This document shows positions 1 through 64,000 of a stretch of DNA of 64,000 nt, piece after piece. Positions within the stretch are counted from its first letter, which is position 1. Every line of letters starts with the position of its first letter. Under the pieces are notes generated by a model that was given only the letters and a program-made list of their open reading frames with translations, did not search any database and was not told the origin of the DNA. The translations under genes and the position numbers were made by a program. The DNA is from Candidatus Zixiibacteriota bacterium (GTDB lineage: Bacteria; Zixibacteria; MSB-5A5; GN15; JAAZOE01). Where the stretch lies: NCBI GenBank assembly GCA_043819555.1, contig JBDREQ010000020.1, positions 1-64,000 of the forward strand. The letters run 5' to 3'.

Positions 1-949
1 ATATGAGATTAAAGATGGTCATCCCGAAAAAAAGGACGATATCGGTTGTGCCTTGCCCTGGTTGATTGAGGGGAACGTTGGGTTTCAAGTTATGGCCATA
101 TACGCTCCTACGGAACCAGGCAGTACTGTGATGGCTAAGAAGGAAATCGAACTCTATGAAACGATGATTCAGAAATTCAATGGAATTTTGGTTCCAATGA
201 CAACTTCAATGACCGAATTGCCGAAAATAGAGATGGGGAAAATAGTTACGGTTATGTCGATTGAAAGCGCCGCCGGACTTTGCGAAGAAGATGAGAAACT
301 GGATATTGCCTTTTCACGTTTAAATGGAATTTTAAATTCCGGGCATAGAATAATTTATGTCAGCCTGACCCATAATGAGGAAAATAGATTTGGAAGGGGG
401 AACACTTCCAAAGTGGGTTTGAAAAACGACGGTATGAGATTATTGGAGTATATGGATGAAAAGCGAATTGCTGTCGATTTTTCCCATACCAGCGACCGGT
501 TAGCAAATGATATTCTCGAATTCCTCGATAAAAAAAATCTTAATATCCCTGTCATGGCCAGCCATTCCAATTTTAGGAAACTTGCGCCCGTCGAGCGTAA
601 CCTGCCCGATGAAATTGCCCGAGAGATTTTTAAAAGAGGCGGGATAATTGGTATGACTTTTGTGCGTAAGATGGTTGGACTTGACGGCCCGCATCTATTG
701 AGAGAACATATTTTGCATGGGTTGGAATTGGGTGGCGAAAATTCATTGTGTATCGGCGCAGATTTTTTCTATACAAAGAATTTTCCGGATCAAAGTCGGG
801 CGCCGTTTTATTACGCGGAACAAGAGAATGCAGGAAAGATACCAGAGTTTTTTCAGCTTTTATCAAATGATTTGAGTAATGCTCAGCTAAAGTTGCTGAG
901 TTCCGGTAATGCCGAGAGATTTTTGAATAATCTATGGTTTTCAGGATAG
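1..949 (+). CDS. Membrane dipeptidase family (peptidase M19-like), 5'-truncated by window edge
   Basis: Frame is open from position 2. Motifs SIESA, LTHNEENRFG, VDFSH, MASHSN, ERNLPDE and IGADF match renal-dipeptidase-type amidohydrolases. Confidence 0.85.
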   Translation, partial: YEIKDGHPEKKDDIGCALPWLIEGNVGFQVMAIYAPTEPGSTVMAKKEIELYETMIQKFNGILVPMTTSMTELPKIEMGKIVTVMSIESAAGLCEEDEKLDIAFSRLNGILNSGHRIIYVSLTHNEENRFGRGNTSKVGLKNDGMRLLEYMDEKRIAVDFSHTSDRLANDILEFLDKKNLNIPVMASHSNFRKLAPVERNLPDEIAREIFKRGGIIGMTFVRKMVGLDGPHLLREHILHGLELGGENSLCIGADFFYTKNFPDQSRAPFYYAEQENAGKIPEFFQLLSNDLSNAQLKLLSSGNAERFLNNLWFSG

Positions 950-997
950 ACATAAATGTGCAATTGGAGATTGATGGAGTTGATGGGTAGGCATACA

Positions 998-1050
998 AGC
1001 GGGAACCCATCTCAAAAATAAGTGCAACGTTTTTTGAGGTGGATTCCCGC
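998..1050. repeat. Imperfect palindrome (GCGGGAA..CTCAAAAA / TTTTTGAG..TTCCCGC), REP-like or terminator
   Basis: 20-bp arms gcgggaacccatctcaaaaa and tttttgaggtggattcccgc (2 mismatches), just downstream of the dipeptidase stop. Confidence 0.5.
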
Positions 1051-1171
1051 TTTGAGCATCAACATTTTCCCATCAAATTCAATGCATTTTCGGAAATCAC
1101 CTGCATTAATGAATAGAATGGTTTGCGGATGAGTGTTCTTAATCAATGAGAATAAGGTTTTTTGAAAATAG

Positions 1172-1259
1172 TAAAAACGACAAAACGAACCCAATTCGCT
1201 ATAATCCATACAAGCTCATAAATATATAGGGAATTTTCGGGAAAATAATGTGGATAACT
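1172..1259 (+). repeat. 88-bp imperfect direct repeat, copy 1, ending in TGTGGATAA
   Basis: Ungapped manual alignment with 1594-1681 gives about 64/88 identities. Confidence 0.65.
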
Positions 1260-1279
1260 CTTTATCTTTGCATAAAGTT

Positions 1280-1370
1280 TGTCATCGCGAGGAGGTCGAA
1301 GACCGACGTGGCGATCTGTGTTTTTAAAACCCATAGATTGCCACACTCGCTTCGCTCGTTCGCAATGACG
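1280..1370. repeat. CGTC/TGTC-type palindromic (REP-like) element
   Basis: Nested inverted repeats gtcatcgcga...tcgcaatgac and gtggcgatct...agattgccac, resembling the GTCATTGCGAG...CTCGCAATGAC repeat family. Confidence 0.7.
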
Positions 1371-1593
1371 GAGCCTGCTGTTGGTGCTCGAATCACCATT
1401 GAGTTGATATGACCAAAAACGCTAATATGAGGAAACAAACCCATTTTCCGCGCAGGTGTGGACACCTGCACGGCAGAGTATGTTCCCCAAGTCCCGTCGG
1501 TTCACCGCTTTGTTATGGAACCGACGGAGGTCAACCGCGCGACAGCCAAAAGGTGGCGACGCCACAATCACCATCAAATCGGTAACGAATAAC

Positions 1594-1681
1594 TAAAAAA
1601 GACAGAGCAAAGCCAATTTGCTATAACCAATAGAGAGATATAACATTACAGCGAATTTTGTGAAATAAAATGTGGATAACT
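1594..1681 (+). repeat. 88-bp imperfect direct repeat, copy 2, ending in TGTGGATAA
   Basis: Matches copy 1; shared blocks CCAATT.GCTATAA, GAATTTT and AATGTGGATAACT. Confidence 0.65.
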
Positions 1682-1823
1682 ATTAAGTCAGAGCTTGTGT
1701 CCGGCGAACCGGTAGCTTTTGAGCAAAATGATGATCATTATTTCAATATCTACTATGGACCGATTAAACTTGCAGTCTTGTAGATACCGTCTTAAGAGTC
1801 AAGGGCAAATTTGTGATTGAAGG

Positions 1824-1846
1824 GTCGAAACCCTTGCGGTTTCGAC
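1824..1846. repeat. REP-like hairpin just downstream of cusA
   Basis: Perfect 9-bp stem gtcgaaacc-cttgc-ggtttcgac. Confidence 0.45.
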
Positions 1847-1853
1847 AACTAAT

Positions 1854-4800
1854 TTAATTATTATTCCGGATTTTTCGTTCTGCCAACGCACAGTATAGAA
1901 CCGGGACTGTAAAAACTGTAATCAAAACTACCATCATTCCGCCAAACGAGGGAATCGCCATCGGAATCATTATATCCGCGCCTCTGCCGGTCGATGTCAA
2001 TACCGGTAATAATGCAAGTATTGTCGTTGCGACGGTCATCAAAGCCGGACGGATTCGACGTTTACCTGCCATAACAGTCGCTTCGCGAATTTCATGGATT
2101 GATTTTGGTTTTTTATCTTCGAATACTTGTTTCAAATAGGTCGATATAATAACGCCGTCGTCAGTGGCGATTCCAAACAAAGCCAAAAATCCAACCCAAA
2201 CGGCGACTGAAAGATTGTAAGTGTGAATTTGAAATAGATCTCTTAGATTGGAGCCAAACATTGAGAAATTCATGAACCAATCCTGGCCGTAGAGCCAGAG
2301 CATCAAAAAACCGCCAGACCAGGCTACGAATATTCCGGAAAAAACCAATAACGTGGTCGGTACTTTTTTGAATTGAAAATAGAGAATCAAGAAGATAAGA
2401 ATTAATGACAGGGGCAAGACTACCATGAGTTTTTTCTGCGCGCGGATCTGATTTTCATAACTTCCGGCAAAAGTAAAGCTGACTCCGGCGGGAAGCTCAA
2501 GCTCACCCGATTCAATCTTTGCCATGAGATATGAATTGGCTTCTTCAACAACCTCAACTTCGGCATAATCGGGCTTTTTATCAAAAATGACATAACCCAC
2601 AAGAAATGTATTCTCCGCTTTTATCGCCATCGGACCGCGAACAAAGTTGATAGTCGCCAATTCCCTCAATGGGATTTGAGCGCCGCCCGGGGTTGGGATG
2701 AGAATTTTCTCTAATGACTCGATACTGCTTCTTAGTTCTCTCTGGTATCGAACGCGGACAGGATAACGTTGCCGGCCTTCAACAGTAGTAGTAATTTTTT
2801 TGCCCCCGATAGCGACTTCGATGATATCCTGCACATTGCGGATATGAATTCCAAAACGGGCAATTGCTTGCCGGTCAATTTCAATTTCCAGATATGGTTT
2901 ACCCACGATGCGATCGGTGATTACAGCAGCAGGTTCTATTGAAGGAACATCTTTTAACAAACGCTCAATATCCAAAGCGGTCCGTTCAATATCCTCAAGA
3001 GTCGGTCCTTTAACTTTGATACCCATGGGGGCTCTCATCCCCGATTGCAGCATAACCAATCGAGCGGCAATCGGCTGGAGTTTTGGCGCCGACGTCGTCC
3101 CTGTTATTTTCCCGGCGCGTATAATCTCATTCCAGATATCATCGGGGGAAGTTATTTCATCGCGCCATTGGCGAAAAGGTTTGCCCCCCTTATCGAGAAT
3201 TAAATTGTTCGAGGAATCTCTAACAAATTCATCGTTCTCGAATTTAAATTTTTGCACATGACCGTCTTCATCAATGATATATTCGGATTTGTAATTAATA
3301 ATGGTTTCCACCATCGAAATCGGCGCTGGGTCGAGCGGTGAATCGACGCGGCCGATTTTGCCAACTGCCGATTCAATCTCCGGTATGGATGCAAAGGCTT
3401 TATCTTGAGTTTGTAAAACGTCCAGAGCCTCTCCAATTGAGGCATGAGGCATAGTGGTCGGCATATACAGAAATGAACCTTCGTCAAGATTGGGCATGAA
3501 TTCTTTTCCCAAACCGGGGAAAGTGTGATTTGCTGAAGTGTACAATCGTGTTGAGCGAATCCAATCGGGTGCAAATCCGAAAATAGAATCAAATCCGAGC
3601 CAGATTGATAAGCCAATGATTATCAGGAATGCGGGAAATGACAAAAACAGCTTTTTATTATTCAGACACCATCGCAGGATCGGTTCATAGATTCTTAAAA
3701 ACATTTGGAATATGAATAATATCCCCCCGAGAAGAACTGCAGTAAATATATAGTTTAAGAATTTCCCCGCTCCTGGACCCAGCGGCATCCAATGGGACGC
3801 GAGAAACCAGGCGACAAAAGCGGCGATAAGATAGATATTTGCCTGCGGTATATTTTTTTGGGCATTTAAGGGGAGTTTATGCTTGAATCCAAGATAGACA
3901 GCGATGAAAATACTAAAAATTCCGGTCAGCCACAAAGAATTGACAAACATAAAAATCGCCGCAACAAGCAATAGAAACGGCATGAAAATCTTTTGTCCTT
4001 TTGATTTCTTGCGGGTAAATAGAAAATGCGCAAATGGGGGTATTATCGCTAGAGCGATAATAACAGAGGAAATCAGGGCGAATGTCTTTGTGTATGCCAG
4101 GGGTTTAAAAAGTTTTCCTTCAGCGGCGACCATCGCGAAAACCGGCAAGAATGAAACAACCGTAGTCGAAACGGCAGTTAGAACCGCTCCGCCAACTTCA
4201 GATGCAGCCGTAAATACGGTCTTTTTTAAATCCGTGCCGGGACCTGCTCGGTCGAGGTGTTTTAAAATGTTTTCGCTGACGACAATCCCCATATCGACAA
4301 TTGTTCCGATAGCGATAGCGATTCCGGAAAGCGCAACGATATTAGCATCAACTTTGAATAGTTTCATGGCTATGAAAACCATCAGCACAGTCAGGGGGAG
4401 AAGCCCGGATATAAGAAGAGAGCTGCGCAAATGCATAACCATAATCAGGATGACGATTATCGTTACCAGTATTTCGTCAATGAGAGCGGTATTGAGAGTG
4501 CCGAGAGTTTCATAAATCAATCCGGTACGGTCATAGAAAGGAATAATTTTAACCTGTGATTCGGTACCGTCGGGCAATATCTTTTTGGGCAACCCCGGGG
4601 AAATTTCCTCAATAATCCGTTTGACATTTTTAATTGTTGCCAAAGGATTTTCACCATAACGGACGACAACAACGCCACCCACGGCTTCGGCTCCGCCTTT
4701 ATCAAGTGCGCCCCGCCGCATTGCGGGTCCCAGTGAGACCACTCCGACATCGCCTATCCGAATAGGAACATTATCGGTTTGCCGGATGACTGAATTTTCA

Positions 4801-5624
4801 ATATCAGCGATTGTTTTAATAAAACCGACGCCGCGAATGACGTATTCGGCTTTGTTAATTTCAATAGTTCGCGCCCCGACATCAATGTTCGACATACGGA
4901 CACTATTAAAAACGTCAGTCAAAGATATCTTGTGCGCGCGCATGGCGTCAGGATTTACATCGATTTGATATTCCTGAACAAATCCGCCAATCGAAGCGAC
5001 CTCGGCGACACCCCTGGACGACATAAGGGCGTATTTGACGGTCCAGTCCTGGATTGAGCGCAATTCATGTAGATCCCAACCGCCGGTAGGATTTCCGTTT
5101 TTGTCTTGCCCTTCCAGAGTGTACCAAAATACCTGACCCAGCGCAGTGGCATCAGGCCCAATAGATGGCTGAACCCCGTCAGGTAATGCATCCGAGGGAA
5201 GAGAATTTAGTTTTTCAAGAATTCGAGAACGCGACCAGTAGAATTCAATATCATCCTCAAAAATGATGTAAATGGTGGAAAATCCAAGATAAGAGTAACT
5301 GCGAATAGTATTGACTCCGGGGATTCCCAAAAGCGAGACGGTCAAAGGATATGTAATCTGATCTTCAATATCCTGAGGGGAGCGGCCCATCCATTGAGTA
5401 AAAACGATTTGCTGATTTTCGCCTATATCCGGGATAGCGTCAACGGGAACCGGATCGCGGGGCAGCCCTCCCAGGTTCCAATCGAACGGGGCGACCATTA
5501 CACCCCATGCAATAATGATCAGAGTCAATAAGCTGACAATGAGCTTGTTGTCGAGGCAGTATTTTATCAGCCGATCAATTAATGAATATTTCTTTCCGCC
5601 CGGATTTTGAATTTTGCTGGTCAT
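1854..5624 (-). CDS. cusA: CusA/SilA-family heavy-metal efflux RND permease
   Basis: Motifs DAIPDIGENQQIV, GPDATALG, LDEGSFLYMPTT, SMVET, LVMLQSG (three Cu/Ag-ligand Met positions) and RIRPALMT. Confidence 0.93.
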   Translation of the reverse strand: MTSKIQNPGGKKYSLIDRLIKYCLDNKLIVSLLTLIIIAWGVMVAPFDWNLGGLPRDPVPVDAIPDIGENQQIVFTQWMGRSPQDIEDQITYPLTVSLLGIPGVNTIRSYSYLGFSTIYIIFEDDIEFYWSRSRILEKLNSLPSDALPDGVQPSIGPDATALGQVFWYTLEGQDKNGNPTGGWDLHELRSIQDWTVKYALMSSRGVAEVASIGGFVQEYQIDVNPDAMRAHKISLTDVFNSVRMSNIDVGARTIEINKAEYVIRGVGFIKTIADIENSVIRQTDNVPIRIGDVGVVSLGPAMRRGALDKGGAEAVGGVVVVRYGENPLATIKNVKRIIEEISPGLPKKILPDGTESQVKIIPFYDRTGLIYETLGTLNTALIDEILVTIIVILIMVMHLRSSLLISGLLPLTVLMVFIAMKLFKVDANIVALSGIAIAIGTIVDMGIVVSENILKHLDRAGPGTDLKKTVFTAASEVGGAVLTAVSTTVVSFLPVFAMVAAEGKLFKPLAYTKTFALISSVIIALAIIPPFAHFLFTRKKSKGQKIFMPFLLLVAAIFMFVNSLWLTGIFSIFIAVYLGFKHKLPLNAQKNIPQANIYLIAAFVAWFLASHWMPLGPGAGKFLNYIFTAVLLGGILFIFQMFLRIYEPILRWCLNNKKLFLSFPAFLIIIGLSIWLGFDSIFGFAPDWIRSTRLYTSANHTFPGLGKEFMPNLDEGSFLYMPTTMPHASIGEALDVLQTQDKAFASIPEIESAVGKIGRVDSPLDPAPISMVETIINYKSEYIIDEDGHVQKFKFENDEFVRDSSNNLILDKGGKPFRQWRDEITSPDDIWNEIIRAGKITGTTSAPKLQPIAARLVMLQSGMRAPMGIKVKGPTLEDIERTALDIERLLKDVPSIEPAAVITDRIVGKPYLEIEIDRQAIARFGIHIRNVQDIIEVAIGGKKITTTVEGRQRYPVRVRYQRELRSSIESLEKILIPTPGGAQIPLRELATINFVRGPMAIKAENTFLVGYVIFDKKPDYAEVEVVEEANSYLMAKIESGELELPAGVSFTFAGSYENQIRAQKKLMVVLPLSLILIFLILYFQFKKVPTTLLVFSGIFVAWSGGFLMLWLYGQDWFMNFSMFGSNLRDLFQIHTYNLSVAVWVGFLALFGIATDDGVIISTYLKQVFEDKKPKSIHEIREATVMAGKRRIRPALMTVATTILALLPVLTSTGRGADIMIPMAIPSFGGMMVVLITVFTVPVLYCALAERKIRNNN

Positions 5625-7622
5625 TTAATTTTCCGCTGAACCTTCGGGCTTAAGAGGTTTTTTTATTTCGCCGCATCGAAGCATTAGTTCACCATAGAAT
5701 GAATTCCAAACGATGTCTTCGGTTTGGAGCCAATAGGCGCCCTTATAATCACGAGCCATTGGGCAATAGGTCAGATAATAGTCCAAATTCTCCAAATGCC
5801 CAAATGTCTTATGCAACTCAATAATGACAATTGAAAGATGATAAAAGGCATCCCTGGCGCTTTCAATATTTTCAGCGGTTTTACCTCGTTCGCCGGCATG
5901 CAGCAACCTGGCCGAAAGTTCCATCCATCGTTCATGCCCATCGTGTGAAAAAACGGTCAACTTTACCTGCCGAGTTTCATTCTCCAATTTTAGAAAACCG
6001 TTTGCCGCCAGTTCGGGGTTGTCGCTGGCGAGGGCCATCTGGATTTCAAAATAAGCATTATACACCGGAGCCAAAGCTTCCAGGGCCTGATTGTCCTCAT
6101 GAATATGTTTCACCGGTGCATTAATTATTTCGTCTATTGTCATTTGGGTTTGACTCCGGCTTTCCGGAGACATCATGCTGGTTTTGGCCCTGATCTGAAG
6201 TTCGCTATCAATACGGAACGCGCCGTTGGTCACAACGGCTTCGCCCTCTTCGATTCCGGATTTAATAACGTAGAAATCACCGGCCCGAGGCCCTAATTCG
6301 ATTTCACGTCCTTCATAAATGGGTCCGTCGTTTTCCTGCGTTTCAATATAAACAACGGCTCGTTTCCCCGTAATTAATGGAGCCGAAACAGGAATCATAA
6401 TGGGCGCTTCGCTTATACTTGTTTTATTGCCCGAATAGCCCAATGATTCGGTCGGGACCAGGTCCATGCCACAGACATCGCATATTCCGGGATGGTCTTT
6501 TATTACTTCAGGGTGCATGGGGCTGATCCATTTTCCCGCCAGGTATTTAGAAATCACATTCCCCTTATTGTCGATTCTTGATTTAACAATGGCTCTGACA
6601 AACATATCGGGTTTGAGATGATTGCTGGAATTGTCTACAATGGCTCTTATTTTTATGGTTCTGGTTGCGGGATTAACTGTCGGATTGATGAAACTGATAA
6701 GAGCATCAAATTCTTCCCCCGGAAACGATGGAGAAGTAAAGGTTAGTTTCTGACCGTACCGCAGCCATGGCAAATCCGATTCGTATGCTTCCAAAATTAC
6801 CCATAGTTTAGATAAATCAGCTATAGTATAAATGCGTGTTCCGGTTTTGACATAATCGCCTTCAACCGCGTTCATTTCAACGACAACGCCGCCAAATGGA
6901 GCGGTAAGTGTTACGGTCTTGGAATATTCATCGCTTTTTTCAATATCATTGATTTGTTCACGTGTCAATCCCCAAAGTTCTAATTTCTGTCTGGAAGACT
7001 CAAGTGTTTGCTTGGCTGACCGTTGAAGCACAGAATTTGAGGATTTGTCAATTGATGCCAATGTTTTTCGGGCCTGAATCAATTCTTCCTGGGCAGTCAA
7101 AAGTTCTGGCGAGTAGATTTCTACTAAATGATCGCCTTGTTTTACCTTAATTCCGGTATAATCGGCATAAAGCCGATCGAGACGCCCTGGCATCCGGGCG
7201 GTAATGGTAGCCTGATTGGTTTCATCGTAAGCGATTTTGCCAACCATTGATATTTCCGCCTCGCCAAAGGCTCGGATTGCCGGTGAAGTTACAATCCTTG
7301 CAAGCTGTTTCGCTGATTCGGTCATTCGGATTTGTCGAGGTCCAAGCTCATCCTCCGATCCCGACTCCAGGGGTATTAAATCCATGAAACAGATAGGACA
7401 TTTTCCGGGCTTGGGCAATTTAATCTGGGGATGCATGGAACATGTCCAGATCGCTGGACCTGATTCGGTGGCGCCCTGATCCTGCCCATCAGGCATATGA
7501 CCAGTCGATAGCATTGATCCCAGAAGGAAGGCGCCGACCATTATAATCGACAATGCCAATCGCCTTGCCCATGATTGGGAAGCCCATTGATTCAATTTCT
7601 TCCTGACAGAATTTTCACCCAT
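5625..7622 (-). CDS. cusB: CusB-family periplasmic adaptor with heavy-metal-binding domains and DUF3347-like C-terminus
   Basis: WTCSMHPQI..CPICFMDL and SPMHPEV..CDVCGMDL motifs, IYSPELLTAQEE, LKPDMFV, C-terminal YCPMA..YWLQ..NSFYG.LMLRCG. Confidence 0.88.
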   Translation of the reverse strand: MGENSVRKKLNQWASQSWARRLALSIIMVGAFLLGSMLSTGHMPDGQDQGATESGPAIWTCSMHPQIKLPKPGKCPICFMDLIPLESGSEDELGPRQIRMTESAKQLARIVTSPAIRAFGEAEISMVGKIAYDETNQATITARMPGRLDRLYADYTGIKVKQGDHLVEIYSPELLTAQEELIQARKTLASIDKSSNSVLQRSAKQTLESSRQKLELWGLTREQINDIEKSDEYSKTVTLTAPFGGVVVEMNAVEGDYVKTGTRIYTIADLSKLWVILEAYESDLPWLRYGQKLTFTSPSFPGEEFDALISFINPTVNPATRTIKIRAIVDNSSNHLKPDMFVRAIVKSRIDNKGNVISKYLAGKWISPMHPEVIKDHPGICDVCGMDLVPTESLGYSGNKTSISEAPIMIPVSAPLITGKRAVVYIETQENDGPIYEGREIELGPRAGDFYVIKSGIEEGEAVVTNGAFRIDSELQIRAKTSMMSPESRSQTQMTIDEIINAPVKHIHEDNQALEALAPVYNAYFEIQMALASDNPELAANGFLKLENETRQVKLTVFSHDGHERWMELSARLLHAGERGKTAENIESARDAFYHLSIVIIELHKTFGHLENLDYYLTYCPMARDYKGAYWLQTEDIVWNSFYGELMLRCGEIKKPLKPEGSAEN

Positions 7623-7653
7623 AATTTATTTCCGAGCCTTTCTTTGGGCAAAC

Positions 7654-8118
7654 CTAATGTTTATGCTCTTTGTGCTCTTCCGGTTTGCCATCAAGCTTTC
7701 CCAGCAGTTCATTTTTATCTTTGGCAGCGGTGAATTTTTCCTGGCATTTCTCATTACAAAAATAAACTCCGCGGCCTTCATGATATGTGAAATGCTCTTT
7801 ATCCTTTAATTCCATATTGTCGATCGGGCAGGTTTTTTGGATATTTTCAAAAAGAATGTTCTCTTCAGCCGCCTTCTTGAAGTACTTATCAGGATCTTCC
7901 TTAAGGCTTTTTGAGCACATGGGGCAGCAATGATACACGCGCTGACCCTGAATGTCGGTGTAAATTTCAGGATTAATTTTTCCACCCATCACCGGACAAT
8001 TAGTTTGTTTTTTAAATTCCTTTTTCGCGGGCTCTTTCTCAGCTTCACCGGCGAAGATTGCAGACGCCATAAATAGTACGGCAGCAATTAAGACTGAAAT
8101 AGTTGCGAGAGTTTTCAT
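7654..8118 (-). CDS. Secreted YHS/TRASH-like double-domain metal-binding protein
   Basis: Signal peptide; CPVMGG..YHCCPMC and CPID..YFCNEKC repeats; His-rich C-terminus. Confidence 0.75.
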   Translation of the reverse strand: MKTLATISVLIAAVLFMASAIFAGEAEKEPAKKEFKKQTNCPVMGGKINPEIYTDIQGQRVYHCCPMCSKSLKEDPDKYFKKAAEENILFENIQKTCPIDNMELKDKEHFTYHEGRGVYFCNEKCQEKFTAAKDKNELLGKLDGKPEEHKEHKH

Positions 8119-8153
8119 AGTGACTCCTATGGTTAATTGTTTTTTTATATCCT

Positions 8154-9509
8154 TTAGAGTTTACCCATTAACATTTCAATTTCGGAAATCTTGATAGCAA
8201 GATCAGTTCTCGACCGTTCATATATTTCCTGAAAATGAAGTAGCTGACGCTGGGAATCAAGCAGGCTTACAATATCAATGTTACCGGCCTGAAATGCGGC
8301 ATAGCCTACATTTAAAGCCTCCTCGGCTCGAGGGATCAGGCCGTCTTTGTATAAATCAATTTTTCTTTGTGCTTCGTCATATTCGAACAAGACTTTTTCC
8401 ACTCTGGCAATTAAACGATTCCGGGCATTGGTGAGCTTGTTTTCCTGAGCCATCAATCGAGATTTGGATTGATTTCTGACAGCTTTATTTTTTCCAAACC
8501 AGATCGGAAGAGTCATACCAATATTCAGCATTAATGGATCTTTACCGCTTTCGGGCATTGACGGAATCAGAGCCGGACCGGTTTCGATATAATCAACGCC
8601 CAGTGTAAAAACAGGCATTGTGTTTTTTCCGCTAAGTCGGACGCCGGCTTTTTCCTTTTGAACATCATATTCCATACTTTTCAGAGCCGGATTGTTATCA
8701 ATTATGCGATCCAGAATAGACTGAATATCGATCGAGATGTCATCAATTTGAATCGTATCCGGGATTGATATATTGGATATGTCGGATAAGTTCAATAATG
8801 CGGCCAAATGTGATTTGATTGGCCTGAACGTTTTGTCGATACCAATTAGCCGGTCCTCAAGTATGCCCAATTCGATTTGGACTTTTATCAAATCATGGTG
8901 TGAAATCTGTCCGGTCTTATATTTGGTTTGGGTGACGGTTTCCCAGAATTTCAAAATCTCAAGATTGGCATGAATAAGTGATTTCAGTTTCCCTAAATAA
9001 TAGAGCTCATAAAATACCGTTTTTATATCATGGGTTACCGATTGTTTTATTGATTCGTAATTCATTTCGGAAGCCAACGCCTCGCTTTTGGCCACTTCAC
9101 CCCTGGCGCCCAGGGTTCCAAACCAGGGCAGCGATTGCTTCAGGCCAATTCTATATCTTTGCGGGCCGACTCGAGTCTCCACATTTTGCATGAAATATCC
9201 GAATGAAAGAACCGGATCAGGCAACGCTCCGGCAAATGAGGTTCTATCAATCGCTGCCCGCCAGTTATAAAAAGATTCTTTTAACAAAGGGTTAGTCGTC
9301 ATACCTAATTTGAGTAAATTCGAGAGGCCGTTACAAGCCTCATTATTGATGGTTAATTCACCAGAAAGTTGGTAACTCAAATTTAGAGAATCAGCCTTTT
9401 TTTTTGATATATCAAAATGGTCCGCCAATGAATTTAGCGGTGTTAAAACAATTACCATGGCTAAAATAAAAACTAGTATATGTCTTATCATAATGTGTTG
9501 TTTTTCCAT
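8154..9509 (-). CDS. TolC-family outer membrane efflux protein (CusC-like)
   Basis: GALPDPVLSFG, LKQSLPWFG and LPIWFGKN motifs; first gene of the cus operon. Start moved to ATG 9509 (9491 is an alternative). Confidence 0.85.
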   Translation of the reverse strand: MEKQHIMIRHILVFILAMVIVLTPLNSLADHFDISKKKADSLNLSYQLSGELTINNEACNGLSNLLKLGMTTNPLLKESFYNWRAAIDRTSFAGALPDPVLSFGYFMQNVETRVGPQRYRIGLKQSLPWFGTLGARGEVAKSEALASEMNYESIKQSVTHDIKTVFYELYYLGKLKSLIHANLEILKFWETVTQTKYKTGQISHHDLIKVQIELGILEDRLIGIDKTFRPIKSHLAALLNLSDISNISIPDTIQIDDISIDIQSILDRIIDNNPALKSMEYDVQKEKAGVRLSGKNTMPVFTLGVDYIETGPALIPSMPESGKDPLMLNIGMTLPIWFGKNKAVRNQSKSRLMAQENKLTNARNRLIARVEKVLFEYDEAQRKIDLYKDGLIPRAEEALNVGYAAFQAGNIDIVSLLDSQRQLLHFQEIYERSRTDLAIKISEIEMLMGKL

Positions 9510-9537
9510 AAATTTGTATTTTCCTGAAATACAATGT

Positions 9538-9553
9538 ATCATATACTATGCCA
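9538..9553 (-). promoter_or_regulatory. Putative sigma54 (-24/-12) promoter of the cus operon
   Basis: Minus strand TGGCATAGTATATGAT (GG-N10-GA, non-consensus at -12), about 30 nt upstream of the TolC start; a sigma54 activator is encoded divergently. Confidence 0.45.
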
Positions 9554-9734
9554 AAAACTGTATGTTGTTGTCAAACAAAAAAATATGAACGGTATGAGAA
9601 GAATGCCGTTGGATTATTGAATAAAATTGTTCAGCGGTGAATAATATTCTTCTTTTTTATCCAATTATTGCGTATCATATTTACAGATTTTGAAATAGAT
9701 GACGATGATGATTTTTAAGGCGCTGAAAAGTATT

Positions 9735-9759
9735 GAGTTTTATGATTCGGATAAAACTC
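9735..9759. promoter_or_regulatory. Inverted repeat, candidate enhancer-binding site
   Basis: GAGTTTTAT-N7-ATAAAACTC, about 190 bp upstream of the putative sigma54 promoter. Confidence 0.3.
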
Positions 9760-9798
9760 GAAAATATGTGTTTGGCATGGAACGAAATTTGTTTGAGG

Positions 9799-10872
9799 AT
9801 GAATAATATTATGCAGTTTTTGGAGAATCGTAATTTTAGGTTGTCGGTAATCGGGATAGTTTCGGCTTTAACATTAGGGATTCATTACGGCTGGATTCTT
9901 GAGCCAATTTTTGGAGACGCTCATTGGATTCACGCGGTTCATGGGCGCTTCTGTTATATCCCGATCGTAATTGGTTCGGCTTGGTTTGGTTTGAGAGGCG
10001 GATTATATACGGCGGCGTTAATTTCCGCTCTGGTTTTACCTTTGATATTGTCATCTGATTTAGGGGCCCATGATATGGCGTCAGAGGTTGTAGAGATTAT
10101 TTTTTATTTTGGAATTGCGCTTTTATCCGGCGGATTGACCGAGCGCGAATTGAAAAGCCAAAAGAAGCAAGAGGATATGCGTCTTCAGCTGGAAAAATCA
10201 AAACAATTATCCAGGGTCGGCCAGATCGCGGCCGGAGTTGCCCATGAAATAAAAAATCCGCTGGCTTCAATAAAGGGAGCGGTAGAAATATTGGCCGATG
10301 AAAAAGCCGCTCCTGAAGAAAAGGAAGAATTCCGTCAGATATTATTCAGCGAAATAAGGCGAATGGATGGAACCATTACGGAATTTTTGGCCTTCGCCCG
10401 TCCGCCGCTGCCTAAACTGGAAATACTCAATTTATCGGATACGATACGAGCCAGCGTCAGGCAATTGGAAACCCATTCCTCTCGTGAGCGCATTACCCTG
10501 TTTCAGGATATTCTTGATGAAATTTATATCAAGGGTGATCGGATGAAAATGCATGAGATGGCTTTGAATATTCTTCTCAATGCCCTGCAGGTTTCCAAGC
10601 CGGGTGATACAATCAAAATCACTCTTGAGGAGAGGAAAGGACAATTCGCGCATCTGATTTTTGAGGATAACGGACCGGGCATCAAAGAGGATGATTTGGA
10701 ATATATTTATGAACCATTTTTTACGACCAAATCCAATGGTACCGGGCTAGGACTGGCGATTGTGAAATCGATAATTGAAGGCCATGATGGCCAAATCGAG
10801 ATTTCCAGCGTTCCCGGTCAGGGGACCCGCGTGGAAATTTCTCTGCCGCTGTTGCGGGAGACGGGAATATGA
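9799..10872 (+). CDS. Membrane sensor histidine kinase (NtrB/HydH-like) with His-rich transmembrane sensor
   Basis: H-box AAGVAHEIKNPL, N-box NILLNA, G boxes DNGPGI, PFFTTK, GTGLGL; about 4 N-terminal TM helices. Start uncertain (9799 or 9811). Confidence 0.9.
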   Translation: MNNIMQFLENRNFRLSVIGIVSALTLGIHYGWILEPIFGDAHWIHAVHGRFCYIPIVIGSAWFGLRGGLYTAALISALVLPLILSSDLGAHDMASEVVEIIFYFGIALLSGGLTERELKSQKKQEDMRLQLEKSKQLSRVGQIAAGVAHEIKNPLASIKGAVEILADEKAAPEEKEEFRQILFSEIRRMDGTITEFLAFARPPLPKLEILNLSDTIRASVRQLETHSSRERITLFQDILDEIYIKGDRMKMHEMALNILLNALQVSKPGDTIKITLEERKGQFAHLIFEDNGPGIKEDDLEYIYEPFFTTKSNGTGLGLAIVKSIIEGHDGQIEISSVPGQGTRVEISLPLLRETGI

Positions 10873-12242
10873 GAATTTTATTTGCTGATGATGATAAATC
10901 CGTCCGCCGGGTAATTCAATTTAAATTGGAAAAACAAGGGCATACGGTGATGGCGGTAGAAGATGGGCTAAAGGCTCTGGATGCTCTAAAAAGCCAGCGT
11001 TTTGATTTGCTATTATCAGATATTAGAATGCCGGGGCTGGATGGGTTGCAATTGCTGGGACAAGCCAAAAAAATCCTCCCCGATTTAAAAACAATATTGA
11101 TTACCGCGCACGGCGAAGTCTCCCAGGCGGTTCAGGCGGTCAAGCAGGGGGCGTTTGATTATTTGACGAAACCGTTCGAAGATGATGAGTTATTTGTCGC
11201 GATTGATAAGGCGATGGCATTCGAAAAACTTGAACGGGAAAACCAAAAACTGAAAAATCAGCTCAATAGTGCCCGGAAGGGTTTTGAGCCGGTGGGTATA
11301 TCTAAAGCCTTTCGCGAAATGATGGCTCTTGTGGAAAAAGTCGCGCCATCGGATGCGACAATTTTAATTACCGGGGAATCAGGAACCGGCAAAGAGTTGA
11401 TTGCAAGAAAGATTCATGAAAAAAGCCTCAGGGCGGATGGCGAATTTGTGGCTATCAATTGTGCCGCCATTCCCAAAGACTTACTGGAATCGGAATTATT
11501 CGGCCATGTCCGAGGCGCATTTACCGGCGCAATCAGGGATAAACGGGGCCGCTTTGAAATGGCTGACGGCGGGACAATTTTACTGGATGAAATAGGCGAT
11601 CTGGCAGTGGATCTGCAGGCAAAGCTGTTACGGGTTTTGCAGGAAAGACAGATTGAACCGGTAGGTTCGGAGCACCGGAAAGATATAGACGTTCGAGTCA
11701 TCGCATCGACCAATATAAGTTTAAAGGAACGAGTATTTTCAGGACAGTTTCGAGAAGATTTATTTTATAGATTAAATGTTATCCCAATAAAAGTCCCAAG
11801 TCTTCGCCAGAGAAAGGAAGATATTCAGTTTTTGGCCGAAACGTTTCTAAGCCGCGCCGGAGGTGATAAAAATCTGTCTTTGTCTTATGATTTAATTGAA
11901 CAATTAAAGGCAAATTCATGGCCGGGAAACGTTCGCGAACTTGAAAACATAATCGAACGAATGACGATCCTGAGAAGTTCAGATATCTTAACCCCGAAAG
12001 ATTTGCCCGATAATTTCAATAATGAAGACATTGCAACTCTCGGGAACTATACAGAGGCGGCAGAGGCGCATATAACTTTTCATGAAGCCGAGAAGAATCT
12101 TGTCGTCAACGCCTTAAATAAATGCGGATGGAATCGAACGAGAGCGGCGCAGTATTTGAACATACCTCGGCATGTGCTGATATATCGAATGAAAAAATAT
12201 GAAATCACTCCGACGAACAAAGGAATGGATCGAACGAACTAA
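10869..12242 (+). CDS. Sigma54-dependent response regulator (NtrC/AtoC family)
   Basis: REC (DDD, SDIRMP), AAA+ (GESGTGKE, GAFTGA, LLDEIG, WPGNVRELEN) and a Fis-type HTH. Confidence 0.95.
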   Translation: MRILFADDDKSVRRVIQFKLEKQGHTVMAVEDGLKALDALKSQRFDLLLSDIRMPGLDGLQLLGQAKKILPDLKTILITAHGEVSQAVQAVKQGAFDYLTKPFEDDELFVAIDKAMAFEKLERENQKLKNQLNSARKGFEPVGISKAFREMMALVEKVAPSDATILITGESGTGKELIARKIHEKSLRADGEFVAINCAAIPKDLLESELFGHVRGAFTGAIRDKRGRFEMADGGTILLDEIGDLAVDLQAKLLRVLQERQIEPVGSEHRKDIDVRVIASTNISLKERVFSGQFREDLFYRLNVIPIKVPSLRQRKEDIQFLAETFLSRAGGDKNLSLSYDLIEQLKANSWPGNVRELENIIERMTILRSSDILTPKDLPDNFNNEDIATLGNYTEAAEAHITFHEAEKNLVVNALNKCGWNRTRAAQYLNIPRHVLIYRMKKYEITPTNKGMDRTN

Positions 12243-12355
12243 AATTCTCTAATTCCGTCGATCATTTTTTTTATTAATAGACACCTTTAGACTTGTTACG
12301 CTGATTCAGGAGCACTAAATTAAGACATTAATTATCTTGAATAAGTATTTTTGTT

Positions 12356-13876
12356 ATGCATGAGAGAGAAGATAAATCAAAAAGCAAAAATCCTTCTTTT
12401 GATGATCTATTTTGTCGCGATTTGCCAACCAAGCCGCTGCCTTTTTTGGGGCGGATATTAGTGACTGGCGCATCCGGATATATAGGGGGAAGACTAATAC
12501 CGGAATTAATTGCTCGGGGGTATCGCGTCCGTGCGATGGTCAGGGGAACTGCATCGGTTTACAAAAAAATGTGGCCGGATATTGAAGTTGTGGTTGCCGA
12601 CGCATTATTGCCCGGCACGCTCGAAAAGGCTCTTGAAGGAATAGATACAGCTTTCTACTTAATTCATTCTCTGCATCTCGGCCCCAAGGAATTTGAGGCT
12701 GCCGATATTAAAGCCGCAGCAAATTTCCGTCATGCGGCCGAAGAAAAACGGATCAGAAGGATTATTTATCTGGGGGGACTTGGTGATATCAGCAGTCACT
12801 TGTCATCACATTTGCGTAATCGCATGGAAGTGGCCGAAGAGCTGAGGCAGGGGGCGGTACCGGTAACAATTTTGCGGGCGGCAATAATTATCGGTTCCGG
12901 AAGCGCTTCGTATGAGATTATTGAGCATTTGGTTCGCAGATTAGTGTTTATTCCAGTCCCGAGGTGGGGGCAGAATAATTGCCAACCGATTTCCATCAGG
13001 GATGTCATTAAATATATGGTTGGAGTATTGGAGATCCCTGAATCTGTCGGTTTGAGTTTTTCCATCGGGGGAAAGGAAATTCTGACCTACAAGGAAATGC
13101 TCGGAATTTTCTCGGAGATTTTAAATAAGAGGACAATTTACTTTAATTGCCCGATTTCTTCCATACGCTTTTATGCCTATTTAGCCAGTCAGGTCACGCC
13201 TGTGCCCAATGCCATAACGCAGTGCTTGATGGAAGGACTAAAAGATAAGGTAATTTGCGAGGACATGGTTATTAAGTCGATTTTGCCATTTCAACCGGTA
13301 TCATACCGGCAGGCACTAATTAACGCCATGACACGAGAACAACAGGACCGGGTTTCGACTCGTTGGTCGGATGCGTTTCCTCCTGCCCATGAACTCGCCT
13401 TAAAGCTCCATGAGCTTAAAGGCAAGGAGAAATATAATGCAGAATTCACCATATTCAGCGAAAAGCCGGCCAATTCAGTTTTCAATTCTATTTGCAGGAT
13501 AGGTGGAAAAGAAGGATGGCTTTATAATACTTGGATGTGGCGTTTGAGAGGCGTCGTTGACAGACTGTTAACTGGAGTGGGAACATCAAGGGGAAGAAAA
13601 AGTTATAGCAGTCTGCAAATTAATGATGTAATCGATTTTTGGCGTATTGAAGATATTAAGCCCAACAGAAGATTGCTTTTACGGTCGGAGATGAAAACTT
13701 TGCGTCGGGCCTGGCTTGAATTCTCAGTTAAGGAACGGGGTGGTCGGAGAAAGGTTACTTTAAGGGCTTATTATGATCCCATGTCTATTATGGGCAAATT
13801 ATATTGGTACGTAATATTGCCATTTCATAATCTGATTTTTAAAAATCTATTGTTAGAAATTGATAAAAAAAGCTGA
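12356..13876 (+). CDS. NAD(P)-binding SDR-like protein with DUF2867 C-terminus (YbjT-like)
   Basis: VTGASGYIG, FYLIHS, RAAIIIGSGSASYE; C-terminal IGGKEGW..WRLRG..DFWRIE. Confidence 0.85.
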   Translation: MHEREDKSKSKNPSFDDLFCRDLPTKPLPFLGRILVTGASGYIGGRLIPELIARGYRVRAMVRGTASVYKKMWPDIEVVVADALLPGTLEKALEGIDTAFYLIHSLHLGPKEFEAADIKAAANFRHAAEEKRIRRIIYLGGLGDISSHLSSHLRNRMEVAEELRQGAVPVTILRAAIIIGSGSASYEIIEHLVRRLVFIPVPRWGQNNCQPISIRDVIKYMVGVLEIPESVGLSFSIGGKEILTYKEMLGIFSEILNKRTIYFNCPISSIRFYAYLASQVTPVPNAITQCLMEGLKDKVICEDMVIKSILPFQPVSYRQALINAMTREQQDRVSTRWSDAFPPAHELALKLHELKGKEKYNAEFTIFSEKPANSVFNSICRIGGKEGWLYNTWMWRLRGVVDRLLTGVGTSRGRKSYSSLQINDVIDFWRIEDIKPNRRLLLRSEMKTLRRAWLEFSVKERGGRRKVTLRAYYDPMSIMGKLYWYVILPFHNLIFKNLLLEIDKKS

Positions 13877-13954
13877 TTATGTTTTCTTTGATATGAAATT
13901 TAAGACTAATTTGGGTGACTTTTTCGTGATTTTTGATTATTATCTTTTGATTAT

Positions 13955-15484
13955 ATGAGGCAGGCAAAAATGAACGCTAAAAGAAGACGTCGAACATTAT
14001 TTAGACATCCAATGGCTGCTCTCGGTGGTGCGTTAGTGACGGCCGGCGGGGCGCTGTTTTTAATATTGCTCCTACTCGATTTTACGCAGGGAACAGAAAA
14101 CCCTTACCGGTCGCTTGTGACGTTTGTGATTGTTCCCACAATAATGCTGATCGGTTTAGTACTTTTCTTGTTATCAATCTGGATTCAAGTCCGTAAAGCC
14201 CGTAAGAAAGGTGAGGATGTAAAATTCAATCTGTCAATTGATCCATCCGACCCGGGCTATATGAAAAACCTATGGTTGTTTCTGGGCATTTTTTCGACTT
14301 TAATTATTCTTTTGATTTATAGCGGAACAAGGGCATATGAGGCCACTGACTCAGTCGGATTTTGCGGCGAAACCTGTCATGAAGTGATGGGACCTCAGAA
14401 TGTAACCTATCACAATTCGCCCCATGCCCGAGTCGCTTGTGTCGAGTGCCATATTGGGCCGGGCGCGTCGTTCTGGGTTAAGGCGAAATTTGATGGCATC
14501 CGGCAGTTATTTGCCACCGCCAATAATTCATTTTCGCGGCCGATAGAAACACCGGTCCATAATCTCCGTCCTGCTCAGGAAACCTGTGAAAGTTGTCATT
14601 GGCCGCAACAATTTTATGGCGAAAAAATGGTCACCCATACCTATTACAAGTCGGATGAAGAGAATTCTCCCTGGACCATCAAAATGCTGGTTAAAATCGG
14701 CGGCGGAAATCCGCGTACTGGAAAACTCGAAGGAATTCACTGGCACATGATTGGATCAAATAAGGTTGAATATATTGCCACTGATACCAAGCGTCATGAT
14801 ATTCCTTGGATTCGTCTAATAAAAGATAATGGCGATACGCTGATATATACCGATCCCGATGCCGATCCTATAGATCTTGATGATCCCAATATTGAAGTTC
14901 GCCAATTTGACTGTATGGATTGCCATAACCGCCCCAGCCATTTATTTTTGCCTCCTGCCAAGGCGATCAATCTGGCTCTTTCGGGGGATCGGATTTCTAC
15001 AGATTTGCCATTTGTCAGAGAGGCAGGTCTGAAAATATTAGTAAAAGAGTACATAGATATGAAGGAAGCACGCACGGAAATTTTATTGGGCTTGACCAAA
15101 TATTATGAGGAAAAACATCCGGAAATCGCCAAAAACATGAAACCTGAGATATTTGAAGCTTCCAAGGCATTATTGGAAATATATGAACAAAATTTCTTCC
15201 CGGAGATGAAAACTGATTATAGAGTTCGAGAGAACTACCTAAGTCATTTTGTAAATAATGGCTGTTTTCGCTGTCATGATCGGATCAAGGAAAATGAACG
15301 GGGTGAGAAATTATCATATGCATGCAATACATGTCATTTAATTGTGGCGCAGGGGCCGTCGAGTAATTTGGATGAAATCACAGGCAGTATTATTGGTCTT
15401 GATTTTGAACATCCTGAAGATATCGATGAAGCCTGGAAGGAAATGTTGTGCACTGATTGTCATGACCATGAGTCCGGGTATTAG
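13955..15484 (+). CDS. Membrane-anchored NapC/NirT-family multiheme cytochrome c (6 CXXCH + 1 CX3CH)
   Basis: Three N-terminal TM helices; CGETCH, CVECH, CESCH, CMDCH, CFRCH, CNTCH, CTDCH; SPHARVACVECHIGPG is typical of NapC/NrfH. Confidence 0.88.
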   Translation: MRQAKMNAKRRRRTLFRHPMAALGGALVTAGGALFLILLLLDFTQGTENPYRSLVTFVIVPTIMLIGLVLFLLSIWIQVRKARKKGEDVKFNLSIDPSDPGYMKNLWLFLGIFSTLIILLIYSGTRAYEATDSVGFCGETCHEVMGPQNVTYHNSPHARVACVECHIGPGASFWVKAKFDGIRQLFATANNSFSRPIETPVHNLRPAQETCESCHWPQQFYGEKMVTHTYYKSDEENSPWTIKMLVKIGGGNPRTGKLEGIHWHMIGSNKVEYIATDTKRHDIPWIRLIKDNGDTLIYTDPDADPIDLDDPNIEVRQFDCMDCHNRPSHLFLPPAKAINLALSGDRISTDLPFVREAGLKILVKEYIDMKEARTEILLGLTKYYEEKHPEIAKNMKPEIFEASKALLEIYEQNFFPEMKTDYRVRENYLSHFVNNGCFRCHDRIKENERGEKLSYACNTCHLIVAQGPSSNLDEITGSIIGLDFEHPEDIDEAWKEMLCTDCHDHESGY

Positions 15485-15636
15485 GTTTTTGGCGTCATAA
15501 TTAGGTGTTGAGAATTCTTCACTTTATCCCCCTGAAAAATATTGTGTTTAGGCATGCCTTAAGTAAATCTTGATTTCTCAAGCGATTTGTTCTATTTTAA
15601 GATTCTAATAAATAATTATTTTCATGGAGGGTAGTG

Positions 15637-17220
15637 ATGGCAAAATTCTTCTGTGGGGCCATTTCATTTTTAATTTTGATGTTTATGTTTTTTGGCTGTG
15701 TGATTACAACTTCGGCTCAGGATATTACGCTTTGGGGAAATTTGGAACCTGGACCCTATGCAATAGGCTTTAAATCTTTTGAACGTTATGATTACTCGAG
15801 AGTTTTTCGGGCGAGATTGGATTACTTCGGGAATCCGGTAGAAGGTGAGACGGCTCGTCCGATACAAATCTGCGCTTGGTACCCGGCCAAAACTATGGAT
15901 AATCCAATTACGATGGTTTATGGTGAATATACGTATTCATATCCTGAGAATGATGAATTCTCCGATGTTTTGACCCGATTGCACAACCGCGAAATACGCT
16001 ATATTGTCAATTCAACTCAGCGGCGACCCGATTTTGCACTTGAAATATTGGGTAAGGATTTGAAGGCAGTCCGAGACGCGGAACCCGAAGGAGGATCATT
16101 TCCGCTTATAATATACTGCCCTCACTATGAATCAAGTTATTGCGAAAATGCTGCCCTATGTGAATACCTGGCCAGTAAGGGATTTATTGTGGCCGCCACT
16201 CATCCTTTGGGGCAATATGCGGATACTCCCGAATATAGCCAGATTGGACTCGAAGCAACCGCTCGCGACGCGGAATTTGTACTTGGATCAATGCACGATT
16301 ATCCAAATGTTGACTATGATAAAATAGGGATTTTGGGTTCGGGCGCCGGAGGCGCGACAGCCGTTCTGATCAAACTCAGAAATTCTAACATCAAGACGAT
16401 TGCAACGCTTGCAGGTTCGCTTACTTTTGGAATGTTGCAGGAATTGATTACGGATAATCCGGCCTTTTCCCCGAATAGAATGGACGGTTCACTGATGAAC
16501 CTATATCCGACGACAGCCCATGAGTTAGATTTTTCATTGATTGATTCCTTGATATTTACATCTCGATATTCATACGGCTTTCCATCCAATTCATATGAAG
16601 ATTTCAGTATGGCACGCGCGGTTTTGGGCATGATCAGCGATAGCACAGGACTAATGCATCGACAGAGACTGGATGGTTTTAAAATGGTAGCGACTCATGT
16701 CTATCACTTTTTTAATGCCATGCTAAATGATGAATCTCAAAGCAAGACATTCATCGAAAACACGCCCTTACATAATGGCTATGGTCTTGAATTTGTAACG
16801 CGTGAATTTAAAGCAGCCCTGCCTTTACCACCGACGCAGAATCAATTGATGCAAATATTTACTAACGGCGAGACATTGTCCGGCCTGGATTTATATGATA
16901 AATTTAATTCAGAATACCCGGGAATGTACAACATCCCGATTCAAAATTTCAATATGCTCGGATATCAGCTTCTTGGTGCAGGGCGGATTCCGGAGTCAGT
17001 ACGGATTATGAAAATTGTAGCGGATAATTATCCAAATGTAGCGAACGCATGGGATAGCTATGCCGACGCATGTATGGCAGCAGGCGATACGGTTATGGTG
17101 ATTCAATGCTATAAAAATGTTCTGGAGGTTTTGCCGAATGACAATACCGCCGATGATAATATGAAGCAAACACTAAAAACAATAGCGGAAACTTTTTTAG
17201 GTCAGATAGAAGAAAACTAA
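15637..17220 (+). CDS. Secreted alpha/beta-hydrolase-fold protein with C-terminal TPR-like region
   Basis: Signal peptide; PGPYAIGF, RPIQICAWYP, FPLII, EYLASKGFIVAA; C-terminal NMLGYQLL..YPNVANAWDSYADA. Confidence 0.7.
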   Translation: MAKFFCGAISFLILMFMFFGCVITTSAQDITLWGNLEPGPYAIGFKSFERYDYSRVFRARLDYFGNPVEGETARPIQICAWYPAKTMDNPITMVYGEYTYSYPENDEFSDVLTRLHNREIRYIVNSTQRRPDFALEILGKDLKAVRDAEPEGGSFPLIIYCPHYESSYCENAALCEYLASKGFIVAATHPLGQYADTPEYSQIGLEATARDAEFVLGSMHDYPNVDYDKIGILGSGAGGATAVLIKLRNSNIKTIATLAGSLTFGMLQELITDNPAFSPNRMDGSLMNLYPTTAHELDFSLIDSLIFTSRYSYGFPSNSYEDFSMARAVLGMISDSTGLMHRQRLDGFKMVATHVYHFFNAMLNDESQSKTFIENTPLHNGYGLEFVTREFKAALPLPPTQNQLMQIFTNGETLSGLDLYDKFNSEYPGMYNIPIQNFNMLGYQLLGAGRIPESVRIMKIVADNYPNVANAWDSYADACMAAGDTVMVIQCYKNVLEVLPNDNTADDNMKQTLKTIAETFLGQIEEN

Positions 17221-17246
17221 CATCATTTTGCATGCGGAGGCAGCAG

Positions 17247-18467
17247 ATGGAAAAAACTAAATCAAATTTGTCGCGGCGGAAATTTCTATCGACCGCGGCC
17301 GCAGGACTGGCAGCTACGGGACTAGCCGGGCTGGCCCCTCAGTTATCTCTAGCCCAGGAGGGTAAAAAAACTAAGACGGCGACTCAACCCGAAATAATCT
17401 ATAGAACTTTGGGAAAAACCGGAATGAACTTGCCCATTGTCAGCATGGGAGTTATGATTGCAAATAATCCCGGGCTTCTTCAGGCCGCGTACGAAAAAGG
17501 GATCCGTCTTTTTGATACGGCCGCCGCCTATCAATATGGACAGAATGAGCAAATGGTTGGACGGGTTATCAATAAATTAAAAGTGCGGGAAAAAGTTAAT
17601 ATAGGTACCAAGGTCTATACAGCCGGGCAAAGAGTTGATGATCCCGCTGCCGCCAAAAAGAAATTAATTGAATTATGCGAAGGATGCCTGAAAAGACTTA
17701 GAACCGATTATGTTGATATCCTTTACCTTCACGATATCAGTAATTCTGGAATAGTAAATAATCCGGGGTTGCAGGAAGCGTTTGCCGAATTAAAGGAGAA
17801 GAAAAAAATACTGGCATCGGGGATTTCTACACATGCCAATATGGCCGCAGTCATAAACGATACCGTAGAAGCCGGGTTTTATGATGTCATCCTTACATCA
17901 ATGAATATATCTATGGCCAACAACGGAGATTTAATGACAGCCGTCAAGAATGCTGCAGGAAAGGGAATAGGAATTATTGCCATGAAAACCCAGGCAGGGG
18001 GGGCCCGATTATCGGCGGATCAGATTGCCGGATTTAGCAATAAAACCATTCAAAATGCCCTCTTGCGCTGGGTTATGCGGATGCCTGAAATTACTGCCAG
18101 CATACCGGGTCTTGCCAACTATGATCATCTCAATGATAATTTTGAAATTGCCTATAGCCTGGAATATACGCCCGAAGAGGAAAAGTTGTTGACCGATTCG
18201 AATATTCAGCTGGGCATGGGATTCTGTCATCAATGCCGTAAATGTATGGCTTCGTGCCCGCATAAAGTCGATATCCCGGCTCTGATGCGTATCCATATGT
18301 ATGCGGCTAGTTATGGTGATTTTATACAGGCTCGACAAGTACTGAATGATATTCCACGGGGAAAAAGTCTTGACGCATGCGGTTCTTGCGAGCAATGCTC
18401 CATTGCCTGTGCCAACTCAGTTAAAATCGGAGATAATATTGACCAACTAAAAGTAATCTATGGTTGA
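17247..18467 (+). CDS. Aldo/keto reductase with Tat signal and C-terminal 4Fe-4S dicluster
   Basis: SRRKFL Tat motif; YRTLGKTG, FDTAAAY, LRTDYVDILYLH, IAMK; CHQCRKC..CP and CGSCEQC..C. GGAGG RBS before ATG 17247. Confidence 0.88.
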   Translation: MEKTKSNLSRRKFLSTAAAGLAATGLAGLAPQLSLAQEGKKTKTATQPEIIYRTLGKTGMNLPIVSMGVMIANNPGLLQAAYEKGIRLFDTAAAYQYGQNEQMVGRVINKLKVREKVNIGTKVYTAGQRVDDPAAAKKKLIELCEGCLKRLRTDYVDILYLHDISNSGIVNNPGLQEAFAELKEKKKILASGISTHANMAAVINDTVEAGFYDVILTSMNISMANNGDLMTAVKNAAGKGIGIIAMKTQAGGARLSADQIAGFSNKTIQNALLRWVMRMPEITASIPGLANYDHLNDNFEIAYSLEYTPEEEKLLTDSNIQLGMGFCHQCRKCMASCPHKVDIPALMRIHMYAASYGDFIQARQVLNDIPRGKSLDACGSCEQCSIACANSVKIGDNIDQLKVIYG

Positions 18468-18490
18468 TTTTTATAACTAAAGTCTATCGT

Positions 18491-18518
18491 GGCCGTCTGC
18501 GGAGACGGCCTTTTTTTT
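18491..18518 (+). terminator. Intrinsic terminator
   Basis: ggccgtct-gcgg-agacggcc followed by T8. Confidence 0.85.
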
Positions 18519-18523
18519 GAAAA

Positions 18524-19429
18524 TTAATCTATATTTAACGAAGTCAACCAGGCATTTATGAATTCTGAGTGTTCCGGTTTGTAATCGATCGCACCGACCA
18601 GATAGTTTCCAACGATCCCGGCAATAATTTTGCCATAGAATCCATCTTCATAAACAAATGACTGTTTTGCATCGATGTTAATACTGTTATCTACGGAAAT
18701 TTCTTTCCCTGACGCCTTGATGGCTTCCCGCCATTTTACTAATTTATCTCCCGGAACGGCGGATATGAAAAGCTGTAATATGTCGCTGTTCAAATCGTAA
18801 TTTTGAGTATAAACCATGGTAAGAAAAGTACGGCCCATAAATGATTCCATAATATACTTATCAGTACCTGGAATAATATTATCATTGGGCAGATTCGAAT
18901 ACATGTTTGGCTTTTCAATCGTACCAGGAATGTTTTTGGCGAAATATGCGGTCAAGGCATCAACAGCTGTTTTTGTGTCCTCGGAGGCGTCGTATCCGAT
19001 TACTCTAACCAAAAATTCTCCTTTGACAAAGTCCCTGCTGGATTCTGAACCAAAGCCTTCAACCCCAAGCGGCAAATACTCTTCATCCTCAGGCCGCATA
19101 ACCGAATATAACCCGTACGCTCCAATGCTGTCGGCGAAACGATATATATCGGTTATGATTTCCGCCTGTTTATAAGTATAAGTCGCCGTGGCGACTTCAA
19201 CAAAATCGTATTGATGATATAATTCCGCCCCGCCATTGATATATTCATATAGAGAATCGCCAACAAAAAGGGAAGGGGTGCCCGCTTGATTAATTTTTAT
19301 TTCTGTCAATTTCTCAGGAAATAATCCTGTTGTCGAAGGCGCTTCGGGTTTTATTTCTTTATCGCCGCAGGCGATTAGAGAAATAATCAATATCAGGCAA
19401 GTTCCGGCAAGTAATGTTCGATTATGCAT
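18524..19429 (-). CDS. Lipoprotein, DUF6599-like
   Basis: Lipobox LIAC; conserved LYEYINGGAELY..Y.F and AYGLYS motifs. Confidence 0.6.
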   Translation of the reverse strand: MHNRTLLAGTCLILIISLIACGDKEIKPEAPSTTGLFPEKLTEIKINQAGTPSLFVGDSLYEYINGGAELYHQYDFVEVATATYTYKQAEIITDIYRFADSIGAYGLYSVMRPEDEEYLPLGVEGFGSESSRDFVKGEFLVRVIGYDASEDTKTAVDALTAYFAKNIPGTIEKPNMYSNLPNDNIIPGTDKYIMESFMGRTFLTMVYTQNYDLNSDILQLFISAVPGDKLVKWREAIKASGKEISVDNSINIDAKQSFVYEDGFYGKIIAGIVGNYLVGAIDYKPEHSEFINAWLTSLNID

Positions 19430-19514
19430 AAATTCTCCCTTGGCTAAACAAATCACAAAGGATGTAAATTATATGAATGATTTTGAAAAGAGCAAGTCAA
19501 ATGATGAAAAATAT

Positions 19515-20381
19515 CTATGAGTTTAATATTATTGCAATTTTGTTGGCTGCTTTGATTATTCTCTTTAATTCTATTTCATTTCCAGATTCTATGAGGCGCT
19601 TGATTTTCTTAAGTTCGGATGAAAACTGGCCAATCGTCTTTATAACATTTTCCCGATTTGACATAAACATATCAAGTGAAAGTTCTGGTGATGATTGGGC
19701 AACGCGGGTTGCGCTTTTAAAACTTCCCCCCAGCATTTTCGTCAGGCTTCTGGAATTGGAATCCTGCTGTCCTATTAAACTGGTTAACGCAATAGACATA
19801 AGATAAGGCAGATGGCTTGTAAGAGAAATATTCTTATCATGCGTCTCCGGATCTATGACAAATGGTTTTGCTCCGAGTTTTTTTGTCAATAATGTAATGG
19901 TGTCAATCCATTCCTTTGAAGTATTATTTTTTATTGTCATAGCAAAAAAGGAATCTCTGAATTGGTTGGGGCGTGCCGCTTCAATGCCCTGTCCTTCCGT
20001 ACCCGCGATTGGATGACAACTAATGTAGTTTACTGACAAAGAATAGGAATTAACGGTTTTGAGAATTTCTGATTTTGTTCCGGCCATATCGATTACGCAG
20101 GCATTTGTATTTACGACCGGCAATACAGTGAGTAATATTTTAATCGTTTGTCTGATAGGGGTAGCGAGAATGACCAAATCGGCTTTGGGAACGCTGGGGA
20201 TCAATTGGGGGGAAATGTGAGTAATAGCGCCGAATTTTCTGGCCATTCTCGCGATGCTGGAATTTATATCATAGCCGCTTACCTCATTGACGATTTTTCT
20301 TTTAATCAAATCCATCCCCAGGGAGCCGCCAATTTGCCCAAGACCAACAATCAAGATTTTCATACGTTTCAACTGTATCAT
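19515..20381 (-). CDS. tyrA: Prephenate/arogenate dehydrogenase
   Basis: VGLGQIGGS, HPIAGTE, HD..ISLTSHLP, SATRVA. Confidence 0.9.
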   Translation of the reverse strand: MIQLKRMKILIVGLGQIGGSLGMDLIKRKIVNEVSGYDINSSIARMARKFGAITHISPQLIPSVPKADLVILATPIRQTIKILLTVLPVVNTNACVIDMAGTKSEILKTVNSYSLSVNYISCHPIAGTEGQGIEAARPNQFRDSFFAMTIKNNTSKEWIDTITLLTKKLGAKPFVIDPETHDKNISLTSHLPYLMSIALTSLIGQQDSNSRSLTKMLGGSFKSATRVAQSSPELSLDMFMSNRENVIKTIGQFSSELKKIKRLIESGNEIELKRIIKAANKIAIILNS

Positions 20382-21394
20382 AAATCTCTACCTACGGCTT
20401 GTGCCATTGGTTTTAATTCGTTCATTAATGCTTCAAATTCCTCAGGATGGAGACTCTGTGGACCATCGGATAAGGCCTCTTCAGGATGAGGATGAACTTC
20501 CACCATTAATCCATCTGCGCCAGCCGCAATTCCGCATTTGGAAATGGGTGAGATCAATGATCGTTTCCCTGTGGCATGGCTGGGATCAATAATGATGGGA
20601 AGGTGAGTCAGTTCTTTGACGATCGGGACGGCGGAAATATCCAGAGTGTTGCGCGTGTATTTTTCAAAAGTACGGATACCTCGTTCGCATAGGATAACGT
20701 GAGGATTTCCATTGGAAAGAATATATTCAGCCGACATTAGCCATTCTTCAATAGTTGACATTAATCCTCGTTTGAGAAGTACCGGTCGAGCTGCTTTTCC
20801 AACTGCCTCAAGCAGGGCGAAATTTTGCATATTGCGAGCGCCAATTTGGAGTATGTCGGTGTATTCCCCGACCAGATTGACATATTGTGGCGAGATAACT
20901 TCAGTCACCATTGCCAGGCCAAATGCGTCGGCGGCTTCACGCATTATTTTTAAGCCTTCTTCGCCGAGCCCCTGGAAACTATAAGGAGAAGTCCTCGGTT
21001 TAAACGCGCCGCCGCGCAGTATTTTCGCACCTGCCTTGGCAACAATTTCAGCGGCTTCCATTATCTGATCTCGATTTTCGACAGCGCAGGGTCCGGCCAT
21101 CATAACCAACTCATGACCGCCAATTTTTATGCCGTTCATTGAGATAACAGTTGGTTCTTTTTTGAATTCGCGTGTTGCCAATTTAAATGGTTTCATTATG
21201 GGAACGACGCTCTCGACTCCGGGGAGGGCCAGTAGTATCTCTGGATTGATTTTTTGGCCGTTGCCGACCATGCCAATGATGGTTTTTTTCTTTCCGGAAG
21301 ACAAGTGAGGTTTAAATCCTAATTCCTGAATTTTCTTCAAAACCGTTCCAGTATGCTTAACCGTGGCTTCTGCTTTCATTACTACTATCATCAT
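20378..21394 (-). CDS. aroF: DAHP synthase type I-beta with N-terminal regulatory domain
   Basis: MAGPCAVE, RGGAFKPRTSPYSFQG, QIGARNMQN, CERGIRTFE, DPSHATG. Confidence 0.95.
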   Translation of the reverse strand: MMIVVMKAEATVKHTGTVLKKIQELGFKPHLSSGKKKTIIGMVGNGQKINPEILLALPGVESVVPIMKPFKLATREFKKEPTVISMNGIKIGGHELVMMAGPCAVENRDQIMEAAEIVAKAGAKILRGGAFKPRTSPYSFQGLGEEGLKIMREAADAFGLAMVTEVISPQYVNLVGEYTDILQIGARNMQNFALLEAVGKAARPVLLKRGLMSTIEEWLMSAEYILSNGNPHVILCERGIRTFEKYTRNTLDISAVPIVKELTHLPIIIDPSHATGKRSLISPISKCGIAAGADGLMVEVHPHPEEALSDGPQSLHPEEFEALMNELKPMAQAVGRDL

Positions 21395-21768
21395 TCACTC
21401 TCTCCTTCATTCAGATCAGGTCTAAGGTGTTTGGTTTTGCCCAAATATTGATGTTTTATTTGGTTCTGTGATTTATCGGTGTTAACGTGCATTAAAACTC
21501 TTATTAAACTTTGCATCCCTTTATCCACATGCATTTCGCGAGCGCATAATAAAGGGACCATGCGCATGTTCATGTTGCGAACGGCATAAGCCGGGAATTC
21601 CGCGTTTAGGTCATCAGTCACGGTAAAAAAGATGCTGGCGATATCGTCTGATTCAACCTGATTGGATTCAATTAGTTTTTGCAGCAGAGTAGTCGTTGCT
21701 TCGAGAATATCTTTTTCCGTGTTGCTCACGACGCTTATAGCTCCGCGGATTCCTCTAACTTTTGACAT
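21391..21768 (-). CDS. aroH: Chorismate mutase, AroH class
   Basis: VRGIRGA, FTVTDDLNAEFPA, IRVLMH, YLG..HLRPDL. Confidence 0.93.
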   Translation of the reverse strand: MSKVRGIRGAISVVSNTEKDILEATTTLLQKLIESNQVESDDIASIFFTVTDDLNAEFPAYAVRNMNMRMVPLLCAREMHVDKGMQSLIRVLMHVNTDKSQNQIKHQYLGKTKHLRPDLNEGESE

Positions 21769-22561
21769 TGTCCATACCTTTTCTTAATAGCCTGATAAAC
21801 TTCCCGGTATTATAGACAGCTTGTGCTGAATTGACCGATTTATTGATTACATCTATAATGGCGCTTCCAACAATGACGCCATCCGCTGCTTTGGAAACCG
21901 CTGCAGCCTGATTCATGTTGGATATTCCAAATCCGGCGCAGACCGGGATTGTGCTTTTCCTTTTTATATTCTTTATCCATTGCAGAAGTCCTGTCGGCAA
22001 TTTACTTCGAGCTCCGGTTACGCCTGATATAGTAACGAGATAGACAAATCCCCGACTTCTCCCAAGAATCAATTTGGTGCGCTTGGCGCTTGATGTCGGG
22101 GCCAAAAGGTAGATCAAGTCAATCTTGTTTTGCCGGCACTTAGATTCAAGCTCTCCCGCTTCTTCAGGAATAATATCGGGAACGATTAGTCCTTGTATTT
22201 CGATAGAAGCTGCGCGAGATATAAATTTGTCAACGCCATAACAGTAAACCGGATTGAAATAACTCATCATAATTAACGGCAGGCTAAAGTTGCCGTTCAA
22301 CAGAGAGAGACAATGGAAAATGGAATCAATATTTGTTCCCTGTTCGAGGACTTGTTGCGATGAATATTGAATTGTTTTGCCATCAGCCATCGGATCAGAA
22401 AATGGTATGCCGATTTCGACCATGTCGGCGCCAGACAATTGGAATTCATATAACAACTTAAGAAACGTTCTCTCGTCCGGATATCCGGCAGTGATAAATG
22501 GCAACAGCGCCGTTCGTCCATATTGGCGGCAATTAGCAAAAGTTTCCGTTATGGATTTCAT
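21755..22561 (-). CDS. trpA: Tryptophan synthase alpha chain
   Basis: [38 protein letters not shown]. Start reassigned to ATG 22561. Confidence 0.95.
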
Positions 22562-23804
22562 TAATTTTTCTTTCCAATGCGAGAAGCTTTGAAATGGTTT
22601 TTCTTGTTGACACCGAACTATGAAGCAGGTTTTTGACGTCCTGATTGGCAAGGTCTTTATCGCCCCGGCCGGAGAGGTTTATAATCAGGATATCATTCCT
22701 GCACAAACTGGGAGCGAGCCTTTTGGCATATGCCAAAGCAAAAGATGATTCCAGGGCTGGGATAATACCTTCAGTAATCGATAGTTCTTTAAATGCTTCC
22801 AGCGCTTTTGAGTCTGGAACAGCCTTATAAGATACCCTTCCGGAATCTTTCAACTGGCTGTGCTCAGGACCGACGCCGGGATAATCCAATCCCGCGGCGA
22901 TTGAATGAGTCGGCATAACCTGGCCATCTTTGTCCTGTAACAGATAACTAAAACCACCATGGAGAATTCCCGGTTTGCCTTTATTTAATGTTGCCGCATG
23001 AAGATGAGTTGATAGTCCGTTCCCGGCTGATTCAATACCAAACAAGCTGACTTCTCTGTCGTGCACAAATTCATGAAACATCCCAATAGCATTACTTCCG
23101 CCTCCGACGCAGGCGACGATTGCATTGGGCAGGCGGCCCGCGATATTCTTTATTTGCTTTTTTGTCTCTCGTCCGATAACCGATTGAAAATCACGCACCA
23201 TCAATGGATATGGATGAGGACCGACCGTTGAGCCAATTATATAATATGTCGATGAGACATTGGTGACCCAGTCGCGGATAGCTTCGTTGGTGGCATCTTT
23301 CAATGTTTTGCTCCCGGAATCTACCGGCATAACTTTTGCCCCAAGAAGTATTATTCGGTCGACGTTGGGAGATTGGCGTTCCATGTCCTGGCGGCCCATG
23401 TATATGGTGCAGTCCATTCCAAACAGGCAACAAACGGTGGCAACCGCGACACCATGCTGTCCCGCGCCGGTTTCCGCGATGATTCTTTTTTTCCCCATCC
23501 TTTTTGCCAGAAGACCCTGACCAAGGCAGTTATTTATTTTATGCGCCCCGGTATGCGTCAGATCTTCTCGCTTGAGGTAAATCTTTGCGCCTTTCCATTT
23601 GTGGGTGATCCTTTCGGCGAAATACAACGGTGTTGGCCGGCCAGCGTAATTGTGAAGTAAATCATCAAGCTCGTTCTTAAAATCAGAATTGCATCTGGCG
23701 AGATGATATTGTTCTTCCAAGTGTAGCAGCGCCGCCATCAGCGTCTCGGGCACATATCGTCCCCCAAAACGGCCGAAATATCCTAATTTGTTTGGTTGTC
23801 CCAT
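22533..23804 (-). CDS. trpB: Tryptophan synthase beta chain
   Basis: [50 protein letters not shown]. Confidence 0.97.
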
Positions 23805-24406
23805 GATTGCACCTCACTTATGAATTTCATAATTTTCTCGTGATTCTTTTTTCCCGGTTTATCTTCAACTCCACCGCAAACATCCACGGCATATGGTTGG
23901 GCAATTTCCAATGCCCGGCTTACGTTTTCCGGATTTAATCCTCCGGATAAAACGACGCGACCGTAACGCGAAGCCATTTTGGCGATACTCCAGTCAAATT
24001 GTTTTCCCGTGCCGCCCATTTTTCCCGAATGGTAAGTATCGAGATGAAAATATGAGAGATTGCTGTCCTGAATTAAATCAAGGTCGCTTTCATCGCGAAT
24101 TCTGAATGTCTTGATGAAGGGGGCTGGCAAATTTTTAAGAACATCGATATTCATCTCTCCATGAATTTGCGCAGCATCAAGTCGGCAATTAATAATTGTA
24201 TCTGTAATGATGCCAATCGATTCATCAATAAAAACCCCAATTTTGTTAACGAAAGGAGGAAGCGCTTGAATAATATTTTTGGCCTCTTCATGACTTATTA
24301 TTCGAGGGCTATCGGCAAAGATAAATCCCAAAGCATCCGCGCCCGCCAAAACCGCGAACAATGCATCGTCATAATTTGTGATCCCGCATATTTTTATTCT
24401 TGTCAT
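23783..24406 (-). CDS. trpF: Phosphoribosylanthranilate isomerase
   Basis: [30 protein letters not shown]. Confidence 0.95.
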
Positions 24407-25182
24407 TCCGGCTCTCCCAGAAGTTCATGGATTTTTAGGAATGGATCTTTACTGGTAATTATGCTTTCGCCGATCAGGACGGCATCGACGCCATATTCCT
24501 GAACTCTGCGCATATCTTCCCGGGTTTTAATTCCGCTTTCGCTGATGCAAACGGCATCGCATGGGATTGCAGGATGAATTTTCTCAACGGTTTTCAAATT
24601 AACCTGAAAAGTTTTGAGATTGCGATTGTTAATTCCAATAATCTCAGGCCTTAAACGCCAGGTTCGGGCGAGTTCCTCTCTGGAATGAATTTCAATAATG
24701 GTTTCCAGTCCGATTTTATGCGCCAGAGCATGCAAATCATAAAGTTGATCATCGCTCAGAATAGCCGCAATGAGAAGAATGGCGTCGGCGCCTATTGCGC
24801 GGCTTTCCCAGATTTGGCATTCCTCGATTATAAAATCTTTTCTCAAAATTGGAAGAGATGTATTTTCTCTGGCTTTTTTTAAATCATCGATGGATCCTGA
24901 GAAGAACTGTTCTTCGGTTACAACCGATACCGCCGCCGCTCCAGCATCTTGATAAAGCCTGACAAACCGAGCCACATCCATATTATTGTTCAATATACCG
25001 CGCGACGGCGACCTTCTTTTGATCTCTGCTATCAGAGCGAGTTTTTTGTTTCTTGTTAGATTTATTCGAAAGTTTCTGACTGGATGCATATCCCGAACCG
25101 ATTTGGCCATGTCATCAATAGCTGAATGATTACTCATTTGATCCAGCAAAATTCTCTTATGTTTGATGATTTGATTAAGCAT
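24403..25182 (-). CDS. trpC: Indole-3-glycerol phosphate synthase
   Basis: IAEIKRRSPSRG, PILRKDFI, GINNRNL, SESGI. Confidence 0.95.
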   Translation of the reverse strand: MLNQIIKHKRILLDQMSNHSAIDDMAKSVRDMHPVRNFRINLTRNKKLALIAEIKRRSPSRGILNNNMDVARFVRLYQDAGAAAVSVVTEEQFFSGSIDDLKKARENTSLPILRKDFIIEECQIWESRAIGADAILLIAAILSDDQLYDLHALAHKIGLETIIEIHSREELARTWRLRPEIIGINNRNLKTFQVNLKTVEKIHPAIPCDAVCISESGIKTREDMRRVQEYGVDAVLIGESIITSKDPFLKIHELLGEPE

Positions 25183-26197
25183 TGGGGAAACTCCTGCTGA
25201 AATCTATAAATTCATTTAGTTTCAGTAAGGCTCGGCCGGAATCGATGCATTCTTCGGCCATCCTGATTCCCTCTTTTAAATTGGCTGATTTTCCGGCGAT
25301 GGTCAGGGCTGCCGCCGTGTTAAGCAGGATCGTATCCCGTCGAGGACCTTTTTCGCCTTTCAGGATTTTTAATGTAATAACCGCGTTTTTTCTTGCGTCG
25401 CCTCCGGCCAGTTCTTTTATATTACAAGGGGCAAATCCCAGGGATTGAGGATTCAATTGAAAATGCTGACATGTACCATTATGAGTCATGCTGACTTCAT
25501 TGAGTCCGGCCGTTGTCAATTCATCTATATGGCACCGGCTATAAACGACCATGGCGGACTTTATCCCGATGGCGCGAGCGACATGAACAATTTTATCGGT
25601 ATAGACGCCGTCAAAAACTCCGATTAATTGATGTGTCGCAAAAGCCGGATTGGTTAGAGGGCCCAATAAGTTGAAAACTGTCCTGAATCCGAGTTCCTTT
25701 CTTATGGGTACGACTGCCTTCATTGCCGGGTGCAGCGACGGAGCAAATAAAAACCCGATTCCGATCTCATCTATACTCTGGCCGGATTGTTCGGGGCTTA
25801 AGTCAAGATTGGCTCCCAATTCCTGAAGCAGGTCAGCGCTTCCACATTGGCTGGAAATGGAGCGGTTGCCATGTTTGCCTACGGGAATTCCGCAGGCGGC
25901 GATAACAAAAGATGTCGTCGTGGAAATATTAAACGTCCCTGCCCCATCACCGCCGGTACCGCAATTGTCAAATATCATCTCCTGGTTATGAGGAATGCGC
26001 AGTGCTCTCTCTCGCATCACTTGCGCAGCCCCCAGGATTTCATCAACGGTTTCTCCTTTGCATCTGAGAGCCGTTAGAAAAGCGGCCGTATGAGTTGGAG
26101 AAACCTCGCCTGACATTATCTGATATATTACCTCACGACTTTCTTCAGCCGATAGATCCTGATTATCAATGATTTTTTTAATCGCTTCCTTAATCAT
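25175..26197 (-). CDS. trpD: Anthranilate phosphoribosyltransferase
   Basis: CGTGGDG, TFNIST, KHGNRSISS, RTVFNLLGPLTNP. Confidence 0.96.
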   Translation of the reverse strand: MIKEAIKKIIDNQDLSAEESREVIYQIMSGEVSPTHTAAFLTALRCKGETVDEILGAAQVMRERALRIPHNQEMIFDNCGTGGDGAGTFNISTTTSFVIAACGIPVGKHGNRSISSQCGSADLLQELGANLDLSPEQSGQSIDEIGIGFLFAPSLHPAMKAVVPIRKELGFRTVFNLLGPLTNPAFATHQLIGVFDGVYTDKIVHVARAIGIKSAMVVYSRCHIDELTTAGLNEVSMTHNGTCQHFQLNPQSLGFAPCNIKELAGGDARKNAVITLKILKGEKGPRRDTILLNTAAALTIAGKSANLKEGIRMAEECIDSGRALLKLNEFIDFSRSFPNA

Positions 26198-26199
26198 AA

Positions 26200-26766
26200 T
26201 TACCTCGCGCTGAGAAAATTCGATAACAGATTTTTGCCATAAGGAGTCAGAATTGATTCCGGATGAAACTGTACCCCCACGACCGGTTTATCTGAAAGGC
26301 GAAGAGCCATAATCTCGCCATCGTCGGTGTGCGCGGTGATATGCAGACAATCAGGAAGCGACTCCTCCCGGACTATCAATGAATGATACCGGGTTGCCTC
26401 AAAGGGGGAAGGGACACCCAGAAATAAGCCATCACCGGTATGATAAACACTGGATATTTTACCATGCATCAGTATTTCGGCGTTATCAATATTCCCGCCA
26501 AATGCTTCGGCAAGACATTGATGCCCCAGGCAGACTCCAAGAATTGGCATTTTATCTGAGAAATATTTAATCATATCTACAGAGATGCCGGCGTCCCGGG
26601 GTCGGCCCGGCCCCGGGGAAATCACTAAATGCGTCGGATTGAGATTGATTGCCTGTTCAATAGTAATTTCATTATTGCGGGCAACGTGGCATTCCCCGCC
26701 TAATTCCCCGAAATATTGCACCAGGTTGTAGGTGAATGAATCGTAATTATCGATAATCAAAATCAT
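26200..26766 (-). CDS. trpG: Anthranilate synthase component II (glutamine amidotransferase)
   Basis: IDNYDSFTYNL, SPGPG, GVCLGHQ, RYHSL, QFHPES. Confidence 0.93.
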   Translation of the reverse strand: MILIIDNYDSFTYNLVQYFGELGGECHVARNNEITIEQAINLNPTHLVISPGPGRPRDAGISVDMIKYFSDKMPILGVCLGHQCLAEAFGGNIDNAEILMHGKISSVYHTGDGLFLGVPSPFEATRYHSLIVREESLPDCLHITAHTDDGEIMALRLSDKPVVGVQFHPESILTPYGKNLLSNFLSAR

Positions 26767-28196
26767 CAGAGTCCACCTTCTGCGTTCTCAATCGCCTTTT
26801 GGAGGGCCGCGATTTTGTTTTTGGTTTCCAGATACTCCATCTCCGGAATTGAATCGGCAACAATTCCGGCTCCAGCCTGTAGGTAGTATTTTTTAACCTT
26901 CATTAGAATTGTCCTGATATTGATGCACCAATCCATATCGCCCGACAAGCTGAAATATCCAACCGCGCCGGCATATGGACCCCGCCGGGTTGTTTCAATA
27001 TTCTCGATTAATTCCATCGATTTGATCTTGGGAGCTCCGGTCACGGTTCCGGCGGGGAAGGCGGCCTTAAAGAGATCGAATTGATCCATATCCTTTCGCA
27101 ATTTCCCGGTTATATTGGAGGTCATGTGCATAACATGCGAATATCGTTCGATCGTCATGAATTCATTGACATTGACCGAACCGACGCGGCAGCATCGTCC
27201 CAAATCATTTCTCCCCAGATCAACCAGCATGACATGCTCAGCTCGTTCTTTGGCATCATTGAGTAATTCCTCAGCCATTTTATTATCCTCCTCGGCAGTA
27301 TGTCCTCGAGGACGGGTACCGGCGATAGGACGCACCGTCGCTATGCCATTTTCCAGCCTGACCAGCGCCTCCGGAGAAGAACCGATTAGTTTGACATCAT
27401 CAAAATCCAAAAAGTACATATAGGGCGAGGGATTGAGCATTCGAAGGGCTCGATAAATCATAAACGGATCGGCATCAGTCTCGCCTTCCAATCTTTGAGA
27501 AATGACCTGCTGGTAAACATCCCCGGCTATGATATGTCTCTGTACTTCGCTAACTGCCCGGCAAAAATCATCTTGCGCAAAATTGGAAGCAGGTTTTTTA
27601 CCCATAGCAATATTTCCATTTCCGGATGGATTAGCCAGAGGAGAATGCAGTGCATCTATAACGCTGTCCAGTTTTTCCGCGGCGGCGGATTCATTATTGC
27701 CTGCTGCCAGACTCAGAACTTTTATAGTTCTCTGAATATGATCAAAAACCAGAAGAGTATCTATCAAATACAGCATCGCCGGAGGTATATGAAGGGTATC
27801 GCGGGATAAATTCGGAATGTTTTCAAAAAAGCGAATGAAATCATAGCTGATAAATCCAACCGCTCCTCCGAGCAGAGGGGGGCGGTTGTCAATTTCTTCC
27901 ACGGAAGAACGATTGAGAATAGAACGAAGGCAACTTAGGGGAGCGTCAGGTTCTATATATGATAAGGATTCACTATTTACCCCGTTTTGAAGAGACAAGT
28001 GATTGTCATAAACAGTAATTTTTGATTCCGGTTTCATTCCGATAAAGGAGTAACGGCCCAGTCTTGTTGCGCCCTCAACGCTCTCCAAAAGAATTTTCGC
28101 TCCAATGGTTTGAAGTTTTAGAAACGCCGAGACCGGTGTTTCCAAATCAGCCGGCATTTCTCGCGATAAAATCTTCAATTTCGTATGTTCCACCAT
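26766..28196 (-). CDS. trpE: Anthranilate synthase component I
   Basis: LLESVEG, NPSPYM, SSPE, PIAGTRPRG, EHVMLVDLGRND, GTVTGAPK. Start reassigned to ATG 28196, downstream of AAGGA and attenuator terminator 2. Confidence 0.95.
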   Translation of the reverse strand: MVEHTKLKILSREMPADLETPVSAFLKLQTIGAKILLESVEGATRLGRYSFIGMKPESKITVYDNHLSLQNGVNSESLSYIEPDAPLSCLRSILNRSSVEEIDNRPPLLGGAVGFISYDFIRFFENIPNLSRDTLHIPPAMLYLIDTLLVFDHIQRTIKVLSLAAGNNESAAAEKLDSVIDALHSPLANPSGNGNIAMGKKPASNFAQDDFCRAVSEVQRHIIAGDVYQQVISQRLEGETDADPFMIYRALRMLNPSPYMYFLDFDDVKLIGSSPEALVRLENGIATVRPIAGTRPRGHTAEEDNKMAEELLNDAKERAEHVMLVDLGRNDLGRCCRVGSVNVNEFMTIERYSHVMHMTSNITGKLRKDMDQFDLFKAAFPAGTVTGAPKIKSMELIENIETTRRGPYAGAVGYFSLSGDMDWCINIRTILMKVKKYYLQAGAGIVADSIPEMEYLETKNKIAALQKAIENAEGGL

Positions 28197-28215
28197 TTTA
28201 TATAAGTCCTTGCAC

Positions 28216-28250
28216 AAAAAAAGCCCGCTATCATCGTTTGATAGCGGGCT
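28216..28250 (-). terminator. Attenuator terminator 2 (proximal to trpE)
   Basis: Minus strand AGCCCGCTATCA-AACGA-TGATAGCGGGCT, a 12-bp perfect stem followed by a T-run. Confidence 0.92.
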
Positions 28251-28274
28251 GGAATGCGTTTTTAAAATTAGCTA

Positions 28275-28400
28275 TTAGCTTCCGCTATCAGGCAAAGTGG
28301 CATACCACCACCAGTTAAGACTATAGGAATAGTTAAAGCTGAAGTTGTCTAAGTTGCTTAGTTCGAAGATCCCATAATTTGTGTTAATCAGATTTTTCAT
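28275..28400 (-). CDS. trpL: Leader peptide 2, MKNLINTNYGIFELSNLDNFSFNYSYSLNWWWYATLPDSGS (41 aa)
   Basis: Translated by hand; three consecutive TGG codons at 28305-28313; the 3' end carries TGATAGCGG, complementary to the 5' arm of terminator 2. Confidence 0.85.
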   Translation of the reverse strand: MKNLINTNYGIFELSNLDNFSFNYSYSLNWWWYATLPDSGS

Positions 28401-28410
28401 TTTTCTTTCC

Positions 28411-28445
28411 AAAAAAGAAAAACCCACTATCATTATGATAGTGGG
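28411..28445 (-). terminator. Attenuator terminator 1 (distal)
   Basis: Minus strand CCCACTATCA-TAA-TGATAGTGGG followed by TTTTTCTTTTTT. Confidence 0.9.
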
Positions 28446-28492
28446 CTCGCCTTGCTTCTTTTGGGGGGGAATCTAAAATAACAACGAATCCA

Positions 28493-28585
28493 CTATCTTC
28501 CGGTGGTATAATACCACCACCAATAGCGACCGATGTAGTAATCAACTAAAGCTGAACATTTTACGGCCTGATTCATTGTCCTCAT
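28493..28585 (-). CDS. trpL: Leader peptide 1, MRTMNQAVKCSALVDYYIGRYWWWYYTTGR (30 aa)
   Basis: Translated by hand; AAGGAG RBS at 28589-28594; YWWWYY cluster; the stop codon lies within GATAGTGG, complementary to the 5' arm of terminator 1. Confidence 0.88.
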   Translation of the reverse strand: MRTMNQAVKCSALVDYYIGRYWWWYYTTGR

Positions 28586-28600
28586 AAACTCCTTGTACTC

Positions 28601-28628
28601 AGTATATCAAAGATCAAGAATTTGTCAA
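28601..28628 (-). promoter_or_regulatory. Sigma70-type promoter of the trp/aro operon
   Basis: TTGACA-N16-TATACT with TGn extended -10, directly upstream of the leader 1 RBS. Confidence 0.8.
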
Positions 28629-28734
28629 GGGAAATTTTGTAACTTATTGAAATGCAACAATTAATTTTTACGGATAATTATAGTCTCGTTTAGGATAGTA
28701 CAATCTTTAGATACCGCGTAGCAGGCGGGCAATT

Positions 28735-29577
28735 TTATTTTTCCGCTTCCCCTTCTTCACATGGAAGCACTTCTTCGTAAATTCTTGCTCCGATTGTACG
28801 GCAAATTACCGGATGTTGTATTGATGCCAATTCGCCAAACTTTACTGTTATTTCCAGAGCAATTGTTTCTTGCTCAAAAAGGCTATTGACTAACCACGTG
28901 AGATACATTTCAACATAATCTTCACGGACAGTACTATCATTTAATGCCTCTATGGCAATGTCAACAGAAGCAATCCAAGTTGCCTTTAATTCCGGACTTT
29001 CATTGTTTTTAAAATCTCCCAGTATTCGCGCGGCTGCAAAACGAATAGCCCAAAATCTGTGGTTCAGGGCTGGTAGTAAAAACCTGACCAATCTCTCATC
29101 GCCTTTTTGAGCCAATACACTGGCCGCCTCCAATGCAGCCTGGGCAGTATCTGCGATGAGAGATTCCCAATTAATATCAATTGCTTCCCACTTTCGAAGC
29201 CAGTTTATCCCATCCTCATGATTAAATTGCGATAATAGTTTGGCGGTCTCAAGCTGAACCTTGATTGAAGATGATTCCAAAAAAGGCGGAATCATTTTCA
29301 AAAATGAGGAATCATTATTCTCTTGCAGCCATATTAGAGTATAGGCCTGCGCCCATTCATTTCCGCTGTTTAATGCTCTCGTTAGACTTTCTGTTGTAGG
29401 CTCATATCCAAAACTCAGCAATATATCTTCAGTTGTCGGCAATATTCCTTCATCAGCATACGCGGGAACTGAAAAACATATCATACTCCAGACAAACGCA
29501 GATATCCAAATAAGCGATTTGAAATCTTTCGCGGAAGTCAGAATATTCATATTAACTAATCCTAACAACCGGGCCAC
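28735..29577 (-). CDS. Exported HEAT-repeat-like protein
   Basis: Hydrophobic N-terminus ending PAYA-DE; helical repeats KVQLETAKLL, ALEAASVLA and WAIRFAAARILG. Start may be 29550. Confidence 0.6.
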   Translation of the reverse strand: MARLLGLVNMNILTSAKDFKSLIWISAFVWSMICFSVPAYADEGILPTTEDILLSFGYEPTTESLTRALNSGNEWAQAYTLIWLQENNDSSFLKMIPPFLESSSIKVQLETAKLLSQFNHEDGINWLRKWEAIDINWESLIADTAQAALEAASVLAQKGDERLVRFLLPALNHRFWAIRFAAARILGDFKNNESPELKATWIASVDIAIEALNDSTVREDYVEMYLTWLVNSLFEQETIALEITVKFGELASIQHPVICRTIGARIYEEVLPCEEGEAEK

Positions 29578-31696
29578 TTTGTTTTAAGTTCGGCAATCAA
29601 AGCATCATGCACTTCTTTCTGCTTAGTATAACATTTTGAAGTATTTGGTTGAGTTTCATCGTTGCTCGGTTTAGTATGCGAAGGTCGGTTTTTCTTAGCT
29701 TCTGTAATGGCGTCTTTAAGGAAAGCATCGGCAGCAGCCTTCATTTTGGCCACTGCTTCTTCGGGAGTATCAACTGCCGGTATAACGCATGCCGTTTGGA
29801 GAGCTTCAATTTTTGGTTCAGCCAGTTCCCACTGCGCATCTAAAACAGTTTTCCATTCTTTTTGGTGCTGGCCTTCGTGCGCTTGTGTCGCGGCAAGCGA
29901 CGTATATGTTGATTTGGGGGCACGACCCGGAGGGGGAGCGCCTTTGAATTCCAAATCCTTTACGATCTTTTTGCAATCCGCTTCACTCGTTACATCGTCC
30001 TTACTTTTAATGTCCGTTCGGCCTGTTTACAGACAGAAATCGAATACTTCGCCCTACATTCATCCACCCGCATTTCCCAGTTATCTCCATCCAGGCAGCA
30101 GGCCTTATATTTGGCGCTTGGCATGTATGCTTCCCAGAGTCCGAAATCGCCACCACAATTCGGAGTTTTGCTGGGAGTTTCCTCATATGTTACCGCAACA
30201 TCCGGATTTGGATCACATGCCGGGGCATTGCAGCATACGGCTGAATCAATCAAACAGGGCGCGTCGCCACCCTTAAAAACGAAATTGATAACGTACACGG
30301 CATCACCGACATTGACAGATCCATCATTATTGGCGTCCCCAGCATACATCGGCTCCGGAGGAGGGCCGCCTTTAAACACATGATTGATAACATAGACGGC
30401 ATCACCGACATTTGTTGAGCCATCTCTATTGGCATCTCCGCAAACAATCGCCTCTGTAAGATTTATTGAGATTCCGCAAATTTCACCTTCTCCAAGAATG
30501 TCCCGCACCTCAATCATAATTTCATGCACCCCGGTGTCGGAAGGCGTTGACTGCCATTCATAAACGCCGGTTGCGGGATCCAGGATTCCTGGTCCATATA
30601 ATGTATAAGTAAGTTCATCGCACAATTCGGGCCCAAAAGCATTGAATATGTACTGGATGTACGAACCTGCTTCAGCCTCAATATCTTCGTAACAGGCATT
30701 ATCAAACACCGGAGCATAGCTATATATAATCACTTCGGTTGTGAACACATCCGAACAACCGGTGGGATCACAGACCTGATATACAACACTGTGAATCCCG
30801 ATATCCTCTGGCCCCGGTTCCCACTCCCATTCACCGGTGGCAGTATTCATTGTACCCGGTCCTTCAATCAGCTCAAATGTGATTTCATCTCCCTCAGCAT
30901 CTTCGCCAAAGAAATCGTAATACATATAACTACAGATATAGCGATTAAGTGTTTCTGGATGATTGGTAACATAAGGGAGAGTATTCGGATCGGGGCAGCA
31001 AACGTTGGCGAATATATGGAAATTAATATCTATACCCCAATCATCTGCAATAAAACCCCAGATGCTATTCCAATATTCCATTGAACGCCACTGCCCGCAT
31101 GATCCATCGTCTGACATTATTGAAATCGTGTCATTTATCTGATCAATGACCGTATATCCAACATAGAAATCGCCGGTTACGGTAATCGGTTCGGTAGGAA
31201 AAACAGTTGTAAGATAAGGGAAAAAATAAATTTCGGATCCGGGAACATGAATAATTTCTATTAGTTCTCCCGGAAATCCGTATTCATCGCTATCCCAAAT
31301 TAATACATTAATCCCATTTCCTGAAACATTAACGCTGCCAGCTTCCCAAAATGCGAAACTAACTGACGTCAATGTGCAAGCATCAAGCGGCGTAAATCGC
31401 ATATTAAAGAAATCGTCTCCATAAGCATCAGGAATAGGCCAATAATAATACTCGTTGCAAGTATAATCCAGCCACTCACAATAGGATTTATCGCCGACCG
31501 CTTGTGATTTTTCCGGCAATGAAATATCCGCCCCCGACAATATCTTCTCTTTGTCGATTAATCGAGGGGTTTTTCCCTGAATAGTATTCTCTGTCGCGAC
31601 ATTTTCTGAACTGACATCCAAGGCCAGTAACAGCATAAATATGCCGCAGCTTAGAACCGTTATTGTGAAAATAAAAGCACTGACTTTCCTTTGCAT
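29562..31696 (-). pseudogene. Frameshifted secreted protein: N-terminal domain, Ig-like repeats, dockerin, C-terminal HExxH domain
   Basis: The 31696..29990 ORF (GGAGG RBS, signal peptide, two Ig-like repeats, dockerin CGDANRDGSTNVGDAV) joins the 29562-ending frame (TGRTDIKSKDD..AHEGQH) if one base is inserted between about 30028 and 29990. This could be a real frameshift or an assembly indel. Confidence 0.6.
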
Positions 31697-32010
31697 ATAA
31701 CCTCCCCGCAACATATGCCAATCCATCGCGATAAAACACCCCGCATTCGCGAATGAATTAAGATTTATATAACTTGTTCACTGGGTAATTCTCCCGCCCC
31801 GGGATGAATTACATTTGCCAATGCAAAATCAGATATAGGATTTAATTTTTATGAAATTTGAATCGCAAATTCCACCTTCCATCTTCGATAAACATATATA
31901 TTTTGCGCCCAAAAGTCAATTGCTTTAACCCTCACAAATAGTCAATTGACAATTTGACCAAATAGTTGTTTCTTGGATTTGCTCGCTGAATTATAAACTA
32001 AGGTGTAATT

Positions 32011-33063
32011 ATGACAGATGCAGTATATGAAAAATTGGCCGAAGCGTTGGACCGTCTTCCCAACGGTTTTCCGCGAACGCCTTCAAACGTTGAGATACCG
32101 CTTCTTAAAAGGATGTTTACGTCCGATGAAGCAATCCTGGCTTCTCATCTTACGATTGAAATGGAACCCGCCCCGGATATTGCAGAGCGGGTATCTTTAC
32201 CCTCGGAAGCAGCATCTGAAAAGCTAATTGATATGGCCAAGCGTGGACTAATCTGGTTTGAAAAAACACAGGATGAGCTAAAATTCAGACTGGCTCCTTT
32301 CATTGTCGGTGTGTACGAATCACAAATTGGCAACATGGATGAAGAATTGGCCGGACTGATCGATGAATATCTTGCTGATGGCGGAGCGGCGGGAATTATG
32401 AAATACGACCCGGCCCTTCATCGAGTAGTTCCGGTTCGGGGAGCCATTCATGGCGAATGGGTTTTACCTTACGAAGACGTGAAGAAAATTCTTCAGGAAG
32501 CGAAATCATACGCTACCCACGATTGCATTTGCCGTGTACAGCGTGCTCAGCTTGGCCATGCCTGCGATCGTCCTGTTCATAATTGCCTGGCATTCAATAT
32601 ATCCAAATTGCCGCCCGGATTTGACTCCATTACTCAAGATGAAGCTCTCAGGATTCTGGATGAGGCAGAAGAGGAAGGATTGGTCCATACTGTTAGTAAT
32701 GTCGCTACGGGAATTGGATATATCTGTAATTGCTGCGGTTGCTGCTGCGCCATCCTGCGAGGGATCACAGAATGGGGAATGGAAAAATCGGTGGCCTATG
32801 CCAATTATTATGCGGAGATCGATGCTGATTTATGTTCTGACTGCAAAACGTGCCAGGAACGGTGTCAGGTTGATGCGATTGAAACCCGGGACGATGTTTC
32901 ATTTGTCATCCGCGAAAAGTGTATTGGATGTGGTTTATGCGCGACCGGCTGTCCTGAAGAAGCGGCTCAATTGAAACCGAAACCGGAAGAAGAGATTGTT
33001 CATCCTCCCGAGAATTTCCCTGCCTGGGAACGGCTGCGATTGCAATCAAGGGGAATGGCGTAA
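32011..33063 (+). CDS. 4Fe-4S dicluster-binding protein with N-terminal winged-helix-like region
   Basis: CICR, ICNCCGCCC, CSDCKTCQERC and CIGCGLCATGCP. Confidence 0.8.
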   Translation: MTDAVYEKLAEALDRLPNGFPRTPSNVEIPLLKRMFTSDEAILASHLTIEMEPAPDIAERVSLPSEAASEKLIDMAKRGLIWFEKTQDELKFRLAPFIVGVYESQIGNMDEELAGLIDEYLADGGAAGIMKYDPALHRVVPVRGAIHGEWVLPYEDVKKILQEAKSYATHDCICRVQRAQLGHACDRPVHNCLAFNISKLPPGFDSITQDEALRILDEAEEEGLVHTVSNVATGIGYICNCCGCCCAILRGITEWGMEKSVAYANYYAEIDADLCSDCKTCQERCQVDAIETRDDVSFVIREKCIGCGLCATGCPEEAAQLKPKPEEEIVHPPENFPAWERLRLQSRGMA

Positions 33064-33095
33064 TGTTGACGGGATTCGCATATATATTCTAATTG

Positions 33096-33128
33096 AAAAA
33101 ATACCGCCGGTTTTGTAAATGCCGGCGG
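33096..33128. terminator. Probable terminator between convergent genes
   Basis: A-run followed by the stem ccgccgg...ccggcgg. Confidence 0.55.
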
Positions 33129-33153
33129 CTTAAATTAAAAGGACTTCGGATCC

Positions 33154-34515
33154 CTACTCTTTATTGACGATTAAATCCTTTCGTGACAGATTTAATTTGT
33201 CGAAACTCTCCGATGATATGACATAATACCAATCTGAAAAGCGGGCATTCAACGTTTCACTGAGAATTCGGCCATCAGTAACATTCTTGTGCCATTTTTC
33301 GTGAGCGTCATACCCGGTTTTATTATCACGATCGGCGTCTGTCCATAGGCTGTCATCAGTCGTTAAAAAGTCAGTATTGGCAGGTTTGGACGGTTCGGTA
33401 AACACAGATTGGTCAAACTCGGTTGATATAAAAAGATATCTGTTTTCAGCGCTTTCTCCACTACCGTCGCCGTCCTCGGTACCGGCGGTCACCGATAGTC
33501 CTGTTCCATAGAGAACTTCACCGAATCGCAGGGTGTAAATGACGCCGTCATCAGTCCTGACTATTAATTCACCTTCGTTTGATTTGAGTTCGCCGTCCCG
33601 GGTAAAATAAAATCCCTTACTCTGGAGGTTCATAACATCAGCACGATTGATTTCCTGTCCATTTTGGTTTTGCTTTTGCAGGTTTTGAGACAGGCCGGCC
33701 GGCTTGGGACGAACGCCGACAATTTTCAAACCATCAATCGCGGTTTTTAATTCGGATAATATGGTCGAATCGACTTTTTTCCCGTATCCCATATCCTGAG
33801 CTGTCCAGTCGCTGCCGTTTTTATATAAAATTAGTTCATCGTGTTCGTTCAGGCGCCCCGATCTTTCATCAATGGAATAATCAAGAAGGGACAGGCGATT
33901 GATTTTGTTTTTATCGACTTTCAGCAGGTCCGTATCAATCCAATCCTCAAATTTGGTGGAGATGTCTATGGATGTTTTGACCGCATAGACTCGTTTCTCA
34001 TCAGGCAACCTCACAAATCTGAATCCTTGACCCTCTTCAACCGGATTGCCGATTATCAAATCAGCAAGGATATTCTCTTGAATATCCTTAATAGTAACCC
34101 GCGTGCCGTATCCTGATGACGCCAAATTGGATTCATCCAACGGATCGATGACACCGCAGGATTCATGATCGGCAATTTTATCCGAACGAAAATCATCTTT
34201 GACGATGCCAATAATTCCCGAAGCTATGCGAGCCAAACGATCCTTATTATCGGCAGGGTAATCATGATGGGAGGGGATGCTCCACCGATTTTTCGTAAAC
34301 GTTACCTTAAAAGGCAATGCCGTTCCTGTATTATTATCGTATTCTACAATTTCAAGGGTGGCTGCCGCGTTGGGATCGTTAAAATTCGGGAAAAATGATT
34401 CTCCCTGATCCTGAAAAGCCGAAGGGATTATTCGATCAGGAGACGCGATCAGAGCTATTATAAGAAGGGCCGCAGCGGCACCCGCGAACCATAAAGTTGT
34501 TTTATTATCTTTCAT
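33154..34515 (-). CDS. DUF4340-like periplasmic protein of Gld-type ABC cluster
   Basis: N-terminal anchor; YPAD..., LIIG..., FVRLPDEKRVY, ISTKFEDW motifs; position after the GldFG-like gene. Confidence 0.7.
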   Translation of the reverse strand: MKDNKTTLWFAGAAAALLIIALIASPDRIIPSAFQDQGESFFPNFNDPNAAATLEIVEYDNNTGTALPFKVTFTKNRWSIPSHHDYPADNKDRLARIASGIIGIVKDDFRSDKIADHESCGVIDPLDESNLASSGYGTRVTIKDIQENILADLIIGNPVEEGQGFRFVRLPDEKRVYAVKTSIDISTKFEDWIDTDLLKVDKNKINRLSLLDYSIDERSGRLNEHDELILYKNGSDWTAQDMGYGKKVDSTILSELKTAIDGLKIVGVRPKPAGLSQNLQKQNQNGQEINRADVMNLQSKGFYFTRDGELKSNEGELIVRTDDGVIYTLRFGEVLYGTGLSVTAGTEDGDGSGESAENRYLFISTEFDQSVFTEPSKPANTDFLTTDDSLWTDADRDNKTGYDAHEKWHKNVTDGRILSETLNARFSDWYYVISSESFDKLNLSRKDLIVNKE

Positions 34516-34519
34516 TGCG

Positions 34520-37204
34520 CTAACTCCTCAATCTTCTCGCGGCAATTGTTCCTTCATGCTCCCGGCGTCGGCGCCGGATAAATTTCATTACTCCCAGGAC
34601 AAAAACAGGGACGGGTGGGAGTAACACGGCCAAAGTTTTTATATTGGCCTGGATAGCCCGGATCGCGATTTCGGTGTTTTCCTGGCTGCGGGCTATAGTT
34701 GCGTCACGATTGGCCTCGATATTCGCCTGCATAGCTTCAAATCTCTTATTTTCCACTTCCTGCATATTCTGAGCCATGATTTGTTTGGTTTGTTCATCGA
34801 CATCGGTTCGATTGCGCACTCCAGCGACTTTTTCATTGAGCCGCTGCTGAGCTTCCGATAACGCTTTTCGCGCCTCTTCCTCAGCTTGGCGTTCTTCCTC
34901 AAGACGTTGTGTAATAAATTCCTGGGTTTTGGCTTCAACGGCAGTTAAAGTGCGGTGTTTCACGCGCCGATTGCGCAATTCGACGAAAGATTTGTCATCA
35001 GCCAGGTAATCGATACTATTTAAGAAAAAACCGATATTATCGAAATTGAGGTTGGCAATGCCTCGGTTGCGGATTTCAAAAAACTGCTGCGAGATAAAAT
35101 CGACATCAGCGATAATCAATAGATTTATCATATTACCGGACTTGTTTTCCGGATCGTTTTCAATTTGATTGCCGGAGGTTGTCCCCGAAATTCGGGCGGC
35201 CACTGTATATATATCAGGGGTCGCCATCCGTCTGGGCCGGGGGTTAAGGTTCAATCCGAAAAAGCCGCGCTGCACAAGATTGTACCAGTGATGTACGCCC
35301 GAAACCAGTCCTGTTTGCAGAAGCGGTTCAAATACCAGATTAGGTTCGGGAGGATATTCGAGATATCCAGGGAACATAAAGACAACTTCCTGCAAGTCGG
35401 CGCTGACCGGATTATCCCGATTGAAAGCATTTTTGTTTTTATTCCCTTCGCCGATGAAAATAATTTCCTGCTGGAGAACTGAAAGATCGGGGTGGGGATT
35501 ATACACATCCCAGATTACTTCGGACATTTTCCAGGGAACGCCGATCTCCTTCATGAACTGTTCCATATCTCCCTTGGGTGGTTTCTGCTGCTGATTCTGC
35601 TGAAACATGCTGACCTGGGCGTCGCTGGGCAGGATGGGGGAGAGGGATATATCAATAAGAGGCATGGGGTCAATCAATAAAACGGTGGGATTTCCAGCTT
35701 TTATATAATTTTTCAAATTATCCAATTCTTCCTGACCCATTGTTGAAGGCATAACAGCCAGTAAGACATCCATTTTCTGCGCAATCGGTTCTGTCGGGTT
35801 GACCATGAGGACTTCGTATTGCTTGTGCAGTTCACCAACTACCGGCCAGGGAGGGACTTGTTGTCCGGTCTGGTAATTAAAGTCTCCAAATAATTTTACA
35901 CCGGTGCTCAGTATCCCGATTTTCTTGCGATCGCTTTGTGCGACTGAACGGATGCTTCGTATGAGTTCATATTCAACGGGGAGCCCAATGTCAAAAAATG
36001 GAATAACCTCTTCTCGTGCGCCGCAGGTCAACGCAACACCGAGAAAAACTTTAGCCTGACCGGAGCGGCCGCCCTCATTCACAAATGTTTCCTGAGGCAT
36101 TATGTTGAATTTTTCGCGGGCTTCACGGGCTTCTTCAGAAAACGGCTCAGTATCCTTTATGAGAATTTGTACCTGGTCGCCGCTGACTGCCGCAATTTCT
36201 TCCAGCTTTCCGATGATGTTAGCTCGCGATTCGACAAAATTGCGCGGTACTTCGGGGCTTATATATGCCTGAATGAGTACCTGTTTATCTTCAGGCAAAT
36301 CGTTTAAAAGTTGTCTGGAAGTATCTGACAATGAGTGCAACCCTTCGGCGGTAACATCAATCCGCAAAGCCATTGTAGCAACAATCGCTACAAACGAAAA
36401 GACGGCGATAATCAAAGCCACAGTTCGAATAAAATAATGAATCCACATTTTATATCCGCCTGCGGTAGCCGGCCAATGCCGCTTCCCAAGAATAATAACA
36501 TTCAAATACACCATTATTGAGGAGACGCCAATAAAATAAAATAAACCCGAGAAACTGATAACACCCCTCGCAAAATCCTTCAGATATTTTTCAACCGCTA
36601 TGCGCCCAATGATGCTTTGCAGCCATTCACCGGTAAGCCATTCAAGGCTACCGATAAATATAAATATTGAACAAAACACCATACCCAAAATAAACCCGAT
36701 AGTCGCGTTGGAGGTAAGAAGCGAAGCCAGCATCCCAATTCCCAAAAACGCGGCTCCGATTAGCCAATAGCCAAAATAATTGGAGATCATTAATCCCAGA
36801 TCAGGACTGCCCAGCCAAAATAAAACAATAATATGGCTAAATGATAAAACAAGGGAGGCTGAGTAGATTCCCAGAACCGAAAGATATTTGCCCAGGACAA
36901 TTTCAATATCTGTGGCCGGAATGGTCAAAAGAAGTTCGTCAGTACCCTGCCTGCGCTCCTCGGCCCAAACGTTCATCGTTACGGCCGGAATGAATATGAG
37001 AAGCAAGTAGGGGAACATGGAATTCAATTGATCAAGATTGGCCAGGTTATTGGCAAAAAATCGATCTTGCCAGAAAGCCGCGGCGGCGCTCAGAAAAATA
37101 AAAACAGTTATAAACAAATATCCGGTTGGGCTGCTGAAGTACAATTTGAGGTCTCGCTTACTGATAACGGATATTACTCGCCAGTTTAGATTCAGTTTCC
37201 TCAT
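34520..37204 (-). CDS. Fused GldF-like ABC permease and GldG-like auxiliary protein
   Basis: N-terminus RDLKLYFSSPTGY, WAEERRQGTDELLLT, VLGKY; then RIDVTAEGLHSLS, EYELIRSI, NSIDYLADD..LR. Confidence 0.8.
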   Translation of the reverse strand: MRKLNLNWRVISVISKRDLKLYFSSPTGYLFITVFIFLSAAAAFWQDRFFANNLANLDQLNSMFPYLLLIFIPAVTMNVWAEERRQGTDELLLTIPATDIEIVLGKYLSVLGIYSASLVLSFSHIIVLFWLGSPDLGLMISNYFGYWLIGAAFLGIGMLASLLTSNATIGFILGMVFCSIFIFIGSLEWLTGEWLQSIIGRIAVEKYLKDFARGVISFSGLFYFIGVSSIMVYLNVIILGKRHWPATAGGYKMWIHYFIRTVALIIAVFSFVAIVATMALRIDVTAEGLHSLSDTSRQLLNDLPEDKQVLIQAYISPEVPRNFVESRANIIGKLEEIAAVSGDQVQILIKDTEPFSEEAREAREKFNIMPQETFVNEGGRSGQAKVFLGVALTCGAREEVIPFFDIGLPVEYELIRSIRSVAQSDRKKIGILSTGVKLFGDFNYQTGQQVPPWPVVGELHKQYEVLMVNPTEPIAQKMDVLLAVMPSTMGQEELDNLKNYIKAGNPTVLLIDPMPLIDISLSPILPSDAQVSMFQQNQQQKPPKGDMEQFMKEIGVPWKMSEVIWDVYNPHPDLSVLQQEIIFIGEGNKNKNAFNRDNPVSADLQEVVFMFPGYLEYPPEPNLVFEPLLQTGLVSGVHHWYNLVQRGFFGLNLNPRPRRMATPDIYTVAARISGTTSGNQIENDPENKSGNMINLLIIADVDFISQQFFEIRNRGIANLNFDNIGFFLNSIDYLADDKSFVELRNRRVKHRTLTAVEAKTQEFITQRLEEERQAEEEARKALSEAQQRLNEKVAGVRNRTDVDEQTKQIMAQNMQEVENKRFEAMQANIEANRDATIARSQENTEIAIRAIQANIKTLAVLLPPVPVFVLGVMKFIRRRRREHEGTIAARRLRS

Positions 37205-37968
37205 AATGAACCTCCCCCGCCGTTTAATTCTGAGGGGCGGCCATAGTTTGTCATTTTATAAAACGATTCTTCTATGGAGTTTTGTTTTCTTAAATCTTCC
37301 GGAGAACCGTCGAAGACGAGCCTGCCATTATGGATTAATAGTACGCGGGCGGCAACCGCTTCAACTTCCTGAAGAATGTGGGTCGAAAGTAAGATAGTTT
37401 TAGTGTTGGCCAGTTCAGAAATATTATCTCTGAAATCTCGGATTTGATTTGGGTCCAATCCCGCCGTGGGTTCATCCATAATAAGGACGTCAGGATCGTG
37501 CAAAAGAGCCTGAGCCAGGCCGACCCGCTGCCGATATCCTCGCGATAATTTACCAATCGGTTTTTCGAGTACTGTTTGCAGCGCACATCGGTTTACTACA
37601 ATATCAATTCTTTGACTCAGAAATTTTTCTTCAATCTCTCGTGCCTCTCCAAAAAACCGTAATAGCTCCAGGGGTGTCATGTTTTCATAAAGAGGGCCGT
37701 TTTCCGGTAGGTACCCTAAAAAGCGAGATGCTTCCAGCCTCTTTCCTGACACATCATGTCCGCAGATGAAAGCGGAACCTTCACTGGGCCGCATAAATCC
37801 GGTCAAAAGCCTCATCGTAGTGGTTTTTCCCGCACCATTAGGCCCCAAAAAAGCGACAATTTGGCCTTTTGGGATCGAAAAGGAAATTTCCTTGATGGCC
37901 ACGAATTCTCCAAAATATTTTGAAAGATTTCGCGCCTCAATCATTGGTTTAGCGTTGCCGTCTGTCAT
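37201..37968 (-). CDS. ABC transporter ATP-binding protein (GldA-like)
   Basis: GPNGAGKTT, LSRGYRQRVGLAQA, DEPTAGLDPNQI, STH. Start reassigned to ATG 37968. Confidence 0.9.
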   Translation of the reverse strand: MTDGNAKPMIEARNLSKYFGEFVAIKEISFSIPKGQIVAFLGPNGAGKTTTMRLLTGFMRPSEGSAFICGHDVSGKRLEASRFLGYLPENGPLYENMTPLELLRFFGEAREIEEKFLSQRIDIVVNRCALQTVLEKPIGKLSRGYRQRVGLAQALLHDPDVLIMDEPTAGLDPNQIRDFRDNISELANTKTILLSTHILQEVEAVAARVLLIHNGRLVFDGSPEDLRKQNSIEESFYKMTNYGRPSELNGGGGSL

Positions 37969-38036
37969 CAATATTACCTCGCATAAGAATCCCAACACAT
38001 AACACGTTAATTATATTTGTACCGGTCAGAGTTTGG

Positions 38037-38065
38037 ATTATAAATAACCAAAGCCAATCTGTCAA
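38037..38065 (-). promoter_or_regulatory. Consensus sigma70 promoter of the Gld-type ABC operon
   Basis: TTGACA-N17-TATAAT. Confidence 0.8.
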
Positions 38066-38314
38066 GCGCGACAGATAAAGCCATTCTCTCCTCTTTTAAT
38101 AAGCCATTATGGCAAATATGAATTATATTTCAGTATATTTCATGGGTTCCAGAATATTTTTGCAAATTTCTCAAACATAAAGCCATGAATAGGTGTTTCA
38201 TAAATCCCGGAATTTGTTATATTTAGACGGAAATTACTTAAAGGCGCTCAATGATTATAAGCTGATTGCGTACTAATGTTAACGCACAACATTTTCAAAC
38301 AGCAGAAGGTCACT

Positions 38315-40645
38315 ATGAAAAATTCTTGCTTCATTGTATTGCTTTTTATAATGGTTGCCTCCATTAATATTCAGGCTCAGGACAGCGATTGCGGGACAGT
38401 TGTCAATCCCGATCAGGTTGAGCAGGCTTTGAGAATAGAGCGCGAGATGCAATTGGCATCCAAAGTTCTAGGCGCCACAGCTCATATTGAAATCCCGATT
38501 GCTTATCATATTATCCGTCGTACCGATGGAACCGGAGGCTTTTCTTTGACTGATTTGACAGCCTCGACCGATAGCGCCAATATTTTATTTTCTCCGTTAA
38601 ATGTCAGTATTTATCAATATTCATTGGATTATATAGATGATGACGGTTTCTTCTTTGATACCGAAACAAATTCGCGTTTCGATGAACTCCGAAGTATTAA
38701 TGTCGTTCATGAAGCAATAAATATTTATTTCCTGCCTACTGAATCCGGATTCCCGTATTGCGGATTGTCATCGTTTACGTTTTCCGGAACACAGGGGATA
38801 TTAATGAGCAATAATTGCGCTGGAGAAGCTATTATCAATTCCACATTGGTCCATGAAATTGGCCATTATTTTAATTTATATCATACTCATGAAACCGCCT
38901 TTGGTGATGAATGCCCCGATGCGAGTAATTGTTCTGCAGCTGGCGATTTGATTTGTGATACGCCCGCCGATCCAAATCTTTCTGGTCTCGTTGATGCTTC
39001 TTGTGTTTATACCGGGACCGGCACTTCTCCCGCATCATGCGGCTCAGAAACATATAATCCGCAAATCGAAAATATCATGTCTTATTCCCGAAAGTCCTGC
39101 CGTGATTTTCACAGCGATATGCAAATTGATAAATTCAGAACGACTCTTTTGACTCTCCGACCCGAATTAGTCTTTGGCATTGACGGATTTCTTGTGTTAC
39201 CGGGCGCGATTGAAGCGCTCCCGACCGTTGCCGGCCAAACTTCAGATAGCGTTATAAGGATTATTAACACCGCAGCGACTCCATTTGATATTACATCCGT
39301 TTCCACTTCAATCGGAATTATTAGTGTATCCGGTCCTTCGCCAATAACCCTGAATGAAGATGATACCGTTTCTTACCTTGTCAGTTTTGACGCAACTGCC
39401 TTGACCGGTGAATGCGATCTTGGCCCGAGAGAAGATACTGTTATCTTCAATACAACTCATCCGGAAGTGGCAATCGCTTCAATTCCGGTATCACCCACGG
39501 TTGTTTATGCCATCCCGAACGACGAACATCTCACGACCGGTTCCACATGCCTGATTTTTACGGTACCCAACACGCCCGGAATATCTGACCGGACCAGCGC
39601 CGGATTTGTACCGTCCGGGTTTGGCAATATTCTCTTTGATGGCTCTCTATTGATTGGCATTATTGACGGAACCGATACTACAACCTATATGGATTTGTAT
39701 GGGACGGAAGATTTTTCGATTATTGATACTTATGCAGGCGATATTGATGCGGCTGGCCGCAATAGCCAGACAATCAGATATGTAACCAATGATAATCGAA
39801 TTCATGGTTCGGTGAGCTATCATTATGGCTATAATAGCCTTGGGATCGATAGCTGTTCCGCGCTGGAAATAGAATACACTATTTCCAATCCATGCGATAC
39901 AGCCCTTAATATTGTCGCCGGTATTTTCTGTGATTTTGATATTGATAATTCAGGAGATAATGACGCCTTTATAAATGGAGAGATGGTCATAGCCACAGAC
40001 GGGACTGGCGGCGCGGCACAATCAGTGGCCTTAGCGGTCCTTCAAAGTTGTGGCGCCGGGCCAATCCTGAGAATAATCTCAAATCCGAACTTGATATACC
40101 CCACTAATGGGCTGACTGATTCCGATGCCTATCGTGAATTGACCTCGCCCAGCAGTACCGGCTCGTTGAATTCGACTGACGTTTCGTCGTTAATATCTTT
40201 TGGCGCGGTAACGCTTGACCCGGGCGAAACTCAGTTTTTCCAGGCGGCGATAATATTTTCGGGTACCGGTTCTGACGACCTCAATGCCCCTCTCCTTAAC
40301 GCAAGCTCGCTGGCGAAGGTGGTTTTCCCCGATACCGATGGCGACTGCATAACCGATGCTCTGGATAACTGTCCGGGAACTTATAATCCGGATCAGGCCG
40401 ATCAAAACGGGAACAGTATTGGAGATGTATGCGAGTATAAATGCGGTGATGCCAACAGCGACGACCAAACCAATGTCGGTGATGCCGTTTTTATAATTAA
40501 TCATGCTTTTAAAGGCGGCCCGGCGCCCGATCCTTATGAGGCCTGCGATAGCAACTGCGATGAAGCGTGCAATGTCGGTGATGCTGTTTATCTAATCAAT
40601 CATATCTTCAAAAGCGGGCCGGTTCCGTGTGCGGAGTGTGAGTAG
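38315..40645 (+). CDS. Secreted M43 (pappalysin/ulilysin-like) zinc metalloprotease with Ig-like region, TSP type-3-like repeat and dockerin
   Basis: Signal peptide; propeptide CGT; HEIGHYFNLYH, GDLICDTPAD, NIMSY Met-turn; DTDGD..DNCP..NPDQAD; paired dockerin repeats at the C-terminus. Confidence 0.85.
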   Translation: MKNSCFIVLLFIMVASINIQAQDSDCGTVVNPDQVEQALRIEREMQLASKVLGATAHIEIPIAYHIIRRTDGTGGFSLTDLTASTDSANILFSPLNVSIYQYSLDYIDDDGFFFDTETNSRFDELRSINVVHEAINIYFLPTESGFPYCGLSSFTFSGTQGILMSNNCAGEAIINSTLVHEIGHYFNLYHTHETAFGDECPDASNCSAAGDLICDTPADPNLSGLVDASCVYTGTGTSPASCGSETYNPQIENIMSYSRKSCRDFHSDMQIDKFRTTLLTLRPELVFGIDGFLVLPGAIEALPTVAGQTSDSVIRIINTAATPFDITSVSTSIGIISVSGPSPITLNEDDTVSYLVSFDATALTGECDLGPREDTVIFNTTHPEVAIASIPVSPTVVYAIPNDEHLTTGSTCLIFTVPNTPGISDRTSAGFVPSGFGNILFDGSLLIGIIDGTDTTTYMDLYGTEDFSIIDTYAGDIDAAGRNSQTIRYVTNDNRIHGSVSYHYGYNSLGIDSCSALEIEYTISNPCDTALNIVAGIFCDFDIDNSGDNDAFINGEMVIATDGTGGAAQSVALAVLQSCGAGPILRIISNPNLIYPTNGLTDSDAYRELTSPSSTGSLNSTDVSSLISFGAVTLDPGETQFFQAAIIFSGTGSDDLNAPLLNASSLAKVVFPDTDGDCITDALDNCPGTYNPDQADQNGNSIGDVCEYKCGDANSDDQTNVGDAVFIINHAFKGGPAPDPYEACDSNCDEACNVGDAVYLINHIFKSGPVPCAECE

Positions 40646-40648
40646 ACT

Positions 40649-41788
40649 TTACTTATATTCACGCCACCAGGTTTCAACCACAGGAATAGATGATTCTGTG
40701 ATCGTCTGACCCGGTTTGGGAATAACAATATCGATTTGGGCCGCTTCGGCGGCCTTTTTTAATCTATCCGGCGGATCGAACCATTCATGAAAGGCGAGAT
40801 TGAATGTTCCCCAATGGATGGGGATCATTATTTTTCCCTTTAAGGCCAGATGAGTCGCAACCGCTTGCTCTGGAGTACGATGAATAGCGGGCCATTTTTT
40901 TCCGTAGGCTCCGATTGAGATTAAAGTTATATCGAAGGGCCCATATTTTTGACCAATATCTGATATACCGGTAAATTCACCGGTATCGCCGCTAAAGAAA
41001 ACTCGCTGTTCCTTTCCCATAATAATCCACGAAGCCCATAGGGTGGGGTTTTTATTGGGAATTCGCCGTCCGGAAAAATGCATTCCCGGTACGGCCAGAA
41101 ATCTTACGGAACTTTCGGGTAAATCAAACTCATCCCACCAATCCAATTCATGAATTTGAAATAGGGCAACGCCCCATTTTTCCAGATGAGCCCCCACTCC
41201 CAGCGGAACATAAAAATGAACTCCGGTTTTAGACAGGGATTCTATTGTAGGTTTATCGAGATGATCGTAATGGTCATGTGATATAATCACCGCATCGAGG
41301 GGCGGTAATTTCTCAAGCGGTAACGGCACCGGGTGGAATCGTTTGGGCCCCCATAGAGACGATGGTGAATTTCTTTCACTCCAGATTGGATCAGTAAGAA
41401 TTCGTTTACCATCAATTTCAATAAAGGCCGTGGAATGTCCCATCCAGGTAACCCGTAATTCATTTTCAGGATTATCAGCTAATGCCGCTGAATCGATCGG
41501 AATGACAGGAAGCTTGAAGGAAGGTTCTCTTGCTTCACTATAGAATAAAAATTGATATCCCATTTTAATCGATTCCATAAAAGTAAAATCTTCAACATAT
41601 TTATTGGGATTGACAAACTTTTCGCCATCGTAATTAGGAGAATTATTGATTCGTTCTAATCGGTCACCGGATGGATTGGCGCCGAATTGTGACAGATTAT
41701 CGGTTGAAATGATAAATACAATCAAGCCAATAACAAGCAGACCGCCGAAAACCAGGAGAATCATCTTTGTAAACTTCCACCATTGCAT
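40649..41788 (-). CDS. MBL-fold metallo-hydrolase (RomA/NAPE-PLD-like)
   Basis: TWMGHST, LTDPIW, ISHDHYDHLD, FFSGDTG, PIHWGTF. Real start near 41788; the upstream part of the 600-aa ORF is antisense to the M16 gene. Confidence 0.88.
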   Translation of the reverse strand: MQWWKFTKMILLVFGGLLVIGLIVFIISTDNLSQFGANPSGDRLERINNSPNYDGEKFVNPNKYVEDFTFMESIKMGYQFLFYSEAREPSFKLPVIPIDSAALADNPENELRVTWMGHSTAFIEIDGKRILTDPIWSERNSPSSLWGPKRFHPVPLPLEKLPPLDAVIISHDHYDHLDKPTIESLSKTGVHFYVPLGVGAHLEKWGVALFQIHELDWWDEFDLPESSVRFLAVPGMHFSGRRIPNKNPTLWASWIIMGKEQRVFFSGDTGEFTGISDIGQKYGPFDITLISIGAYGKKWPAIHRTPEQAVATHLALKGKIMIPIHWGTFNLAFHEWFDPPDRLKKAAEAAQIDIVIPKPGQTITESSIPVVETWWREYK

Positions 41789-41981
41789 AATATCATTATT
41801 ATAATAGATGGTTATTCCATATAGGTCAACTTTTAAAGTGGAATATCGATAATCTGCAAAAATCTTCCTGCCCTCTTGATTTTTATGGCAGATTGGGCTT
41901 ATATTGGAATTTCCAAATTCTAATGGGTTAGGAGTGACAAAAATTGATCCCAAAATATAAATATCCAGGAAGGAGTGGCTC

Positions 41982-43763
41982 ATGAACAGACGCCATCTTG
42001 AGATTATTCTTTTTAGCGTATTAATCGTTTTTGCCACCGCTGTGCCAACGGCCGCACAAAACATCGACGCCAAAGAGTATCGACTCGATAATGGAATGCA
42101 GGTATTAATGGTCGAAAGACACGAGGCTCCGACTATTATGGCTTCGATCTTTGCACGCGTCGGATCGGCCAATGAGGTTTCAGGTATAACAGGAATTTCG
42201 CACCTCTTTGAACATATGATGTTTAAAGGTACGGAAATCATCGGAACCAAAGACATCAAGCGCGATCGGGAGATTATGGCACAGCTCGATTCCTTGCGAG
42301 AATTACTGCAGGTTGAAGAATCAATTATGAGAGAGGATTTGCGTCGGGGAAGAATTACCGATATGCTGGACCCTGACGCTAAAACACCCAGATACCGCGA
42401 GATAGAAAAAGTATTTGACAGCCTGATTGTTGAACAGCGAGAATTAATCATAAAAGATCAACTTAATGAACAATATTCAAAACATGGGGGGTTTTTTCTG
42501 AATGCCTTTACAAATTATGATGCCACCGGTTATTTTGTACGCCTTCCCAAAAACAAAATCGAACTCTATATGTGGATGGAATCAGATCGTTTCAAAAATC
42601 CGGTTTTTCGTGAATTTTATTCAGAGCGGGATGTCGTTCGCGAGGAACGGCGATTGGGAGTGGAATCGACGCCGACCGGACTTATTGAAGAAGACTTTAG
42701 CGCTATGTTCTGGAAATCTTCTTCATACAATTGGGATGTTATAGGCTGGTCGTCAGATTTGGGAAGCATTACTCGGGCACAGGCCATGGACTATTATGAC
42801 ACATATTATGCGCCAAATAACTTGACAATGATTCTGGTGGGGGATCTGAATCCGGATGAAATGATTAAAATGGTTAAGAAGTATTTTGAACGAATTCCCC
42901 GCGGGACAATCGAACCTCCCGATGTCGTAACTCTTGAAGAAAAACAATATGGGGAAAAACGATTAAGCGCCGAAGCCGAAACCAGCCCCCTGGCTGAAAT
43001 CTGGTATCACACCGTTGCCTGGAAAAATCCGGATAGCTACGCCTTTGAGGTTCTGGCCGGGATTCTAAATGGAAAAACCGGACGATTATACAATAAGTTA
43101 GTCGAAGAAAAAGGTATTGCAAAAAGTTCCGGAAGCGGTGGCGGCATGTTTGGCGGAAGTAATTTGGCCGTCAGCGGTCAGCAGGATTCCCGGAAGTATG
43201 CCGGGGCTTTTGCGTTTTCCGCGGAAGGATTATCCGGTGTTAAAGCCAAACAGCTTGAACAGGCAATGTATGAAGTCATTGAAGATCTCAGGAATAATCC
43301 CGTATCTGAACAGGAATTGCAAAAGGTCAAGAACCAGTTGCGGGTGGATAAGATCAAATTCATGGATATCATGTCGGGAATAGGCGTTTTATTTAACTTG
43401 GGTATGAATGCGGCAATGGGTGACTGGACGGAAGTCAATAATAATCCCGAAATGTGCGATTTGGTATCTGCCGAAGATATCCAGAGGGTAGCCAATAAGT
43501 ATTTCACCGATGATCAGAAAAACGTTTTGATTATCAATGCCAAGGCTGCCGAAGGTTCCGAAGGTGCACCTGACCCTCAATTTGTTCAAATGGTTCAGAG
43601 AATAAAATCAATGACCGATGCTGACCGACTCGAACAAATGATTGGGATGTTCTCCATGGGGATTGATCAGGCAGAAAACCCCGAAGAGAAGGCTCAAATG
43701 GAAGAAATATTGAAAATCGCCAATGATCATTTAAAAGAATTAAGGGCGGCCGAGAAGGAATAA
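41982..43763 (+). CDS. M16B zinc peptidase, catalytic subunit
   Basis: Signal peptide; GISHLFEHMMFKGT (HxxEH), NAFT, ERDVVREERR, YYAPNN. Confidence 0.9.
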   Translation: MNRRHLEIILFSVLIVFATAVPTAAQNIDAKEYRLDNGMQVLMVERHEAPTIMASIFARVGSANEVSGITGISHLFEHMMFKGTEIIGTKDIKRDREIMAQLDSLRELLQVEESIMREDLRRGRITDMLDPDAKTPRYREIEKVFDSLIVEQRELIIKDQLNEQYSKHGGFFLNAFTNYDATGYFVRLPKNKIELYMWMESDRFKNPVFREFYSERDVVREERRLGVESTPTGLIEEDFSAMFWKSSSYNWDVIGWSSDLGSITRAQAMDYYDTYYAPNNLTMILVGDLNPDEMIKMVKKYFERIPRGTIEPPDVVTLEEKQYGEKRLSAEAETSPLAEIWYHTVAWKNPDSYAFEVLAGILNGKTGRLYNKLVEEKGIAKSSGSGGGMFGGSNLAVSGQQDSRKYAGAFAFSAEGLSGVKAKQLEQAMYEVIEDLRNNPVSEQELQKVKNQLRVDKIKFMDIMSGIGVLFNLGMNAAMGDWTEVNNNPEMCDLVSAEDIQRVANKYFTDDQKNVLIINAKAAEGSEGAPDPQFVQMVQRIKSMTDADRLEQMIGMFSMGIDQAENPEEKAQMEEILKIANDHLKELRAAEKE

Positions 43764-43788
43764 GGCACACGCCATAGGAGATACGAAC

Positions 43789-45297
43789 ATGAGAAGATTA
43801 TCAAACTTGTTTTTATATCGGCCGGTCGCGCCGGCAATAGTTTTGGCGTTAATGGCCGTCATGATCTTCGGTTCAATCGCATGGGCCGAGGAAATCGTCA
43901 ATCATCCCGACAAACTTACTTACGACGATCTAAACTATCAGCCACCTGGACCGGAGAAATATTATCATAAATTGGATTGCGGCGTGTCCGCGTACGTTGC
44001 CGAACATCACGAAGTTCCGACCTTTGATTTAACGATTTTGGTTCGCACAGGCTCGATTTATGACCCAGTAGAAAAAGCTGGTCTGGCTGATATGGCAGGA
44101 TACTTAATGCGCAATGGCGGAGTGGAAGGAATGACAGCCAGGGAAATCGATGAACACCTCGCTTTTTTGGCCGGTGAGGTATCGGTTGATATCGGCGACA
44201 CGCGCGGGTCAGCCAGTCTCTTTTGCCTGTCCAAAGATATCGATGAAGGACTGGAATTACTTAAGAAAATTCTCCGCAACCCTGTTTTTGGACAGGAAGC
44301 GCTGGATCTATATCGCACTGACATTCTCTCTGATTTAGAACAGCGAAATACATCTACTTCCGAGATTGAAACGCGGGAATGGCAATTTTTACTTTATGGC
44401 GACCATCCGCACACCATACCCTATCGCCGTACCGAGCAATCGGTAAATTCTATCACCCGCGAGGATTTAGTCGCCTTTCATCAAAAGTACTTTTTCCCTG
44501 GTAATTTTATAATCGCCGTGTCCGGAGATTTTAACACCGATGAAATTCTCGCAAAACTGAATAATCTATTTGCGGATTGGTCAGATAAGGAATTGAATCT
44601 TCCGGAAATAAGCGATCAAATCCCCAATGCCAAACCGGGCGTATATTTAATTAAGAAAGATGACGTAAATCAATCTCGAATAAGGATCGGGCATTTCGGG
44701 GTAAAACGAGATATATCGGATCAATATGCGCTGGAGGTAATGAATAATATTCTTGGCGGCGGAGGGTTTACTTCACGTATTGTCAGACGGGTTCGGTCCG
44801 ATGAGGGCCTGGCTTATAATGCCGGAAGCGCCTTTGACAAACTGGTTTTGTATCCGGGCACTTTCAGGGCATGGTTCCAGACCAAACATTCCACTGCCGC
44901 ATTTGGGACTGGTCTAATAGTTAAAGAGATAAATCGTATTCGCACGGAAAAATGCGAGGCGGAGATTGTTGATAATGCCAAAGCTAGTTTTGTTGGTAAA
45001 CTGGTCAATCCCTTCAGCAGTAAGAATGCAATTGTTAACACTTTTGCCGATGATGAATATACCAGCCGACCAAAGGATTACTGGAAGAACTACAAGAAAA
45101 ATATGGAGGCGGTTACGCCGGATGATGTTTTGGCCGCCGCCCAGAAATATCTGCACCCTGATAAATTAGTATTTCTGGTAGTCGGCGATCCCGACGCGGT
45201 TCAAAAGGGCTCAGATAAGCATGATGATAGTTTTGCAAATTTTGGCGAAATTACCATAATGCCTCTCCGAAATCCGATGACTTTGGAATTTGAGTAG
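43789..45297 (+). CDS. M16B peptidase partner subunit lacking HxxEH
   Basis: KAGLADMAGYLM in place of HxxEH; ILGGGGFTSRI..VRSDEGLAY (R/Y pair). Confidence 0.85.
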   Translation: MRRLSNLFLYRPVAPAIVLALMAVMIFGSIAWAEEIVNHPDKLTYDDLNYQPPGPEKYYHKLDCGVSAYVAEHHEVPTFDLTILVRTGSIYDPVEKAGLADMAGYLMRNGGVEGMTAREIDEHLAFLAGEVSVDIGDTRGSASLFCLSKDIDEGLELLKKILRNPVFGQEALDLYRTDILSDLEQRNTSTSEIETREWQFLLYGDHPHTIPYRRTEQSVNSITREDLVAFHQKYFFPGNFIIAVSGDFNTDEILAKLNNLFADWSDKELNLPEISDQIPNAKPGVYLIKKDDVNQSRIRIGHFGVKRDISDQYALEVMNNILGGGGFTSRIVRRVRSDEGLAYNAGSAFDKLVLYPGTFRAWFQTKHSTAAFGTGLIVKEINRIRTEKCEAEIVDNAKASFVGKLVNPFSSKNAIVNTFADDEYTSRPKDYWKNYKKNMEAVTPDDVLAAAQKYLHPDKLVFLVVGDPDAVQKGSDKHDDSFANFGEITIMPLRNPMTLEFE

Positions 45298-45315
45298 TAA
45301 ATTATTCTATACAAT

Positions 45316-45345
45316 GAAAGTAGTCCCTGACAGGGGGCTACTTTC
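45316..45345. terminator. Hairpin between convergent operons
   Basis: gaaagtagtccct-gaca-gggggctactttc. Confidence 0.6.
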
Positions 45346-45365
45346 TGAAATTCCAATAATATTAT

Positions 45366-46565
45366 TTATTCGTGATAAAGAGCCCCAATTACTTCAACCT
45401 GGGCCGCCCTTATGGCCGGATAAAGTCCGGAGACAACGCCTATGCCAATACAAATCAAGACCGAATAGAGAATCCAGTACCAGGGTAAAATTAATTCGGC
45501 TCCGATAATAAATTTATTTATTGCCATTCCGGCAACGATTCCAATAATGCCGCCAACTACTCCGAGGGCTATTGACTCGGTAACAAACTGGATCAAAATC
45601 ATTCGCCGATTAGCTCCCACAGCCCGGCGTATCCCGATTTCGCGAGTTCTCTCCGTCACAGAAACCAGCATGACATTGGCGATTCCTATTCCCCCGACGC
45701 CAAGAGAAATGAGGGCAATTAGAATAATAAATCGTGCCAATTCTTCATTGGTGTCCTGGATCGTAGATAAAAAGAAATCCTGCCGGCGCACTCGAAAATC
45801 ATTATCCTGATCGGGGCGTAAACGGTGGTTGCGCCTTAAGATATGCTCAATATCAAAAAGAGCCTCATCATTATCATCAGCAGATGTTATCTGGGCCAGT
45901 ATATTGCTAAGATGATCGACTCCGTAGAGCCGCTCCTGAGCGGTGGTCAATGGTATAAATACCTGATCGTCAGGATTTGACCAGCCTTCGCCCTTAGCCT
46001 CAAGTAGTCCGATAACTTCAAATCGTTTCGATTTTATTAATATTGTTTTGCCAAGCGCGGCGTCTTCTCCGAATAATTCGGTTTGTACCGTGGCGCCCAG
46101 AATACAAACCTGAGATCGCTCGCGCATTTCAATTTCGGAAAAAAATCTTCCTTCAATCGGGGAGCTGTTGTTGACTGCCGCGTATTCGGGTGTAGTTCCG
46201 GTTACGCGCGTGTTGTAATTTTTATCCCGGTACTCAGCCATCGCAGAGGCCGAATAGGTCGGAACCGCGGTTGTAATTATTTTTGAGGAATTTTGTATTT
46301 CCCGGGCATCATTCCAGGTAAGATTAACGACGCTGGCCGAAGTCCTGACTCCGTGCATATGGGAAAATCCAGGCCGAATCATGAGGACATTAGAGCCAAG
46401 CGATTCTAACCTCTCGTTAATTCTCTTTTTGGTTATTTCTCCTAAAACAACAACATAAAGTACGGCGGCAATTCCAACGGCGATTCCAATTAGGGTCAAA
46501 ATCGAACGCAGAGGATTTGCGCGGAGGCTCTGGAAAGCGACTTTCATATTTTCCAATAATATCAT
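45366..46565 (-). CDS. MacB/FtsX-like ABC permease without ATPase domain
   Basis: RSILTLIGIAVGI, GGIGIANVMLVSVTERTREIGIRRAVGA, GLYPA. Start reassigned to 46565. Confidence 0.88.
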   Translation of the reverse strand: MILLENMKVAFQSLRANPLRSILTLIGIAVGIAAVLYVVVLGEITKKRINERLESLGSNVLMIRPGFSHMHGVRTSASVVNLTWNDAREIQNSSKIITTAVPTYSASAMAEYRDKNYNTRVTGTTPEYAAVNNSSPIEGRFFSEIEMRERSQVCILGATVQTELFGEDAALGKTILIKSKRFEVIGLLEAKGEGWSNPDDQVFIPLTTAQERLYGVDHLSNILAQITSADDNDEALFDIEHILRRNHRLRPDQDNDFRVRRQDFFLSTIQDTNEELARFIILIALISLGVGGIGIANVMLVSVTERTREIGIRRAVGANRRMILIQFVTESIALGVVGGIIGIVAGMAINKFIIGAELILPWYWILYSVLICIGIGVVSGLYPAIRAAQVEVIGALYHE

Positions 46566-46593
46566 ATCATTTTTCCGACATATATAAATTTGA

Positions 46594-47781
46594 TTATCGC
46601 CGCCCCGAGGTAGAATTTGAATCAGACGTCCCAAAACCTCGCGTGCTTCTAATTCTCTGTTCCATCCGATCATTTTCGGCCTTAAGCCGCGAGTCCATCG
46701 GTACACCCAATATATCTCCTTGCTTTAGCCCGGAAATGACAATGGCCTGCTTGAAATCATAAAGTCCAATTTCAATTTCACGCGACACGAATTCCCCATT
46801 CTCTTTGACGAGCGCATTGCGCAAAGAGCGGTTTATGCCCGCGGGATCCGAAATCATTAATGCCATCATCGGCGCAATCAATACATCATCTTGTTCGACA
46901 ATCGTGATTTCTACCGAAGCGTTCATTCCTGACTTAAGCATGCCATCAGTGTTCTCCACTTCAATTATAACATCAAAAAGTGTTACATTCTGCTCGATCC
47001 GGGCTTCGGGCGACATTCGAATTATGCTGCCGCGGAATTTTTTAAATGGATAGGCTTCCGCCGTGACATTTGCCTCTTGGTTAATTTGAATTTTTCCGAC
47101 ATCGATTTCGTCTATTCCGGCTGTTATGTAAACGTGATTCATATCCGCTACTGCCACGATTGGAGTCCCACCGCTGACGTTATTAATGCCTGAAGAGATA
47201 ATTTGCCCCGCTTCAACGAATTTTTTGAGAATAACGCCGTCAATCGGGGCGCGCACGATGGTTTCGCTCAATCGCACTTCGGCTTGATTACGCGCGATTC
47301 GGGTTCTGACAAGTTTGCCTTTTGCCTGAGCCAGCGACAGTTCGACTCGGTCGAGCTCCTGCCGGGATATGAGATGCTTATCAAATAGTTCTTTCTGGCG
47401 GCTGAAATCATTTTCAGTCTGAGTCAATTCCGCCTCCGCAATATCCAAATCCGCCTGGGTTTGATCGACTTCAGCCTGTACATCGGTTTTATCGAGGCGG
47501 CAGATTAACTCATCTTTTTTGATAAAATCACCTTCCTCAACGGGCAAATATTCTATTCTCCCGCTAGCCTTAGATTTTATTTCAATTCTATCAATCGGGT
47601 TGACTACACCCGAAGCCGTAACCGAAATCCTGAAATCACTGCGCATAATTTCATATTCCTTATACTTAGTCACTCCGCCATCGGGGTTGTTTTGTCGATT
47701 ACTGCCATATTGAGCAATTGCGAAAACAATAATGAGGATAACAGCCAGCCCAGTGGTAAATTTCCATCCCGAAATTTTCAT
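46594..47781 (-). CDS. MacA-like efflux periplasmic adaptor subunit
   Basis: IKSKASGRI..VEEGD, VRAPIDGVI, DEIDVGKI, LKSGMNA; AGGAG RBS before ATG 47781. Confidence 0.85.
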   Translation of the reverse strand: MKISGWKFTTGLAVILIIVFAIAQYGSNRQNNPDGGVTKYKEYEIMRSDFRISVTASGVVNPIDRIEIKSKASGRIEYLPVEEGDFIKKDELICRLDKTDVQAEVDQTQADLDIAEAELTQTENDFSRQKELFDKHLISRQELDRVELSLAQAKGKLVRTRIARNQAEVRLSETIVRAPIDGVILKKFVEAGQIISSGINNVSGGTPIVAVADMNHVYITAGIDEIDVGKIQINQEANVTAEAYPFKKFRGSIIRMSPEARIEQNVTLFDVIIEVENTDGMLKSGMNASVEITIVEQDDVLIAPMMALMISDPAGINRSLRNALVKENGEFVSREIEIGLYDFKQAIVISGLKQGDILGVPMDSRLKAENDRMEQRIRSTRGFGTSDSNSTSGRR

Positions 47782-47973
47782 AAAACTCCTTATCAATTCA
47801 ATGCAAAATACATATACGCAAAATATAGATGGCCTTTTGATGAAAATCAATCCCGTTTGATTGATTTATACAGGAATCAATTATTTTTGGTCGCACATTA
47901 AATAGATCAAACGGTCTTATAGGCCATTTTCGTATTTTGGCATATGGGCTCAAATAAAGTTGAGGAGAAATCA

Positions 47974-48558
47974 ATGAGCAATAATGTAAATGCTGCTGCT
48001 CAAATTGAAATGGAAAAAGCAATCGAGGAAATATCAAAGTACCGGGCAAAGATACGCGAATTGAGAAAAAGTCTGCCGCCGGAAGAAATCGGACAATACC
48101 AGTTTACTGACGGTAACGGGAATAAAGTATCTTTATCGAGCCTTTTCGGGAATAAAAAAGACCTCATAATCGTTCATAATATGGGAAAGGGTTGTCCCTA
48201 TTGCACTCTTTGGGCTGATGGATTCAACGGCGTATATCAACATTTGGAAAACCGGGCTGGATTCGCGGTTGTTTCTCCCGATAAGCCGGAAACTATGAAG
48301 GAATTTTCTCGGGGCCGAAATTGGAAATTCAGGATATTATCCAACGCCAAAGGGAACTTCACCAAAGATATGGGATATGAGGACGAAAAAGGCAACCCGC
48401 ATCCCGGTATTTCGACGTTTCATCGCGATTCCGATGGCAAAATCTATCGCATTTCACACGCTCCTTTTGGGCCGGGTGATGATTTCTGCGCTGTATGGTA
48501 TATGTTTGATATGCTTCAAGGCGGAGCAAATGGCTGGCAACCTAAGTACATGTATTAA
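47974..48558 (+). CDS. DUF899 family thioredoxin-like protein
   Basis: LSSLFG.K.DLIIVHNMGKGCPYCTLWADGFNG; GAGGAG RBS. Confidence 0.8.
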   Translation: MSNNVNAAAQIEMEKAIEEISKYRAKIRELRKSLPPEEIGQYQFTDGNGNKVSLSSLFGNKKDLIIVHNMGKGCPYCTLWADGFNGVYQHLENRAGFAVVSPDKPETMKEFSRGRNWKFRILSNAKGNFTKDMGYEDEKGNPHPGISTFHRDSDGKIYRISHAPFGPGDDFCAVWYMFDMLQGGANGWQPKYMY

Positions 48559-48874
48559 AAGTGGTTCAAACGTTCCTTGTTTTTGAAACAGGAAAGGAGA
48601 ACCGTTATCTTACAACGCAGACAAAATACTCTAAAAAACTCATTGCATAAATTCCGAAAATATCTATTTTAAAATAGATAACCACCTCGTATCCTTCACC
48701 TACTGAAATTCTATTGCCATAGTTCGATAGAATTGGGTATGTCATGGCTAAATCAGTATTTACATTATGAAATTAATTATGTGACAAAGTCGGATTCCGA
48801 AATACTAAATGCGAGCTGTTATAAATACAGAGTATTGATCATTCGGCCATAATAAATTTACCTGGGAGGGCATT

Positions 48875-51634
48875 ATGAAATCATGGAGACATTTTATTGG
48901 TGGCGCCGTTTGTATTCTGACGATCATTGCGGGGATTGACTGCATGGCTCAGGACCCGGGGCTTCCTGATACCGTTAAAATCGAGGGGGGACCGCTGATT
49001 GTCGGAAGATCAATCCCTCTCGCATTTACTGTTGTAAATGATGAATTCGTCCGGGGGAATACATCCGGCCTATTAATTTTCTCAAATGATGGCGGTTGCG
49101 CCAGCTATGATTCGGTCGTTTATATTAATCGCCAAAATGACCCATCTGTTATGGATTTTAGGTTGGTCAGATCGCGAAAGGAAACCTGTATTGGAAATGA
49201 TAGCCTTCATGTCGTCAATGGCACCTGGTTCGGAAATCCCCTGCCTCCCGGAAGTGATCCAATTCTCCTTCTTTATTTCACGGGTATCAACACCGGTCAT
49301 ATAACCATTGATTCTTCCTATTTTCCGCCCGGGGCTCCGTTTGCGTTGCAACGGTGGGATTACATCAATGGCTATACGCCGCAATTTACATCAACCACTA
49401 TTGAGATTATCGAAGGAACATTGCCTCCGGAAATTGCAGTTCCCGATGGTTATCTCTCTACAACCGCCGGAGAAAGCATTAGTTTTGAAATTGGAGGATA
49501 TTCACCTGAAGATTTCCCAATCACTCTTGAACTGATTGGCATGAAAGGTTTCGACGATGACGCAAGGTTACCGGAAAATTTACCAACTTTGAGCGAAGAG
49601 AATCCGGCGCTCTTCGAATGGTATGTTACTTCCAATGACATTGGCATCTGGACCGCCTTATTTAGAGTCTGTGATACCGAGGGATTATGCGTTGTCGACA
49701 GCGTCGTTATTCAGGTTGTGGGAAGCGCACCCTATTTAATTACCATGAACATACAAGAAATAATGGGTGTTTGTAATGCCAACAGTTTAGCCCACGGTAA
49801 TTTCGATGAAGACGACAATCCAGAATTATTTATCAGCGGAACCGGGAGTAATTTAACTCCTACCATGGAGCTGTACGATTTTAATTCTTCGGAAGGTTGG
49901 CAACGAGTATTTGCACATAAAGACCTGGAACCGAAATTTGGCTCACAAGCGGGTTATTTTAATGGCGACAGTAATTTGGATGTTTTCTTAATGGGATTTG
50001 AAAACGGGCCATACCGAGTTCTTACCGCTGAAGGAGATGGCGCTAATTCTTTTGCGCTTTCAGGATTTGAAAATGATGGCCATGTAACGCGCAATATTAT
50101 CAGTGGAGAATTTACGGGTGATAATTATATCGATGTCGCCTCAACATGGCACGACGGTGTTCGGATTTATGCCGGCAATAATCAGGGTGATTTTTCATAT
50201 ATCTCCATAATTCCCACTTCCGACTCTGCGGTTACTGTAAACTCCGCCGATTTTAATGGTGATGGAATCGATGATTTGGCTATTGGTACTAAAAGCGGTA
50301 TAAAAATATATCTTGGCGACGGGACTGCTGGATTTAATGAAGTGGAATTTCATCCACAAGTGTATGCCACTCTGGATGTCGAGATTACCAACAACGGCAG
50401 TGATTTCAATAACGATAATATTTACGATCTGTGTATCTCCACGCCATCTGTTGGAGGCGAAAGAAGTGAAATTGTTATTTATCTTGGCAATGGGGATGGT
50501 ACGTTCAGCCAGCATGTGATTCGCGATATCACGGGACAAGTTTTTGGCAATTGCGTTGGCGATTTTAATAACGATAGTCGACTCGATATTGCGTTCGTCA
50601 ATGGCTCCCAAAAATATGTCGGTATTTTATTTGGCGAAGGGGATGCCACATTTTCAAATGAGATGAGATATGAAGTTAAAAATCATATCCCCAGATATAT
50701 TGATTGTTTTGATGCTGATCTGGATGGCGATCTCGATATAATAGTCGCATCTATTACCGTGGACCAGGGAAATTCGCTTTATTATCTGGAAAATCAGACA
50801 AATCCAGATGGTTACTTGCCCCAGTCACTAACATTGACCGCATTTGATAACGCCACCATTGAACTCAATTCTGCGGACGGGAAAGTATTCAATCGGATAA
50901 AAAACGTGATGCCTTCGGGAGATTATTATCGCCGCAATGTCGATCTTGATGATGATATGGATGATTTTATCTCCATGGGCGTCGTCGAAAATGAGGCTTA
51001 TTCGCTCAAAGCGTTCCCTAAATCAGATAAATCAATAGGAGAGACATTCTCACTGGAATTTACTATTAATGGGCGGCTCTACCGCCTGGCCAAAGATATG
51101 CCAATGCGGTCCGAAGGTTATCAGTTTACGTTTTACGCAGGCGATGATTTTCCCGCTATGCCTCGGCCGGGGAAAATTACGCATATAAATCCGCCAACCT
51201 TTATGTGGCAGGGGGAAGGACCGTTTCATTTTCAATTAGCCCGCGACTATGATTTCAATAACGTACTTTATGATTTGACAATTTACGGAAACGAATATAC
51301 GACCGACGGCCTGTTGGACGTGATTGACACAACTACATATTATTGGCGGATTAAACCGGTGGGCGAGCCCGAATACGATTGCCTGTATGTTATCAGTTTA
51401 TACCTCAATCCGGGCAATCATTGCGGCGACGCCAATGATGATGGAATTGTAAACATCGGCGATGCGGTATTTCTCATCAACCATATATTCAAAGGCGGAC
51501 AGGCGCCATATCCTTTAGAAATAGGCGATGCCAATTGCGATGGTAACACAAATGTAGGAGACGCTGTTTATATCATTAATGTTGTATTCAAGGGCGGACC
51601 GGGTATATGTGACAATTGTGATATAGCATGGTAG
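48875..51634 (+). CDS. Secreted protein: cohesin-like N-terminus, Ig-like domain, FG-GAP/VCBS repeats, C-terminal dockerin
   Basis: QDPGLPDTVKI..DSVVY..ITIDSSYFPP; repeated (A/G)DFNxDxxxD motifs; CGDANDDGIVNIGDAVFLINHIFKGG. Confidence 0.8.
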   Translation: MKSWRHFIGGAVCILTIIAGIDCMAQDPGLPDTVKIEGGPLIVGRSIPLAFTVVNDEFVRGNTSGLLIFSNDGGCASYDSVVYINRQNDPSVMDFRLVRSRKETCIGNDSLHVVNGTWFGNPLPPGSDPILLLYFTGINTGHITIDSSYFPPGAPFALQRWDYINGYTPQFTSTTIEIIEGTLPPEIAVPDGYLSTTAGESISFEIGGYSPEDFPITLELIGMKGFDDDARLPENLPTLSEENPALFEWYVTSNDIGIWTALFRVCDTEGLCVVDSVVIQVVGSAPYLITMNIQEIMGVCNANSLAHGNFDEDDNPELFISGTGSNLTPTMELYDFNSSEGWQRVFAHKDLEPKFGSQAGYFNGDSNLDVFLMGFENGPYRVLTAEGDGANSFALSGFENDGHVTRNIISGEFTGDNYIDVASTWHDGVRIYAGNNQGDFSYISIIPTSDSAVTVNSADFNGDGIDDLAIGTKSGIKIYLGDGTAGFNEVEFHPQVYATLDVEITNNGSDFNNDNIYDLCISTPSVGGERSEIVIYLGNGDGTFSQHVIRDITGQVFGNCVGDFNNDSRLDIAFVNGSQKYVGILFGEGDATFSNEMRYEVKNHIPRYIDCFDADLDGDLDIIVASITVDQGNSLYYLENQTNPDGYLPQSLTLTAFDNATIELNSADGKVFNRIKNVMPSGDYYRRNVDLDDDMDDFISMGVVENEAYSLKAFPKSDKSIGETFSLEFTINGRLYRLAKDMPMRSEGYQFTFYAGDDFPAMPRPGKITHINPPTFMWQGEGPFHFQLARDYDFNNVLYDLTIYGNEYTTDGLLDVIDTTTYYWRIKPVGEPEYDCLYVISLYLNPGNHCGDANDDGIVNIGDAVFLINHIFKGGQAPYPLEIGDANCDGNTNVGDAVYIINVVFKGGPGICDNCDIAW

Positions 51635-51684
51635 ATGGTCGCAATACGAGAATTTTTGGCATTAAGATTATATATAGAGATATT

Positions 51685-51719
51685 AGCTCCACAATTATGG
51701 TGAAATTGTGGAGCTTTTT
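51685..51719 (+). terminator. Intrinsic terminator
   Basis: agctccacaatt-N7-aattgtggagct followed by a T-run. Confidence 0.7.
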
Positions 51720-51854
51720 GTGAAGTATATTTCATTGAAGTAAATTCGAAAAAATGGGTAATAATACCGCTCTGTGGAAAACACATTTAATTAAAATGGG
51801 TTGTAATACTTAAAAATATGATTTTCATAATGCAATCAAGTGTGGAGACATGAA

Positions 51855-52271
51855 ATGGCAGAAAACAAAACTCAACCAACCAAGCGAAGCGTAGAAAAGT
51901 TCTTATCCGGAATAACCCCCGATAAAAAGCGAGAGGATTCTTTGGTTCTATTGGAATTGATGAAAAAGGCTACCGGGGAAAAACCGCAAATGTGGGGCGA
52001 TAGTATTATTGGTTTTGGGACTTATCATTACAAATATGCGAGCGGACGCGAGGGTGATTTTTTAATGACCGGGTTTTCACCTCGAAAGCAAAATCTGACG
52101 GTCTATATTATGCCGGGATTCGATCGGTTTGCGGATTTAATGGGAAAATTGGGTAAATTTAAAATTTCAAAATCATGCCTGTATATTAAAAACCTTGAGG
52201 ATGTCGACATCTCAGTTTTAAAGAAATTGATAAAACAATCAATGGATTACATGATCAAGATTTATAAGTAA
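51855..52271 (+). CDS. DUF1801 (YdhG-like) protein
   Basis: MWGDSIIGFGTYHYKYASGREGD, GFSPRKQNL, KSCLYIK; likely start MAENK after GGAG (start position approximate). Confidence 0.8.
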   Translation: MAENKTQPTKRSVEKFLSGITPDKKREDSLVLLELMKKATGEKPQMWGDSIIGFGTYHYKYASGREGDFLMTGFSPRKQNLTVYIMPGFDRFADLMGKLGKFKISKSCLYIKNLEDVDISVLKKLIKQSMDYMIKIYK

Positions 52272-52398
52272 TCACTAATTAACGCCAATATATTCATCAA
52301 CAACGGCTTCGGGGCAGAACTGCAGTATCAATTTTTCAATTAATTTTCCGATAAATGTATAATAGGAATTGAATTAAAGGCAAGACAGGAATACTTTA

Positions 52399-53487
52399 AT
52401 GCCCAAAATTGATCAGTTACTAAAAATTGTAAAACAGGCAAACGCATCGGATCTTCATTTGAATGTTGGTACCGTACCTATAGTTAGAGTAAATGGCCAG
52501 CTTGAGAAAACTCGAACAAACAAATTAACAGAAGAGAGCATTCGTCAACTAATTTATGAAATCCTCACTGACAGCCAGATTAAACAATTCCAAAAAACAG
52601 GCGATCTTGATTTTTCTTATGGGTTGACGGATCTGGCAAGGTTCCGTTTAAATATCTATAGAACTTTTCATGGTATTGGAGCGGCAATTCGATTAATAAA
52701 TGAAGATATTACAGATCTGCGCACTTTGGGATTCAGTGATTCATTAGCCAGATTGACTGAAAATAAATCCGGAATTGTTCTGGTCACTGGCCCAACCAAC
52801 AGCGGTAAGACGACGACTCTTGCAGCGATGGTTGATAATATTAATACCCATTTTTCCAGGCATATTATAACGCTGGAAGATCCTATCGAAATAGTCCACG
52901 AAAATAAGAATTCCTTGATATCACAACGCCAGATCGGCCTACATTCCGATTCATTTCCCAAAGCATTACGGGCGGCATTGCGGGAAGATCCTGATGTCAT
53001 TTTGGTTGGTGAGATGCGTGATACCGAAACAATCTCGCTGGCTATTACAGCCGCCGAAGTAGGGCTTCTTGTGCTGGGAACGCTTCACACGCGGACTGCC
53101 GCCACAACGATAAATCGCATCATTGATGTATTTCCGCCGGAGCAACAGCAGCAAACACGTATTATGCTGGCCGATACGCTGATGGGCGTGGTATCCCAGC
53201 AATTGGTCAGGAAAGCCGATGGATCTGGCAGGACGGTTGCTTTCGAACTCTTAATAAGAACAACTTCACTCGTAAGCCAGATTCGAGATGCCAAAACTCA
53301 TCAGATACCGACCACAATCCAGACCGGACGCAAGCAGGGAATGCAACTTCTTGATAATCATTTGAGAGAACTAACCGAGACTGGAATTATAACGACCGAG
53401 GAGGCCATGCGAATTGCCACTGAACCATCACAATTTATGGCGTCATCGAACACCGGGAAATTAGTTCAGGAGCTGACACAGGTTTGA
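52399..53487 (+). CDS. pilT: PilT/PilU-family type IV pilus retraction ATPase
   Basis: ASDLHL, GPTNSGKTT, ITLEDPIE, ALREDPDVILVGEMRD, GTLHT, RIIDVFP. Confidence 0.88.
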   Translation: MPKIDQLLKIVKQANASDLHLNVGTVPIVRVNGQLEKTRTNKLTEESIRQLIYEILTDSQIKQFQKTGDLDFSYGLTDLARFRLNIYRTFHGIGAAIRLINEDITDLRTLGFSDSLARLTENKSGIVLVTGPTNSGKTTTLAAMVDNINTHFSRHIITLEDPIEIVHENKNSLISQRQIGLHSDSFPKALRAALREDPDVILVGEMRDTETISLAITAAEVGLLVLGTLHTRTAATTINRIIDVFPPEQQQQTRIMLADTLMGVVSQQLVRKADGSGRTVAFELLIRTTSLVSQIRDAKTHQIPTTIQTGRKQGMQLLDNHLRELTETGIITTEEAMRIATEPSQFMASSNTGKLVQELTQV

Positions 53488-55625
53488 AGACAGTCCAGAC
53501 AAAAAGAAAGAGATTGGATGAAATCCTCCTGGCGGAGGGAAACATCGATCAGGAACAGATTCTTGAAGCGCTTATGCGCCAGAAAGCTCATGGCGGCAGA
53601 TTTGGTACTCAGCTACTTTATTATCGTTATGTTGATGAACGCAACCTGGTAAGAGCTTTAACCATCCAGCTAAACTGTGCCGGTATAGTTCTGTCGGATA
53701 CCAAAATCGATGAAAATGTCATAAAAATGCTGCCGGTCAAACACGCAGTTGCAAGAAAGATTATACCATTTAAGTATGATGAAAAATCAAACACTCTAAG
53801 TATCGCATGTGAAGATCCGACTGATCTAACCCTCATCAACGATACAAATTACCTGGTACAAGGTAAAAATATAAAGCTCTACGTTGCTACCGAATTGGCG
53901 ATTGATGCGGCGATCAACAAATACTATCTTGGCCGTGATATCAATCTTGAGGATAGTCTGTCGCTGGAATTGCCAGACCTGACTCTTATAAATGATTTGC
54001 CAGATGAATCGGACGATGAAAGAATCCGCAGGGATAAACAAGCCCCAGGCAAGTCAGTATTGATAATTACTGATGAGGAATACTCCGGATCGCTCTTTCA
54101 GAGTGTTCTTGAACGGGATAAATTCGAAGTTGCGATCTATGATACTTGTGATAAGGCCTTGACTTTAATTGAAGAACGAAACTTTCACGCAATCCTGATA
54201 AAAAAATCAGTTCCCGATGATCATAAAAAACTTACTGATCGGTTGAGGAAAATATCTCCTCGGACAAAGATTAGATTATTCGATACTTCGTCGTCGCTTT
54301 TATGGGATGATCAGCCGGATAACCTGACAGATTCCATCCTGAGGCAAAATCTCGATTTATTTTTATCAATGATGGCTTCTCGCGAGAACATTAACGAAAA
54401 CCACAGCGGTACGGTTGGCCGATATGTATATAAACTCTGTTGTAAGCTTGGATTATGCGGTCAGGATCGAGCTGTAATTACAAATGCGGCATACATTCAC
54501 GATCTAACCAGATATTATTATCGCGCCAATGACACTTCCGATTATGCGTCACTGATAAAGAAGACTATTAAATTGTCAGAGTCGGTCAATTTTCCTCTGG
54601 TAATGACTGATATGCTTAAGGCTATGTATCAAGACCTGCGGCCCGAGTATAAGAAAACTCTTCCCCTGGAAATATTGGGAGGAAACATACTGACAATTGT
54701 TGACCTATTTTGTGAAAATGTTCAGCTTAATCAAAAGCTAACCCTGGAGAAATTTGAGGCTGTAAAAAAACGGCTGCGAGATTATTCAAATAAGCTTTTC
54801 CTCCCCGATGTGGTAGAAGCGTTTATCGGTATGGTACAGGAGGAAGTCCTGTTTTTCCAAACCTCCGGAATATCCACGCAAATAATGCTCTACTCGAACG
54901 ATCAGGAAGCTTCCCATCCCCTTGAACTCAGATTAAAAAACGAAAACTTCATAGTTATTTCAGAATCTTCTTCCGATTCATTCTTAAACCTCTATCATCG
55001 AAGCCGGCCTGATATCCTGGCATTGGTCATTAAGGGAAACCCCGCTCAAGTATCAAAGAAGATAAACGAATTTAGTCAAAAAGGTGTGAACTATAAGCAA
55101 ACGCCTACAATTCTGCTGGCCGAAACCAGAGTATTATCAGAGGCTGCAACCTTTTTCGATCAGGGGATTAAGGATGTCATTGCACTTGATGGCAACCATG
55201 ATTTACTTGTAGTTCAACTTAAGAAAATACATACAAGACTTATTGAACAAGCTAAGCAGAAAAATGACCCGGATGGGAAATTTGCTGGTGCCAGCGGACG
55301 ATTATCAGATATTAATCTTATCGACCTTATACAGGCATTGGGTCCCGGGCGGAAAACCGTCAAGATAACTATTACCGGGGAAACTCTATCACAAGATAAA
55401 GTGATTATATACCTGAAAAGGGGCAGTATAATCTTCGCCAAAACTAACAGCCTTAGCGGCGCTGATGCAGTTTATGAAGGAATGGCTTGGACGGATGGTC
55501 GGTGGCAGGTTGAACCGGTTGAGGAAACCGATCTTCCTGAACCCAACATTACGCTTTCTAATGACTCCATCCTAATGCAAGGCGCTTATCAACTTGATGA
55601 AAAGATGAAAGCCGGTAAGCTCTAA
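53484..55625 (+). CDS. MshEN/GSPII_N, pseudo-receiver, HD-like, pseudo-receiver and DUF4388 multidomain protein
   Basis: RLDEILLAEGNI..QILEALMRQ..RFGTQL; ACEDPTDL; AAYIHDL; GRLSDINLIDLIQAL..IYLKRGSIIFA..GADAVY..WTDG. Overlaps the pilT stop by 4 nt. Confidence 0.7.
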   Translation: MKTVQTKRKRLDEILLAEGNIDQEQILEALMRQKAHGGRFGTQLLYYRYVDERNLVRALTIQLNCAGIVLSDTKIDENVIKMLPVKHAVARKIIPFKYDEKSNTLSIACEDPTDLTLINDTNYLVQGKNIKLYVATELAIDAAINKYYLGRDINLEDSLSLELPDLTLINDLPDESDDERIRRDKQAPGKSVLIITDEEYSGSLFQSVLERDKFEVAIYDTCDKALTLIEERNFHAILIKKSVPDDHKKLTDRLRKISPRTKIRLFDTSSSLLWDDQPDNLTDSILRQNLDLFLSMMASRENINENHSGTVGRYVYKLCCKLGLCGQDRAVITNAAYIHDLTRYYYRANDTSDYASLIKKTIKLSESVNFPLVMTDMLKAMYQDLRPEYKKTLPLEILGGNILTIVDLFCENVQLNQKLTLEKFEAVKKRLRDYSNKLFLPDVVEAFIGMVQEEVLFFQTSGISTQIMLYSNDQEASHPLELRLKNENFIVISESSSDSFLNLYHRSRPDILALVIKGNPAQVSKKINEFSQKGVNYKQTPTILLAETRVLSEAATFFDQGIKDVIALDGNHDLLVVQLKKIHTRLIEQAKQKNDPDGKFAGASGRLSDINLIDLIQALGPGRKTVKITITGETLSQDKVIIYLKRGSIIFAKTNSLSGADAVYEGMAWTDGRWQVEPVEETDLPEPNITLSNDSILMQGAYQLDEKMKAGKL

Positions 55626-55706
55626 GTCCTTCAATAATCCGCAAATTTACAATCTCGGACCATTATCTTCTCATACTTTTGGAATTTAAAGGAACTGAAT
55701 GATTTT

Positions 55707-55780
55707 TGGCTGGGGGATAGGGATTCGAACCCCAATACTACGGTCCAGAGCCGCATGTCCTGCCGTTGGACGATCCCCCA
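55707..55780 (-). tRNA. tRNA-Gln (anticodon CTG)
   Basis: Cloverleaf TGGGGGA...TCCCCCA-GCCA, anticodon arm TGCGG-CT-CTG-GA-CCGTA, T-loop GTTCGAATC, encoded CCA. Confidence 0.95.
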
Positions 55781-55846
55781 GTAGGATATTATTTTTTATC
55801 GGTCATTAAAAAAAACTATTTAAGTTTGTACTCAACCGAAGCATAG

Positions 55847-55874
55847 AATATATTGATAATTTCACGACTGTCAA
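55847..55874 (-). promoter_or_regulatory. Sigma70-type promoter of tRNA-Gln
   Basis: TTGACA-N16-TATATT. Confidence 0.6.
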
Positions 55875-55908
55875 GATTGATTTCTCAATATAATATGATA
55901 ATCCGCGC

Positions 55909-55939
55909 AAAAAAACCCGGCCATTTCAACCGGGCTTTT
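55909..55939 (-). terminator. Intrinsic terminator of the cohesin operon
   Basis: cccgg...ccggg stem with T7 on the minus strand. Confidence 0.65.
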
Positions 55940-55964
55940 CAAGTTTTTTCTGGCGTATTAATCG

Positions 55965-56723
55965 CTATTTAAGCAATATCATCTGACGGGATGCGCTTTG
56001 ATTGTTTCCCGTTAAGCGATAGGTGTAAACGCCGCTGGGGAGATTATCTCCTGAGAATATATACTCATAATTTCCCGCTGGTTTGTGGCCCAAATCAATT
56101 TTCTCAATTACTTGTCCGGAAAGATTAAAAACCTCGAAACTATATTGCCCCGCCTTTTTAACAGTATATAAAAACGTCGTCGATGGATTAAAGGGATTGG
56201 GGTAATTCTGTTCCAGAATAAAATGAGTTGGCAGCACGCCAAATGGATCGTCCACCGATAGGGGGATAAAATCAATATATCCATCCTTAAGAGTCACGCT
56301 TAAAGGAACGCCGATGGAATCAACTAATTCAATAATTCCGGAGAATTTGACATAAGCCGAATCAAGGGCATCCGAAGCTGCTTGAAGATTAAACTGAAAA
56401 AGCGGTTCCCCGGCCGGAAGAGTCAGAGGTGATGAAAAATCCTCCCAGATGACAAATATTTTTCCGTCGACCACGTTTGTGGTCCACGACTGAATATATG
56501 ATGTTGCCATAGTATGAAACTCAACTTTGGATGCGTCGAATTCAATAAAGATTTGAACTCCAGCCACATCAGTAAAATCTTCTGTCAATAGTTTCATCTG
56601 GACGATATCCGAAGGCGCCGCCGTCGCACTGGTGATTTCAAGCGTCACCGCAAACGCCGATGATGGGACTACAAGCAGGAGCGCGAAGAGCAATCCCCAA
56701 TATTTACGACCCATCTTATTCAT
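55965..56723 (-). CDS. Secreted single-cohesin protein with T9SS type A/FlgD-like C-terminal domain
   Basis: Signal peptide; DVAGVQIFIEFD..LFQFNL..DG.I cohesin pattern; LPTHFILEQNYPNPFNPST..LPSGVYTYRL..MILLK. Confidence 0.75.
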   Translation of the reverse strand: MNKMGRKYWGLLFALLLVVPSSAFAVTLEITSATAAPSDIVQMKLLTEDFTDVAGVQIFIEFDASKVEFHTMATSYIQSWTTNVVDGKIFVIWEDFSSPLTLPAGEPLFQFNLQAASDALDSAYVKFSGIIELVDSIGVPLSVTLKDGYIDFIPLSVDDPFGVLPTHFILEQNYPNPFNPSTTFLYTVKKAGQYSFEVFNLSGQVIEKIDLGHKPAGNYEYIFSGDNLPSGVYTYRLTGNNQSASRQMILLK

Positions 56724-56799
56724 AAAACCTCCACAGGACAGAGAAATTTATTTTCAAGAGGACCGGTCCCATACCGGCCCTCTTTACTTTACAAAAGTT

Positions 56800-59700
56800 T
56801 TATTTCAAAAGCATCATCTTTTTTGTCTGTTTGAATGTTCCCGACGAGAATTTATATAGATAAATTCCCGAAGTAACGCTCATACCATTATCGTCCGTAC
56901 CATTCCAGACAAATTCAATAATGCCGGCTTCATGATAACCATGAAAAGTTCTAATCTTCTGTCCCATAATATTATAGATATCAAGCGAATATTCCCCGGA
57001 CTCTCTCATGGAAGCCATTATCTTCGTTTCCGGGTTAAACGGATTAGGAATATTCTGTTCGAGACTATACTGGGCCGGGAGCGTGGTTCCGCTCTTTGTT
57101 AATCGGCCATTAATGATATTTAATCGATAGTTGAATCCTGCCTCATCAGCCAATTCGGCACCCGAAATAGTTATTTCACTGGATCCGCCAAACTCTCCGG
57201 TAGTCCTGAACGAGAGTTCCGCAATAGCCTGCGAACCGATAAGATTTAAGGGCGCTTCGAAATCTTCCCATATGAGATGGAAAGCGTTATCGGTTCCGTT
57301 GAGAGTTGTACCGGACAAGATATCGGAATTGACTCCGGTAAATTGGACTTCATTGCCGTCAAATGAAATGTGAAGTTCAATGCCTGCCAGGTTTTCGACA
57401 TCAGAAATATAAATCGGTACTGTGACAATATCATTGGGATGAATAAAAGCCTCTCCAATTTCGATTGTAACCGGTTCCACTGTGGAAAATAGTGGCTTGG
57501 CCGTCAGCGGAGACCAGGTTGCGTTCACATCACCCAATCTAATTCCATAAAAATGCGGCACAACTATATCTTCGTTAACGATCGAAATATTTTTCGATCG
57601 CGGCGCCAGCTGCCAGTTAGTCAATGTTATAGCATATGCGCCGTCGATAAAAGTCCAATTTCCGCCGGGAAGAGCTCCCAATTGTGCCAGATAACGACGG
57701 ATCGAAATAACATCCGAGACGCTGACCGTATTGGTGAGGTTTACGTCGGCGGCGATTAATTGGTAACCAAGGTTAAATCGCTCAACGTAGGCTATATGTC
57801 GGCGAATTTTAATTACGTCGGCAACTGAAACACCGGGGGCATCCTCATCCAACCATGGTGTTATTGAATATCCGCCGATTTCCAAGTCAACAAAGCTATA
57901 TTCACCGGCTCCATCGGTTATATCCGAGCCGCTCGCTTGTCCGCTTAAATCGACATTAACGCCTTCAATGGGAATGTCATTTCCATAATATACAACCGTT
58001 CCCGAAATATCGAACAAGGGATCAATGATTGTAACTTCACCGTTACAGAAACCGAGTGATAAATTCGGGTTGCCAAATTCATCAACAATTTCGTTCCCAT
58101 CAAGCCAGACAATCGGAGATATTTCTCCAACATTGCCAACCGAGGTAAACCAGAGCGTCATCAAAACACCGCCGTCAGGAACGGTAATAGGATTGCCAAT
58201 ATTATCCCAAATGAAGTGAATATAGCCATTCCCATTGATATCGGACAAGTAACCAATAGTGGCTCCGACCATATAGTTTGAAGTCACCGAATCAGCCGCC
58301 AGAACAGCATTTAAATACGTTAAATGCAATTCCACTCCGGCCACTCCGGCGATTTGATAAGCATACACCGGAACGCCTATTGCCAAACCTTGAGGCCCGT
58401 TAACCTCTGCGATATCAATAGCGCATTCATCACAATTGGCAATATTGAAAGAAAGAGTCAAAACCTGGGGAGAATGAGAAGCGTCAGCATTAACGGTTAT
58501 AGTCGTTTGCTGTGGTCCAAAACTGAGTTCCGCGGTATTAACTTCAAAAGATACAGTCGCGGGGGCGGAACCTGAAGTAGCCGAGAGAGTAACTCCGGTA
58601 CCCTCTATCGCGGTCCAATCCATCGCGCCTGTACCGATATTAGAAATATCAAAATCACCGGTCACGATCGTACCCATACATGTATTTCCGAAATTAATTG
58701 AATTTGTCGATAGTGCCAAATCAGGCATTCCATAGACATCAAACAGCACCGGGATTTCAGTCGGGCTGACTAATGAATTGGATGCGAAAGTAGCCGTTGC
58801 AATATGAACCCCTTCAGGTAAACCCGCCGGATTGACACTGAATTCAATGAAATCACCGGACATTCCTGAGGTTGGCGCCAGGGCTACCCAAAGCGCATCA
58901 TCGGTTACCGACCAGGCAAGATTGCCATAACATGAATTTGTGATTTCAAAATTCTGAGGCGGGGGAGTCGTTCCAAGTTCGGCGCTGAAATAAACTGTAT
59001 CAACAGGGAAAGTGAAACATGGCAATCCCGTTATATCGATACTACCGGAAAAAAATTCAGTCGCGCGGGAAGATGCATCCGACTGGATAAATAAAAACTC
59101 AAACGCCGGTGGAATAAAAGCGGAATCTATCGGAACCATTTGAGTTGCCGCGGATGGATCAATTGAAAAATACATTTTCGCAAGTAATCCATTTCCGGTT
59201 GCCAAATATGGTTGAGTGATTCGTAATCCCTCAATATTGACAGTGTTGGCATCATTATCTATCGTTGCCAGGTGCTCTTCCCATGATTCTATGCGGCTTC
59301 CTGAAAATGATACCGAATCACAACTGAGGCCGGTTCCATTATACCAAAGTGGAATATTGAAATTACCGATTTCGACAAAATTCTGATAATTTAACTCAAC
59401 CACAACCTGCCCGCCTGCGGTGGCCATGACATTGGATACCCACAGAGTATCAGCGGCCGGTGTGTCATCAATAACTGTCAAATTAATCGTGACATCCTGG
59501 GGAGCATTATCAGTACCGAAATCGGCATTAAATGTTACAACATCGCTGTAATTTCCCGGTGTCAATCCGGTTAAATTGGCAAAAAATGTAATAGTTCGAT
59601 TTCCAGTGCCGCTGGTCGGATTGATCGTTAACCAGGCCTCATCCTTGCCGGTGATTGTGAAATTTAAAGTTGGGCCACCGCAATTACTGACATTTATTGC

Positions 59701-60600
59701 GCTATTTAAAATGTCTCCGTCGAATCCGCTGAAATTAATCTCGTTTGCAGAAAGTGCCAAACAAGGCGGGGGTGGGTCTAAAACCAAAGTTACAGCTATT
59801 TCCTGTGGCGAATTAGTTGCAGCCGGGTCGCTAACAGTAATAGTACCATTGTGAGTGCCTGCCAGTAAGCCAGTCTGATCAATATCGACCGTTACCGTGG
59901 CCGGACCAGTCCCTGAAGCAGAACTTAGAGTAATCCAGCTGTCAGCTGTGGCGGTCCAGTTTAGCGTAGGGGCGCCGGTATTGGAAATATCAAATGTTTG
60001 CGATGGGGGCGGAGTTCCATCCTGCACGGCGTTAAAATCAAGCGTGACCGGATCCAGAGCTATCGTTGGGCCAGATACCGGTTCTCCAATTGTAATCGTC
60101 CCTGTTTTGAACTGTGGTACAAAAGTAGATCCGCCGGTTAAAGCTAATATAAATGGCGAAGATTCATTGTATGAAGTGGAATCCAGAGTGATTACTTGAT
60201 CTGCTGCCCCGGGTGCTGGGGTAAACCAAACAGTAAAAATATTTCCCGTTCCAGGCTGCAAATACGCTTCGAATATGATAATTGCCCCGACCTGGAATTT
60301 TTGGTTAACATTGTCGATTTCTGAAGGCTTATTGCCAACATAATCGATTCGTGAACCGCCAAAAGTAACCGAGTCGCATGTAATGTCGGGAGAATCCCAT
60401 ATGAATGGCATACCGAAACCGCCCAGTTCTTCATCATTATAAAGTTCGATTGGAACGGAAAAAGGATCGGTGCTTCCGGATGGAATACTTACCGATTCGA
60501 CCCAAGCCGTATCGGCGATACCAGGATCTGGAACCGCATATACGGACGCGCCGAGGATAAAAACAGCAACTATGACGAATAAAACAATTTTATTCCCCAT
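56800..60600 (-). CDS. Scaffoldin-like secreted protein: about 4 cohesins, about 4 BACON-like domains, a dockerin and a T9SS/FlgD-like C-terminal domain
   Basis: DTAWV..CDSVTFGGSRI, DTLWV..CDSVSFSGSRI, VAGVELHLTY, LAGIELHISFD; repeated N.G..TLNW..W.TL...SG; AADVNLTNTVSVSDV; QNIPNPFNPET..SGIYLY..KKMMLLK. Confidence 0.8.
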   Translation of the reverse strand: MGNKIVLFVIVAVFILGASVYAVPDPGIADTAWVESVSIPSGSTDPFSVPIELYNDEELGGFGMPFIWDSPDITCDSVTFGGSRIDYVGNKPSEIDNVNQKFQVGAIIIFEAYLQPGTGNIFTVWFTPAPGAADQVITLDSTSYNESSPFILALTGGSTFVPQFKTGTITIGEPVSGPTIALDPVTLDFNAVQDGTPPPSQTFDISNTGAPTLNWTATADSWITLSSASGTGPATVTVDIDQTGLLAGTHNGTITVSDPAATNSPQEIAVTLVLDPPPPCLALSANEINFSGFDGDILNSAINVSNCGGPTLNFTITGKDEAWLTINPTSGTGNRTITFFANLTGLTPGNYSDVVTFNADFGTDNAPQDVTINLTVIDDTPAADTLWVSNVMATAGGQVVVELNYQNFVEIGNFNIPLWYNGTGLSCDSVSFSGSRIESWEEHLATIDNDANTVNIEGLRITQPYLATGNGLLAKMYFSIDPSAATQMVPIDSAFIPPAFEFLFIQSDASSRATEFFSGSIDITGLPCFTFPVDTVYFSAELGTTPPPQNFEITNSCYGNLAWSVTDDALWVALAPTSGMSGDFIEFSVNPAGLPEGVHIATATFASNSLVSPTEIPVLFDVYGMPDLALSTNSINFGNTCMGTIVTGDFDISNIGTGAMDWTAIEGTGVTLSATSGSAPATVSFEVNTAELSFGPQQTTITVNADASHSPQVLTLSFNIANCDECAIDIAEVNGPQGLAIGVPVYAYQIAGVAGVELHLTYLNAVLAADSVTSNYMVGATIGYLSDINGNGYIHFIWDNIGNPITVPDGGVLMTLWFTSVGNVGEISPIVWLDGNEIVDEFGNPNLSLGFCNGEVTIIDPLFDISGTVVYYGNDIPIEGVNVDLSGQASGSDITDGAGEYSFVDLEIGGYSITPWLDEDAPGVSVADVIKIRRHIAYVERFNLGYQLIAADVNLTNTVSVSDVISIRRYLAQLGALPGGNWTFIDGAYAITLTNWQLAPRSKNISIVNEDIVVPHFYGIRLGDVNATWSPLTAKPLFSTVEPVTIEIGEAFIHPNDIVTVPIYISDVENLAGIELHISFDGNEVQFTGVNSDILSGTTLNGTDNAFHLIWEDFEAPLNLIGSQAIAELSFRTTGEFGGSSEITISGAELADEAGFNYRLNIINGRLTKSGTTLPAQYSLEQNIPNPFNPETKIMASMRESGEYSLDIYNIMGQKIRTFHGYHEAGIIEFVWNGTDDNGMSVTSGIYLYKFSSGTFKQTKKMMLLK

Positions 60601-60698
60601 CGCCCACCTCCGGTGAAAGATTAACGGTTTTGTCCCCTAAAAAAGGAAGGGGGATTGGCATCCCTGCATGTATTTTTTCTTAAGACATGTCTGCCAAT

Positions 60699-60726
60699 AA
60701 TATAAGGAGGTTTTTTTAAATGTCAA
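60699..60726 (-). promoter_or_regulatory. Sigma70-type promoter of the scaffoldin operon
   Basis: TTGACA-N16-TATATT. Confidence 0.6.
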
Positions 60727-60775
60727 CATGCAAAAGTTTGCGGATGTTGTTAAATAAGATAGGCTTTGGGGAAAA

Positions 60776-61168
60776 TCAATAACTCGATTTCGTTGCGGCC
60801 TTTCGCTTTGACAGGATATGGACCGAAAGTAGAACTACTAATATTCCCAAAGCGTCGGCAAAAAAGTCAAAAATATCTGAAAATCTTCCCGGAATATATG
60901 CCTGATGCAGCTCATCCAGACCCGCGAATAGCAAAGAAATTAAAAATGCACTGCGATATAATTTTTTGGGATTCCGGAATACGGATAGTTTTCCAAGCGA
61001 CCTCAACGCCAGAAATGCAAAAATAGCATATTCAATAAAATGAGCTATTTTATCTATGAATGTAATTTCAAAATTAGGTGGATTAAAATGGGGCACAGAA
61101 GAAATGGTGAGAATAAGCAGTGCAAATAAATAAAAAGGAAAATGATACCGCATAAAATCACTAGACAT
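60776..61168 (-). CDS. VanZ-family membrane protein
   Basis: DKIAHFIEYAI, DELHQAYIPGR.SDIFDFFAD.LG. Confidence 0.85.
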   Translation of the reverse strand: MSSDFMRYHFPFYLFALLILTISSVPHFNPPNFEITFIDKIAHFIEYAIFAFLALRSLGKLSVFRNPKKLYRSAFLISLLFAGLDELHQAYIPGRFSDIFDFFADALGILVVLLSVHILSKRKAATKSSY

Positions 61169-61302
61169 AGTCAGACCCTTATAAATAAAAACGCGGCAAT
61201 TTAATTCAACTTGATCTAAACTACAATACTTTTCGAAGGATATGGACTTGCCAAATAGCCGCGAAATTTGTAACCTGAGGACTAATTATTCCAAATTAAG
61301 GA

Positions 61303-62502
61303 TTGAAGCCGATGGACTCAACAATATTAAGCAGCCCGATTGCGATAATCGTCGTTCTGGCCGGTATCCCTTCATTTTTTTTCTGGTTGGAGAAAAAAAC
61401 CGGTTGGTCGATTTTCAATTATTTTCCCCCGCTGATCTTCATTTATTTGCTTCCGGTTTTACTTTCCAATACCGGAGTAATTCCCAATAAATCGCCGGTT
61501 TATGATTTTATGGGAGCCAATATCCTGCCAATGTTTCTGACAATTATGCTTCTTGATGTGGATATAATGGCTACTATTCGCGTTATGGGTCGCGGTGTCT
61601 TTGTAATGTTGATTGGTACCCTGGGGGTTGTAATTGGAGCTCCCATTGCTTTTTTCATTGTCAAATCAGGCTTGGGAGCCGAGGCCTGGAAAGGATTCGG
61701 AGCCCTGGCTGGAAGCTGGATTGGGGGAACGGGCAATATGCTGGCAGTAGCCCAGATGATTGATCTTGACGATACATCACTTTACTATGGTTATGCCGTC
61801 ATCGCCGATAATGGCGTTTATCTCGTCTGGCTGCCGATAATGCTGGCCTCAAAGAATCTGGCGGGATGGTTCGGCCGATTCACAAAAGTATCCAAAGACC
61901 GTTTGGAACGCATGGAGCGAATGGCCAAAGAAATTTCAAAAGATAAGGGCAAAATGCAAATGCGGCATTTCTTATATCTTATCTTTATCGGATGCGCCGT
62001 GACCGCCCTATCGGCCTGGGTATCTCAAATGATTCCCGAGCTGAAGACTTCGGAAGGCACTACGATTTTCTCCGCTAGTACTTACAAGATTTTGATAGTG
62101 ACAATATTAGGGATCAGTCTTTCATTTACCCGAGCCAGCGGAATTCCGGGCTCGCACGCCTTTTCGATGGCGCTCATATATATGTTCGTCGCCCGCATGG
62201 GCGCTCGCGCCGATTTATCAGGTCTCGATATGTCAGTCCTATGGTTTTTACTGGGAGCTTTTATCTGGATATTCATTCATGGCGGTCTTTTGGTTACGGC
62301 CGCGAGGATTTTTAAAGTCGATGTTCATACCGCCGCAATTGCTTCCGCGGCAAATATCGGTGGAGCCGCATCCGCTCCGATCGTGGCCGCCTATCATAAT
62401 AAGACCCTGGTACCGGTTTCAATCCTAATGGCGATGCTGGGATATGCCGTCGGCAATCCAGCCGCCTTTTTGGCTGCTATGCTTTGTCGGTTGGTTGCCT
62501 GA
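61303..62502 (+). CDS. DUF819 (YjcL-like) multi-pass membrane protein
   Basis: LAGSWIGGTGNMLAV, IASAANIGGAASAPIVAAY, LGYAVGN. Confidence 0.8.
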   Translation: MKPMDSTILSSPIAIIVVLAGIPSFFFWLEKKTGWSIFNYFPPLIFIYLLPVLLSNTGVIPNKSPVYDFMGANILPMFLTIMLLDVDIMATIRVMGRGVFVMLIGTLGVVIGAPIAFFIVKSGLGAEAWKGFGALAGSWIGGTGNMLAVAQMIDLDDTSLYYGYAVIADNGVYLVWLPIMLASKNLAGWFGRFTKVSKDRLERMERMAKEISKDKGKMQMRHFLYLIFIGCAVTALSAWVSQMIPELKTSEGTTIFSASTYKILIVTILGISLSFTRASGIPGSHAFSMALIYMFVARMGARADLSGLDMSVLWFLLGAFIWIFIHGGLLVTAARIFKVDVHTAAIASAANIGGAASAPIVAAYHNKTLVPVSILMAMLGYAVGNPAAFLAAMLCRLVA

Positions 62503-62503
62503 T

Positions 62504-63187
62504 TTAATTTAGTGAGGGGCTAATCGGGCCGGTAATGCACAAACTATCATAGGCCGGAGTCTTGCCAAGAGTAAGATATTGATTAAACAATAGCTGATGT
62601 TTTTCGTTAAATATCGAATTGCCATAATTTAATGGACAATACCACCGCAAATTGGCTCCCTCTCCGACGAAAATTCCGAGACTAGTTCGCCGCACAGTAT
62701 CACTCCATGTTCCTGCTACGCCAAGAGTATCTCCCGGTTCAACCTGTGATGCTTCCAGAACCGCGACATCCTGGACATGATCATAAACAATTGTATATTT
62801 CGCTCCCGGAAGGGCTGTCACACGGATTTCAAAATCGCCTTCTTCAACCGGATTGGCAATAATTTCCGAAATAATTCCCGGCGTTACCGCCTTTACCGCC
62901 GAACCGGGAACAGTAAAATAATCGATATACTGCAATAGTTTATTATCATCAACATATGAACCAAAAGGTCGGAATACAGGCGAGAGGTCAGAAAACGAAA
63001 TATCTCCCATCGTTTTTGTTATGCCATTATATTGGCCGGCAATAATAACCGGAGTTTCTTCAAAAACCGGAGGCGTTGATATAATGGGGTCTTCTTCGTC
63101 GGAACAAGTATTGAGCACCAATCCCGCGGCAAATAAAAAAACAACCAATAGACTTATTTTATTGATTTTTATTCGCATCATTATCAT
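62504..63187 (-). CDS. Probable lipoprotein with degenerate M23/LytM-like fold
   Basis: Signal ending NTC; IDY..PGSAVKAVTPGII, TIVYDHV, V..GDTLGVAG; the zinc-ligand histidines are absent. Confidence 0.55.
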   Translation of the reverse strand: MIMMRIKINKISLLVVFLFAAGLVLNTCSDEEDPIISTPPVFEETPVIIAGQYNGITKTMGDISFSDLSPVFRPFGSYVDDNKLLQYIDYFTVPGSAVKAVTPGIISEIIANPVEEGDFEIRVTALPGAKYTIVYDHVQDVAVLEASQVEPGDTLGVAGTWSDTVRRTSLGIFVGEGANLRWYCPLNYGNSIFNEKHQLLFNQYLTLGKTPAYDSLCITGPISPSLN

Positions 63188-63199
63188 TCTTTCGTCTAA

Positions 63200-64000
63200 T
63201 TATTCTTTACCGGATGATTCGTTATTAACTGCATATTTCCTGTATATCTTAAATGTCTGATCTTCATAAACTTTTTCCCAATGCTTCATAATCGTTTTAA
63301 ATCCATTTTGATTTACGTCACGGCCGCCAATTATGGCAATCTTTATATTATACTTGCGGCAAATGAAATCGACTAATTCCGGTTTGTTTGACGCCATAAA
63401 ATCATTATAATCCTTTAGCATTTCACTAGCGAGTTTTGAATTTAATTGAAAGTATTCTCCGGACAGATGGGCTACCAATGTCCTTACTGGAATATAAGGC
63501 ATAATGAAATTACTGTACGTTATTGTGCTCGCCAGAATATAATCATCAGCCATAACAAAACCTGGCAAATTATTTTTCAGGCCGCCGCCTATTTGCCTGT
63601 AATTTAAGTAATTGGACTTCTCGTTTTCCAGATAATCAAAAGAGCGATATAAATGTTCGCCAATGCCATACAGTACAAAGGCAACGATAATGCCCTGGGC
63701 GACCAGCTTCAATTTTATTGATTCGCGCAAATACTTAATCATATAAGCCGTCAATACAAGACCAAAAAGGAAAAATATCCTGGGGCCGTATTGATAGACG
63801 TTGTAATGGTATGATGTAAATAAATAAGCTATCAGGAAAACGAATATAAAGAAATGGATTGAATTCGATTTTCGAATTCCCATGACCCCGGTTATGAATA
63901 TCGCCAGTGTGATGAATACCTGCCAATGAGTTATTTGACCATCAACAGGATACAATAAATATCCAATGAATTGTTTAAGCCAGTCCGGGTCAGGCCAGCC
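63200..64000 (-). CDS. Multi-pass membrane protein with soluble C-terminal domain, 5'-truncated
   Basis: Frame open to the window edge; several TM helices then KYNIKIAII..KVYEDQTFKIY, reminiscent of GT-C-type membrane proteins. Confidence 0.5.
   Translation of the reverse strand, partial: GWPDPDWLKQFIGYLLYPVDGQITHWQVFITLAIFITGVMGIRKSNSIHFFIFVFLIAYLFTSYHYNVYQYGPRIFFLFGLVLTAYMIKYLRESIKLKLVAQGIIVAFVLYGIGEHLYRSFDYLENEKSNYLNYRQIGGGLKNNLPGFVMADDYILASTITYSNFIMPYIPVRTLVAHLSGEYFQLNSKLASEMLKDYNDFMASNKPELVDFICRKYNIKIAIIGGRDVNQNGFKTIMKHWEKVYEDQTFKIYRKYAVNNESSGKE

Follow-up and report, generated by a model that had tools for sequence, protein, structure and literature searches.

To our knowledge leader-peptide attenuation, a founding example of gene regulation, has always been described as a single gate. 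The locus analysed here raises the question of whether two such gates stand in series in front of one trp operon, and whether both of them would regulate it. The sequence is a 64-kb stretch (the window) of G000, a draft genome of 79 contigs that is 97% complete and 3.35 Mb in size; G001 is a congener and the other G-numbers used below are sampled relatives. On the minus strand one promoter is followed by leader 1, terminator 1, leader 2, terminator 2 and trpE (Table 1), and on re-reading that strand we found both leaders, both terminators, the promoter and the AAGGAG where the original prediction had placed them. The promoter scored 11/12 and has the TG extension; it is the best of five promoter-like sites in 27500-29500, and the promoter scan found no other promoter-like site on the minus strand between it and trpE. 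A separate promoter between terminator 1 and leader 2 was also considered, and the scan of the minus strand found none. For trpE itself we rejected the TTG at 28217 given by the ORF lister, as it sits within the U-run of terminator 2, in favour of the ATG start. Downstream lies an operon of the order trpEGDCFBA-aroH-DAHP synthase-tyrA, in which the ORFs overlap or abut and aroH is of the chorismate mutase type (NCBIfam).

Table 1. Predicted features of the trpE leader region in the window, with identity between G000 and the congener G001.
Feature	Coordinates	Strand	Details	Basis	G000 vs G001
Promoter, sigma-70-type	28601..28628	-	TTGACA, 16-nt spacer ending TGn (extended -10), TATACT	sequence scan	25/28 bases identical, 0 gaps
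Promoter -35	28628-28623	-	TTGACA		
Promoter -10	28606-28601	-	TATACT		
Leader 1 Shine-Dalgarno	28589..28594	-	AAGGAG	read directly	conserved
Leader ORF 1	28493..28585	-	MRTMNQAVKCSALVDYYIGRYWWWYYTTGR; 30 codons + UAG; Trp codons 28522-28514		
Leader 1, codons 1-17					67% identity, 0 gaps
Leader 1, codons 18-31					90% identity, 0 gaps
Unit 1 segment 1	28514..28529	-	UCGCUAUU then UGGUGGUGG; anti-antiterminator partner of segment 2		
Unit 1 segment 2	28485..28497	-	GAUAGUGGAUUCG; 5' strand of antiterminator 1		
Terminator 1	28411..28449	-	segment 3 (CGAGCCCACUAUC, 28449-28437), loop, segment 4, U-tract UUCUUUUUU	terminator scan	24/27 identical, 2 gaps
Leader 2 RBS	28405..28410	-	GGAAAG, weak; A/U-rich stretch directly 3' of terminator 1 U-tract		
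Leader ORF 2	28275..28400	-	41 codons + UAA; Trp codons 28313-28305		
Leader 2, codons 1-22					55% identity, 0 gaps
Leader 2, codons 23-42					83% identity, 0 gaps
Unit 2 segment 2	28282..28290	-	UGAUAGCGG; 5' strand of antiterminator 2		
Terminator 2	28216..28250	-	12-bp stem, 5-nt loop, seven U	terminator scan	27/29 identical, 0 gaps
trpE Shine-Dalgarno	28211-28207	-	AAGGA		
trpE	26766..28196	-	anthranilate synthase component I; start codon ATG 28196	TIGR00564, 547 bits (cut-off 517.7)	
trpG, trpD, trpC, trpF, trpB, trpA, aroH, DAHP synthase, prephenate dehydrogenase	19515..26766	-		NCBIfam	

A chance origin of the tandem Trp runs is not plausible. The motif TGGTGGTGG occurs twice in the window, both times in the leaders, against 0.17 occurrences expected, and 27 times in the 3.35-Mb genome. 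When terminator-adjacent short ORFs were scanned across the whole genome, leader 1 and leader 2 were the only ones to contain WW. A third in-frame WWW-Tyr site, at C31:22277, sits in a sensor-kinase-like ORF of 446 codons. The scan returned 46 rows of terminator-adjacent short ORFs in G000, none of which looked like a convincing leader for His, Leu, Phe or Thr.

The pairings within the two units are as follows. In unit 1, UCGCUAUU lies directly 5' of the Trp codons and pairs at 8/8 positions with GAUAGUGG, the part of segment 2 within which the UAG of leader 1 falls, and this 1:2 pairing belongs to the minimum-energy fold. The antiterminator pairing claimed for unit 1 was borne out, with GAUAGUGGAUUCG matching CGAGCCCACUAUC in 12 of 13 pairs (one G-U, one A.C mismatch), as was that of unit 2, where UGAUAGCGG matches CCGCUAUCA (28247-28239) in 9 of 9. 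The stem-loop of terminator 1 (28448-28420) has 13 pairs and a loop of 3, after which UUCUUUUUU runs to 28411; the hairpin of terminator 2 occupies 28250-28222 and its U run ends at 28216. Leader 2, whose C-terminal end reads ...NFSFNYSYSLNWWWYATLPDSGS, also given as ...NWWWYATLPDSGS, has its ATG only ~10 nt past the U-tract of terminator 1, and in all five tandem genomes described below, read by eye, leader 2 starts ~2-15 nt past terminator 1. Its UAA lies 4 nt past UGAUAGCGG. The two designs appear to differ: unit 1 has a full 1:2 anti-antiterminator, which unit 2 of G000 seems largely to lack, with 5 of 8 possible 1:2 pairs, absent from the computed fold. An untranslated unit 2 would, as a consequence, default to read-through.

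The minimum-energy structure of the 396-nt leader holds both terminators (z = -5.1), and equilibrium folds favour the terminators whatever bases are masked. A preference of this kind in computed folds is as expected for a kinetic switch, and it means that the argument rests on co-transcriptional order, which we modelled crudely by truncation and masking. The transcript was ended before the terminator 3' arm and the ribosome was taken to mask the A-site codon plus 10 nt, a choice in line with the footprint of 12-15 nt from the P site given in the excerpt of PMC3641672 used here. Whichever of the three Trp codons the ribosome occupied, truncated unit 1 folded into the 2:3 structure, segment 2 pairing with 28449-28437, at -19.0 kcal/mol, and truncated unit 2 did so through 28290-28282 with 28247-28239 at -16.3 to -17.1 kcal/mol. 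With the ribosome at the stop codon nearly no structure was left (-1.5 for unit 1 and -0.6 for unit 2) and segment 3 was free. Folding of the alternative structures had been named in the original prediction as a check, and these outcomes, taken with the full-length fold, speak for the switch. The truncated RNAs of both units fold into the antiterminator in the absence of a ribosome too, so the untranslated default would not clearly be "off", in unit 2 especially. In each of the 19 units computed (of 31), 6-8 of the 8 segment-2 bases were paired with segment 3.

Comparative data support the same helices. In alignment A2 (16 units from 11 genomes), where structures were derived from the same sequences, which favours them, the share of paired cells is 94.3% for the terminator helix, with double-sided changes at 5 of its 12 pairs, and 89.8% for the antiterminator helix, with such changes at 3 of 11. 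None of 500 shuffles reached the percentage paired, the number of compensatory pairs or the covariation score observed for the terminator helix. Sliding by 1-3 columns left the terminator helix 31-53% paired and the antiterminator helix 28-57% paired. Each unit carries an antiterminator segment GAUAGYGG complementary to the 5' arm of its own terminator, and compensatory changes include GGUAG with CUACC in G003 and GAUGG with CCAUC in the Tyr-type units of G003 and G012.

The arrangement as a whole is conserved. In G001, of the same genus, the 441-nt query was matched over its full length with an identity of 81%. Neither leader frame is interrupted there, leader 2 being one codon longer, and gaps do occur between the two genomes in the non-coding spacers. 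A covariance model, R1, was built from A2 and run on 151 genomes of the order, and five of them (G000, G001, G011, G030 and G052) gave two full-length matches, ~70-90 nt apart on the same strand and directly 5' of trpE. G011, G030 and G052 belong to genera other than that of G000, with one other family included. The search upstream of trpE in relatives that the original prediction proposed has returned the layout of two units, each a Trp-run ORF plus terminator, in four further genomes. The organisms carrying the tandem are uncultured.

We defined a TrpE-type set as the 28 of the 151 genomes whose TrpE reaches 48% identity or more across most of the protein; two partial 48% matches were excluded. 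Five of the 28 have the tandem (three genera, two families) and 21 have a single unit, G076 being counted as single-unit from contig C3; the remaining two were assigned neither way, as in G066 the contig ends 81 nt past the unit and G144 has a WW leader with no model match. With 21 of 28 relatives single-unit, a second unit cannot be a general requirement. The genomes fetched with the other TrpE type (38-45% identity) had no such leader 5' of trpE. Across a class sample of 151 genomes, 35 had a match at E <= 1e-7, two matches were found only in G000, and 25 genomes of other orders had one match each; a sample labelled as phylum-wide drew from families f1-f19 as the class sample did and brought no new lineages. 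In what was sampled, the tandem is confined to three genera in two families. Two relatives have a TrpE 65% identical to that of the window, one of them on the same contig as G052, and a search of genome contigs for related loci led to three loci.

What has been observed directly is the set of elements, pairings among them that exclude one another, covariation, and the conservation of the two units together. The central claim, that one promoter is followed by two complete leader-peptide attenuators in series, has held up on pairing statistics, ribosome-masked folds, conservation in G001 and occurrence in two other genera, and at the level of sequence we regard it as confirmed that the serial pair of Trp leader-peptide attenuators is genuine and conserved. 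It is probable that each of the two units works as a ribosome-mediated transcription attenuator that senses Trp, and that they are read in series on one transcript. That single transcript, of ~400 nt, would begin at the promoter at 28628-28601. With charged tRNA-Trp plentiful, the ribosome on leader 1 would reach the UAG and cover GAUAGUGG, terminator 1 would form and most polymerases would stop near 28411; the escapees would transcribe leader 2, on which a second ribosome would run to the UAA at 28277-28275 and cover UGAUAGCGG, leaving terminator 2 to halt most of the remaining polymerases. With charged tRNA-Trp scarce, the ribosome would stall at WWW in each leader, segment 2 would be free before segment 4 had been made, and the 2:3 antiterminator would allow read-through of both terminators into trpE. 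Translation of both leaders and real termination at both sites are what we infer here. It is reasonable to expect that overall read-through would approximate the product of the two gates, so that basal expression would be lower, and the response steeper, than with a single unit.

A more ambitious version of the serial scheme is possible, and we hold it only tentatively. It would see the pair as an old, selectively kept two-stage checkpoint with unlike stages, unit 1 being a four-segment device that stops transcription through the 1:2 pairing when untranslated and unit 2 a three-segment device in which termination depends on a ribosome completing the leader. Combined with the flanking Tyr codons, such a checkpoint might give a squared dynamic range, a guard against spurious read-through from one missed coupling, and sensing of Tyr as well as Trp, with no protein regulator, in a fused trp-aro-tyr operon. 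As for protein regulators and other RNA sensors, a domain search of G000 did not find TrpR (PF01371), its controls being found, nor TRAP (PF02081), for which the B. subtilis control was found, and Rfam gave no T-box match in 27900-29000. TrpR is present in 10 of the 151 genomes of the order and none of these is an attenuator carrier. The original suggestion that the tandem might stand in for a repressor is nevertheless not specifically supported, since TrpR was not found in tandem or single-unit genomes alike and its absence does not discriminate between them.

Is it necessary that both units regulate? One might suppose that only one does so and that the other is a relic of duplication, which is either in decay or serves as a partial terminator that works constitutively. 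The 21 single-unit relatives among the 28 are in keeping with this, as are the weak RBS of leader 2 and the poor 1:2 pairing of unit 2; and in G007 an element of the unit-1 type is followed by ~300 nt in which neither a second WW leader nor a second terminator occurs, perhaps what is left of a decayed second unit. The state of the units speaks against a relic. All five tandem genomes retain the Trp run, the open frame, the match of segments 2 and 3, the stem and the U-tract in both units, even with ~40% divergence between the two. In the comparison of G000 with G001 the cores are 83-93% identical in both units against 55-67% for the N-terminal codons, a pattern in which the N-terminal codons appear to drift while the regulatory core and terminator of each unit stay fixed. 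On this evidence we judge it rather unlikely that one of the two is idle.

The Tyr codons beside the Trp runs (YWWWYY in leader 1 and NYSYSLNWWWY in leader 2) suggest another possibility, namely that the units sense partly different signals and form a combined gate for aromatic amino acids, Trp plus Tyr. In the window the aro genes are fused 3' of trpA, and homologous attenuators in front of separate aroH-DAHP synthase operons have leaders with Tyr runs (...RYYRYYYYY...). Where aroH lies 3' of trpA, every leader read (G000, G001, G030, G052, G034, G048, G064, G076, G090, G072, G019, G088, G031, G096, G066, G062 and G007) has at least one Tyr adjoining the Trp run, and where aroH is elsewhere or was not found this is so in only 4 of 11 leaders (G003, G004, G086, G144, G133, two of G011, G021, G043, G129 and G079), a comparison that is confounded by relatedness. 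Against a division of signals, both leaders carry WWW and so both would sense Trp. RNA structure may also suffice as an explanation, the Tyr codon before the run being part of segment 1 (CGC UAU) and the Tyr after it part of a local hairpin. Tyr adjacency may point to joint sensing of Trp and Tyr, or just as well to segment 1 and shared ancestry. Nor does the number of units follow the aro fusion: eight fused operons are single-unit, and the tandem genome G011 has no aroH match at E <= 1e-10. We therefore rejected a link between the tandem and fusion to aroH, DAHP synthase and tyrA, the eight being G048, G034, G064, G090, G072, G088, G031 and G096, in which aroH lies ~6 kb 3' of trpE on the same strand. 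All told, we think a split of signals between the units unlikely.

Unit 1 owns a strong promoter, a Shine-Dalgarno sequence and a terminator, and might mainly be a separate small gene whose ~185-nt RNA or 30-residue peptide acts in trans, the series with unit 2 being secondary. A trans-acting trpL attenuator RNA and peptide are described for Sinorhizobium in the excerpts of PMC6614838 and PMC7298713 available to us. The N-terminal half of the leader 1 peptide is poorly conserved, however, and action in trans would in any case be compatible with attenuation in cis; we consider a mainly trans-acting unit 1 very unlikely. That a collapsed or duplicated repeat in assembly or binning created the second unit, as a 79-contig draft could in principle allow, can safely be dismissed, given that the units share only 59% of alignment columns and that four other, independently assembled genomes have the same layout, which also upholds the view of the original prediction on this point. 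A look-up of sequencing runs for 27600-28760 listed none.

Returning to the serial pair, its origin can be followed some way. Units 1 and 2 within one genome share 58-62% of alignment columns, a figure equal to that for units from different genera, and being only ~60% alike they are not an assembly duplicate. Unit 1 of G000 clusters with unit 1 of G007 (support 96/90), apart from unit 2 of G000, in a maximum-likelihood tree of 31 units in which 12 of 28 inner branches are open. AU tests did not reject a clade of unit 1 plus unit 2 of one genus (p 0.48, 0.475 and 0.518), nor a clade of all unit 1 (p 0.50) or of all unit 2 (p 0.62). The tree and these tests are compatible both with a single old duplication and with genus-specific duplications, and on either account the two units must have been preserved whole over a long period.

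By its anatomy each unit would be a textbook leader-peptide attenuator, and what sets the locus apart is the serial pairing for the same signal. As in the trpL of E. coli and other enterobacteria (the Yanofsky model, RF00513), Trp codons stand in a row in a short ORF, the 2:3 and 3:4 pairings exclude each other, with a full 1:2 pairing as a further alternative in unit 1, a GC-rich hairpin and its U-tract form the terminator ahead of trpE, and the stop codon is so placed that a terminating ribosome covers segment 2; our account of this mechanism follows the summary excerpted from PMC3641672. The terminator core found here, GCCCGC...GCGGGCUUUUUUU, aligns with the Rfam Trp_leader consensus. There are differences also: E. 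coli trpL is one unit with two Trp codons where the window has two units with three each, no TrpR partner was found in G000, and unit 2 is without a convincing 1:2 helix. The Rfam Trp_leader model RF00513 matched unit 2 weakly at 28215-28319, with 24.4 bits (E 0.023) where the gathering score is 41, and did not match unit 1 even at E up to 10, so that by the Rfam threshold neither unit belongs to this family. The predicted Trp leader of a neighbouring lineage, the Bacteroidetes (Bacteroid-trp, RF01692, as given in the excerpt of PMC2864571), is not matched by the window units, being absent from the nine Rfam matches at E up to 10 in 27900-29000.

The original prediction knew of no characterised tandem pair of leader-peptide attenuators. 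This needs narrowing, as the Salmonella mgtCBR leader has been published as a tandem with two leader ORFs: according to PMC3641672, one mRNA leader holds two short translated ORFs, mgtM and mgtP, and each of them controls a separate set of alternative stem-loops and, through it, whether transcription continues into the coding region. In the same paper these "tandem attenuators" sense two signals, ATP and proline-charged tRNA, act additively, have stem-loops unlike intrinsic terminators and are termed "singular" by the authors, whereas in the window both leaders contain WWW and a canonical intrinsic terminator closes each unit. In the open-access literature searched, no natural tandem pair of amino-acid leader-peptide attenuators was found; the attenuators described there as tandem were of two kinds, the Salmonella mgtCBR leader, which comes closest, and engineered pT181 attenuators. 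The nearest analogues were the tandem terminators in the rimP leader (excerpt of PMC2965389) and double T-boxes (excerpt of PMC9413887). Synthetic tandem pT181 attenuators, as far as the excerpt of bioRxiv 10.1101/003335 describes them, are serial as well, two identical ones altering the response threshold and sensitivity, but they are engineered, controlled by antisense RNA and without a leader peptide. A natural two-gate case for one amino acid would extend the series-sensor logic of T-boxes and riboswitches to sensing by the ribosome.

Tandem T-boxes occur on Firmicutes trp operons. Like the window, tandem T-boxes and riboswitches set two units of sensor plus terminator for the same signal before a biosynthetic operon, and they are thought to sharpen the response; the excerpt of PMC2864571 links the tandem arrangement with "more-digital" regulation. 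T-boxes and riboswitches bind tRNA or metabolite directly, whereas in the window the sensor would be the translating ribosome, and so each gate would need its own initiation event and its own coupling of transcription to translation. Relatives with one gate and relatives with two offer a ready comparison for the basal level, dynamic range and steepness of serial attenuation.

Beyond the pair itself, the data show that attenuators of Trp type and of Tyr type form one homologous family in a lineage that has been little studied and in which a trp repressor was not detected. R1 also matches 5' of separate aroH-DAHP synthase operons in G003, G018, G009, G012, G024, G085 and G049, and motif scans of the regions upstream of aroH in G136 and G144 found a like element. 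The leaders of this aroH type carry runs of Tyr, for example ...SRYYRYYYYYNRQNDGG and ...ARYYYFYYYCRSGSG, followed by a GRUAGYGG segment and a terminator of the GCCCGC type.

In the window, aroH, DAHP synthase and prephenate dehydrogenase genes are fused to the trp operon with overlapping reading frames, and the Trp attenuators would therefore control common-pathway and Tyr-branch genes as well. The leaders of fused trp-aro operons have Tyr codons directly flanking the Trp run; among unfused relatives, most leaders lack such flanking Tyr codons. Upstream of the trp promoter lie three genes on the same strand, and no terminator was seen in the window between the HEAT-repeat gene and this promoter.

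Relatives also carry attenuators homologous to the Trp units, located 5' of separate aroH-DAHP synthase operons. These share with the Trp units both the segment-2 motif (5' strand of the antiterminator) and a GCCCGC-type terminator, and their leader peptides bear runs of Tyr (and Phe) in place of Trp. Judged by sequence, the Trp-run and Tyr-run attenuators are one family whose amino-acid specificity has apparently been switched. The AGCCCGC...GCGGGCUUUUUUU terminator core of the window aligns with the enterobacterial Trp_leader consensus in Rfam, with an overall score below threshold. Across genera terminator identity is 87-89%, as against only about 61-65% for TrpE.

In the relative G007 a single unit is present, very similar to the window's unit 1 and separated from trpE by ~300 nt that contain a 73-codon ORF with neither a Trp run nor a terminator. 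From its sequence, this stretch could be the decayed remnant of a second unit or else a different insert.

Features and their locations in the window and in loci from relatives (L numbers)
Feature	Location	Strand	Remark
Fused trp-aro operon	window 19515-28196	-	
Sub-threshold Rfam Trp_leader alignment with terminator core	window 28215-28319	-	
Genes upstream of trp promoter	window 28735-31726	-	
HEAT-repeat protein	window 28735-29577	-	
130-residue ORF	within 28735-31726	-	no family match
578-residue protein	within 28735-31726	-	Big_9 and dockerin domains
G007 single unit and the stretch after it	L018 about 1040-1500		...SRYWWWYYTT...
aroH-DAHP synthase attenuator	L047:809-1099	-	
Further aroH-DAHP synthase attenuators	L048, L050, L051, L052, L054, L056, L062, L063		

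An additional WWW leader (MSSIAHNSIFTVSNQWWWCTCHWRW...) with a terminator was seen in another relative, on the reverse strand of L049 (G004:C468), distant from the trpE of that genome. The gene that follows this leader encodes a PLP-dependent enzyme of family PF00291 and may represent a second TrpB-like gene.
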